A DNA stretch of 63,308 bases, counting the filler, from Choristocarpus tenellus KU-1152 (Eukaryota; Protista; Phaeophyceae): NCBI GenBank assembly GCA_964200185.2. It is 10 parts of 10 records of this genome, joined end to end, with 100 filler letters (N's around TTAATTAATTAA, not from the genome) between each part and the next. Parts side by side here need not be neighbours in the genome. Positions count along the whole stretch, not along the records: positions 12,939 to 19,181 come from CAXNAD020008588.1; 9 more parts are not named here. One strand, written 5' to 3'. The notes beneath the pieces were generated by a model. It was not told where the DNA came from, made no database searches, and saw only the letters and a program-made list of their open reading frames with translations. Below are positions 1 to 63,308 of this stretch, one piece after another. A program made the position numbers and the translations under genes. Position 1 is the first letter of the stretch, and each line of letters opens with the position of its first letter.

Positions 1-59
1 GTGGATGTGGGAGTTGCACGGGGAAGTTGGGGGTGTATTAGGTGGGTATGGTGGAGCAG

Positions 60-430
60 GGGTGAAGTGGCGATGGGGGTATTGGCGCAGACGATGTCCA
101 GGCTGGTGGCAGTGGTGGCAAGGATGGGCTTGGGCACAGTGGAAGCAGACTTGGCTGTGGAGAACATCGTCCGGAGAGGATTGGTGCCCACAGGCAGGAG
201 TTGCTGATGGTCCCACCAAATCCTTTGGAGTTCAGTCTTGGCCCAGTAGAGTCGGAGGAGTCACTGGTCAGGATCCTCGTCAGGTTCCATCACGGACAGT
301 TCCAACCAGTGGTGAACAGCATGCATCTCTTGTTCAGTGGGTGCCTCATATTTGGTTGTCTGAGTATGCCAAGCAGAGAGGCCATCGTTGGGGTTGTTGT
401 CATCGCGCTGTTGTCATACATGTAGAGGGT
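60..430 (-). mobile_element. Degenerate Copia-type LTR-retrotransposon gag remnant (gag_2/UBN2-like region plus decayed zinc knuckle)
   Basis: Minus strand reads DGLSAWHTQTTKYEAPTEQEMHAVHHWLELSVMEPDEDPDQ*LLRLYWAKTELQRI, resembling the Copia gag 'AW..L..KYE...M...EDP..Y..R' pattern. After a frameshift it reads CHHCHQPGHRLRQYP, a decayed CX2CX4HX4C. Internal stop and frameshift present. Confidence 0.55.
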
Positions 431-2635
431 CTTGGGCCGATATGTGGCGAGAAAGGGAGTATGCCAAACATCTGGTCGCGGGGTTCCTCAATGGTAGATG
501 TGACGGCGGTTTTAGTGTGCGTCGCTCTGTTGTCGTTGGGGGACAAGTATAAAACCCCTACGAGCACTGTTGCTTGATGTAAGATTGTTTGGTTGAAGAG
601 ATAAGCGCGCTTATATACAAAAAGAGAGGAATTTCTGGTTATCCCTACACTCTCTTATATTGAGTGTTGATGTTCTTGCTCTTGCTTTTGTTCTTGTTCT
701 TTTTATTCTCCTCGTTCTTTTTCTTGATCTTTTTCATGGTATTATTATCATTGTCATCATATTACTATATCGAATTTAACGTAGAAAAAGAGTTGCCCCC
801 TGCCCATTTTGAGGACAAATCGGAGACTGTCGCCATCCATTTTGGACTCCTTCACACATAACTACCCAACCAATTTTGGATGATACAGAGTGAACAAGGG
901 AAGAACAAGGGAAGAACAGTTTTTTCCTAGCTCTAGTTTGGGTATAATAAAATTGAGAGGGTCGGGTGATGGTCTGACTCAGGTGAAGTCCTTGTGAGGG
1001 GTCAGTTGAGGAGTTCAGAAAATGGGGCTGGACCAAGCCGTGCGCTCGCCTGCTAAAATGCGACTGCAGTGTGAAGCCCTACATATTTTCAGAGTATTAT
1101 AATAGATTTTGTTGGAAGGCCTCCAAGATAAGATGAACATGATATATATTGAGTTGGGGGTAGACTCCTCAGACATGGCCGGACCCATGTTTAAATGGGG
1201 ACGACCTCTCACCTTTTCGGGGGGGCATCATGATTGATTGCCATATTCGTGTGAGCCTCTCGGACATCACAAGGTGTGGTGTCAAGTACACAAGTCTTTA
1301 ATTCTCCTATACATTGTGAGGGCTTCGCCAGTTACGCAGCGAAAATCGATTTTTGAGAGACATGGGTGCATTCTATGGGTTCGATGCCCATCTTTGTGAC
1401 AACAGTAACGAATATGTATTGGTTGGGCTATTATGACAAAAAGTATGTAGTAGAAGAGGAGAAGATCAATAAATGTGTGAAAATGAAATGACGTATGCCT
1501 TACATCATAACCTGATAAGTTGTGTTTTGAGCATAGCAACTAATGGACATAACAAAAAATAAGGATCTACTTTAGCCAGGAACCACCTCCTGGTATAGTG
1601 TGTTAACCCATGTTTCATCCTTGTGTTCGTGTTGGAGAGGGTGTGTATCTTCATAAAAATGTTGTAAGTGCTGCACCTATACATTCCGTATATCACCATA
1701 GTATTATTACTCCAGCTCAAGCTAGCTGTGGTGACACTTCCCTGGATGTTGTCAACATGTCAGAACATTTGATTAGTAGGCCTTAATTGATGGTATGCAG
1801 TGATCAATGTATACTGGGTAGTAGCTGAAAGTTGCACATCTCTGACCTCGATGGATTCCATGCAATGGTTCATATCTCTCCTTTGGACAACTAAGTGCCA
1901 GGCTTGCCAGAGGGAAAGCAAGTTCTTGTGAAGAAACATGAGTGGGAAACTCAATTTTTTTTTATTATTGAAATAGTTGGAAACTGCACATACTTTTCTC
2001 CATGAACTCTGGTGGCCAAGAGACATAGCCTTCATACACTAGTTCCGACTATAGGTATGCTCTCAATCAACTGATGATTCTTTGATAGATATATAGTACT
2101 ATCACCTACCGCCATGCAAATGAACAACTCTGACATTCACCATCCCATTACACTATTCCTAACATCAGACTGTAGAACAAAGTGTACACAAAACTATGAT
2201 CTCAAATGCCTTCAACACAGCATACAACAGTAGTGAAGGGTGCCCAATATTACAGTTGAACCTCAGGGATAAGGTCATTTCAGGGCTATGTCACCATTGA
2301 ACAAAGCCCTATATATATCACTAAAAAATTAATCTAAAAACACTTAATGGGTGACAGGATATGACTAAACCAACTAATATCTTGTGTGCATTATGCTATT
2401 TATTAGGACTATGAACTTGGTTACAAATTCTCATGTACTTGCATTAAGATAAAGGAAGGGACTGGAAAATTGTAGGTGCTTGTGAAAGAAAAACCTGTTG
2501 CGCTACTCCTCTATACCCAAACCCAACCTAAAAAGTGAATGTCCCACTTCTCAGCTCTTTCCCTCACAAAGGAACATATATAGCACAACCCCTAATGCAC
2601 ATGCCTAGGGCTTCCCCCACCACCCTCCCTATTCC

Positions 2636-4280
2636 CTACACGACTGCTGCATCATAGCTCACACTTGCACCATTATGGCCCACAAGTTGGGTGCGCTCCC
2701 CTCCACTGTCCACACCCTCAGGGATAGCTTTGACACCCTCGGTAACAGTCTTGACATAGGGGTTCATCTCAGGAACAAAAAGATTGTCCACATACTGCAG
2801 GTCTGTTCTGTCCTTTTGTGTTGGGATAAATATAGAATTGCGGGTCACAAAGAGAGCAACCAGTGCAGCAGACAATACTGGTGCGGCCACATCTGGGCAA
2901 CCACACAGGGCGGTAAGGATGAGAGGGGTGGCTAGGGGTGTACGGGTGATAGCGGTGTTGAGACCCGAAGCCATACACATGCATATCAGGACAGGGGTGA
3001 CTTGGACGTACTCATTCAGCCACTGAGGGAGAAGAACATATATGGCTCGTCCAATTGACCCCCCAGCGAGGAACAAGGGGAAGATGAAACCTCCCTGTCA
3101 ATAATTTCCATTCATTAAGTTGACCGATTGAAAGCATTAAAGCGACCGGAAAAGGCAGGAAAACAAGAACATGAGGAGGGAAAGGCAACAATACAGGCGA
3201 AGAGGTTGGGGGGAGGGGGGGGAGGAGTATAAGTGAGATATTCAAAGACTTACAGTGTGCGGAGAGGTGCTGTGTGATATGTACAGGAGCTTTGCCGAAT
3301 GTCCATGCTGAGAGGATGGAGCATTGCTGAGGAGTAGGGTCAGTTCTGCTCTGTGAAAGTTAACACCAAGGGAATCTTCCTGCCCTTAGTACTAAAGTTT
3401 GTTCTGCAATCATTCCATACCACCCACACAGACCGAATGTCCTACAGGGCTCCACATGGTCGCTGTTGGTGTACAACACACAACGCTCTCGCATTATGTT
3501 CATGGTATGATGGTTGACAGTTTAAGTGTAGTAACAATACCAACCTAGGAAAACACCTACAATATTATAAAGCCCCCTATCTTCATCCTTCACAAGAATG
3601 AAGATGTAGTCAACGAGGTATCAACAAGTGAAGGTATTGAATATATCACGACAGTCACATCAGAGAGACCCCACATGTGGTAATTGTGAAACTATGTTGT
3701 ATTTGGAAAACAGAGTGAACATCATTGCTGCTGCAGGGCCCCAAAGGACCAGCTGCATATTAAAACGTATTCCTGCTTAGGGTCTCCTGGCAGAGTGCTG
3801 CACAGCTCAGAACATTTCTGGAAAATAAAGCTCACTGCTTTACCAGCTATCTCAACGCCCAATAAATCGATGTTGCAGAAAAAATGCCACAACACACTAG
3901 CAACCAACTTGTGGTGCAACAATGCAGTTTCCTTGAAATTAAGATAGGTACAAACTGTCAATGATTGAGATAATACGGTTCTTATAATTTTACAGACTGT
4001 TTCTAAGAGAGAGAGCAACAAGAATCACACATTCCTGTTAAGTGTTCAGATCACCCCACTACACATAGCAAACATTCCTTCTTCACTTTTCCTCACAAAT
4101 ACAACATTTCTACAAGTATTCTCTTGCATCGAGATGAAGCATATGTGCATCTTGAACAATACTCACCCGAAAGCCAGAGTGGACACTGATGCTGATTGAG
4201 AGTAGTTTAGCAAAGCCCACTGCCAAATACATCGGTGCAGAATCCCAAGGGAAGATATCCATACCATAAAATAGGCCCCC
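2636..4280 (-). CDS. CLC-family (voltage-gated chloride channel / Cl-/H+ antiporter) gene, last two exons; 5' part not found in this contig
   Basis: Exons 4167-4280 and 2636-3094 (GT-AG, phase 0) join to give GGLFYGMDIFPWDSAPMYLAVGFAKLLSISISVHSGFR|GGFIFPLFLAGGSIGRAI...CMASGLNTAITRTPLATPLILTAL...VALFVTRNSIFIPTQKDR. This contains the CLC motifs 'GFRGGxIFP' and 'TRTP'. Stop codon at 2636-2638. Confidence 0.88.
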
Positions 4281-5801
4281 CTGTAGTACAATAAACATGC
4301 AAATACAAATGTAGTGCTTGCTAATATTCTAGTGTGGAGGTGAAAGTATAAAAGAGAATAGGAGGCATTCAACTAAGTGACAAGATATCTGTAACTAGCA
4401 GCAGCAGCCTATCACAGATCTTTGATGAAGTGCAGAGCCCCAGGCGGGCAAGTAACAGGAGTAGCAAATGGAGACAAAGCAATGGGCCTGGGATAAGCTT
4501 GCCGGTCTGGTGCCCTGGTGATAATGCAGTATCCTTTGCCTCACAATTGTGAAGTGGGACCAGGCACAATTGCACCACAGAGGACATACTTTACACTAAC
4601 TCTAACATTGTAGGTGATGTACCCATTCCCATGTACCCAGAAGATCAGAGATGGCATTGCGGAGGCCAACTGATACTATAGTTGGAGCGATCTCTGAAAC
4701 TCTGAGCGTTGAAAGGAAGAATTGCTTCACAATGGTGCAATTGATAACTTCTTCTCCACTTGAGTTGTCAAAACATCTCTTGACTGTGATCCATTGGATA
4801 CAGCACGATCTTCTCGAGTCTCACATGGCTCTCAACCACTGTGCCACATAGGAAATTCAGGTTGCCCATATCCACGATATTGACAACTAGACCATTGAAA
4901 CAATAAAACCTGGGGTTGATTAAACATTTGCAATGAGTAGTGAAGGTGGCTACATTAAGCCATCAAGCAGCTCTTCAGATAGTCTAACGAAGTGGTTTAA
5001 AATCAAACCAATACCCAAAATTATTAGCCTACATCAACAACATAGTCCCTGTGAAAACTTAGACTGCTCCCATCATAAGAGAAACCAGGCCATCTGCTTT
5101 AACAATTATAACCCCATAGCAGTGACTCAATTTCTGAAGCATCACAACGATTTGGCATCATGTGCCTGTCTGCTTTAAATTGAGCTTTACCGTTGTAGTC
5201 CATTTCCCACAGGACTTGAACTACTTCACCAGTATTGTTCAGTTATTTCATTACAACTTCTTGTGCTTGACTATCACTTAACAATTTCTGGGGCAATGAA
5301 TGCATGTCGATGGAGAACAGTGCATCCTATTCCCAGCAAAAGCACCCCAAAGTGTACTGATACACCTGTGTCATTTCCTAATCGATCATACATACACTGC
5401 ACAATAGAGTATATAAAATACCATCAGCACAGAGATGGTCGAGTCAATTAAATGTACTAATGGTTTATACACTCACTAATGTTTATGGAGATGGGGTGAT
5501 ATGTAACAACAAAGTGTTTTATGGGGCTAGTACCTAACGATCAGTGGCAAAAGATTTATCTCATTATGAGCTCTAGGTGATCTTGGCATTGCCAGCAATT
5601 GTGTCAAATTTTCAAAAAGTAAAAAAAGATACAGTATATGAACTTCAAAGTATCAAGAAAATAAAAAACAATGTCCATCCAAACGAAAGATAACTTCTCC
5701 AATATTCGCTGAAAAAGTGAACAATACAATTGGTTTTTTCATTCAGAATCTGGAGGCGGGTCAAAGTATCTGGGGGGGGGGTGTCGGCGTCCGTTTTTCA
5801 C

Positions 5802-5901
5802 NNNNNNNNNNNNNNNNNNNNNNNNNNNNNNNNNNNNNNNNNNNNTTAATTAATTAANNNNNNNNNNNNNNNNNNNNNNNNNNNNNNNNNNNNNNNNNNN
5901 N
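5802..5901. other. Artificial contig linker N44-TTAATTAATTAA-N44 (also at 12839-12938, 19182-19281, 27167-27266, 36918-37017, 40077-40176, 48401-48500, 52403-52502, 58383-58482)
   Basis: Identical 100-bp spacer occurring nine times. TTAATTAATTAA places stop codons in all six frames, a standard concatenation device. Confidence 0.97.
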
Positions 5902-8900
5902 CGAATGTTCCGCATTATCTTCTGTGTGTACATAAAATAATACTTCAAATCATATTCTCACAAATGGTCAAGCATAATCTTGACATGGACAAATCAAAGT
6001 CGGTTGGTTTGTGAACATATCAGCGGAGTTTGATGGAAGATTTGCCTCACACCACTATTGGAAATAACAATGGGTACAACTGATTGGGAGCACAAAAGGA
6101 GTTTAATCCTAGTTCTTTGATTGGGCATATATGCCCCAGCGCGCATAACTGAAATTGTGACAGGAATAGCCATTGATTTGTCGGAAATAGATTTGTACGC
6201 CCAAATCAGATCTGATATGTCGGACATGTGGACACGTTTTGGGAATATAGTACAATTGTGAATTAGGAGAATTCATGAGCATAGGAAAAAAATCGGTTAG
6301 AAAAAAATCGATTCATTCAATTCACTCAAAGCTTGCACATGAAAGCGCATTGAGCACCAGCGGCATGTACTACCTTGTGCAATTTGAACTTGCACTAGTT
6401 CCTTTGCTCTTGCTCCATTGCCAGAACCATCTCTTGTACTTACTGGGAGGAACTATCCTTGGCCATGTTTGCTCAAGAAGGTCTGCTCACTGGCATATTC
6501 TACAGATGGAAGGACCTGATACCCAGCAGATGTATCCTCGAAGTGTCCAGAGACAAAGTATCCACATCCATCAGGCAGATTCATAGCCAGAGATAGGTAT
6601 TCTTGTACTCTGAATGGCGAGAAGTTAGACCAGTCAGCAGGGTCCCAAGTCGTGTGGCTTCTGGTGAAATTAGACAGACGATACTCCCTGAACAATCAAA
6701 AACGATGTTCTTCGATTACGATGTCGAATATTTCTCGATCAATTGGATCAAGTTAATAAATCGTTGTGATTCACAACCCTAGAATGTACTCTAAAATACT
6801 GGATATGTATATATATATATGTATCCATATTCTTCTACTGTTGGGTTGATGCCGCATCAGAAATCATTTCACCAGCATCAATTTGAAGGGTTGTAGGGAA
6901 GAGGGGGACTAGAGGTGGGATGACTGAAACCCAAAATGTGAAAAAAAGGCATGGCACACTTGGAGGCAGTGCAATAGTTGTAGTGCGACTGTTAGTTAGC
7001 TCGTAGATAATGAGGTGTAGTGCAGCGTGTAGGGCCTCTGATGATGGGTTGGACTAGTGGTCCCAGACTAAATTGCACAAAATACATATGGTGACCATTA
7101 CTTATGGATTACTAACTAATGTGTGTGTCACAGGGGTGGAGCTGACAACTATTTGTCAAAGGCAGTGGTAAGGGATCAATATTTGAAGAGAAAAGTGTGC
7201 ATGCATCCAGTTCATCTTCTAAGTTTTTTTATATTAATTTGTAGGTCGATCCAACTGTACCATGTGCTTCCATATGCGTATCTGTCTTTGGTGATAATAA
7301 GGAAACCTCCTGACATCGAGTACACTAAGATACTCCCATCCATGTCGAATAGGGAGCTGAGAAAGCTCAGTATTGTTCAGCCTGAGACCATTAACGCAGC
7401 TGGGTACCTGCTAGATTTTACACCTCACTCTCTTGCACCATGTTTCTCGGAGTAGCAAGGCAAGTCAGAGAGCGAGTTGGGTTTGAGATTGGAGGAGGTG
7501 CACAATTGCAATATTGTTCCAATAGAGGTATTTCGATTGTACTTTCCAAACCAAAATTACTTGCACTTTGTGGTAGCAGCAGTATTACATATCTTGTCGC
7601 CCAAGAGTGAGCTACCTTAATGGCTAAGACCCACCACATGGTGCGGTTGAATGCTTGGTCCGATTTTTTCTTAATGGGCACCCCTCTTCCTTTTTTCTCA
7701 TCTGATATATACATGCTGTCATCACGGTATAATCATACATTGAAGCAACATATTCCCGTCCTCGATCGCTCATGCGTAGAGAAAGACAAATGGGTATACC
7801 TGTTGTGCCTAATGAAGGAACAGTGCAGGAGTTTGGAAGTGAATTTGTTGGCGGACTTCAACACGGACACCTTCTCATGACCCCTCAACAATCGTCTCCC
7901 ATGGGACTGGTATCGATTCCATATCTAGGACGGTGAAGGATAGAGTTCAAAGGAAATGATGGTACACCGCTTAGAGGAGAAAGACAAAATTAGAGAGGGT
8001 ACGTCAGCTCCAATTGGGGAAGTTGGACAAGGGAAACAAGGATTGTCAAGGAGATAGTGGGGTGGCGTGCCGTAGGAAGATCGCCATATCCAAAAGTTGA
8101 CAGTCCACAACAGGCAACGGGTTCACAAAACCATCAGAAAAGGAGAGCAGGCTAGCTCTGCCTCATCATGAGGATGTGTGAGGTGTTGAGAGCTAAACCA
8201 ATTGAGAGGCAGGGAGGTTTGGACCCTTTTGCATTCCAAGTCATCATACTTACCCTTTGCAATACACTCTATTTCATTGCATTGTGTGCACAATAGTGCA
8301 CCCCAAATTGATTTCCCCCCCCTTTCCACAAACAAAACGACACCACAATTCAGCAATGGCTCTTTCTGTAATTGAGACAAAGTAAATGAGAGGTGCCCAG
8401 GTCTTGCCCGTTTTGCATCATAACCCAGTTTTTTTTATCTTTCGCAATTCACGAATGCTTCTATGGATGAAGTGCTAAAAGTTTGACACTAGAACCTTCA
8501 TTTCTCTATGTTTGAAAATTTTCGACATAATTCAGAACACATCCCGTATGCATTTTGTAGAATTAGATTAATTTTGTATATCTTTGTGAGCATTCTTAAA
8601 ATGCAACTCTCTCATTAACTTTGACTCAATTGTACAAAATGAAATATTTTTACCCTTTCTAGGGATCCTCAAAATGCAACTCTGCCTACCTATCCGTTGG
8701 TCTGACTCAGAGTATGACAATTGCTGGTATATTCTTACCTCATATTGGCTGACGATGTACCATATGACCCTCAGGAAGTCACTTCACTATCATTCATTTT
8801 GTCTGCACCTCAACAATAAATGATGTTGAGTTCTAAAGATGTGGGGTTGATCAGAGCAGCACCTCTCCTTGGGGAATGGCGCCATGTTTTTGTGCCACTT

Positions 8901-9137
8901 GCTAGTGCTTTGAGTAGCTTTGGGATATGGTCCTCCTATGCATGTGTGGTACAAAGAGATCATTGCCTTCATATAGATGGACACCTCAACCAAGGTGAGG
9001 TACAACCACAGTGATACTGCCATATGTGTATGTCGAATTACTTTGCACCCATTTGAGGCATTCTTAGCCATGGAGGGTAGCAATGAGCTCGTACTGAAAA
9101 TAATGAGCATGCACAAATTTGCGTTCATTTCACAGCT

Positions 9138-10454
9138 TCATCTCTGACTCAAATGCTCGTACAGTTGCGTCACTTTAGAAGGTGCCCACACCTCACCAAA
9201 TGTGAGGCGAACAAACCGAGGCAGTCCTGATATATCCCTCATCCATTCAAATCTCGTTACTCCTGCCTGTGCTGCCACTATACCCTCCTCCTTTTCCAGC
9301 CATTTCTTTAATAGGGAAGGGTGTGATTCATCAACTTCCATCCAGAGCTCACGAGGACCTCCACTGCGCAGTAGGCAAGGACATCGCAAGATGATGTCCC
9401 TGACAATATCAAGGCCATCCTCCCCCCCATGCAATGCCCCCCGGGCTTCATAGTTGACCACATCTGGCATCAGATGTTCCATGTCGGCACTGGGGATGTA
9501 AGGGGGGTTGCTCACCACAAAATCAAATCCAGACCTTAGGCCATACTTGTTGGTAGACCCCTCACTCCCACCGTCAATGAGATCCAAACCAAATTCTGCA
9601 GCCCTGGCATGGAAACAATTGTACCGATCCAAAACCCCTACCCGTTCCGCATTGCGCAGAGACAGATTGACGGCGACCTCATCAACGTCAATAGCTACAC
9701 CCCTTGCTTCAGGAAGTGCCTTCAGCAAGGCCAGACCGATCGCTCCTGTTCCCGATCCGATGTCCAAGAAGCGAAGGCCATCATGATATTTTGCAGCCTT
9801 TGGTTCTACATCCCCTTCAAGCCAACAAAGGACTTTCTCCACCAGTTCCTCTGTCTCGGGTCGAGGGATGAGAATGGGAGGTTGCATAATCAATGAGAGG
9901 TCGTGGAAGTCCCACTCTCCAACAAGGTATTGTACTGGAGTATGCTCAGCCCGCAGCCGGCAAAGGCGTGCTAACTCCCCCCATTCAACCGACTCCAGCA
10001 CTACAGGATCTGACCCTTGCTTTTCCGTTCGCATGTCCTGCGGTGAACGGAAGCCAGAAACTTTGGCGAGTAGTTCAGAGGCAGAGGCTTCGGGATCCAC
10101 CACACCACAGTCGTCTAACCATGCAGCTATCTCCGCTAAGGCTGCTTCCACTGTAACCCCCCCCCCGTCAGACAGCTTGATGGGCCAGGGCCTTTCTATC
10201 CCATCTATCCTTCTCACCCCACCCGTATCTCTGCCTGGGGAAGCCATGTGTTCGTCTCGTCGGTCAACTTTTGACCACAAACCTGTTAAGGTTGACACCT
10301 TGGAGGGACGGGAGAACCTAGCACAAAATCGAGGCCTCATTCTCGAGCAACGGGCGAACGTCACAGTATCGAAGATATTCATCGTCACTGGTAGTGTGCC
10401 TGCGAAGCGGCACCATCCTCCGGCGAGCTCCAAGCCCGCAAAAGCCATCCTCAT
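9138..10454 (-). CDS. hemK: Release-factor glutamine N5-methyltransferase (HemK/PrmC family), probably organelle-targeted, intronless
   Basis: 438-aa ORF with TPVQYLVGEWDF, LIPRPETEELVE, SAM-binding LDIGSGTGAIG, catalytic VSNPPYI and ALHGGEDGLD motifs. Arg/Ser-rich N-terminal extension. Confidence 0.93.
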   Translation of the reverse strand: MRMAFAGLELAGGWCRFAGTLPVTMNIFDTVTFARCSRMRPRFCARFSRPSKVSTLTGLWSKVDRRDEHMASPGRDTGGVRRIDGIERPWPIKLSDGGGVTVEAALAEIAAWLDDCGVVDPEASASELLAKVSGFRSPQDMRTEKQGSDPVVLESVEWGELARLCRLRAEHTPVQYLVGEWDFHDLSLIMQPPILIPRPETEELVEKVLCWLEGDVEPKAAKYHDGLRFLDIGSGTGAIGLALLKALPEARGVAIDVDEVAVNLSLRNAERVGVLDRYNCFHARAAEFGLDLIDGGSEGSTNKYGLRSGFDFVVSNPPYIPSADMEHLMPDVVNYEARGALHGGEDGLDIVRDIILRCPCLLRSGGPRELWMEVDESHPSLLKKWLEKEEGIVAAQAGVTRFEWMRDISGLPRFVRLTFGEVWAPSKVTQLYEHLSQR

Positions 10455-10659
10455 CCTAAGTCTCTCACTACCATCTCAATCCTTGTAGGATGGGTGGACG
10501 GATGGATACACAGATCATTTTTTGACCAATTTCAATTTCAAATTTGTGAGTAATGATGACTCGTATGTCCTCCAATGTTGATGATTCCTTTGCTTCCTTG
10601 ATGAAACTAAACTCACCATTCACTCTAATACTACCTATTGTTGTAAAACTGTCATCGAA

Positions 10660-11100
10660 ATGGATACCTCACAAATGAGCAGAACGGCGTTTCTAGTTGG
10701 GTAAAACAGAAGCGAATACAAAGCAAGATCTCCTCTAATAATCTACTTCCAAATTATTACTTCTTCAGTCCTCTCTCTGGTGATGTACGTTTGTCGTTTG
10801 TTTGTGGCCCATGGGACAGAAAATAGACAGTTATCAATAGTTCCAGTCCTTCCCGTTAGTATTGACTCCACACATTTGTACGAATGTCTTTTCGATGTAA
10901 AAGTTTTGCTCTTCTGTCTTCCCGCTCGCTACCTTTTCCTCTTGATGCCTTTTTTACTGCTAACAGTTGTCCCCACACCCAGACGTGGCGCGATGGGTTT
11001 CGCAACAAGGAGGGTGCAAAAAAGAAGAGAGCTGCTGATCTTCTCCCAGCAGATATCAGAGGCTTGTCTTGGATTAGACATGGATCGTGTCATCATTTAT
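10660..11100 (+). CDS. Possible 5' exons of an unknown gene divergent from hemK
   Basis: ATG at 10660. Exon 10660-10700 (GG|gtaaaa), branch-like CTAAC near 10960, acceptor ag at 10981-10982. Phase-consistent splice gives MDTSQMSRTAFLVG-RGAMGFATRRVQKRRELLIFSQQISE (transit-peptide-like). Downstream donor unresolved. Confidence 0.3.
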
Positions 11101-12938
11101 TTTCGAAACGTGAACGTTTTTTTCTTACGCTTTTCCATCTTTACTTACTTAACGCAAACAAACTATGAATAACATGCGAGGCCATAATACCTGGTCTATA
11201 TAGTATACTGACGTCTTTAAGAACAAGGGGGCAACAGTGCACACTACCCACCACCCGCCATACCCTTACGCATTCATCCACCTACTCTGTCGAGTACTCA
11301 GAAGTTATGTTTAATGGAATAAAAACACACAATAATAGGGTAGTACTGATGGGACCACAAAAATAATTTGTTCTCTGCACTGTGCTTTATCTACCATCCA
11401 ATACCACTGGTAGATTGCTATCGAATGATTGATTGGTTAGCCACTTCGAATAATAGTCACACGACTTTCTGCCCAGTGGAACAGTTACTTATCTCAATAA
11501 TTTGACAGGGAAACCCTTCCTTTTGACATTCCTTGGTACGTCACCAATCTAAGAGACTGATATTCGCTAAAGTGTGTTGGGGAACAGAAAGGGCCCTATG
11601 AGTCTACATGCCCCTTTCCCCAACAAGATTATTTCCTCACAAAAATGGATGTATTATGAAAGAAAATATTACACTTACATGTGAATCCTGCAATTCTGTG
11701 GCAGCGTGGTGCAGTAGCAAGGAGAATTCGAGGACAAGACAGATCAGATGGGCCCAGGTAAACTGAAACCGATAGAATAAGGAAAGGTTCGACGAGGACA
11801 GGCAGGTGTGGAGTGAATGGTGGAAGATTCAGACAGGGGGCTCCCAAAAGGGGCCCCTCCACGATTGGTAGCCGTGTAGAGAGTCCATACTCAACAATGA
11901 ACTCTCAAAGAGGCCCCATGGGAGCTTATTGTTGCTCTGGAAATCCTTCACTGTGGAATCAGCGTTCTTGAAAAAATGAGGCCATAAATGGTGCAGATAT
12001 GTACTGTGTGAATAACGGACAACCCTGCCTTTCACATCACCCCTCCTATTCATCGGTCTCAAAGCCATGAAGCATGATTTGGGCCCAATCAAAAAGTTAC
12101 CTCTAGAAGAAAAATGGGACTGAGTGCACGTGATCAGCATAGCCATCAGCCTAGATGCAAAGTACTGTTGACGATATGTGGTCAGCATAGCATCAGGCTC
12201 AGGGCCAGGATCTGATTGCGTGCGATCAGCGTAGCAGTCAGCGAAGATATGCGTTGGTGGTATATGGGGCTAGCATGTTGGTGTCTTGTTCTTGAAAAAG
12301 CAGAGAACACTCCAGAATGGAGAAACGAGGAAAAGAATTAAGACTGTTTATGCATCAGATATTAATGGTTACGTTGACTAGCATATACGCGTGATGCATA
12401 CATGATGCTGACACATGTGTTCATAATAAAAACCACTCTCTAAATGGATATACAAAATCACTTGCTAGTGGTTTACAGCACATGACTCCTTCCTCTCATC
12501 CTGATGCGATTGGTAGTATTATTCACAATAACAAATAATCTAAATGGACACCAGGACTAGAAAACAGTGCTATTGGTGGTCAACTCTAAATATGGTATGA
12601 GGTGACCATACGTACATCACTTTGTATCAAAGGGGTCAATCCGCGCAAAGTCATACATCACTATGCCCACTGACATTTTGCAGATATAGTCATGTAGGGA
12701 AAAAATAGGACTTTTCATTGAGCAGGGGAGTTACCATGTTCACTGTCAGCTGTATCGTCGCGGAACAGTCCGTGGCCTGGTCATGTTGAAACTGTCAGAC
12801 CCAAAGTATCTGGGGGGGGGGGGGTCTACACCAGGGTGNNNNNNNNNNNNNNNNNNNNNNNNNNNNNNNNNNNNNNNNNNNNTTAATTAATTAANNNNNN
12901 NNNNNNNNNNNNNNNNNNNNNNNNNNNNNNNNNNNNNN

Positions 12939-13412
12939 GCCTTATTCCCGCTTGATGGGAAAGACTGCAAAGTTGGGGGAAATGACCTCCCTGCGTGGGG
13001 TGATCTCCAAGTGTGCAACTCTCGATCAGGGGCCTTCCGTTCGATCTCTCTTGACGACCAAGAAGAACAGTGCATTCGGCTGCTTCATGTGGCCAACAAC
13101 AACCAGCTCAAGTGCATGCTTTCGCCTGGAACGGAGGTGTGTGGGCCGGGCGCAGAGCTCTACTTATGCGTGGCAGCCACTTGCCCTCTCTACTACATGT
13201 GTTGGACCGAGAAGGCAGACGACGTCAACATTGAATTCACGTCAAAAGTTCCGCAGAGCGGAAGCCGTGACGAGGTCCTCCTCCCCTTCTCCCAAGTTGG
13301 CCCCATGCAGATGTTCATCACTCCTGTAGTTGGGAGGGTGTGCAAACCCCGGGCAAAGAATGACACGAGATCACTGTTCAACGTGCTCCTGGGTCTTACA
13401 GTAGTGCGTTAA
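12939..13412 (+). CDS. C-terminal 157 aa of an unknown protein, open from the contig start
   Basis: Frame open from the first base after the linker to TAA at 13410-13412 (ALFPLDGKDCKVGG...SLFNVLLGLTVVR*). GC-richer than its flanks. No family recognised. Confidence 0.5.
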   Translation, partial: ALFPLDGKDCKVGGNDLPAWGDLQVCNSRSGAFRSISLDDQEEQCIRLLHVANNNQLKCMLSPGTEVCGPGAELYLCVAATCPLYYMCWTEKADDVNIEFTSKVPQSGSRDEVLLPFSQVGPMQMFITPVVGRVCKPRAKNDTRSLFNVLLGLTVVR

Positions 13413-14172
13413 ATATTAATGAGCAGTTTGTGGTTAAAGCTCGAAAATCGAAGCGAGTAATGATTATGGAACTGTTGATTTCCTCCGTCTATCAGACCAG
13501 CCTGTATGGTTTTACCTGCATGATGCATCTACATGCAACCTCTCCTAAGCTGCTGAGGTCCAGCTACAGCACCAGAAGTATTTCATATTGTTTGGGGCTG
13601 TCTACCTGTACACCAGTCACTATAATTCCAATGCCACTGCGTGGTACAACCTACTAAATCAGTTCTGTAGTTAATACATAATACCACTACATGCTGTGTT
13701 GAACCCACTGACCTGGTATTCATGCTTGAATAGGATTGAAGTAAGTGGACAACTCTTGACAGATGGAGAGGTGCATGTAAAGCAACCCTGCAGTCCCAAA
13801 CACACCCAATACTGGAGTACAATCCACTGCTGCAAGTAACCACTGCTGTTTCGCTCCACCTAATCATATTAATGCTGGTGACATGATATCAAGTGGCCAC
13901 TGACCTAAAGAAGAAAGGTATGTTCAAGCAACAAACACCAAGCTGGGGCTTGGGTGAGTACATTGCTTGGGGTATATAAATCTTACTGCAATTATGGAGA
14001 TGGTAAATAAGTCCAATTCAGAAAACACAAAACCATGATATTAAACAGAGGCCAACCCTCAAGTGCCTGTGACCTTGAGATGAGTTCCTGTACATAATGT
14101 GCCAACATGTTCACCTAGCAATACATTCTACGAACTATGAATAGAGAAGACTGTCTTAAACTGTTTCATGCA

Positions 14173-17100
14173 TTATCTATCTACTCCAGAAGAAGACATT
14201 TCAACAGTCAGTAAGACCGTCGGGTCATTGACCTCTTCTTGAACATATTGAAGCTCCGTCAGTTCCAGCTGCCGTGAACAGTCCGGGAAAGGTTTTCGAT
14301 AAAGCAACCCAACATGTGTGGTTGAATAAGCTGTTCTGATGGCTCCGTCGGAATAGACCCAGTCAGACAGTCCGTTTACCTCCAAAAGGTCACACACCTG
14401 AACAATAGGAGAAGTAAAAACGATCATTGAACTCAAAAGGTATGCTACAGCAGAACGCTAATATGTAAACACCTGCAGGATATGGAACTGAACTTCATAA
14501 ATTGAGCACACAACCCAACCTAGAGGAGGAATCATACACTTGTGAGAAAGAGCATTGTGGGCATATGTGGATGGACAAAACTCAGTTCTCCTTGGAATAA
14601 AAAACCGAGGTTGTGCTATCAAGACAGCAATACCAGTGGGAAATCCACACATCGCACTCAAAATATTGGAATAGTTGTAGGATCTGATTGAGTTTCCAAG
14701 TTAGATGCATGGCGCTTTGGTAGGGGATAATAGTCACGGGTACTCTACAGAGTGGATCACAAGTCCATTCAAATGCAAAATAAACGTAATAATTCTCCCA
14801 AGCATGCACAGCAAGCAGACATTTTGTACATTATCAAGCAGTGTGTTTTGATTGCTACAGCATATAATGGCAACATTTTCCGTATTGACTAAGAAATTGC
14901 TGGTGCTAGCCAACCAACAAGGCATGTCATATATGCTATTCTTCACCTTAGGATGGTCCTCATTAAATCCATTCTTCATCATCTCTGGAGGTTTAGGAAT
15001 TTTGTCCTCACTTTGGTAGAGTGGAACATGGAGTGCCTTGCTAATGCTCTCAGCCTCGAGGAGTACCTTCGAGGCCAAGAACCAGCATCAAGAGGGTGGA
15101 TGAAGACAGGTTCATCTCACAGGTGCACATTGAAGTCCACCTTGAAATGAGATATATCAAGGGCATTTTGTAGCTACCCACTTTGAATCTATTCTGAGTA
15201 TGTTCTTGCAACAGTTTTCAACAAAAACTTGATCCTATCAATAGCTGCACATTTCACGGCTCCTTGATTACATTTGTCTAACATTCCACTAAGCACCACT
15301 GAAATGTATGACTACCTAACTTTGTAATCAATGACCAAGAAAATTGAGAGAGTTAGTCCTGACTTCCATTTTGAAGTACGAAACTCTTGATTCTAATCTC
15401 AAAATACACACCAATGCTCCAGGCATTCACAAAATCTTGGGGCGTGACCTGCATAACCTTGCTAAGTTCCACTCATCAAAACTGATCTCTACCCATGATA
15501 CTTGCAAATTTCTTCTTGAAATCAACGTGTTGATAGTAGCTCTACCCCACAGCTGAAATTGGTATACAATAAAACGAAGCAAAGGACACACGTGCAATAC
15601 TTGTTGCACCTAAAACTAGTGAGGCATGTTCACACTGCTTACCTGTTCCTCAAGTGCGGAATCTGGGTGACTGGCGTAGTATATTTTATCCATGTAGAGA
15701 GCCGGTGTCATGTCATCTGACCTCAAGAGGAGGCGAAGGACAGCCCGTGCTTCCATGCGACCATGAGCAGACTGCACCCCCACAAGACGGACATTTCCCT
15801 GGAGGAGATACCTTTTGAAGCGATGGTTGCCAATGGAAGGGGCAGGAAGATGGTCACAGATCAAGTTCCTTACGTTCTTTCATGTTACAGCATAGAAGTT
15901 TGAGAATGATAAAAAGAGGTTGATGCAAGCATCCAGTATGATCGCGGTTACTGCAAGCAAATCACCATGTCGAGCACCATGAGGTAAGGGACAGACTCAC
16001 TAACCCTAACCCTAAGTAGCCCTTGGTACATACAAGGGGTGGGAAGCGGAAATTATAACCACTCGTCCAAAGAACATTCAACAGGAGTTGCAGATAATCT
16101 CAGTCAGGGGAATCTAATATTTGTGGTCAACAGGTTAGCAGAGGATAAGCAACACCACAGTACTTGGAAATACATGGTAAGAAATATGTTGAAAGCATGC
16201 TCATGAATCTGTGTGTGTGTGTTGTGTATGTACATTTCTTGGCGCATGACTTCTGAAGCAAGTACTCACCCAAGAAGGGCCTTATTTTGGACAGAGCAAG
16301 CTGGCCGGATTCCCATGCAAGACCTCGTATCCTCGCCCATTCGGAAGATCACCTCGGGATCAGATACGCCAGCCAGGGGGCAAGGATCAGCCTGTAAGAA
16401 ATATTAGAATAGTGATGAAATAGGAAGTGAGAGCAAAACGGATGTTACCTGAGAACAAACACCCAGAGTGAGAGGCCTGGACAAGACAATTCTAAAATAG
16501 ATGTGTTCATTGAAAAAAAAATCTGCCTCATGCCTTAAAACTCTCCGCTGCCGCCGGACTGCAAAGATTAGAATACAGTATTTCAAGGCCTCTTCACTGT
16601 CTCAAAGAGGCTGATTGGTCAGCAACCTTCGAAAGTTGAACAACGTTTTGAAAAACTCAACTACAATAAAATGGTTTTAGAAAGCACAAAAATAACATGC
16701 CCTCAACATGCCAAAAACAAGCCAATCGCCACTCACGGAGGAAGAGAGGACAACATAAAAGAACTATTGTCCTCTATTCCTTTAAGCAAGTCATTGTGCA
16801 GAAGAAGCGCCAATTTAATAAACTGCATTAGTTGAGGGACACTATGGCGCAGGTACAAACACACCAATGCATACATAAATCCCAACCTCTTGCAAAGACA
16901 GATTCCCCGGAACAGTCACTATCCAAACACTTCAAAGGCCAGACATAGCCTGTCAAACACAAAACTCCAGCAAAGAAGAAGATAAAACATAAAAAAAACG
17001 TGTCTATTTCGTACTTCAACAATACAACATGAGGTATATATACCTCAAGAGAGGATGTTACAAACATTGCAAGCGACGGCTGAGTGAAACACAACACCAT

Positions 17101-18725
17101 ACCATATTTGTCTGCACCACTTACTCAGTACAGCTCGTGTGAAGCTATGCCACAGCACTATCGTATCATACCACTACTGCACCAATGTGTAGTGCCCACT
17201 ACACCAATAGGACAAGGAATCACTCAATGGACTCCTGAGACCACCACCGGTCTCCAATGCGCCTCACCTCCCAGATAGTCCGTATCCCTTCTGGGAATTT
17301 GCTCATGTGCTCCCTATTCAACGGATCTTGGAATCGAATAGAGTGAACGGTCTCCTCTGACACACCTAACAGCGCCTGCAGGAATCGGAGGTAAAGAGGA
17401 AACACCTGGAACAACATTAACGTTCACAAGAACACAACACAAAAACACCAAAGGGAGCCACCGCGCTAATAGTGAGCATGGGAGCAGCAGTTGGGTACCT
17501 GTGTGATCTAGAGGACGACTCTCAGAAGTCAACAGTGACACACCGGGCAGAGGTTCAGGCACTACTCCACTGTTTGCTTCAGGGCGTGCAACACAATTTT
17601 TTGCATCACCCTTGGAAGGAGGGGTCTTACGTATAAAATAAATAAAGTTTGAGTACTCTATTAGGGTGTGTTTGTGCAGCCTACTATAACGATCCGGTTG
17701 CTGACAACCTAGAGCGATCAGCACAACATTAACGAGGCTGCCTCTTGAAAGACCCAAACCTCGTGGTTGAATATGACTTGGTATGACAAAAAGTGAAGAA
17801 CTTCAATCACAAGTAGTTCAGGTATGAGTGAGCAATTAAAGTCAGTGGAAATTCAAACGTCAAAACACTTCAGAGTTATCGACGATTGTGATTGGTCAGC
17901 GTAGGTGGTACTACTTTCTTTGAATGAACGACCGACTGACATTTAAAAAAAAAATCTTACAGCATTGCAAATAACTCTACAAAAAAAAAAGGTGTAAGAC
18001 TACGCGAGGTCATTTCTGAGAACATTCAACTTCATGTCATCTTTCGTGTCAATTTTTAAAAAAACAAAAAAACGAGCAAGAAGCGCTAAGACTCTTAGAT
18101 GGTGTGAAGACACTCACACGACCAACACAAGCTGTGAAAGAAAGTACGTGCCAGCTTGGAAGTGCCTCATCAGGATGGTTTGACATACCCTGAACCTGCA
18201 ACACTGCATGTCTCACACTGGCTCTCTCCTTGGCACAACTGTAGTCCATCTCAAACGCAGCATGCACTCTACAAGCATGGGAAACCATGTTCATAGTCGA
18301 CAGATCTGTGGGTCACTGGGGATGGACACCCATAATTGTACCCTCAGCTTATACCACCTCACGATGCCTTTTGTGAGACCTCTTTTTTTCACCTCCAACC
18401 CACTCCATCAAAGTAGACGTACACACGTCATCATCATCCCACCCTCCTCTGCCGTCCTTACAATACCAAAAAGTGAAGTGATCAATGAGCATCACAATGC
18501 AAAATTGCAAATCATGCAAAAAAGGGTCCTGTGCATTATAGAAGTCATAGGCAATTGCATCATTCATCCATAGGCAGAAATAATTTGTCGATGTCTGTGC
18601 TGTTTGACTGATACCTCTCGATGAGCCTTGTGCATGATGTAGTAGTCCGCCAGCGCATTGGGAGATCGCCATGTCTGCAGTATTGTTGATAGGGCCTCTT
18701 GGAACCGGACCTTTTGCACCATCTC
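14173..18725 (-). CDS. 8-exon gene (5'-partial, about 350 aa) encoding an uncharacterised domain with a bacterial/phage-like SCM...NKALLGY...ARA.LRLL...YMDKIY...YSD signature
   Basis: Exons 18615-18725, 18393-18456, 18196-18305, 17268-17405, 16270-16391, 15643-15811, 14947-15066 and 14173-14397. All introns are GT-AG with consistent phases (0,1,0,0,2,0,0), giving one stop-free frame ending at TAA 14173-14175. Confidence 0.8.
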
Positions 18726-21700
18726 CTGTCAGAACAAAAATCAACCAATGTATGACTCTCAAAAATGAGAAACTTCCAGGGGCCCAAAAATGCACACTCT
18801 GTTCAAACAACCAGGTTCATATCATTATTATTATCATCATTATTACAATGATTTTTTTTTATTGTAGGTCTTGTGGGATTCCAGACCTTCAGTCTGAAAA
18901 AGGTATACAACGTAAGTTAGTCTGAAAAAGGTGTGATAGGTACTGCTTGACAAAAACAAAGAACAAGATAATCCAACATAGAACCAAAGTTGACCAATCA
19001 CGCAGTGCAGTCTTCGAGACTTTTTTCAGCACCTCACTACTACTCATAACATTGAAAAAAAATCCCTGAAGGGTGGGCACCTTATTTACAATTTGGAAAG
19101 GCAGGGGAGGGGGGGGGGGGGGGGGGGCCCCCCTCCCCAAGAAAAAAAAAAACCCCAGGCCAAAAAACAAAAACAAAAAAANNNNNNNNNNNNNNNNNNN
19201 NNNNNNNNNNNNNNNNNNNNNNNNNTTAATTAATTAANNNNNNNNNNNNNNNNNNNNNNNNNNNNNNNNNNNNNNNNNNNNCCATTGCATTATGACACCC
19301 CTTCACCACAACCAACCTGCCACCGTACAAGAGCACAATTCATTCAATCCCAGGTTTCAACAGGGTATAAGCCTCAATACCTGAACAACATGCACAACCT
19401 GGTCTTGTACTACCTATCCACAACCAGGCCCGTATAGAAATGTCCTTCTCTGTATTGTTGTGTCTGCAACTTTTCCGCACCTCATCATTCTTCCATTTAA
19501 CTCATAATAATACCTGACTCACTCCTCTCCTACCCTCACCGTGTGTTGGGGTGGGTATTGGGATATAGTGCCTCACATCCACTGCTCTTCCCAGTGAAAG
19601 TACAAACCAGTCCTTAACTCTGGCGTGGAGGGTTCTTCTCTTGTCGAACTCTGGCACAACCTTAAAGGTCGGTTCAAGGAGTATATAGCCCACAGTTTCC
19701 TTCTTTTCCTCCCTGCTCTTCACCTGGCGATCCATCAACCTATGTTGTTGGATTTTGTATTCACCTGCGAGTTGATTGTGCTCCCTCCTTCTCATTTTCT
19801 CTTAGCTGTTCGTTGCCCTCCTCAATCTCTTCTGATATTATATGGGACTGTGACCCAGGCGCCAAGGAGTTCTTGCCATCCTCTCCCTCATAACCCAAGA
19901 GTAAACAAGAGGCCTGGAATCACCAACGTCTACTTCATAGACTTTCCTCACACGATATCCCCACTGCCACACAAAATGAAATGGTGTCTCACTCAAACTT
20001 GGCATAGGATGTGTCCCCTCGCATCCGTTCTCTTAGAAAGACAACAGGTGTCCCGCCAAGGTTGAAGTAACCTTCTGGTACTGTCCAGGAGGGGTGGTGA
20101 AGGTGCCATCAAGGTTGTTCTGGCAAAGGTGTAGGAAGTGAAAAATGAGAGTTGTCTGAAGAGGGATGAGACGGGGAGGTGACATGGTGGATTTTTGTTT
20201 TTGGATAAGGATTTGAGGGTTAGGAAGGACAGCATGATTGTTTACAATATCAATGTTGATAGGGGTCTGTGTCATTCAAATCTGTGGTCAAAATGTTGAC
20301 AAAATGAAGAACACATATGAGTCGCAAAGTAGAATATATATGAACTGTTGAGACAGATATATACTATTTGAATATATGGAACATTCCTCAAGATATTTTC
20401 CATCAAGCAAATGATTAACCTAAACAAGAGGAACATCAATATATATTGAGGAATGTGTATGGCACGGAATATTCTTACCTTTTTGAAAGAATCATGTGAA
20501 ATTATTCGCATAGCTCACCCTCTCTGCATGCGGCAGACAAATGGTAGTCACCCCATCGACGAAGCTGGTCCTCACCACCTTGAAGTCTTCCTTGACAAAC
20601 ACCACCTCATCACCAGCACTGAACATCAATCTGTAGCTGGTGTGGTCTGTTAAAGCATAGGCTACTCATCTGTTTGTTCCTTGATACAATACAGTTCCAC
20701 CAGTCAACACCGACTGTTGATTGGTCTGTTACGTTCTGGATGTCACTTTCACTAGTTCGTCATCACCGTATTAACTAAAATCAGAACACCTTAGTACTAA
20801 ACAGTCGCTCTACGTTCCACACAAATAGTAAAGTACAGTATAGTGTACGTCACTTTAGTTGCCTCACATATGTTCCAATTTTGTTCTGTTGTTCTGTTGT
20901 TTGTTTTTCACTCTTTCTTCTTATCAGCAGAAGATGAAAGTTGTACGTTGATGACTGAATATTATTTTCTTTCGTGACTGCCATTGATCCCTCAAATTGC
21001 ACCAAAGCCACTCTTCAAACTGTCTACCAAACACACACGTGGATGTAATATAATCAGAGTTAAAATCATCTGTGGAAACCCTTGCCAGCCAAGGTAACAA
21101 GCCTCTCCACTGAGCATGGACTTCTTTCGTTGAGTATCTTATGAAAGGACACTGAATACACATCACATCATTCTGGATTGAGCAACCAAGAATACTGAAT
21201 TCACATCGCATCATTCTTGACTGAGAGATCAATGACTTCAGGTACAACAGAATAAATACATCAGTGCTTGCAGCACAATCACACCTATCCATAACATAGA
21301 CTACGCATATCATTCATCGGTGCTTTGTAACACCATGTCGCTCGTAGTCTATGCATTTTGCTTACATGTACGATGCATTCAATTCAGGTTTCAACATGGT
21401 CCTTGGCATTCCATTCAAAATTCTGGTGCACAGGGAACTGCAGGAACCTCAACCCAATGTACTCTGATGGCTCCATTTCCACAATTGCAAACATTGCCCA
21501 CTGCAAGCTATCTCTTCTTTCTCTACAGGTGACTCTGCAAGTACAAGTCACCCACCTGGTCTTCAGGGGAAAACCTGAGGTCAATCTCCTTCGATGCAGG
21601 CACGTGGGTGTGCCCTGACACTTGCTGTCTGCCTGTGGACTAATAAGAATCTGTGCATCAACTTGGCGCCTTTGAACTTGGGGACATGCTGATCGTGTCA

Positions 21701-22254
21701 TCCCTCCCAGTCGACTTTGTGAATTGGAAGATGGATAATCTCCTGCCTTCTGGTTGTGTCCACTAAGAGAATTTTCGTGCACATCTTACTGCATAAATTG
21801 CCTGCACTGTTGACCCAATCCTATGGGAAGAGAGGGTCAAGCGTTGGGAGGGGTAAATAGTTAAGGTTCGTCTTTGACACTCCAATCGATGTATTAAACG
21901 CAGTCGAAGGTTAGAAACAAAAATGTTGAATAGAGGAATATGGTTTTTGATGCGTGTCATCAACATACACATTTTTTAAAGTCAAATGTCATGAGTTTCC
22001 CAGTGTCTATCAAGCCACATGTAGTAAAATGCAAAAAAGTGTGTAACATCTGACCTGTTCCAAGCTAGAAGGCACAGTCATCAACATTCATACAATTATA
22101 TTTTTAGGGGGAACAAATCATGCTTTTGTGAACATGTATCAATCGACATGCACATAGAAAATGCCACAAAAACATGGCACATTTGACCCGTCCAAAATCG
22201 GAAAAGTGTATCCCCAAAACATACTCAGTCAAGCTCAAGCCTCCAACCAGCGGA

Positions 22255-22640
22255 CTTCACCATAGCTCCCATGCCATTCATTGGACATTGACCTTCCATC
22301 GCAAGAGGAGAAGTTGTGCACAACTGCAATCCCAAGCCTTACAATTGCCTGAGAACCTACCATATCTGCCACCTGTTCTTGAATTGGCTTCCACGGCGAT
22401 CATACCAGATGTGCAGTCCTGACTTCTAGGGTTTGTTCGTATTCCTGGGCCATCGGTGCCAAATAGTTGTTGATAAACATCTCCACGTCGTTCTGGATGA
22501 ACTCATTGCCTTGGCTTCTGTCTTTGCTATAAATCGAGGTGCTGTGCAGGCATATCCATCCCTTCTTCAGTTTTCTCGCCTCCCGCAAGTGCTTCTTCAA
22601 CCACCAAACTATCAACAGAATCAATGACAAGAAGATATTG
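22255..22640 (-). mobile_element. Degraded DDE transposase remnant (Sola-like, 'SDG..SQFKN...HNF...HGK' class)
   Basis: Frameshifted minus-strand pieces: ...NEFIQNDVEMFINNYL..., LHIWYDRRGSQFKNRWQIW*, VHNFSSCDGRSMSN. These match a recalled HIWSDGCxxQFKN...HNFFxxxHGKxxxDG transposase pattern. Confidence 0.5.
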
Positions 22641-24190
22641 AAGAATTCTTATTGCGCCAAGTCCTTACGATTATGAGGAACTTGTGAATTGAAGTCCATG
22701 ACCATGGGGGAGCGTGGCCTTTGGAGGGGTAAGATTCTCAGCACTTGTATTGCCGTGCCTGCCAGATTGTGTTGTTGCGATGGACATAGAACTTCTTGAG
22801 AAAGTATTTATGTAATAAATGACTCCCACAAGTGCTGAGAGCCCCTTTATCTGAAGGAATAGCACCTACTAGACAGAGAATAAGTATTGGATTTAGTTGG
22901 GGTTGTTCTGTGTGTGACGTGTACGTATATTTTGTAAGGCAGGGGAGAAGTAATTTTGATAGAAACATTGTACCACGTTTTAGGGTGTTAGATAAGTCGT
23001 TTGGTCGGTGAGAAGAGGCTCACCTTCCACCTCTTCTTGACCTTGTCAATAGCCCATGCATCATCCTCGTCATCATCATCATCAGTTCTTCTACTCGAGC
23101 TGGATGGAGTTTGACTCCCACACCATACAGATGGCCAGGATGACATCATTAGTCATGAGATTCTTGGCCCTGTATTCGGTATACTTGACCTTGATCCTCT
23201 CAATCATTTCATCCTTTGTAACACTGTTGGGCAGTGAGGTCTAGCAGAGAGGAGAGCGCATGCTGCAAGGCACATGCAGAGAGGAGGCAGGTGTGTGGCA
23301 TTGTTAGGTGGTAATATTATTGGACTATAGGGGTTGTGTTGTTTGTATGTGCATGCTTGAGTATGTATTTGTGTGACGTAATGTATATATATGGCAAGTA
23401 CTAAATTACTGTCCATAAATTCATTATTTAAACTTGTCTTTTCTTACCCTGCCCTGATATTTACAGTAAGCAACATCGTGCAAAGTGCTCAGAACAGGCA
23501 ATAAGAGGAGAAAGTCTACACACACAATGAAAACGTTACGGAATAGAGAAGGTGTGCAAATATGAAGAGGCAGAACTTACGACAACACATTTAGTGGGAT
23601 GTGTGTATATACTTCGTGTCATTTTGGTAGAAAAAACACTTCAATATTTTTCGTTTTGACGGATGATATTTGATGATGGTACTACATTGATATACAGTTA
23701 AACTTTGTGTTCAAGATTGCACAAGAAGCACAACTGTCAGGTGTGCCGAGTGGTGGTAACTCTCGCCATGCCTTGTACCATGTTACCTTAAGGCAATGGA
23801 CTCTATGCTCAATTATTATATTTTGTAAATACTATAATCCACTCCTTTTGAGATAGTTTGTGTGTGTGTGTGTGTGTACACGTGTTACCTGAATGAACCC
23901 AATCCTTGATCATACACTTTGTAAATACTATGTTCCACTCCATTTTAGACAGGGTATGCGTGTGTTTGTGGTAAATATGAACAGAAAATGCATGTGTCTC
24001 TGTTGCATGTAGTTTGTGCGTACACTTGTTAATATAAATTATATTTGTATGTCTCCCTGTTGTAACTAGTGTCTGTGTGTATTTGTGTGTGTGCATGTGT
24101 ATAAGTATAATTGGAGATACACGTCTTGTGTCTCTGTTACAGCTAGTGTCTGTATGTGTGTGAGTGGGTATAAATATTAATGTTGTGTGT

Positions 24191-24452
24191 GACCCAAAGC
24201 ATTTAAAAGGGTAGGAAGTTTGTTTGCCCTGTTTGTCCGTTTGGGGGCTCGGCTTCCCACAGGTTTTTGTGCCCTTTTTCGGTTTTGAAAACATTTCGGG
24301 GTAGGTAGAATGTATATAACTATGAAAGATATGTTGGGAACAAGGATATTGACACTCACTAATAAACTCGATAGCCCAAATTACATCAAAATCGAAACAT
24401 TGGATTTTGGACCCCAAATGAAACAGCCCTACCATCTTATGTGTGTTGACTC
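24191..24452 (+). mobile_element. MITE family A copy (diverged)
   Basis: Aligns by eye to the 29596-29853 copy (tttgccctgtttgtccgtttgggg...aacaaggatattgacac...ccccaaatg...tgactc). Confidence 0.8.
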
Positions 24453-26559
24453 TGTGTGTCTGTATTGCAACATAGTGTACACAAAGGTGCGTATTACGTT
24501 GTTCGGCAGACCCTGTTTTACTATGTGACACAGTTATGTAGCGTGTGTTTTTATTTTTGAAGGCTAGGTCATCTATTGGCGACAAGGTAGTAAGTACTCT
24601 GCAGGTAGTGTCGCCGAAATCTATAAAAAGAAAGGTAACATCCCAGGTAGCCCACACAATATGTGATAACACTTGTAATAACAGTTGTAACATAATGTCT
24701 GCTGGTGTGTGGCAGACGAGAGAGTGCTTGAGGGCAGGGGGTAGTATTGGGTTTGGGGGGGATGGATGGTTATTTGAACATGACATGTAAAACGAATGAT
24801 CTTTCTTAGTATGAGTGCCATCTGGAACAGATTGGAAATTGTTGGAAAAGTGTGGTACTTCCACATTTGACGCTTAAGGACTTCAGTTGTTGTCCCACTT
24901 CAACCTTGTGTTTCTTTAATGTTTTTATGAGGGCATTAACCCTCAATCACTAGTACTACTCCACCGGTTTATGGAAAACCATGACGTGGTGTTCACATTA
25001 ACACTTCACTTACTTCTTTGTGTGTCGATATAAATTACGACAAAACCTCAAACTTGTGGTGTGCCTTGGACTAAACTATGTTGGTATGTGGGAAGATGCT
25101 GCTGTAATATGTGGAGTCAAGACTTAACATAACAGACAACTCTACAAAATGTCTTGCACGCCAACAATAGAAGAAAAAACATGCACTGAGGAGATGTTCA
25201 CCCACAAAATTGCAGTATCACAAATAGGAACTGTCTGTATGTGTAGTACAACATAATGTTCATGTTGCAGGACACAATTTCTTTATTTGGAGGAACGAGA
25301 CGAGGGCTTACATGAACGTTTACTTTATACATTTAAAGCACCATCTTAGTAAATCCAAACTTTTTCGGATTATTGCATTCTACCCTATTTTTATCAAAAT
25401 TGAAGACATATATGAGTTGCAATGTGACTTAACAAAGTATATTGTTGTGGGTGAATAATTTCTCCAGGAATATTTTGTACATACAATATCCCGTCTGTGT
25501 GCAACGGGTGAACAGTTGGCACTCCCTTAACCCAGATGATGTTGACCACACACCTTGAAGTGCTCTTTGACGAACAGCACCTCATCGCCAGCAATGAAGT
25601 GTCCCCAGTACTTGAAGCAGTCCCTGTTGTTCCATTCTACAATCTCCTTCTGGTGAACAGTGAAAGGCAGCAACCCCAGCCCATTGTAACTACACTCTGA
25701 TGGCTCCGTTCGCACAATGCAAAGATTGCCCCACTTCTAGCTACTTCTCCCTTTTTGATAGGTGACTCTGAAGGTACATATCCCCTGCCATGTCTTCATA
25801 GAATAACCCAAGGTTGATCTCCCTCGTAACCTTCCTTCTACACCTGCAGTTTTGGATGTCACCAACTGTGAACCTCGTGCAGTAGCATGACCTCTCGGTG
25901 TGGACCAAGGAAAAAGAGCTACTGCTAAAGCGCAATGGAATGATATATCCATGCATGGACTTGATACCCAGGAAGACAGGGACATGGGGACTGTGTTGTC
26001 CGTTGCTATTGACCTTGAGAGGGTGAACATGGACATTCATTTGCTGTCTGAGGGTGTTAGGCATTAGAGGTGTTGACTCCACCTCCCTGTGTTCCATGTT
26101 GTCCTTGTCAGTCCACACTTGTGCAGTGGTGGTTTACAGTTGGGGGGGAGAAGGAAGAGTTGATGAGGTGCTTATAACATACTGGAATGAATATGGTTCA
26201 AGGTCAAATGCTAAAAATATTGTTTGAAGGTATTGAACAACCTATGCAAGGATAGTCTCTTTGCTGAGAGCATCCATCGTCACGTGACCTACACAACAAC
26301 ATGAACCACAACGGTGAGACAAGGAGACCACCAAGGCCACTCTGCCCCCTGGATCTACCCTTGGCACCTTCTCTGTCGAAAGGGGCTGGAAAACCAAGTA
26401 CTGTGTGAAACTCGGTGTGATGTTAGGTGACGAGAAAGTGTGAGTAGTGTGGCGCAGCAGCATGATTGAATCGCAAAATGGACCACGTGGTCACGACACT
26501 GACGCTGAGAGAAGATGCATTGAAAGCATTACCGTTGGGGTCTACCTTGCCTCGTTGTG

Positions 26560-27166
26560 AAATGTGCAAGCGTGAGAAATGAAGAAGCTCAAGCAGTGGA
26601 TTAAGCCAGTCCTCTCAGGCCAGCAGAAAGTCAGGGTGAGTTTCGTAATCAGTCATACACACAGGAGGGGGGGAAGTGGGGTGTAAGTGGATTATCTATA
26701 TGACTGGGTGCGTGTAGATGAGAAGTGGTTTTACATCCTCAAAGAGGAGCAAGGTGTGTACCCGCATCCCAATGATCCCCCCCAACCCCCTAGGGCACAG
26801 ATTAAGTGTTACATTACGACTTTGATGTTCTTTCCAGCTGTGGCTCGCCCTAGGAAGCTCTCCAACGGGTTTGGTTTGATGGGAGAATCGGGATCTGACT
26901 AATTGTGGACATTAAGGTCGCTCAGTGCTCCAGCAAATACCACCCCAACAGCACCAAGATGCTTGTGCCAACCACGGTGGGAAGAGAGAGGTAGGAATAA
27001 GAAGATCATGATCGTGGATGTCATCCCGGAAATCAAGGCCCACATGCCTAGCCCGGAATGACACACCATCTTCATGCAGCAGGCAAGGCAAAGCCACACA
27101 CCAGGGGGGGGGGGATCATGGAGGCAATTGAGGAGGCGGGGGGGGATGGCATTATCATAGAGACCC
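26560..27166 (+). mobile_element. Tc1/mariner (plant-type) transposase pseudogene, copy 1
   Basis: KQWIKPVLSGQQK, DWVRVDEKWFY, YITTLMFFPAVARPR and IFMQQAR-like motifs with frameshifts and stops. Truncated by the linker. Confidence 0.88.
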
Positions 27167-27266
27167 NNNNNNNNNNNNNNNNNNNNNNNNNNNNNNNNNN
27201 NNNNNNNNNNTTAATTAATTAANNNNNNNNNNNNNNNNNNNNNNNNNNNNNNNNNNNNNNNNNNNN

Positions 27267-28118
27267 TGATGTTCCTTGCAGTTGTGGCCCATCCTAGGGA
27301 GCTCTCCAATGGGGCGTGGTTCAATGGGAAAATAATCGTGATCTGTCCAATCGTGGACAATAAGGTCGCTCAGCCCTCCAGCAGACACTACCCTATGGGC
27401 ACCAAGGTGCTTGTGTTAGTCGCGGTGGACAGGGAGAGGTATAAGAAGCTCATGATCGAGGAAGTCATCCCCACAATCAAGACCTGCATATGCCTAGGCC
27501 AGAAGAAGACACCATCTTCATCCAGCAGGATGGGGCAAAGCCGCACACCAAGGGGGAGATCATGGAGGCAATCGAGGAGGCGACGGGGGACGGTATTGTC
27601 ATAGACACCCAGGCAGCCAACTCACCTGAGCTCAACATTGACAACCTGAGATTCTTTAATCCCATCCAGCAACTGAAAAGGAAGATGTGCCCAACACAGA
27701 GGAGTTGGTGGAGGCCATAATGGCGGTGTTTGATGTGTACCAAAGGGAGACACTAGAAGTACGTCTGGAAGAGCCTCTTTGCAGTCTACGGCGAAGTGCT
27801 GGGATCCAAGGATGACAACATCTTCGAAATTCCCTATCTTGGCAAGGAAAAGGCTGAGAAGGCGGGCGGGTAGGCTCCCCCTGAATGTCCCTGCGTATGC
27901 GGCGAAATACTGTGCTAGAATGGAATTTTGAAGGGCTTCGGGGACTGAATTATAGAAAGGTGTAGACTGCCCCACATTGGCTTGAGATTTTGGTGGGCGC
28001 AACCTTTTGGTGTCAGCACATTACGCCCATAAAATACGAACTTGTGAAAAAATCTCGCTTCTTCATCATTGGTGCTGCAAAAGGTATATGTTACATTTAA
28101 TTCCGAACGAAGGAAGTA
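27267..28118 (+). mobile_element. Tc1/mariner (plant-type) transposase pseudogene, copy 2, with 3' TIR and TA
   Basis: MFLAVVAHPR...WFNGKI, FIQQDGAKPH...QAANSPELNIDNLRFF. The 3' end ...ttccgaacgaaggaag|TA (28101-28118) is the reverse complement of TA|CTTCCTTCGTTCGG, a Stowaway/plant-mariner-like CTCCCTCCGT TIR. Confidence 0.88.
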
Positions 28119-28251
28119 CATGTTTTGTACAGCAATGTATACATTTCCGAGACATTCTACTACCTACCACTGCAAAAAAAGGGATATCAAAGATAACATT
28201 GGAAGAAACATAGATATACGAGAATATCTAGTGCTCGGACCAGTGGCGTTG

Positions 28252-28404
28252 CTCTATCTCTCAAAATATTTAGGAGTAGGTAAAGTGTATATGCTATGAA
28301 AAGGTGTGTCCGGAACATGGATATTGACACTTCCAACAAACACAATAGCCAAAATTGCATCAAAATCGCAACATTGAATTTTGGCCCTTAAGATACTTTG
28401 GCTC
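28252..28404 (+). mobile_element. MITE family A copy (5'-truncated)
   Basis: Right half only: ggagtaggtaaa...tgtgtccggaaca...taagatactttggctc. Confidence 0.8.
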
Positions 28405-29595
28405 GTCGGTTATCAATAAAAGTCTTCGATGAGGAACAAATCTCAGGAGTTTGGTAGTTCCAAAGAGATAGCACAACCTTAAAAAGATAGTGGAAAATCT
28501 TCAGGAAAACAGGAACACAATCTTCACAGTCACCGAGAAACCCTTCTCTGAAAAATCCTAGTTCGGTCGAATTTGGGTTAGGATTTGGCCTTAAATGTCA
28601 ATGATATTCTACATACTCACTTTGCCTTCTTCTCTCTCCCTGGGACCCAGTTCCTCCTTCGATTGTTGTTGAACCATGTTGATCTGAGTTTGTTTGGGAG
28701 GGCAGGTAGTGTATCAGGGAGGAAAGCATATAACAAGCAAACAGGTCAAATGTACATCACGACGACTGCATCCAGGTTGGGCAACTGATTTGTGGAAAAG
28801 ACAGGAAGAAGAACGAGTGAAAGAGGTACATCCTGCCCATCACCACTAGTAGTGTCGAGAATGTGAAATGACAGCCTACACTAATATTTATTTTCTGTGC
28901 GAAGATGCTGTAGAACATTTGGTGTGAACCGTCAGGAACAAGCCTTGCACCATCCTTGAAAGCAGGGCTCTCTATATAGAAACAAGACAATTTCTGGATT
29001 GGCAGATATTCCCCTAGTGCAATTCATATTACGTCAAGGGGACTTAACGTGGAAAAATCTCTCGGTCTGGAGATCTTTATGCAAGGAGAATGCAATGGTG
29101 TGACGCACAGCATAAACTTTGAGGGGGTACATGAAATGGATCTAGGGGGGCTGCAAGGATTCGAACTAACAACAAAGGGAAAATATGTATGTTATTGGAA
29201 AGGCAATCGTTAGCGAACACACAAGGTGCTACCTAGGAATAATACTCCTTGACCTGTTACACAACTCCACAGAATCACGCAAGAGGTTAGGAGGTATGAT
29301 GACCCCTAGATTCTATCTTGGTCCTCCGAATGGTATAAGTACGAGGCTGCCCAAAATAGATTCAACCAATGGCAAATACAAAGTCATCAATCTAATTTAT
29401 TGTCGGACAAAAAAGTGTGCATCCTCTGTGTGAATCGACATGCAGCTAGATCAGCACCACAGCATAGGAGTATTTTGGAGGAACCTTCAATTACTAGACC
29501 CGAGTACAGTCTAGAGCTCTACTATTAGTGAAGGACTCTATCCCTGCACCAACTGCAAGATCTACATGGGAGCACCGTTCAGAAGTGGTACTTTT

Positions 29596-29853
29596 GAGTG
29601 AAGTATCTTAGAGGGTACGAGTTTTCCCCCGTTTGTCCGTTTGGGGCTTGGCTTCCCACAGGTATTTTATGACATTTTACCTACTCCGAAACATTTCAGA
29701 GTAGGTAAAATATATATGTTATGAGAAGGTGTGCCCGGAACAAGGATATTGACACTTCCTAACAAACACGGTACCCAACATTACATCAAAATCGCAACAT
29801 TGGATTTTTGTCCCCAAATGGACGCGGCTCTACCCTCTAAGATAATTTGGCTC
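29596..29853 (+). mobile_element. MITE family A, full copy (~255 bp, TIR GAGT(G/C)AAAGTATCTTAGAGGGTA)
   Basis: ~23-bp TIRs, subterminal inverted GTCCRTTTGGGGC / CCCCAAATGGAC, and a central 36-bp palindrome at 29675-29710. Confidence 0.9.
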
Positions 29854-32800
29854 TAGTAGTTACACCGACTACATTGTGTATAATAAGCCATTGGTAGTGC
29901 ATTAGCGAACCAAAGTCGCTCAGCGAATCAACCCCACCTTAGGGAAGAACCAAGATTTGTGCTTTTATGGAATCTTTCGTCCGTTTGGGTTAGAGCTAGA
30001 GTTAGGGTCAATCCTAGCCCTAACACAAAGGTCGAAAAGAGCTGTAAAAACGTCCCCCAAAACATGAAAAATGGTCAGGGTTTTCTAATCATAACTATGA
30101 TCCCTAGCTCAAATAATAGACGAAATAGTTCTAAAAAATGTCGGCTGTGGTTCCCTGAGTGAGTCTGGTTATCTTATGCACCGCACCATGACAAAAGAAA
30201 AGGTCGATTGTTGTATGCATCACCTAAACAGCCTACTCTTGCCTACTCGACTCCTGCAATGTTTAAACTTTGTGTATCAGCACTATACTAAACGCATATT
30301 TACAACCTCACATGTTGCAGCAGTATCAAATCATTTCACTGTGTCACATTCGCATCTAGTTGACCCATGTTAGCACCCCTTACTAACCACCACCTTCCAA
30401 AGCTGATTTTGGGTGATCTTTGTCATCGAAAGTATATACTCTATAGCCATGCAAAAGGGCACCTTCGAGAGATATTAAGTATGCAGCCCAACATGAAATC
30501 TTCGAAGTATGATGTGCTCGAGAAAATAATTTGGAACAATTTGAAGTATTTCTACCCACAGTACTGTTTTGATCGAAGTCATGGCCATGCAAAACCAAGG
30601 TTGTGAAAAACAGCTATTTCCTGCGACCATTGCAATCTGACACCTACATGTGCTTATGGGTGGGGACAAAAAGCTGTCGACGCATCTCACATCTGCTGGT
30701 AGGAGAGGCCCACAGTACTGGCGAGTCTCATCTTCTGGTCGTGGTTAGGATATGGATCATCTCTGTGGTCTATGAACCACCCCTCAAGTATCTTTGTTGT
30801 CGTAGGGTCGAACCTGTGCGGGACGGAATATTTGAACAACGTTATGATGATGAGTGCTGCTGGAGCTATCGCTCACGGCGCTTTTTCACATACTACTTAC
30901 TCTGCAGTTCACAGTACAATGCACATACTCCCCTAGCCGAATGTATCGTAATTAACTTGGTATATTTAGACATGAAATGATACCTAGCAAGAGAGTGCGG
31001 CAACGGGCAGAACGAGAAGAATATGAGGTCATCCCTGTTGAATTTTCTAGTGCTTGTATAATCAACAGTATCCCACCATCTCCTTTCTACAACAGTTGTT
31101 GAACATCACCGGTCATGCAATCCTATTTGAACTATTCATAATCTCAGAAAACCACTCACCCTCTCCTTTTTGTCCCACCATTAAGGCTACCGATTTCATG
31201 ACTAGATTCCCTGCCGTGGTGGTCAAAGCAAGAAGTGGGAAAAATTTCTTTTCCAATCATGTCGATACCATCATGCTTTTCTCGATCCTCAACTGCTAAT
31301 CTTCTCTCGAAGACCTCGAGCATGTTTGCGGATATTTCTGCTTCGAGCATGGTGATCTTCTGCACTTCTGCTGTTTGTTTTTTCAGGCATTTTATCGCTT
31401 CCTCCACTACAAATTTCCCTGATAAGGATAAGATGCGGCTAAAGTAATCATTGTATTGTGGTATAGTTAACGTGGCAAAGGCAATAACGAGTATGAACTG
31501 CAGGTGCTACGTGGTGGTCGGTCATTTTCCAATTCCACTTGACCCTATCTCGACGTAACTATTTTCTGAAACACTGGGTCACCATGAGTGTATCGCACAA
31601 CATAGAGTATTGAAAAGGAAACCAATAGAAAAAGAAGCAGTGCCGTTACGCTGTTCTGGTGAGCAGGCGAGAAAAGCAAATCAGTGAGTGACCACGTGGC
31701 TCACAATATGTGTATAATGCCTTACAGTTGTCTACCGATCCATCTAAGAATGGGGTGTGAGAGCTCTCGAGGTTGGCACCGTGTAGTAGTGGCCATGATA
31801 CTTTATAACCTTTCACTTCCAAGAAGTACACAAGGTAGAGCTCCAGTAGCAACCGTTTTTTGCTAGTACCAACACGCGGTAAGGTGAGTCTTGGCTACAG
31901 TGGCACGATGATAATGAAGAAAAGGAGCAGACCTCTACGACTCACCATTCGAGTTCACAACGGTTTGTTCATCAAACGAGGTATCCTCCCCCCGTCGATC
32001 TTTGAGTCGTTTTACCTGTGGCATTGGGCAGTGTGGAGAGATGAAATATGAGGTCGACCAAACCAGAAGATTGAACCTTTTTCTATCATACGTTTCTGTC
32101 CCTGCACTACTCAACCCGTCGATGAAATCCCGATTCATCTCTACCCAGTCCTGCGTTAACGCCGCACTATTCGCAGCAGCTTTTGGTCACGAGCAGAGCG
32201 TCGGTGAGAGGGACATATTAGACAGCAACGAACAAAGATAGACCTCTCCTAGCCGTGAGTTCCGTGTTTAAGGAGCATGTGTAAATCTGTCCCATACCAG
32301 ATTGATTGCATCGCATCAAGGAACAGAATTTTTGCGGCAGGTACTTACTCCCCGACAGCAAAAGCTATAGACTAACTCATCCTTTGCAGGACTTCTCCCG
32401 CAAGTTCAAAAGTATTGATCTCGCAGAGCTTCACGACAAACCTGAGGCAAGGAGCAGAGTGCATCCTCGTACAGCAACCCGCTTCCATTGGACCTTTGAC
32501 CATATTTGCAAGGGTCCAGAGCCTGGAATTCTCAATAGACGCGAAGGGGTACGATTACGAACAGTGTAGAGAGTCAGATCGCTGCCGCGTCTCCATGTCT
32601 CTGACATACGCCCAGCATGCGTACGTGGGCGATTGTAGGTGTAATGTGGAACAGCAGTGATGCAGAAACGTGTGGCTAGTGAGGCCTGCTGGAGGAAGGT
32701 GATACATGGTTACATACGGTTTTGATTTACGAGGAAACTGAATACCAAGTAGAGTGAGTAGGAAACATACGTGAAGGAAGGGGCGGAGGTGTGTATGCCG

Positions 32801-35800
32801 TATGAGTTCGTCGAGCAGAGGTTGAGGACCTCCTCTTCCTCCCTTCACTTGATACTTGACGATTACCATCTCAAACACAAACGGTAAGTAAGTGTACAAT
32901 GATGAAGACGTTCAGGGGACATCGGGGGCTGTTGTACCCAACTTCTCCTCTCTGTCTGATTGACAACAACAACATGAAACGATTATCTCGTGATCAGGAG
33001 AGTGATTTCCCTATTCCAATTTATAGGCATCTTCTCTTGTGTCAGAAGTGGAAAAAACTCTTGGAACTACCAGGAAGTAATCTTGGTGGCTGAAATTGAA
33101 AATGAACTACAAAATGGACTCTCTTTACTTCCTTACTTTGAAGTTCAGTCTGAAGTTCAGTTTCAAGTTGAGTTGAAGGAGGTCGAAACCAAAAACAGGT
33201 TTGGTTGGGGAAAACAATTATGATTCTACGAAGATCTGTAGAACTCACAATTGATACATGGAAACACCGTTCAGAACAATCGTGTTTTAGAGAGGTTTCT
33301 TAACATTGACAATTGCTATATCTTTAACAAGAGTAACTCCTTACCACATGGTTTTCTAGTTTTTCGTAAAACATCTCCAAAATATCACAAACGCAAAGTG
33401 CAAGATGAGAGAGAGAGTGTGTACTCTATGCTTAATTCTTTTTCGTGAATCACAACCTCTGTAAATGTTGGTGAAATATAATAATGTAACCATAGTAAGA
33501 ATTGTGTACAATGACTAAAATGATAAAACTAATCGGACAAATCAGAGTGGGGGTTGGTCACCAACGGATTTCTCGTGAACAGTAGAGAGTCTGTTTGAAC
33601 TTTTTAACGAAACCAATCCGTCAAAAAAAAATCAAAACAGAGAGGTCGTTCCGTTTGTACATTAGTTGACAGTCTGATTCGCACATCGGTTCTCGCCGTT
33701 TGTCACATATATATCATTAGCACCTCATCATAGCCCCATCAACTACTGTTAGAACATCATGGTGCTTGAAAGTATTGAACAGTCGACATCTGTCAAACAT
33801 TCAAGCATAGAATATGTGCCATATGAATTGTCTCAGATATTTTATTCAAGCATGTTTCTTTGTTTTCTTTGATCTTCATATCAGAGCCATCAGTTGCGTC
33901 TCATATGTTGATTATTATTTTTTCTCTGGTTGTCTTTGCCCCTACTTAGACTTCGAGTTCACTCTGCACAAAATGTACCTTTACCAAACGGATGTAATAT
34001 ATTCAGAGTTAAAACATCTTCGTAAACCCTTCTTCGCAAGGTGCTAAGCTTCTTCTCAGAGAGTATCGACTTCTTTCTTTGAGCGTCTCAAGGAATACCC
34101 ACGTCGTCTTGCCAAATAAGCTCTGACTATGCACATCATGTCAGTAGGTGCATCAGCATGTGAATTCACTAGTGCTTCATTGCACTATGACACCCCTTCA
34201 TCGCAACCAACCTGCCACCGTGCAAGAGCGTGGTTCATTCAATCCCAGGTTTCAAACAACATATGTTCTGAATGGTAGCGATAACACACAACCAACCACA
34301 ATATCTACCGATCATTCCAGATCACTCTTCCTTGATCCCTCATTCCATACCACCTACTGCTTCTCTAGCAAGAACAATGCATGTTCATTAGTCAAAGTAG
34401 GACGACTCATTAGCAGTATCTGATTCAAAACCGCAACACTAAACACCAATGGTCCTTCGACTCCAACCTTCCTCATCCCCTCACCCCACATTACTATCTG
34501 TTGTGTCTTTAACAAAAGGATTCTGATTTTTTGTTGCACTTGGTAAATATAATTTTGTGACCACTTTGGACACGACGAACCCACCTCTTCTATGTAACCT
34601 ACCCATTTCAGGTTTTGTTTTCCATATATAGGGAGAGTTTACCCACCAATATTCCATGAGAAAGTATAACATCCAAGGATAGGCGCAACAACACAGAAAA
34701 AAATCCCGAGGTATCTGGGTTTTTAATTCTCTCTTATTTTGTTGTGGTCCCATGGAGATGAAGAAGTCACATAATTTCCATGTGAGCTACCCATTTCTAG
34801 TTTTCTTTCTAAATTGACGATAATTGGAGTGGTATGTCTGGGTATCCATAATTCCACACACCATGGATCATGCAAGTGTTATCATCATACATATGTATGG
34901 AGTACATGGTCATCAACTAATAAATATATTTTTATGATATATCTGAAAATGGATTATTCGACTGACTATGGACGATGACCAGTGGGACATGACATGACGC
35001 ATACCTTTGAATATACTAGATAGACTATATATCTACATGCCATGCGGGGAACAAGAAACACATCCAAAAAGCTGACGTGCATGAATCATTGTATACTACA
35101 CACACACACACACACATTCATGGATGCCGTTGGCCGTTGTGATCTCTACATATGTTGGTATACACGAAGGCATGTATGTTAATGTTTTTATGCACTGAGT
35201 CAAAGTAAGCGACAGGTACCAGAGTTCCATTATAAGGGTATTCGTTTCTCTTTCAAAAGAGTGGAGGATATTATCCGAATTATTTTGTCGAAATCTTTCA
35301 AAACAATAGAAAAATAAACCCTCTCAAGTCAAACTTACCTATTCACCCACAGAAACATGAGCGAATGGCAAAAGATTGAGAAACCGACTTAAAATGCAAA
35401 ACGGTCAAAGAACCAGGTACCTCTCGTTTACCTTGCTTCAGTACCCACCACGCTAAACCGACGATTCACCCACCCCGGACTTCAGTGAGGACCAAAAACT
35501 AAGCAACTCTGTGTGTAGTTCTTTGGAAAGAGATGTAGTAGTACGAAGTATCTTGCGATTTGAACCTCGCTTCGACTGCGATCCTACGAGGTTTGACTCG
35601 ACACATTGGGTGTGAAAGCTGTAAGGTATTGGAATGAAGTTAAGAACTGGCTGTTGCAGCTGAGCTTCATGTGTTGCTTTGGTGGAGATCAGTCGGAGAG
35701 GAGCAAAGGGAAACCATTTTGGTGAAAGACGCCATGTCATTGAGCGACCGGACATGTAATCTCTTTAGTTGTGGTTATTCTTGTGGAGTTAGCTCTGAAG

Positions 35801-36117
35801 GTAGGGTTGCTTGTTAAAATATCCCCAAAGTCATCAAAGAGGATGAAGGTGATAAGCCCGGCTAGATTGCTTGGTGTCTGTGGAGTGATTGATTAATTTT
35901 AGGTGGGGCATGCAAGGCCCCATAGAATCCGAAATATTTCCTTTTATATGAGAAAAATTCTCATTCACCTAATCACTAGTAAAATGTTTTGATAACTCAA
36001 CCACTAATTGATTGTTCCGTTACTCCATACATATTTTACCATAACTGTCCGATAAAGTAGAAAGAGTCTAATCGAACACCCTCCCTAGCTTAAACAACTC
36101 TTGAGAACTTACAAAAA

Positions 36118-36362
36118 GAGTGAACGTATCTGAGAGGGTACGAGATTTGCCCTGTTTTGTCCATTTAGGGCTTGACTTCTAACGGGTTTTTAATGACATT
36201 TTATCTACTCCAAAATGTATACGCTGTGAAAAGGAGTGTCCAGAACAAGTATTGACATCTCCTAACAAACGTGATAGCCAAAGTAATATCAAAATTGCAA
36301 CATTGGATTTTGGTGTGTCCCCAAAGGGACGCGGCTCTATACCCTCTAAGATTCTTTGACTC
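36118..36362 (+). mobile_element. MITE family A copy
   Basis: gagtgaacgtatctgagagggta...taccctctaagattctttgactc, flanked by aaaa on both sides. Confidence 0.88.
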
Positions 36363-36492
36363 AAAAACCAATTATGGATCCTAGGAGGCTCCTCAGGTCA
36401 ATCCTGTATGACAAGAAAACAACCAGCTATTGAACTCACAGAAAAGAAATAAATCCAAACAAACACACTCAAATTCAGCAAGAAACAAACCA

Positions 36493-36681
36493 CTAAATAT
36501 AGTCTAAATTTAGCAAAGCCCCCGCATGCCTCCAAAAAGATATTTCTGCTAAAGGCTTGGTCAGAACATCTGCATGTTGCTGATCTGAGCTAACATGGAC
36601 AATCCTTCTTTGTCCGTTTGCTACCAAGTCCCTTAAGAAATGATGACGTACATCAATGTGCTTTGTTCTACCAGAACTCAA
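36493..36681 (-). mobile_element. Copia LTR-retrotransposon RNase H C-terminal remnant
   Basis: SSGRTKHIDVRHHFLRDLVANGQRRIVHVSSDQQHADVLTKPL matches the Ty1/Copia RNase H motif RTKHIDxRxHF...ADxLTKPL. Confidence 0.92.
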
Positions 36682-36733
36682 TGGGATATTGGCCTAATGG
36701 ATGGCTCCTGTGTTGTCTTCATATACTACATAA

Positions 36734-36917
36734 GAGTGAAAGTATCTTAGAGGGTACGAGTTTTGTCCTGTTTGTCCATTTGGGGCTTGGCTTCCTATGG
36801 AATTTATTATGACATTTTCCTACTCCAAAGTGTTTCAGAGTAGGTAAAATGTATATGTTATGCAAAGGTGTGTCCAAAACAAGGATATCGACATTTCCTA
36901 ACAAACACGATAGCCAA
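36734..36917 (+). mobile_element. MITE family A copy, truncated by contig end
   Basis: Begins gagtgaaagtatcttagagggtacgag and includes the central hairpin. Confidence 0.88.
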
Positions 36918-38146
36918 NNNNNNNNNNNNNNNNNNNNNNNNNNNNNNNNNNNNNNNNNNNNTTAATTAATTAANNNNNNNNNNNNNNNNNNNNNNNNNNN
37001 NNNNNNNNNNNNNNNNNCCCCCCCCCCTGTGCTGCCTGCATCCATTGTTTGGCAGCACCCACATCTCCCCTCGATTATGCCTCTAGAGTGAACAAAAATA
37101 GTGCAAAGGCATACAAACTACTATAAATGGAATACTACATGCAGGGGAACCTACACGGGATCATTTGATCAGGTGGCACATATGCCTCGCAGAGCAGTAT
37201 CTCTCTCTCTGCACACGTGTCCTCTCCTTCAATGGCATGTAGGGACAATCAGGAATAGACAGATGAGCAAGCACACAATGGGTGCCTTGCTCATCAAAGG
37301 TATTCTACACATGGATGCTCCACTCCTTCAACGGTGGTAAAATAAGAGGGACGCTAGCCAAGAGGGCATTAGCCATGCTCTGTCTCCACAGGAATGGTCG
37401 TCAAAGCCTGCATGCAATGAAGGAGAAGGGGCAAGAAGGATTTTTACACATCAGGACCTCCTACAAAGACCAGTTCGCTTGATGTTGAGCAAGTATATAC
37501 ATGTGGGATGACAGAAAAGGACCCGATGACGGGTGCTCTACCTGTGTTTGTAATCTTATTTTGTCATGTCAAGCAGTGCCCTACCAAATAAAGTAGACCC
37601 AGTCATCAAGCAGAGTTGATTTAAACGTTTCGACATCTATCACAGTAAAGATTCATAAATTAAATCGACAGACAAGCCGGGCCCCACCCCTGCCTCATCA
37701 AACAGCCCAACCCACAAGCAAGCCATGCACAAGAGAATCGTGTCTCAATGTAAGACACACACATTGGTGGAAGGTAGAATAGCACGACATCGCCTCAACT
37801 AGTATTATGTCCCCCCCCAAAAACTAAGTGTGCTGCAATTGAATGATATCAAACCCTTTTCCAGGCAATTGGAAACCCCTTTGAAATTAAATCTACTACT
37901 GGCGGGAACAGTGCTATAAACAATCAACCTCTGATAGTACATGACAACATTGCTTGAGTCAAATGATGACACAAATACTTCCTAAATTCAAGGTTCAACG
38001 TGAGGACAGGTCTCACCTCAAGTGTCTCTACATGTAAGTAACCGAAACAAACTACCACAACAAAAATGAAATAAAAAAAAGGTAAACTGGTGGCAATCAC
38101 AATTACACATCACGCAGCCTAACCCTAACCCTAACCCTAAAAAGAC

Positions 38147-39639
38147 CTTCGAGATAGAAGCTTCTAGAAACAAGACAACAATCAGACATCCAGAGCAGAG
38201 GGTCTAAATGTCCTTCCTTGTCTTGCCACATGTGCACCACAACACCAATCGATCTCAGTCTTTTGACTAACCTTGTAGGTGTTTGAAATCTTATTGAAAA
38301 AGGAGCTGTTTCCAAGGGCATTACGTGTTGAGCGGCAAAATCTGTTTAAACCCTGTCGACGAGTGATAAGCAAGAGATGCCCCCCATGGACCAATGGTGG
38401 GTGTTTTAGTGAGCTGAAAAGGATTCCAAAACAAAAAAACAGCCTGATGAACTCTAACTGATCATGGCACGGTCAGCACATGTGCAAGTTATCATTGAAC
38501 ACACATAGGAATAAGGCAAAGGCAACTCACTTGTAAGCAATCAGAGATCCTTTTTCAATTCAACATAGATGAGATGTCAAACCATGCATGTACTCTCCTC
38601 AACAAGTGCAGACTTCACAGACTTCACAGACATCTCTCTCTTTCTCTCTCTCATGATCAAGCAATCCACAAAAACCAACTCCCCACTGCAGAGTACAGTA
38701 CATGCATCCCCTCTCAATTAGCATTACATTGCATCTCTGCGTAGCATCGAGGGCTGAAAAGATCACCATGGACCAGGTAAGAAAATTTGCAGAAAATTCC
38801 ATCATGAAAAAATTAATAAAATGTGTGTCACAAGACATCACAGCCTGTTAGAGGCAATCTATTTAATGGCAATCTATCCATCTCCGACCTATACCTTCAT
38901 GGGCACAAAACTCCAGAATGAAACAGGTTCGTGCCAGTCCCTCATTCTCCCCTTGCCCCAACCAACCTCACTGCAGGGTACTTGCCTCAGAACAGATAAC
39001 ACACCTACACCAAGCTTTGATGAAGTAACCTATATATATATATTCCTATGGCAAGGAAAGATCAATACATTGATTATATGTATGTATGTATATTCCTATG
39101 TCAACTTTCACTTCCGAAAAAACACACAAAAAAGAACATTTCCTGAACCGTCCTTCATACATCTATCTGTATACACGACTCCTCAATCAATAAATCAAGC
39201 AACAAACAGCTGCAAAAAAAAAAGAAAAAACTCTCTCAGCAGCACTGAACCATCAAACAAGGAGATTTGTCAGCAGAGATCTCTCAACAATGAGGGGGTA
39301 ATAGGGTCATGAAAAAAAACAACAGGTGACGATGTCAACACACACAACACAACACAACACACAAGAAAACATCTACCCGGTCACCGCAACCTACTACACA
39401 GGCTCTTCCAATCCATGAGCCACGATCTAAGCACTCCTTTGCTTGGCCACCTTCCACACAATACAAGCAAAGGCTACACCAACTGCAGCAAACAGGAACA
39501 TCCACCAAACACGCTAGCAACACAAGCTCACCGCCACCGAATCGAGCACCACGCAGTACCCCCTCCACAATACAATGGTCAGAGTAACTGTAATAACAAG
39601 CTGAACGGTGATGTATATGGACACCAACGTCCTCGCCCT
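38147..39639 (-). CDS. Possible internal exons of an unknown membrane-protein gene
   Basis: 39532-39639 (cag|...|gtgagc, RARTLVSIYITVQLVITVTLTIVLWRGYCVVLDSVA) and 38147-38203 (tag|TLCSGCLIVVLFLEASISK|gt), both phase 0 and hydrophobic. The reading frame of the first exon is ambiguous. Confidence 0.3.
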
Positions 39640-40180
39640 CTGCGTGGAAACAAAAAAAAAGGTTAAGAACAAGCCCAGAAGGAGCAAGGAGAGGAAATGG
39701 AACACAAAGAGAGGTGAGAGACGCTCCCAGCAATTTCTACCACAATAAACACAATGCCATGGGAACACAAATAAAAGAAATAGATCACTGACACTATTAT
39801 GATAATGAGAAATAAGTCACTGAAAATGTGGAACGGAATGCAGTTGCAGTGACCATAAATACACAACAATCATAATAATAACATAATGATAACATAATGA
39901 TAGGGAAAGAATCGCACCAGTTTCAACATCCACAACAAGGAATTGTCAGGGCGCACTACTAATTTTCTGAAAGGAAAAAAGGTATCCTTCAGTACCGTGT
40001 GCTTGCTACAAAAAAGAAAAAAACATGCAAGGGAAAAAAATATGGAAAGATTGTACAATCCACTACTCCCACCCCCNNNNNNNNNNNNNNNNNNNNNNNN
40101 NNNNNNNNNNNNNNNNNNNNTTAATTAATTAANNNNNNNNNNNNNNNNNNNNNNNNNNNNNNNNNNNNNNNNNNNNACTC

Positions 40181-40438
40181 TCAAAGTATCTTAGAGGGTA
40201 GAGCCGCGTCCATTTGGGGGCCAAAATCCAATGTTGCGATTTGGATATAATTTTGGTCTATCGTGTTTGTTAGGAACTGTCAATATCTATGTTTCAGACA
40301 CTCCTTTTTCAAAACGTACATACTTTACCTACTCCGAAACATTTTGGAGTAGGAAAATGTCATAAAAGAACCCATTGGAAGCCAAGCCCAAAATGGACAA
40401 ACAGGGCAAAACCCGTACCCTCTAAGGTACTTTCACTC
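40181..40438 (-). mobile_element. MITE family A copy (reverse orientation)
   Basis: tcaaagtatcttagagggtagagccgcgtccatttgggg...taccctctaaggtactttcactc. Confidence 0.9.
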
Positions 40439-40574
40439 TGTGGTCCCAGGCAGTGTACAGGGGGATTTCAAGGAGCGGGATAATTTGATCTAGGTGCACT
40501 CATGTTGGCACTGTGACGTACGTATCCAGTCGCCCATCGTCCATGCCTCAGATTTTTGGTAGTGGAGTTTAGGA

Positions 40575-40830
40575 GAGTATCTTAGAGGGTACAAGTTTTG
40601 CCTTGTTTGTCCATTTGGGGCTTGGCTTCCCATGGGATTTTCTTGTGATATTTCCCCTACTCCAAAATGTTTCGGAGTAGGTAAAATGTATACGCTATGA
40701 AAAGGTTTATCCGGAACAAGGATATTGGAACTTCCAAAACAAACACGATAGCCAAAACTACATCAAAATTGCAACATTGGATTTTGGCCCCCAAGTGAAT
40801 GTGGATGTACCCTCTACGATACTTTGACTC
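40575..40830 (+). mobile_element. MITE family A copy flanked by a 17-bp direct repeat
   Basis: Element body as in other copies. tggagtttaggagagta occurs at 40563-40579 and again at 40831-40847. Confidence 0.88.
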
Positions 40831-41265
40831 TGGAGTTTAGGAGAGTACCCAGAGGTGCCTGATCTACCTCTTCCTGTGGTACACACTCCATGACCATGCC
40901 AAATTACTCTTAGTGACACAGGGTTTAATGTTGAGCGTTGTGCATTGTGTGAAATTTGCTGACTGTTGTGTTTGTTCACTGTGTTGATGTGCTATGGTCT
41001 GACCTGTGGAGAGATATTGATGGACAGGAGTATATCTTATTGCCTCAAAATAGTTTTGCCGCTGGTTTCTTCCTCTTTCTAGGGGTTGGGGTATTCCCTC
41101 CCCCTGTCCCATGGATGACTACACGTGAAAGCTACTTCGAAGGAGGATTTTGAAGTGTTTTGAAGCAGGATATGATTGCGCACATCTATTTTTTTCATCA
41201 GTATTGTATACTCCAAAGCGCAACATAAAGAATTAAACTGCAAATATGCACCAATATACGATGCA

Positions 41266-41523
41266 GGATCAAAGTATCTTAGAGGGTAGAGTCACATCCA
41301 TTTGGGGGACAAAATCTATTGTTGTGATTTTGATGTAATTTTGGCCATCGTGTTTGTTTGGAAGAGACGATATTCTTGTTCCAGACACACCTTTTCATAA
41401 CGTACACATTTTACCTACTCCAAGACATTTCGGACTAGGAAAATGTCATAAAAAACCTGTGGAAAGCCCAGTCCCAAACGGACAAACAGGGGAAATTTGG
41501 TACCCTCTAACATATTTGCATTC
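41266..41523 (-). mobile_element. MITE family A copy (reverse orientation)
   Basis: tcaaagtatcttagagggtagag...taccctctaacatatttgcattc. Confidence 0.88.
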
Positions 41524-42225
41524 ACACCTTATTGATAAAGCAAGCATCCCCATCAAGGTATGTACTAAGATATGACACACAAGCTTTCTTACCATTCTTC
41601 AATAGAGTATGAGGCTGGGCGGTTGTAATGCAGCTAAATTTTGGTGTCAGAGGTCATTGCCCCCAAACTCTTTTTGAATGTGTCAAGGAACTCACCAAAC
41701 CAAAAGTGATCGACCTGCAATACTTCGAACTAATGGCCATTTGGCAGAAGGTGCCTCTGCATATGTAATGGTGCCCTCATCAACAGATTCCAACCAAGAA
41801 AGCAAGTCGTGTTTTTGTGACTAGAAGAACCCAGCTCTTCAAATGAATTCCTAGAACAAAATGGGTTAGCCCAGAAAAATTGAATGTCTTGAAACTGTCC
41901 TTGCCTGTGAAAGGCAATCCAGCTGCATCTCCTTGCTGTACTTCCTCTCGGTGTGTGTGTATAGCACCCCACCCAAGATAGCTTGAAGGCCCATGAGCGC
42001 AATGTCAAGGCTTAGCGCCTGACAAGAGCAGCCAGGGATGGTCACCCACAGATAGAGGCTTAGGATGGAAGATATGGTAGTGGGTTGGGTGTGATAGGAC
42101 TATCTGGAACAGGTGTTTTTTTTCAACGCGTTTTTTTCTGAGGAATGGAGAGTAAAATTTTCCTGGGTTGCTGGAGGGTAGGAAGCTTCAAGAGGGAGAG
42201 CATGGAGGGAAAGTGGAGGTCTCAC

Positions 42226-42433
42226 CACGAGGAGGATGAACTTGTTATGCCGAATCGAGCCCGCATACGATAAGATCGCATTACCGGCGTTCCAAAACGA
42301 ACACACAATCAGGAAAGCTCCTATGGCGGTGATCTCGTGGCCGAAGGCTTGGGCGAAGTGAATGTTGTTGACTAAAATACTCCCTGCCACCAGTAAGTAT
42401 AAAGACAATGCCATGCGGAAAGGAATCATGGCC
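42226..42433 (-). CDS. Tetraspanin-like membrane protein exon (TM1-TM2 and start of TM3)
   Basis: cag|G GCC ATG...CTC GTG|gtgaga gives AMIPFRMALSLYLLVAGSILVNNIHFAQAFGHEITAIGAFLIVCSFWNAGNAILSYAGSIRHNKFILLV. LSYAGSIRHNKFILL resembles the tetraspanin 'LGCxGAxRENKxLL' inner loop. Other exons unresolved. Confidence 0.55.
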
Positions 42434-43040
42434 CTGGAAAAGATCTCAAGATTTACCCTGGTGCACTGGTCGTTCGTGAGGAAGTTGCAGAGTTAGAAAC
42501 TGGATATGTGCTTCAAAACGTAGCATAGGATCCAAAATGGCCAGTCTCTCTTCCCTCACCATGATGCACGTATCTTGTCGCGGCAAGTGGTAAATGACAC
42601 TCCTCCCACTTCCCCGAGATCCCTCTCTGATCACTTCTCTGAATCAATATGATACCTCTCCTGCATCATTCCAACTTTTGTCGTTGTTTCCTCGGTTCCA
42701 CCATTTGTTGTCAGTGCGATCTGGACGTTTCACACCAGTATCTTTTACTAAACAGATGGAGGCGTTCTCACCTGTGTGTTCTTCTCTCACAAAAAGTACT
42801 ACTCAACGGCAGCCATCTCCTTACTCTTAATCCATCTCCCTGCGACAAGGCCTTTGTACTCTGAACTTCTGGTCTCGGATTAAGCAGTGGTAAAATATCG
42901 CAACTGCGTTCACGGGGCGTTGAATTGCACCAGGAGCAGCATTGCACCTCATTTTGAAGGAGGAGTAAAGGGGGATTAGGGGAGCCTAACCAGACTGCAT
43001 TTTTGTTATCTGAGTTCTTAGGATCGACACGTCTAGGACC

Positions 43041-46000
43041 ATGGTGGATGATGCCACCAATACCCTGAGGCAGGCTCTGGTCTCTACGCAATCTCCAAGC
43101 AAGGACTTGCGTAAGCAAGGTGAGAAGAGCGGGGTTGTGAGAAGGCTAGGAACACGATAGCATAGTGTCCATTTCTTGTCTTTACTTTTTCCAAGAATTA
43201 CAATTTCGGTTAGCTGATGTGAAAATGTCGAGATACACTATCACGATGGTGAGTAGACCTGGGGCCTACTGTGTTTGTAGCCTACAATCTTACGGCAGAG
43301 GCGAGCCAGGGAATTCCTGTGCGGTGATCTTTGACTTGAGGAACTGCAACTTGACCCTCCTCCATCTTTCCCATTGCAAGTCGTCAAAATCTGTCCCTGT
43401 GTGCATCGATTTTTTCGAACTGAGTGGCATGGGTTCTCTAGTGGTTTCGGATCTAACTTTAGTCGCTACCCCTTGCTATTCCTATCCTGATGCTTTCCCT
43501 CAGCCGAGGATTTCCTCAAAGCCCAGGAGTTGCAGCCCCACTATGCCCAGCGTCTCGTTTCTCTAATCGAAGTTCACTGTGGGGGAGTAACCAATGATGA
43601 CAAGGTTATTCGCACGCTTGCTGCAGTGGTATTCAAAAACCTCATCAAGACCAAGTGGGCTCCCCCGGTGCGTTCACCCGTCCTACGCCCCCAGTACTCT
43701 TCTGCACACTCTCGCCTGTGCTTTGTTTAACCCTGTGAGATCTCTTCCGGAGTTGACCACATAGATCCTCTGCCCTCAAATGGATGTAAAGGTCATTGAT
43801 GACCACCTCTTGCTTTTGGCGTTATTCTAGGGGCAGGAGAAGACATGGGTTGTGGAGGGTGCAAAGTTAAGATGTCATTGAGAGCAGTATTTTTTGTCTC
43901 CCTTCTCCATCTTGTCCGCCCTACCCAGACGATCTCCAATCTACCACTACAGTCTTCAGTATCAGGCCTGCTACCCTATCCTTCCAATATAGCTGGGCAT
44001 GTGCATAGGCACTGTGTAGTCATCATGTGTGCCAACACTTTTGGCAAGCAACCCTTCTAATGAGAAGACTGTACCTCCCCTCATCTTCTCTCCCCTCCTC
44101 CTGACATGACTATCAGTATTGCCTGCCTACCTTGTCCCCAGCCTCCCTCTCCTCACCCCAATGCTATCTCCCTCTTCCTTCATGCACGCATGCTGTGCCC
44201 AGGAGGATGGGGAGGGCAAGGAGAACTGTATAGCTGAGCCGGACAAGGATGCCATTAAGGGCAATATTGTGCCGCTAATGTGTCGATCTCCACCGGAAGT
44301 GCAGCGTCAGGTGGGCCTTAACTTGCGCTGCAGGGGTAAATTCCCAACCATTATTATATTTTTTGGGAGGTACAGGGTCATGCATAGGGTTGCATATTGA
44401 GAGGTTTTTTGTGGGTGGTGGAGGATAGCTTCCAAACCAACCATTATTATATATTTTTGGGAGGTACAGGGTCATGCATCGGGTTGCATATTGAGAGGTT
44501 TTTTGTGGGTGGTGGAGGATAGCTTCCAAACCAACCATTATTATATATTTTTGGGAGGTACAGGGTCATGCATCGGGTTGCATATTGAGAGGTTTTTGCA
44601 AGCGGTGGGGGATAGCTTCCCTTTTCTGAGGAAACTGAGCACTCTTCAGTTTTGTTTGCATTTTGGTGGGAGTCCCATTGATCACATGTTCTGACTTGGA
44701 ACGTTCTTGGGCATATGGGGCATAGCTTACGTAACTTTTTTTGTCAGATATCCTTCGGTGGGCACTGTTGACCTAATCAGGGTGCGGAGCAGGGTGACCT
44801 TGCAGATGTCTCCAAGGAATGTTACGAAACTGTAGGAACTCAGTTGTTGTAGGGCGGGACATTGAGTCATGCAAAGGAGGGCCATGTCAGTGCAGAGAGA
44901 GGGTGACTTTGTCGATGAATTTTGGCCCTCATGGGGGCAATTAGGTGAATGCAAAACTGGTATATTGTGTGACCTCCTCCTGTATTTGTTCTTGAGCTAT
45001 GATCAACGGGTTGTGCTGAGATGACGTGACCCATACACTGGTCATACAAAAAATTGGTCCATGAGCGAACTGTTGTTGAGTCGGAAGGTGAATTCAGAGA
45101 AGACCATTGATCGGTGTGAAGGATCTCGACTCAAGTGCAACAGGCCGGTAGAAAGAAGGAGTTCTGGTTGTCATTCTTTTAGAGATTGCGATAAAATGAT
45201 AGTAGTGCTTGTTCCTCTCTTTGTTTTTTTTGTTTTCTGGGGCATGTAGTGACAGTGCGTTATGATTGGACAGAGAGTGGAATGCAAAAGTACATGTAAC
45301 AATGTGTGCAGACTGGCGGAAAATAGGAGTCTCAGTGACCATTCTTAAGATGTGGTGAAGGAATACATGTATCAATGCTCTAAATGTATGTTTAGGTACT
45401 TCCTGTGTTGTAATATGCAATAAGTACAGTCAATTACTTTGAGTTCATGAGCGCCGCCTTTTTATGGTCTCAGAAACCCCTGCTTTTTGGGTTGACGTGG
45501 TTGCTACTAATCACGCCAGAGTACATACTACAAGACCCTCTGCATACGGTGTACTTCTACTTTAAAACATGCCATTTAGAAAATCCTGAAAATTGAACAT
45601 GCCAACCTCAACCATACTCTGTGAGTCGTTTTTGAAATCCAGATAACGCCTTTGCATATATAGGCAACTATGGAGTTTGTTGTAAAACGATCTGGGGTAG
45701 AATCTGTAGTAAATTGCCTGTAGGTTTGCCCTGATAGGTGTAGACCCGTTATCAGCAGGAGTCTCTGCATGTAGTCTGGCGGAAATACTTGCAATCAGTC
45801 TTGGGCGTATTGGTACTTGAATGGCACGCATGGTGGTATGTGTTGATGGTATGAATTGACAGGCAGCAGCGGTGCTTTCAGAGCTGTTGTTGCAGACTGC
45901 TCTTTTTGTTCTGGTATCAACAATGGTACCCTTCAAGACATACGGAGGTGTGATGGCAGTTATCTGAAGCGTTTTGATGTTGAGTTCAGAACTAAGATCA

Positions 46001-46516
46001 CAGCCATACTCACTAGTGGCCCTTCTGTGCTACGACGGCCTTGTCTCCCCCCCTCCCCTCTCCCCAGACATTTCAGTAACTTTTCCAGGTCTTCCTCTCA
46101 TATTCAAATGTGGTTGTGCCTGTTGGAGGTTTTGTCTGCCATGAGAAGCGTCCCCTCGCTGTATAGCTCAAAGGTGGAACATCCTCTCAACTGTACTGGG
46201 GAAGGAGTGGTTTGGGGGTTTAGGTAGAGTAAGAGTAAGAGTTAAGACCTGCAGACTGACTTCTTGCACACATTGCTCCCTGCACTTGATAAAGTAAAGC
46301 AATTTTCCTGTCCCTGTGCTGTGAAACTGACTGGGTGAATGGGCTGCATCTGGACCTATTGGAACTTGGGTTCTCTTTTGGTTGGGGGGGGGGGGGGGGG
46401 GGGGGGGAGGTGGGTGGGGGGGGGGGCTTTTGTGTGGGTGGAAAACCCCGGGGGGGTGTGGGGGGGGCTGGNNNNNNNNNNGTGTCTTGTGGGGTTGGTG
46501 TGGTGGGGTGTGGTGG

Positions 46517-46552
<36 letters not shown>

Positions 46553-47664
46553 CATGTGGTTCGGGGGAACGCATCTTCTGTGGTATGAAAACCCGTGCGC
46601 AGTTTGCAGAGGCCTTGACAATCATCAGTCAGCACGACTTCCCTTCGAGGTGGCCGACATTAATGCCGTCTCTCGTTGAGCTGATGAAAAGTCAGGTGGG
46701 CGGGAAGGTCATGCTGTGGGAGTTGGTAGGGTTTGGAAGGCACCTTTTGCTTTTGACTTGACATGTCTGTGTGTGTGTGCGTGTGCGTTGTGTATTAGTT
46801 GTGTTGACTTAGGGTTATGGAAATGTGTTATCGATTGGAACTGTTGGTTGCATGGGCTCGTGGTGCACAAGGTCAGGAAAGTGTTGGGAAAGTGTTGCAG
46901 GCGATGTACGGAGCTATCACATATTGCAGCGTACTAGTAGGGCCTAGAGTGGTTCTATGGTAGGTATCAAATGCCTGTGTAGTATTGCAAAGCATGGGGC
47001 GATGGGCAACTGTTGTAGCGTTTGGTGTTAGAGGACGATGCTTTTTGGTGTATGATCTGTGTGATCTGTGTGTCATCCGAGGATGGGGGAGCAGCATTCT
47101 GATGGAAAGGGTTGTGATGGGTTTGTACTGTACAGGTAAGGCGGTTTAGATTTCTTGACATACTATTGTTGCACTCTGCGATGATATGACAGTTTTTATT
47201 TATTTTTTCTGTAATTCATTGCTTCCAAGCTCCACGTGATGGTGTGGCAGGTAATCTTATGGAGCTGTCATTATATGAAAAAAGATGATTTTATGTGTCT
47301 CCTCCTTGGGAAATTTTACAGACTTCTTGTTCCCCCCCCCCCCACTGGGGAACAAAAATATATTTTTATGCATCTTCACCTTGGGAATTTTTACTGACTT
47401 ATTGCTCCCTCCCCCTCCCCTTCCCCCTTCCCCCCCCACCCCCACCCCCACTGGGGAACAAAAATATATTTTTATGCATCTCCACCTTGGGGAACCTTAC
47501 ATACTTCTTGCCCCACACCCCCTGCGAAAAACACGCCTCCTCAGGACTACCACATTCTTAATGGGGCGCTGCTGTCTGCCAACTCTATCCTCAAGCGTTA
47601 TCGCTACAAGTTTAAGTCGGATGCGCTCTTCACTGAGATCAACGCAGTGCTTGGTTCAATTGCG
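43041..47664 (+). CDS. CSE1: Exportin-2 / importin-alpha re-exporter (CSE1/CAS), first five exons; 3' part lies beyond the contig
   Basis: Exons 43041-43119, 43504-43667, 44203-44310, 46603-46695 and 47545-47664 splice in phase to MVDDATNTLRQALVSTQSPSKDLRKQAEDFLK...IRTLAAVVFKNLIKTKW...DKDAIKGNIVPLMCRSPPEVQRQFAEALTIISQHDFPSRWPTLMPSLV...DYHILNGALLSANSILKRYRYKFKSDALFTEINAVL (IBN_N domain plus Cse1 motifs). Confidence 0.93.
44344..44620. repeat. 94-bp minisatellite, about 3 copies, in a CSE1 intron
   Basis: gggaggtacagggtcatgcat recurs at 44365, 44459 and 44553. Confidence 0.92.
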
Positions 47665-48888
47665 GTGAGCTCACCTCAGCTCGGATAGATCGGGTGTTTT
47701 GACTTTTTGTGTAGGCTGGGGCAATGGCTCCTTTCTTGTAAGTGAGGGGGCAGGGGCAGGGGCAGGGGCAGGGTTGTTGTGGTGTGCACGAAGTGAAATG
47801 TTTTGTTTGTGCCGTTGGTGTCTGTCTTTGTTTATCGCTGTTGGGGGTTTGTGTGTACAAGGGAAGGCGTGCCGGGTAAGATGTGACGTGCGATGGTTCG
47901 ATTTTTCGGTGAACTGTTACGAGGTCTTGGAAAGCACGCCTTCCTTGTTTTTTCCCCCTCGCTGTCCTGTCCCTGTGCGCGGCCCCTTTGCACCGCCCTC
48001 TCCCTGCCTGCTGCATGAGGACACGTCAAGCTCACAGGAACAATTTCTGACCTTTGGCTTGTGTGAGATGGAAAGTAGTGAGACTGATGTGGGATCAATG
48101 TGCTGGTGTTGATCAACACACGGCAACGATATCAACGTTATCTCTTGTCACACGTTATCTCTTGTCTTGTCCTGTCCCTATCCCCTGTCCACCTCTCTCA
48201 AATCTCCCCCCCCCCCTGATGTTCTGACATCATGCTGGAGTTGCTGACTATCGCTGGCTAGAATGTATTGCGAGGTCGAGGTTAGAAGAGGTGTTTTTTT
48301 TATGGGACTGCTGAGGAACCCCAGTCTTCGCCTTGATTTCAGTCCCAGTCTCCTTGAAATGGAAGCGCACTGGGTTGGGGGGGGGGGGGGGGAGGGGGGG
48401 NNNNNNNNNNNNNNNNNNNNNNNNNNNNNNNNNNNNNNNNNNNNTTAATTAATTAANNNNNNNNNNNNNNNNNNNNNNNNNNNNNNNNNNNNNNNNNNNN
48501 AAGAAAAGAAAGAGGTAAGCCTTGCCTGCTTCCCTCCCCCCCCCCCCTCCCCCCTCCCCTGGGCTATTGCTTCACTGATCAATTTAGTTTTCTGTTTTGG
48601 TGGGGGAGGGGAATAAGCATGTAGTATGTTTTGGTGATTGCAACTTCGTGATGCCAGGACAGTTGTGATTTTTTTTTTTGTGGGAAAAATATTTTTTTCC
48701 CAGGGCATGTAATGTGCCTTGTGGGCACACAATAAAAAGATGCAAGTGGTATTGTTGTACAAATCCAGGAAGGCGTGTTCACGTGTCTATCAACTGCAGT
48801 GCAGTAAGTACTACGAGACTGCGAAGACCTTGGATGTTCCACGCCCTGTTTTCCCAGAGACAAGTGCTACTGTTCATAGTCTCCCCCC

Positions 48889-48946
<58 letters not shown>

Positions 48947-49258
48947 ACCTCTCCCCCCCTCCCCCCCTCCCTCCCCCCCCCCCCCCAAACCCCATCAGTC
49001 GCAAACCCGCACCACACGCGCTCCNNNNNNNNNNCTGGTGCTCTTCCCATTTTTCCTCCCCCCCCCCCCCCCCCCCCCCCCCCCCCTAGTTTCCCACAAT
49101 GAACGCCTACTGCTTCTTGCACCTTAACCAATAACATTGGACAAGATTCTTTGGGAGGTTTGTCTTCACAAAGACAGGGATTGCCTGGGGCAGGGGGACC
49201 AGAGGCATGCGCTCTTGCTCGTCGCCTGACTGCAGCATGTCGAAGAATCGAGGTGTGT

Positions 49259-49338
49259 TATATTTTGTACCATTATGCTATATGTTGTACCATTGTGCTA
49301 TATGTTGTACCATTATGCTATATGTTGTACCATTATGC
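49259..49338. repeat. 20-bp tandem repeat x4
   Basis: Unit tatatgttgtaccattatgc. Confidence 0.9.
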
Positions 49339-49501
49339 TCTGTAATGTTTTTTTTATTTTGAGTGTATTTCTCGTGGTGCAATGGCGCGTTGGCTCTTCT
49401 CCCTAACCCTCCAAGCACGGGGTGGATTGTTTACATATTTTTGTGTAGTGTTTTTAGTGTTGCCGGTTTAAAAAAAATAGAATATATTAAAGGGGTGTGC
49501 T

Positions 49502-49764
49502 GAGTCGAAGTATCTTAGGGTTAGGGTAGAGCTTTGTTCATTTGGGGGTCAAAACCCAATGTTGTAATTTTGATGTAGTTTTGGCTATCGTGTTTGTTAG
49601 GAGATGTCAATATCCTTGTTCTGGACACTCCTTTTCATAACATACACATTTTACCTACTCCGAAATATTTTGGAGTAGGTAGAATGTCATAAAAAACTCG
49701 TGGGAAGCCAAGCCCCAAATGGACAAACAGGGCAAACCTCGTACACTCTAAGGTACTTTCACTC
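49502..49764 (-). mobile_element. MITE family A copy (reverse) with 4-bp TGCT target duplication
   Basis: tgct|gagtcgaagtatcttagggttagggtagag...tacactctaaggtactttcactc|tgct. Confidence 0.9.
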
Positions 49765-50077
49765 TGCTTCTATTGGTTTTGTAGGGTCTTTTGAATGGAA
49801 ATTTATTTGGGGGAGACGAGCTGTGTTGGTCTCTTTGTTAGGGGAGGAAGAGTCACACTAGTTTTTTGTTCAAGAATCTGCAAGTACTTGGTAATGTGTA
49901 TGTTGGCGTTATCTCCGGGTAGGTCTTAGTGAACAAAAAGGGATAGGATGCATTCACCCTAACCCTAACTCTACCCTGAACAGTACTCGTACTTTGAACC
50001 GCCACGGTCCTGGCTGGTCCAGAGGTTGTGTCTTATGGCAGAAATTTTGTGTTATTTGATATGGAAGCTTTATCATT

Positions 50078-50256
50078 TGGTACCAAAGTTGTGTTATTGG
50101 GTACAAATGGCAAACCATCTGGTACCAAAGTTGTGTTATTGGGTACAAATGGCAAACCATCTGTTACCAAAGTTGTGTTATTGGGTACAAATGGCAAACC
50201 ATCTGGTACCAAAGTTGTGTTATTGGGTACAAATGGCAAACCATCTGGTACCAAAG
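50078..50256. repeat. 42-bp minisatellite, about 4.3 copies
   Basis: Unit tggtaccaaagttgtgttattgggtacaaatggcaaaccatc. Confidence 0.93.
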
Positions 50257-51777
50257 CCGTGTCATGTGGTACCTACCGGGTTCATTCATGTGTTAGTACC
50301 AATCCATTCCATGTGGCATCCAAGTTGTGCATTGTGCAGACGGAAGTGTAGTACTGTTTATGACGGCAGTTACATTCCTGTGCGCTTAAAATCACAGTGG
50401 CTTCCACTCTTCCTGAAGCTAAATTTAGAGTGAGACCTTTTTTGTGTTTTGTGCTTGAACTTGTGTGGGTCATTCTGCCATGTATTAGTGGGAAGACTTT
50501 TGTGGTCTATATAGTAGTACTGACCTGTGACGTGGATATCCCCGCAATTGTGGAACAGTAGTACTGACTTGTGTTCCAAGGGAGCCTCGTACAGGGTAAT
50601 CATCCCCATTGCATTGATTTGGGCGAAATGTGGGCAAGGGGATGATTTATTCTTGTCTTTTTTTTTTTCTTCTCTTTTCTGTTAGTACTTCGAAGGCTTT
50701 TGTTTATAATATTTTCTGATCGGGGTGAATATATATATATATATATGTATATTGTACACCTTTTCTTGAATTGCGATATTTTTGTCCACTCCCACCTGAT
50801 TTGTTCCAATTGACTGTTGACTATTGCATGGCGTTTGTTGTCTAGCACCAGTCCTCCATTAACGGCACTGACTTTACTCTTTTTGATGCCCTGGTTTGTA
50901 CATTTGCCAACGGGATCCATATATAATTATTTAAGCTGTGTCAAACTTACTACTGTTGTAGGTTCATTTGAAAGTAAAAATTTGCACCTAAGTAAGGTAC
51001 TGGAAATATTTTGGAGGGGCAACATTTTGACATGAAAGGAACAGTTGCACCAATCAAATCACAGACCATCCATCAAACAATTTTTAGTTGAATAGAAACA
51101 TCTCTTGCACACCAAGTCATTGGGCAGGAGGGTATCAGTAGCAGCGCTTGCTAATCTTCAGTACTGTGACAGTATCAAGCCTACATTTTAATCTTACCTA
51201 TCAAGCCGCATTGTGTTTGGCACTTCAGTTCAGTGGCATCCTCCGCCTTATCATGAGAATTTCCCAACAAGGCATCCTAGGTAGGGCTATTTCCTAGGCA
51301 GGGGGGCCATGGGCGAACCCAGAAAAGTGTTTGTGTTCAATGGTCCAAAAGATGGAGGGTTTGACAGAGGGGATGGTATCACTGTATGGCCATGTCACGA
51401 TTGGAGAGCAAATAAGGTGTCAGTTACATTGTTGTCAGTAGTACATCACAACGAACAGAAGCATAAGCTGTTGGCGGTATATTGGGTTTAGCTTATACCA
51501 TCAGTGATATGTTGAATGCCCCGCCATACTGCCCATACCGACACCCTGGATATTTTTACTGGGTGCCATTTTCCACTTTTTATTGTAGGAAAAAAAAAAT
51601 GACTCCCTGGGTTTTGCGTATTAAAAAAGATAAAAAAGACCGGTAGTTGTCTATCGAATCTCCCATTTTCCACACATCAATGTTTTTATCACCGCTAGGT
51701 ACACCATCAAGGTTTGGAGGATGAAGCACTAGAACAGTGCACAACTTGATATGTTTAGTGATGGGTGTCATTCACAG

Positions 51778-51861
51778 CAGTAGTTGGACAACAGTAGTTG
51801 GACAACAGTAGTTGGACATCAGTAGTTGGACAACAGTAGTTGGACAACAGTAGTTGGACAT
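51778..51861. repeat. 14-bp tandem repeat x6 with a 42-bp higher-order period
   Basis: Unit cagtagttggaca(a/t), last base running a,a,t,a,a,t. Confidence 0.92.
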
Positions 51862-52219
51862 CACCGAGAAGATTCCCCCCGATAGTTATCCTGGTAAATG
51901 GGCGAAGGATGTGTGGAAAATGGGCTTGTGTGTTGTGTGTTGTGTTTATGGCATATGATATACATAGATTACTGACCCTCAGAGTTCTCCTGGACAAGAG
52001 GCGATGTAGGGTAAATGGCACTGGTTTTTGTGATAGGTAACAGGCGTTGTACACTAAATCGATCCAAGGAGTTGTCCTGACCACTGACCCTTGAGACAAG
52101 TGGGGGCTCCAAGTGTTGGCCTGGACAAGTGACACTGTATGTGCAAGGTAAATGCTCTCAAGTGTTGAGAGCATAACACCTAGTTCAGAGCAGGTTGTGA
52201 ACCACTTCCATGCTTGCTG

Positions 52220-52390
52220 ATGTTCAAAGTATTTTTTGGGGGGGGTCTACACCAGGGTGTCCATTCGGGCCCTGACCAGGAAAAAAGAGTGCCCTTACAT
52301 TATCCATCAGACACATGCAACCAAATCACACAAGAATCGTGACATGGAAAAATGGGCCCCAAATGGACAGCCCCCCCCCCCCCCCGAATG
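52220..52390 (+). mobile_element. MITE family B (poly-G/poly-C arms), most complete copy; left ends also at 5758-5801, 12798-12838 and 63272-63308
   Basis: tcaaagtat..G-run..tctacaccagggtgtccattcgggcc...gggccccaaatggacag C-run. The other three copies start (g)ggtcaaagtatct or gacccaaagtatct followed by a G-run, and end at a contig break or the window end. Confidence 0.65.
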
Positions 52391-52570
52391 CCCCTAAAAG
52401 TTNNNNNNNNNNNNNNNNNNNNNNNNNNNNNNNNNNNNNNNNNNNNTTAATTAATTAANNNNNNNNNNNNNNNNNNNNNNNNNNNNNNNNNNNNNNNNNN
52501 NNCCCCATCTATTTCAACACCACAAAGACCATTAGCAACTCCCTCCTACCACCCCAAACGCCTTCTATAC

Positions 52571-55500
52571 CGGATATATCACGCTCAGCAGGATGTCCAC
52601 ACCAGCAAATATCCTCCTCCCAATACTCCTAGTGGCAAAGCCAGACAGGACTGAGAAGGATGCCGCCCCAACTAGAGATATCTGACACACACAAAATAAA
52701 GTATATTAATCACATGAATATAATTAACACACACAAAATAAATTATCTTCATTGCATCAATATACAATATAATTATATTAAAACATCACTATTTCTGACG
52801 GTTGAAGACAATTTTTCACTGGCAGCAGAAGCGTTCGAGATGAAGAGTCTTGGAATGATGAGGATACCAGATCATTGTCTGAATCGATAGTGCTGATTTA
52901 TTTTATTTTCTACTTCTTTGCGGTGAACACAGAACACAATGTGATCTGTGTTCACAACGTGATCAACAAGACACTACACCATTCTTTTTTTTTTTCAAAA
53001 GAAGATAAAAGATTCAGTACTGTTCAACTACCAACTTGGTTGCGGCAAAGGTGTGGTTTACCTTAATCTTTGTCGAGTCAAATGTTAAAACCTTACCAGT
53101 CAAACCACACAGTACGCCTTCACTGTACAACCTACCACATAGTGATAATAATAATCATAATAATAATATGATTATATACACATAACACCAGTCTTTGGGG
53201 GTACTAGATACACACAAACCGGGTAATACCTCATAAACATAATCACTATTACTATATACACACAACAACCCTATTAACATTATTTTACACATATAACAGA
53301 AATATTGCTATCACACACACAAATGCACAACCAGTACAACCATCACATACACACAACACCATTACAATTATGTACATGCAACACCATCAATGCTATTATA
53401 TATATATTATTATTATATATATATGCTGTCCGTTATCAAAATATCACTGGTATTACTGTAAGCATTAAAGATCCCTTACTTCCGACATGTCCTCGTCCCT
53501 ATTGCTGTCATTGCCACTGAACAGGTGAGTCCACTTGGAATAGGCCTCCGGCAACGACCACATGAAGTAGTACAAACAGCTGTTGTTGATATTGAGTTGT
53601 TGATATTGAGTCATGTAGGAGGCAATATATTGCAGGAGGGTTGAAAACATATTGAGAGTGGCATCAAGGAAATAAATAGGTAATACAAACGACACAAACA
53701 CAGGCTAAGATACAACCAACCAAGAATAAGGATTAGAGTTCGGGCTAGTGTTCTACTTCAAATAGGGCTTGCATTACAATTTTTAATTATGTATGCTTTT
53801 AAGCTAAGATATCAGGCCTAAATAAGTATACTACTTTTCAAATAAACACCAAAAATGAACTCTCTCATTCGTATACTGCACTCAACAATGACAAACACTG
53901 TGTACGCACTGCTTCAATTATTTTCTTACTTCAAAAACAAAGCAAAAATTATAAAACATCAGATCGTGAACATGATCCTTCCTATCCCTGCTAAATTATT
54001 TTATATATTATTCATCGATTCAATATATCGATACAATACCTTTACGGAAAAAAAGAGTCTTTCAACCCTATCCCATAAATCAAACACGGCAACGTAACTA
54101 CTCCAACACAACCTCCCAGAAAGTGCCACACTACTTACAAAAATAAAAAAGTGTGAACTGTTACAAACACGTTTCATATTTTTTATTTTTCAAAGTGTAA
54201 AAAAAGTAGAGACAGTTAATCTAAGAGCACAACTCACCCATCTGAAAAAAAACAAAAAATAAGAGTTAACCACATTTATTTTTCTTTTACAAAACAATTT
54301 TAGGATTAAAAAAAAATGGACACATTTCAAAAACCTATTTATGACGTATCATTGGTTCCCAAGGGCAACAGATCGCAATACAGTTACATCAATAAAAAAC
54401 AATTAAGCACTCACGATCGTGTTCATAGACACAACAAAATGACCAGATCCGCTAACACAAACGCCTACTACGTAGGACATATTACAAAACGTTCAACCAT
54501 ACAAACACCTACATATATATAAATAATACATACATATATATACACATACAGTCATACATACAAAAACTTACATATGTACATGCACACACACACATAAACA
54601 AATAAAAGCCAAGATACGCCAATAGAATGGCACACACTCATATCAACACTAAAAAAATACAAAATAAACAATTAGGACAAAGTATATTACTCACACAGCA
54701 AAACAAGCAGCCTTTCCTCGTGAAGAACCATCCCCAGGACACACATCCTTTGCTTCATTCTCAACTAACACCACATCGCCCGACTTCACCTCTTCTCCTG
54801 AGGCCACCTCTTCCAGCACAGCGCTGTTGTTATCACGTCATATCATATCCATTAAAAAAAAGACGTGCAAATAGATGGATGGCACCAAATAAATACATGT
54901 CGTGTATCCGTATCCATCAAAAAACGTGCAAATAGATGGCGATAAATAAATACAAGCCATATCCACATCCATCAAATCCCAGCACAAAAAAAAAAAATGG
55001 ACACGGACATAAATGTAGACACAGGGTAAGGTAATCCCGTTGATATATCTAGATATGTATGGATATATCTTTGACAAATTGACGGGTTTATGTGCAAAGA
55101 TTAGTAAAAGTAGTAACAGTAGTAACATCGCAATAGAACATATTTTTTAAAACAAATCAGAACAATTATATAAATTTGTGTGTGTTGAATCAACTCCTGA
55201 AAGGAGTTACTGCAATGGCAGGTTGAGAGGGCTGGGAGGAAGGAGAGATGCCAATAGGACTTCTGTATCCATTTTTGATAACAAAGGGAGAGGTCAGGGT
55301 AGACACCACCAATTCTTGAAGGGTGATACAAACACAAAAAATTCACTCTGTTCGCAGAGTTTTCTTTTTAATTGAACATGCACAAGCAAAAATACCTCCA
55401 AGAGGATATAAACCTCCAAGAAAAAAAAAGTTTTAAACCAGGATATAAACATTCCAACAGATTTTTCGCCACACTAGACACACTAGTGAAAACGAATACA

Positions 55501-56921
55501 GCCCTAACCCTAACCCTAACCGGATCACTACAGAGGTGGTACATGAATCACTTCATACAATTATACAATCATAAAAATAATGATAATAATTAGTAGTAGT
55601 AGTAGTAGTATTCACTCCCTCCTCTACCCATAGTCTATAGTTGCTGCTTTATTAGGCATGCCACTGGTACTCACCCTGCATCATCATGCTTCATCCTTCA
55701 ATTTTCACATTGTCAGCAAAATCCTCACCAAACAAGTTCTCAGTTCATTATTTTGGCATCCATTATTGATGTCCACTATTGATACACATCATTGATATAC
55801 ATCACTGACAGACATATTGATCTACACCATTGATACACATATTGATACACATCATTGACACACATTAAAGATGTACACTATTGATACACATATTGATACA
55901 CATCATTGACACACATTAAAGATACACACTATTGATACACATCATTGACACATTATTCATACACACTATTGACATACAATATAGATAAAAAGTATATTGA
56001 CTAAAATCAATACTGACAGCTAAAATAATTCACATAGCACATAAACAGTCCACACCCCTTTGCAGCCCATGTGGACTGACTCATAGAGGAAAAGATATCC
56101 ACTCATTTGTCTTCATGCCTGTCAGGGAAGGGGACGAGATTGGTTTCCACATCAAGGAAACAATCTACAGGCCAATCTACAGGGAGTCCGGACAACACAA
56201 GGAAACAGTCCATCCCTGCTACACTACAAACATCTTGGATCAGCCAGCGTAACACAGGTAGAGGTACACACGATCATGACAGTTTGACACTGAATATTTG
56301 GTACAAGCCACCTTTATCCAAAAAATACATTAACAACAACAATCGATATTATTATCATGCTAAAAAGAACAGTAATAATAATAATAATAAATTAATGTCC
56401 TCACCAAAACAGAACATTGAGGTGCATAAATAAAGGTAATGCCCACACGCATGGGAGCATACACATTTTGTCGACTCAGTGTCAGACTATTCGTCCGTAA
56501 CACAAAACAATAACAACAATAATAACAATAATAATAATAAAAATAATAATATACAACCACTAGCACTATTCCATTACATCAACGTTGATTACAAAAAAAA
56601 TCAACCAAGAAGTACATTCTCTTACAAAAAAATTAAACAAATGTGCACCTGCTGTTCATCACCCAATTTGGCAGTACAATACCTGTACCACAGTACCAAT
56701 AACACAGAACAATAACAATATATACCTGGGCAGGATGATCTGTATCAACGATACAAAGATGGCCAGTGTATACCGGAGTAAACGCTCCGATTGAGCATGT
56801 TGGCCTGTAGTACATCCCATGGCCACCAAGGAGTAAACATTGAACATATTCTCATCCACATCATCCCTTGCCTCTTTGACCAACATCATGAACCTGTGTC
56901 AACAATAGTATTAACATTATC

Positions 56922-56963
<42 letters not shown>

Positions 56964-58030
56964 GATGACAATAACAGTAGCTCATTCACCGCATATTCAA
57001 GACTGAATCAAAACACCTACAGGTATCATCATACATCTTCCATACAACACAATGTACATACAAAACAGAAGAAGAGACCTGCACCATACCACACAAAATA
57101 TACAATGTATGCGCACAAAAGCAAGGCTTTCTTACACCACAAAGGTGCACTTTTGTTGTCCACACATTCTCTGTCATACAACCTATTACCTCCGCATTGA
57201 AATCACACACACGTGCTTCACTGATTAACAAGATTAACACTTTAGACGTGAACTGCTGAGCATGAGTATCACGTCTAAAGTGGTTGACAGTATTGCAAGG
57301 TCTAAGCAAAGGTGACGGAGAGATAAGCAAATGATTGATGAAATTCTTGATGGTGTCTACTGACTACAATTAGAACCGCCACATCATTTACAAACACCAG
57401 CAAAAGTAGTAAGAAAAAAGAGAATTTTACGACACAATAGAACAAAAAAAAAGCTTTGAAAATCATACATACACAAAATGAAACCAACTCAAGAGTGTCA
57501 CCACTACATCTACCACCCCCATTAACAAACACAAAAAGAACTGCATCTTAAAATACTAACAATAATATACCATGGCATTTAAAAAAAAATAACCCTAACC
57601 CTAACCCTGTCCCTAAAACAAACCCCTTGAAAGAAAAAGATACAAACCATAATTTTACCAACCACAAAACAAGGGGAGAGGCACAGAGGGGAAACTAACC
57701 CTCATACATCTTTTTTTAACAGTTGAACACAAGAGTTAATAAATAAAAATGACGACGCATATATTTATTTATTTTTTATTGATTCAACACACCCAAAGGA
57801 ATGAAACAAACAAAATACAGCCGTCTTCACTCTTGCCTACCGATTAATCCCTCCCAAACTCTTGACCAATGCCCCGCGGATTTCTTTGGCTTGACTCATC
57901 TGTCCAGCGTTCATGAGGACATCCTAATATCATTGATGAACAGGTACAATGAAAAGAACAGTTGTTAAAAAAACACACACACAAAGAGATTTCAGAGGGG
58001 ATGTACATGCATTGGTTGGTAAGCAGTCTT

Positions 58031-58073
<43 letters not shown>

Positions 58074-58382
58074 GCGAATACTAACACAAGGGTTAGGGTT
58101 CTGAAAAACAATCACTGAAAAAATAATATACTTTTTGAATGCTTGTCATTACACAAATTTGCCAAATTCCACATCTCGCAAAATAAACAAAATATTCTAT
58201 TCATTTATTTCAAATTCCACAACACACTTCAGAACAACTGATTAACAGACACAATATATATATATAAATATAAATAACAGAAAGTTACATAAATAAAAAA
58301 TGAACACCAACAAAATGCTATGAAAATAAAGATTATCTATTTTCACCCTGTCTCGTTTGATAAGATTTGAATAACTCTCCCC
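52571..58382 (-). CDS. Six-exon internal fragment (~209 aa) of an uncharacterised polytopic membrane protein
   Basis: Exons 58347-58382, 57841-57923, 56726-56893, 54695-54823, 53480-53579 and 52571-52681, all GT-AG with phases 0,2,2,2,0. Product: GESYSNLIKRDRDVLMNAGQ...NMFNVYSLVAMG...YTLAIFVSLIQIILPSAVL...VCPGDGSSRGKAACFAVCLYYFMWSLPE...RRIFAGVDILLSVIYP. Confidence 0.72.
55775..55975. repeat. Degenerate short-unit (~11-13 bp) attgatacac repeat in an intron
   Basis: attgatacac(a/at) and attgacacac variants repeated many times. Confidence 0.8.
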
Positions 58383-61300
58383 NNNNNNNNNNNNNNNNNN
58401 NNNNNNNNNNNNNNNNNNNNNNNNNNTTAATTAATTAANNNNNNNNNNNNNNNNNNNNNNNNNNNNNNNNNNNNNNNNNNNNAGGGTTGGACAGGTCGTC
58501 CGTAGATGGATGGTGCTAAACCATTGGTCATTGATCCAGAGTTCGAATCTCTCTTTCCAGGTACGAATATTTTAGGCTTCAAGATCCCAATGAGTCATTG
58601 GTCCGGAGTTCGAATCTCTCTTTCGAGACGTGAATTTTTCGGGTCTCAAGGTCCCAATGACATTGGTCATTGGTCCAGAGTTCAAATCTTTGGCTCGAGA
58701 TGTGAATTTTTCGGGTCTCAAGGTCTCAATGAGGAGGAACTACCTACAGTCGTAGGACCAGGGTAGAACCAGGAACAGTGACTGGAACGGTAGAAAATTT
58801 GTGTATTTTTTCATTTCTAACGGAAACATGCCTTACATGCGATAATCGACCAATAGGATGACCTGCTTGTGACAGTCAACTAATAGGATAGCCTTCCGCT
58901 TAGAAGGAGTGGAAGCAAAGTGTGTTGTGAAGAGAATCGGTAAATGAGCTAGGAGAAACAGTGAAACCTCCTCCGATTTCAAATTATAGAGAGTTGACGG
59001 GTTTTCCCGTTACATTGATTTGAAGACCTAACAACCAAACAGAGGGAGAAGAGGTCCTCCACGATGGGGTGGTCGCCAGAAGTTACCTTTGTGGACATCG
59101 TGGACATGTTGGGCAAAGAGATTTTCCCCACGACTAAGATTTTAAAGCACCGTGTCCTGGGAGGTTGCTGTTGTGAGTGTTTTGTTAACTTCAGTGCTCA
59201 AATAGCTTACCCTACCATGCACGACAGTTCTCTTGTACATCCTCACTGTTTTTCAATATATTGTGGAGGTGCTGGAAAGCAAGTAGGTTCTCTGGGTCCA
59301 ACCGATCTCATGATCATTCCGATATCCTACGTTTTTTCTTGTGGTTAGATTTTCCCCAACATGAGCTTTGGAACTATCCCAGATTTTGGGGCTATGTTTT
59401 GCGCACGACTCTTCTTGACAATGATTGTTGTCACTAGCATGTCTCACTAGACCATCCTGACAAGGAGCTTTGGTATTCTGAATTGGGCCGTGGTCGATAG
59501 ATGAAAGTTGAAGGTTGTAACAGCACACATTCAAGCAGTATCAAGTATAGTTAAATATGATATCATGACTGAGTGGAGAAGGGTTATTGTGCAGTGATAT
59601 CAATGCGTTCCGGTCAGCCTGATGTAGTCCTGTAGTATTTCGAAGAAGTTCGTTCAGATTAATACAACAAGGTACATGAGAAGGTAGGAAGGAAGGCGGG
59701 GGGGGGGGAAAGTAACTGTAGGCATCTGACTCAACTCCCTACAAAAAATAAGAAAGTAATGTCTTGCTAATACTAACCCTAAGGTGAAAATTTAATTGAA
59801 ACAGTGCAATTAAAAACGACTATACTTTTTACTACTTGCCAAGATATAATTCTACAGTCTGTGGTATGATGTATCATAGAGATTTTAACTTGTTGCAAAG
59901 AGAATACAATGCTGTTAATGATGATAAGGGGATCAAGGGCCTTAAACTGGGTTGGAATATAAATGGACATGCATTTGTGATGCCATTTGTTGGACTCCCT
60001 CACTGTTGTCATCAGTTTGTAGTATACATCAAATTGGGCCAACAGAAAGTTTGCTACGTGTAAATGAATGTCAGCCCAGAAGGTGTCGTGAAGTGCTCTT
60101 TTTAAGCTATTGATAATAATATTAATAGTAAAAGAATCAAAGGTTGGAGAAGGTGCACAAGTACTTCAATGGAGAGGGTGTTTCAAAGATTTTTTTCTGG
60201 CAGTCTTCTATGACAGTACCCTATTTCAATGTTGTAGTGATTTTTGTGTTTTGTATTATTTTGTGTTCATAGCGTGAAGGGGGAGAGTCTTTCTATGGCA
60301 GCACACTACTTCTATGTTATTGTGAGAAATTGTTGTCTGCATTTATTTATGTTCATGGCTCTTATGGAGAGAGTGTTTCTATGATGGCAGTGCCCAGTTT
60401 CTCTGTTCATGTGGTTTTGTGTCTATATTACTTGTGTTCATGGCTTTGAAAGAGGGTGAGTCCCTTATATGGCAGACCCTCTTTGACACGAGTATGAGAC
60501 TATGGTGTAGGAGGTTTTCTCTTGAAATTTGATTCAAATGCAGATTGAGTGCCGTGAGTTGTACGTGTCACCCTAGCATATCTGTCATCAGGGCAAATGT
60601 TGGTTAGGGTTATTTTTTCTCAGGTCTCCTCCTTCGCTGGATCTCCAACTCTCCCTACTGATATGCTAGGACCTGGAAGTGACATTAATTTCGTTTGTGC
60701 TGCTTTCATCATAGGAAAATGAGTGACATTTTATTTCCTTGTCCAATCGTCTGTTATTTGCTTTGAAGCAGTTATGCTTCATGCTGGGGAGGCATTTCAC
60801 AGGCGATGGGTTTATGGTGGTTTCATAAACGCCATTATGAGCTTGAAGTCCTAGATTTGATAAGTTGTACATCTTGACTATTATTTTTACTCGAGTATTT
60901 AGTAATTACGAGACAATACATATCTCGTAGATGTTTCTTCAGTCCTTTTGATATACCCCAATCAAGCAATAAAGTGAACAATCAAAGTGAGAGATCTAGC
61001 ATATTTGATGGCATTTCCATTATGGAGCTCTCTACGAGCCTTACCTTAAGCTTCAGGCTTGTGGATTGGAGCTACATCTCCCGTCATGGTAAGCTTCTAG
61101 AGCGTTTGGTAACAGATAATCTGAGAGAGAAACCAGAGTAGAAAATGAGGGTAAGGTGGGGAAGGTGGTGCTGGGGGTGGAGAGGGAGCTTTAGGGAGCT
61201 ATACCAGTAGGGCTGTTCAGGGGAAACAATAAGATGTAGGATATACCTGTCTGCCGAAGATTCTATCTGGTATTCCTTGGGATACACAAAATTTAGGGGA

Positions 61301-62252
61301 AGTTGAGAATGGAGATGAGTTGCGAGCCTCTTTGAGTCTTAGAGATGAATTGCCAGGTTCATATATGTGGCTGTGGAATGTGGGGGTGCATAGAGACGAG
61401 AGTGGTGGTAATGGTGCCAGATAAATGGATTGATGATGTGGTGTGTAGAGATGAGTGTGTGACTTATGGTGTGAGCAAAGACAAGTGAGGTGATGATGAG
61501 GTGTGCAAAGACGAGTCTGTGGGTGATTGTGGGCTCAGAGATGAGTCGGGTGGTGTGGGATACGTGCAGAGATGAGTGAGGTAGTGATGGGGTGTACAGA
61601 TATGTTTTGAGGGGTGTTTGGGTGCGCAGATGTGTGTATGTGTGTGGGTCGGTGATGGTGCACACAGAGATGATCGTGTTGGTTGTGGCGCGCACAGAGA
61701 TCGGTGGGATTCTAAGGTAGTGCACAGAGAGCGTTTGGGGGGATGACGGCATGCAAATAGAATGGGCTGACATTGGTGCATGGGGAGATGGAATGTTTGG
61801 TGTGAGTGTGTGCAGAGGTACGTTTACAAGGCATATGACATATGCAGAGGTGAGTGGGTCGGTTTGGGGCCACAAAATAATCGAGAATGGAATGGTATGC
61901 TAGTAAATAGATTCTAGCACTGAATATGTCAGAATATGTCCAAGTGTACCTATCAATTAAGCCAGGGGTAACATGGATGCTGTCGCACGATCTGTAACAG
62001 GGGGTGGGCTGCAACAACCTAATATGGATCTGGTGACAATTTAGAATTTTTTTGGTGTTCTGAAATGTTTTCCTTAAATTAAACGTCTGGTTCATATAGT
62101 ACATAGCAAACTTGATTGATGTATCTTTCAAAATCTGTAATCTTAAAGCTAATCTTGAATTGCACTGAACGAATGAATGGTAATAATCACCGAAGTGTCG
62201 AAGAGCATCCCCCTGTAGTTGAGAACTATAGTGTTGGCAGTCGCCTCTAGGA

Positions 62253-62572
62253 TGAGACCAGTCTTGATTTTTTTGAAGGGGTTGCCCCCAACAAGTTAAA
62301 CGACGATGAGCATATCAAATGAAAGCTCTGGGTCTAGGCTATCACTGCTGCAAAGGAATTCTTTCGGAAACATTTTTTGGTAAGGTTAAATCTTAGCGGA
62401 ATGTTTTCACCACAACCTTGGAAATGTTCCGGAATGAATTATCACGACTAAACATATTTTCCCGAAACAATTCCTTTGAACCAGTGATAGCTTAGATCCA
62501 GAGCGTCCATTTGATATGCTCATCGTTCTATAACTCGTTGGGCAACCCTTTCAAAAAAATCAAGATTGCTCA
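62253..62572. mobile_element. ~320-bp foldback element / long inverted repeat
   Basis: The left arm tcttgatttttttgaaggggttgccc...gatgagcatatcaaatg...ctatcactg...aaaggaatt is the imperfect reverse complement of the right arm aattcctttg...cagtgatagc...catttgatatgctcatcg...gggcaaccctttcaaaaaaatcaaga. Arms are about 120-130 bp. Confidence 0.85.
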
Positions 62573-63308
62573 CCACCAAAACGGGATGTGGGTGGACCTT
62601 GGCTTAGAGGGGGGAAGGTGGTTGCTGGGGTCACAGTCCATCAACTCTGACCACATCTGTTTATTTGGACTGGTGGATCCTGGGGAGAAACACATATTAT
62701 ATGTGAAAAGAGTAGCCAATGCGCTTGGGTGGCATTTAAATACCCACAAGATGCGTTTGGGAGTACTGGCTGAAGAAGAAGCTATATCAAAGGAGATGCT
62801 CAAGTTGTGACCAGAAGACCATGGGGCAGCTACAGTCAAAGAAATCATGGTAGTTCCAGGTAAACTAAGGAACATGATGTACACCATGCAAGCTGGGTGT
62901 TAATTTTTTCTGTGTCTGTTGTGACTCAGCGGATTACACACAAAATCGGGAAGACGGTCTAAGGGTAACATGAAAATCATGAAGATTTCCGTGGCGATCT
63001 AGCTTGATAGCAGAGGGCAGTTAAGCACAAGTTGTTGGTAACAGGGGAATCGATGTTGTGGACGTTTTACACCCAAATCCACCAGATAGCTGCAAGGCGC
63101 GATGGTCGAATGCAGGCTTCAAGACCATCAGGTGATATTGCCCGGAGTTGGGAGTGTGGTTGTGGCATGATCTGTCCAATGATCTTAGCGTGGATAAAAA
63201 AAGAAGTACGGCCTTGCCACATATCACCATTACTTTGTTGGGGTTGATAGGCATGCGTTCACAGGGGTAATGGGTCAAAGTATCTGGGGGGGGGGGGGGG
63301 GGGGCGGG

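What the first reader, a model, noticed from the sequence alone, without database searches (positions are those of the whole stretch)
14173..18725. Fully spliced eukaryotic gene encoding a prokaryote/phage-type uncharacterised enzyme-like domain
Seen: eight phase-consistent exons give ...SIRFQDPLNREHMSKFPEGIRTIWE|ADPCPLAGVSDPEVIFRMGEDTRSCMGIRPACSVQNKALLG|YLLQGNVRLVGVQSAHGRMEARAVLRLLLRSDDMTPALYMDKIYYASHPDSALEEQ|VLLEAESISKALHVPLY...|VCDLLEVNGLSDWVYSDG... The central motif crosses a phase-2 junction, so ORF tracks miss it. Recalled, not verified: the ordered motifs DP..lf..G...SC[MQ]...NKxLLxY...g..rl.....G...AR..LRLL......P.L[FY][LM][ED][RK]IY...a..l..pl...YSD occur in large hypothetical proteins of environmental chlamydiae, Legionellales and CPR bacteria, and in 'SCM...RA..W...DRIY' phage proteins, possibly a PcfJ-like GNAT fold with a conserved Cys. 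Inference: an old horizontal or viral acquisition that gained introns and was domesticated, perhaps as an effector-derived acyltransferase or defence protein.
Basis: partly seen in the sequence, partly recalled or inferred. Interest (0 to 1): 0.85.

Follow-up and report, generated by a model that had tools for sequence, protein, structure and literature searches.

The report
Algal plastid enzyme resembling bacterial effectors
This is the last third of a real, spliced brown-alga gene from an unnamed enzyme family, probably chloroplast-bound, whose clearest non-algal relatives are large effector-like proteins of environmental chlamydiae and plant-associated bacteria, which points to an old gene transfer into algae.

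Summary
Real gene, 3' part only, from the brown alga Choristocarpus tenellus (NCBI CAM9675490.1). Spliced contigs from one public run confirm six coding exons, not eight, including the phase-2 junction 16270/15811. Further exons lie beyond the contig edge. Full-length homologs (720-1000 aa) occur in brown algae, Phaeothamnion, raphidophytes and haptophytes; most complete N-termini look, by eye, like plastid presequences. No Pfam, NCBIfam, PHROG or PDB sequence match. The C-terminal ~250 aa are homologous (hhalign 99.6%) to C-terminal domains of 500-1600 aa proteins of environmental Chlamydiota, Ralstonia and Rhizobacter; the Rhizobacter gene has a perfect, the Ralstonia gene a one-mismatch, type III effector promoter box. 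The AlphaFold model has a GNAT fold, with an invariant Cys plus conserved Ser, Asn, Tyr and Arg, but no acetyl-CoA loop (0 of 35). Phage relatives are only fold- and motif-level; PcfJ membership is unsupported. Eukaryotic sequences form one long-branch group, and nesting among chlamydiae is not shown (AU p 0.33). Best reading: an old bacterial acquisition, spread vertically within ochrophytes and haptophytes, acting as a Cys-dependent, probably non-CoA acyltransferase in the plastid. Activity and direction of transfer are inferred.

The parts
18615..18725 (-). Coding exon A (37 codons, phase 0/0); internal exon, part of the helical region shared with bacteria; the NCBI model starts at a Met inside it only because the contig is cut
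   Evidence: joint 17403/18613 and loose end behind 18728; matches homologs
17268..17405 (-). Coding exon D (46 codons); helical pre-domain with cross-kingdom conserved R31, H40, W52 (P0001 numbering)
   Evidence: joints; same-size exon in Discosporangium; conservation
16270..16391 (-). Coding exon E (40 codons + 2 nt); start of the GNAT-fold domain: G72, S77, C78, N89, L92
   Evidence: joints; conservation; model
16317..16319 (-). Codon of the invariant Cys78, proposed catalytic nucleophile
   Evidence: Cys in 35 of 35 aligned algal and bacterial rows; role inferred
15643..15811 (-). Coding exon F (1 nt + 56 codons); central beta-sheet of the GNAT fold: Y95, R102, R116, R120, P130, D135
   Evidence: joint 15809/16268; scores E 8e-13 alone against the bacterial profile
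14947..15066 (-). Coding exon G (40 codons); helix alpha3 and following loop
   Evidence: loose ends and joint 14394/14944; homolog matches
14173..14397 (-). Last coding exon H (74 codons + TAA); Y-S-D motif and C-terminal strands
   Evidence: joint; homologous exon in Discosporangium L006 19996-20160
13713..14172 (-). 3' UTR, continuous with exon H
   Evidence: X3 contig 13712-14394 at exon depth 221.7
13324..13712 (-). 389-nt GT-AG intron in the 3' UTR, spliced into a high-copy repeat
   Evidence: joint 13322/13712, depth 89.8, only 30 letters on the short side
15641..15642 (-). Donor of intron F-G: GT in the window, GC in runs X2 and X3 and in Discosporangium

Best explanation
The window holds the 3' third of a nuclear gene for an ~800-900 aa protein that is probably imported into the complex (red-derived) plastid. 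From N- to C-terminus: a signal plus transit presequence, an algal-specific ~420-aa all-helical domain (probably substrate recognition), a ~100-aa helical lid shared with bacteria, and a GNAT-fold catalytic domain. Most likely mechanism (inferred): an acyl or aminoacyl transferase that takes the acyl group onto Cys78 as a thioester and passes it to an amine, probably on a protein. The donor is probably not acetyl-CoA but aminoacyl-tRNA or acyl-ACP, bound by R102, R116 and R120. The catalytic module most likely came once, long ago, from a host-associated bacterium (chlamydia-like effector family), gained a plastid presequence and introns, and was then inherited vertically. Haptophytes probably got it with their ochrophyte-derived plastid protein set. 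Shown: gene, splicing, homology, predicted fold, conservation pattern. Inferred: localisation, catalysis, donor, target, direction of transfer.
For: Splicing and selection. Algal-bacterial homology: hhalign 99.6%, E 6e-25 for the core and E 3e-5 for the helical lid; the algal-only profile scores most bacterial members at E 1e-19 to 1e-9 with Z set to 1e6. Fold: model pLDDT 81; the 50 listed matches in both PDB searches are GNAT-type or related, best Z 7.7, rmsd 3.2-3.4 over 117-118 residues. Conservation: R31, W52, G72, C78, L92, R116 invariant in 35 rows; S77, N89, Y95, R102, R120, Y205 nearly so; R/QxxGxG/A loop in 0 of 35. GNATs that use charged tRNA as donor exist (FemX, L/F-transferase, MprF, Mom; PMC13219725). 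Presequences: a hydrophobic stretch then F, W or L and a basic Ser/Thr-rich stretch in most complete N-termini of Chattonella, Discosporangium, Cladosiphon, Scytosiphon, Ectocarpus and haptophyte-like members (read by eye; motif rule from own knowledge and PMC5462543). Bacterial members: stand-alone genes with almost no shared neighbours, variable N-termini, Ser/Pro/Thr-rich first 50 aa in the Ralstonia group, tandem paralogs in a Waddliaceae MAG, PIP/hrpII box plus -10 box upstream in Rhizobacter (chance 0.01), one-mismatch box in Ralstonia (box criterion PMC3878972). All named eukaryotic hits are ochrophytes or haptophytes, in line with known ochrophyte-to-haptophyte plastid protein flow (PMC5462543).
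Against: Z 7.7 is in the range the tool calls middling, so the fold shows no function. No activity is known for any member. The tree shows a very long branch between algae and bacteria and no root; holding chlamydial and unassigned rows together is not rejected (AU p 0.33). No signal or transit predictor could be run, and the Choristocarpus N-terminus is missing. Many eukaryotic hits are unnamed metagenome proteins, so absence from red and green algae, diatoms and others is a search blank, not proof. None of the top PDB matches is a tRNA- or ACP-dependent GNAT. RNA support comes from one run of one study, and its kind is not on record.
Confidence: 0.45

Rival explanations
1. An ordinary acetyl-CoA-dependent N-acetyltransferase with a diverged pyrophosphate loop; the Cys is a general acid or structural.
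For: All top structural matches are CoA-type GNATs; plastids hold several protein acetyltransferases (own knowledge).
Against: No R/QxxGxG/A in 35 rows, and the loop after beta4 is unconserved; conservation sits on the acceptor side and on beta2/beta3 arginines.
Confidence: 0.18
2. A GNAT-fold protein turned into a Cys-dependent hydrolase (deacylase, amidase, peptidase), or a non-catalytic metal- or redox-binding scaffold.
For: Invariant Cys with conserved His40 and an acidic residue at 74 could form a catalytic or metal site; the CoA loop is lost.
Against: His40 is Gln in two algal rows and sits in a separate helical segment; no hydrolase fold among the matches. Residue geometry could not be inspected.
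Confidence: 0.2
3. The same enzyme with another history: bacteria captured it from an algal or protist host as an effector, or both took it independently from a wider phage and bacterial pool.
For: Algae and bacteria are two sides of one long branch; more distant Bacillota, Pseudomonadota and phage look-alikes exist; effectors often come from hosts (own knowledge).
Against: The domain is far more diverse and widespread in prokaryotes and phages than in eukaryotes, where named hits are limited to two plastid-linked groups; one algal clade argues for one entry.
Confidence: 0.25
4. A secreted or ER-lumen defence or wall-modifying protein rather than a plastid protein.
For: Signal-peptide-like N-termini; effector-like ancestry; two paralogs in Ectocarpales.
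Against: F, W or L right after the presumed cleavage site followed by a basic transit-like stretch in both ochrophytes and haptophyte-like members; low copy number and steady vertical conservation, unlike defence families.
Confidence: 0.12

Closest known systems
GNAT (Gcn5-related N-acetyltransferase) superfamily, e.g. PDB 3t9y, 1vkc, 2eui, 1qsm (Hpa2), 8a9n (DpA)
   Same: Predicted core fold over residues 60-216, Z 7.2-7.7 for the best rows, rmsd 3-4 A
   Different: No sequence match to Pfam GNAT models; no motif-A pyrophosphate loop; invariant Cys and near-invariant Ser in the alpha1-alpha2 loop; extra helical lid and a large helical N-terminal domain with no PDB match
tRNA- or ACP-dependent GNAT-fold transferases (FemX, L/F-transferase, MprF, phage Mom; HlyC and LuxI types from own knowledge)
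   Same: GNAT fold working without acetyl-CoA; conserved basic residues on the sheet
   Different: None appears among the top structural matches; no sequence similarity; the Cys motif is not theirs as far as I know
Uncharacterised large proteins of environmental Chlamydiota, Ralstonia solanacearum (e.g. WP_230680258.1) and Rhizobacter Root1221
   Same: True homologs: shared ~250-aa C-terminal module and motif set
   Different: Unrelated N-terminal halves (repeats, Ser/Pro-rich leader instead of plastid presequence); many carry a ~130-aa insert between lid and core; themselves unnamed. Not RipBT/Hyp9, which is absent from Molk2 (PMC3878972 supplement)
Phage 'SCM...AR...IYG...YxD' proteins (Cyanophage PP ORF10, Caulobacter phage Lullwater gp8) and PcfJ (PF14284)
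   Same: Found by fold (BFVD E 4e-4 and 5e-3) and show the motifs in the same order
   Different: Not detected by the family HMM; hhalign E 0.22 and 0.004; PcfJ only a low Atlas feature hit
Bacterial-origin plastid-targeted proteins of ochrophytes and haptophytes (PMC5462543); HGT genes of brown algae, about 1% of genes (bioRxiv 10.1101/2024.02.19.579948)
   Same: Same route: bacterial gene, presequence, introns, shared by ochrophytes and haptophytes
   Different: Here the relatives look like secreted effectors rather than metabolic enzymes; I found no paper on this family

Membership tests
GNAT superfamily | Mixed beta-sheet core with flanking helices in GNAT order | tested here: met
   predicted model, middling Z but uniform hits
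GNAT superfamily (acetyl-CoA type) | Motif A pyrophosphate loop R/QxxGxG/A after beta4 | tested here: not met
   0 of 35 rows
GNAT superfamily | Match to a curated GNAT profile | tested here: not met
   no Pfam or NCBIfam hit
GNAT superfamily | Acyl transfer activity | not testable with these tools
   needs biochemistry
PcfJ-like (PF14284) | Match to the PcfJ profile | tested here: not met
   no hit at E up to 1 in 22 members; Atlas features 0.81-0.82 with 120-128 shared, a lead only
Phage SCM proteins | Significant sequence or profile similarity | tested here: inconclusive
   fold and motif order agree; hhalign E 0.004 and 0.22; no tblastn or viral contig hit
Complex-plastid-targeted proteins | Signal peptide followed by F/W/Y/L and a basic transit peptide | tested here: inconclusive
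   pattern seen by eye in most complete homologs; no predictor run; own N-terminus outside the contig
Horizontally acquired gene | Eukaryotic sequences nested with support inside a bacterial donor clade | tested here: inconclusive
   algal branch joins among chlamydial rows but unrooted; AU p 0.33
Horizontally acquired gene | Real host gene, not contamination | tested here: met
   spliceosomal introns, spliced contigs, conserved intron positions
Type III effector (bacterial relatives) | hrpII/PIP box with -10 element and Ser/Pro-rich leader | tested here: inconclusive
   perfect in Rhizobacter, one mismatch in Ralstonia, none near three others
Type III effector (bacterial relatives) | T3SS-dependent translocation | not testable with these tools
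   needs a reporter assay

The most novel reading that the evidence does not exclude
A chlamydial secreted effector was domesticated directly into the complex plastid of early ochrophytes, with no red-algal intermediate, and passed on to haptophytes. It defines a new class of Cys-dependent, non-CoA GNAT protein-modifying enzymes that also includes unrecognised type III effectors of Ralstonia and relatives and, more distantly, the phage SCM proteins.
Probability: 0.25. Interest if true: 0.8.

Novelty: new variant of a known kind. Interest (0 to 1): 0.57.

Why it matters
It defines an unnamed enzyme family that bridges algal plastid biology and bacterial host-manipulating proteins. If the plastid reading holds, there is an unknown acyl or aminoacyl modification in the plastids of two major groups of marine primary producers. 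The known chlamydial contributions to plastids concern primary plastids (own knowledge); this would be a candidate entry at the secondary-plastid stage. One assay on a harmless algal member would also give a function to the bacterial and possibly phage relatives. Against high interest: bacterial-derived orphan genes are about 1% of brown algal genes, and GNAT variants are numerous.

Tried and rejected
Eight-exon model: rejected by the direct A-to-D joint and by lack of homology for candidates B and C. Contamination or pseudogene: rejected. Pfam, PHROGs, NCBIfam and PDB sequence searches were blank. Phage tblastn and IMG/VR scans were blank; the weak hit H1 (E 0.5) did not score with the family HMM. 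P0023 is a repeat artefact. The N-terminal helical domain has no PDB match (best Z 6.0) and does not align with bacterial N-termini. No conserved operon around bacterial members. The Ralstonia member is not RipBT and could not be tied to any named Rip.
Full report
Source and method. The piece (12939-19181, 6243 bases) is a whole contig of the brown alga Choristocarpus tenellus. A search with exon F alone returned a 100% identical 264-aa protein, P0001, which is NCBI CAM9675490.1 on a 6243-base contig. Later profile searches and the fold used P0001 by its id, as the database's own model returned by a tool. Residue numbers refer to P0001.

Observation. Six minus-strand coding exons have GT-AG boundaries and consistent phases: A 18725-18615, D 17405-17268, E 16391-16270, F 15811-15643, G 15066-14947, H 14397-14173. 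Three public runs of one study hold the stretch. Exon A joins D directly, so the count is six, not eight; my two extra candidates match no homolog. A 232-nt loose end behind 18728 is a further exon; read by hand, its last codons give a peptide that lines up with the homologs. The Discosporangium ortholog has seven more upstream exons and the same D, E and F boundaries, and differences fall mostly at third positions. So this is the 3' third of a live gene under purifying selection.

Eukaryotic family. Homologs of 720-1000 aa occur in Discosporangium, Ectocarpus, Cladosiphon (two paralogs each in the last two), Scytosiphon, Nemacystus and Chattonella, with partial ones in Phaeothamnion, Heterosigma, Prymnesium and many unnamed marine sequences that group with Prymnesium. 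No named hit came from red or green algae, plants, diatoms, fungi or animals; given the word-based and length-limited searches this is a blank, not a proof. Most complete N-termini show a hydrophobic stretch, then F, W or L, then a basic Ser/Thr-rich stretch, the pattern of complex-plastid presequences (PMC5462543; read by eye). The region after the presequence is predicted all-helical (pLDDT 78) with no known match.

Bacterial relatives. A weak plasmid hit (E 0.02) led to a large ORF of Ralstonia solanacearum MolK2 whose C-terminus aligns with the algal profile at 96% probability. From it came 19 proteins of 710-1190 aa, and a genome scan added MAGs of Chlamydiae K940, Waddliaceae and Parachlamydiales, Rhizobacter Root1221 and two unassigned bacteria. 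Algal and bacterial profiles align at 99.6%, E 6e-25, over the core and at E 3e-5 over 100 helical residues before it. The N-terminal halves are unrelated. The bacterial genes stand alone, with almost no shared neighbours, include tandem paralogs, and in the Ralstonia group begin with Ser/Pro/Thr-rich leaders. Rhizobacter has a perfect PIP/hrpII box with a -10 element upstream (0.01 expected) and Ralstonia a one-mismatch box at -122, features used to predict type III effectors (PMC3878972). Secretion itself is untested. The group P0126-P0136 was labelled betaproteobacterial in my trees by presumption only; its hosts are unnamed.

Fold and active site. The model of P0001 (pLDDT 81, pTM 0.80) matches GNATs over residues 60-216 in Foldseek and VIA-align (best Z 7.7). 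In the Atlas its nearest models are a haptophyte-rich cluster and two bacterial hypothetical clusters (TM 0.59 and 0.63), ahead of named GNATs. Across 35 algal and bacterial rows R31, W52, G72, C78, L92 and R116 are invariant, and H40, S77, N89, G94, Y95, R102, R120, P130, acidic 135, A155 and Y205 nearly so; none has the R/QxxGxG/A loop that binds CoA. This looks like a catalytic site built around Cys78 on the acceptor side, with a donor other than CoA. GNATs that use charged tRNA are known (PMC13219725), and plastids supply both charged tRNA and acyl-ACP (own knowledge). This mechanism is inference.

Phage link. Sequence searches of phages and viral contigs were blank. By shape, BFVD gave phage hypotheticals at E 2e-4 to 5e-3, and Atlas features gave phage-rich clusters at 0.95. 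Two that I fetched, Cyanophage PP ORF10 and Lullwater gp8, carry SCM, a following AR or SR strand, an acidic-x-IY-like motif and YxD in order, but hhalign gives only E 0.22 and 0.004. They are probably distant kin. PcfJ membership is unsupported.

History. Trees on 154 and 246 columns put all algal sequences on one side of a long 100/99-100 branch, with haptophyte-like and ochrophyte groups inside; Choristocarpus pairs with Discosporangium as expected. Rows left out: six partial or misassembled eukaryotic rows, including P0061, and one near-duplicate Ralstonia row in the first tree; a 35-row subset in the second. The algal branch joins among chlamydial rows, but the trees are unrooted and holding chlamydial and unassigned rows together is not rejected (AU p 0.33). 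A single old entry from bacteria is the simplest reading of the distribution; the donor is not proven. Sharing with haptophytes fits the known flow of plastid proteins from ochrophytes (PMC5462543). Bacterial-derived genes are about 1% of brown algal genes.

Verdict. The main additions are the probable plastid targeting, the ochrophyte-plus-haptophyte spread, the missing CoA loop and the effector-type promoters of relatives. New variant of a known kind, interest 0.57.

Noticed in passing
window 15641-15642; L006 18910-18911: The F-G intron donor is GT in the window but GC in runs X2 and X3 (15641 A>G) and GC in Discosporangium. X3 shows this intron retained at depth 63, above the 6-35 of most other introns. 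The NCBI Discosporangium model lacks two residues at this junction and omits exon H.
   Followed up: partly
window 12939-13410: High-copy polymorphic repeat (depth in the thousands in all three runs) with a + strand ORF 13011-13412 of 133 aa and no Pfam or PHROG match; the gene's 3' UTR splices into it through a 389-nt intron.
   Followed up: partly
L001 2932-3285: Upstream of the Ralstonia gene lies a short in-frame duplicate of the gene's own C-terminal motif region, suggesting a decayed tandem paralog; it overlaps the hrpII-like box. Some strains in the cluster hold frameshifted or truncated copies (P0142, P0146, P0147), left as they are.
   Followed up: no
L008 2706-2768: Perfect PIP/hrpII box with -10 element in Rhizobacter sp. 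Root1221 upstream of an unannotated ~900-aa family member: candidate unrecognised type III effector.
   Followed up: partly
L011 355-5444: Two adjacent paralogs in a Waddliaceae MAG, with a third on another contig (L013, 1639 aa); chlamydial-type members have long N-terminal regions, repeat-rich in P0137.
   Followed up: no
P0061 (L044 160-3078): Divergent 972-aa eukaryotic member from JGI sample 3300017276, organism unnamed, with Thr in place of Ser before the Cys and an insert in the core; possibly another ochrophyte lineage, useful for the haptophyte question.
   Followed up: no
window 15812-15814 and 15067-15069: Two of five coding-region acceptors are AAG with weak pyrimidine tracts, yet are used.
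   Followed up: yes
P0003 residues 545-592: The Discosporangium ortholog has a tandem repeat insert in the helical domain that no other member has.
   Followed up: no
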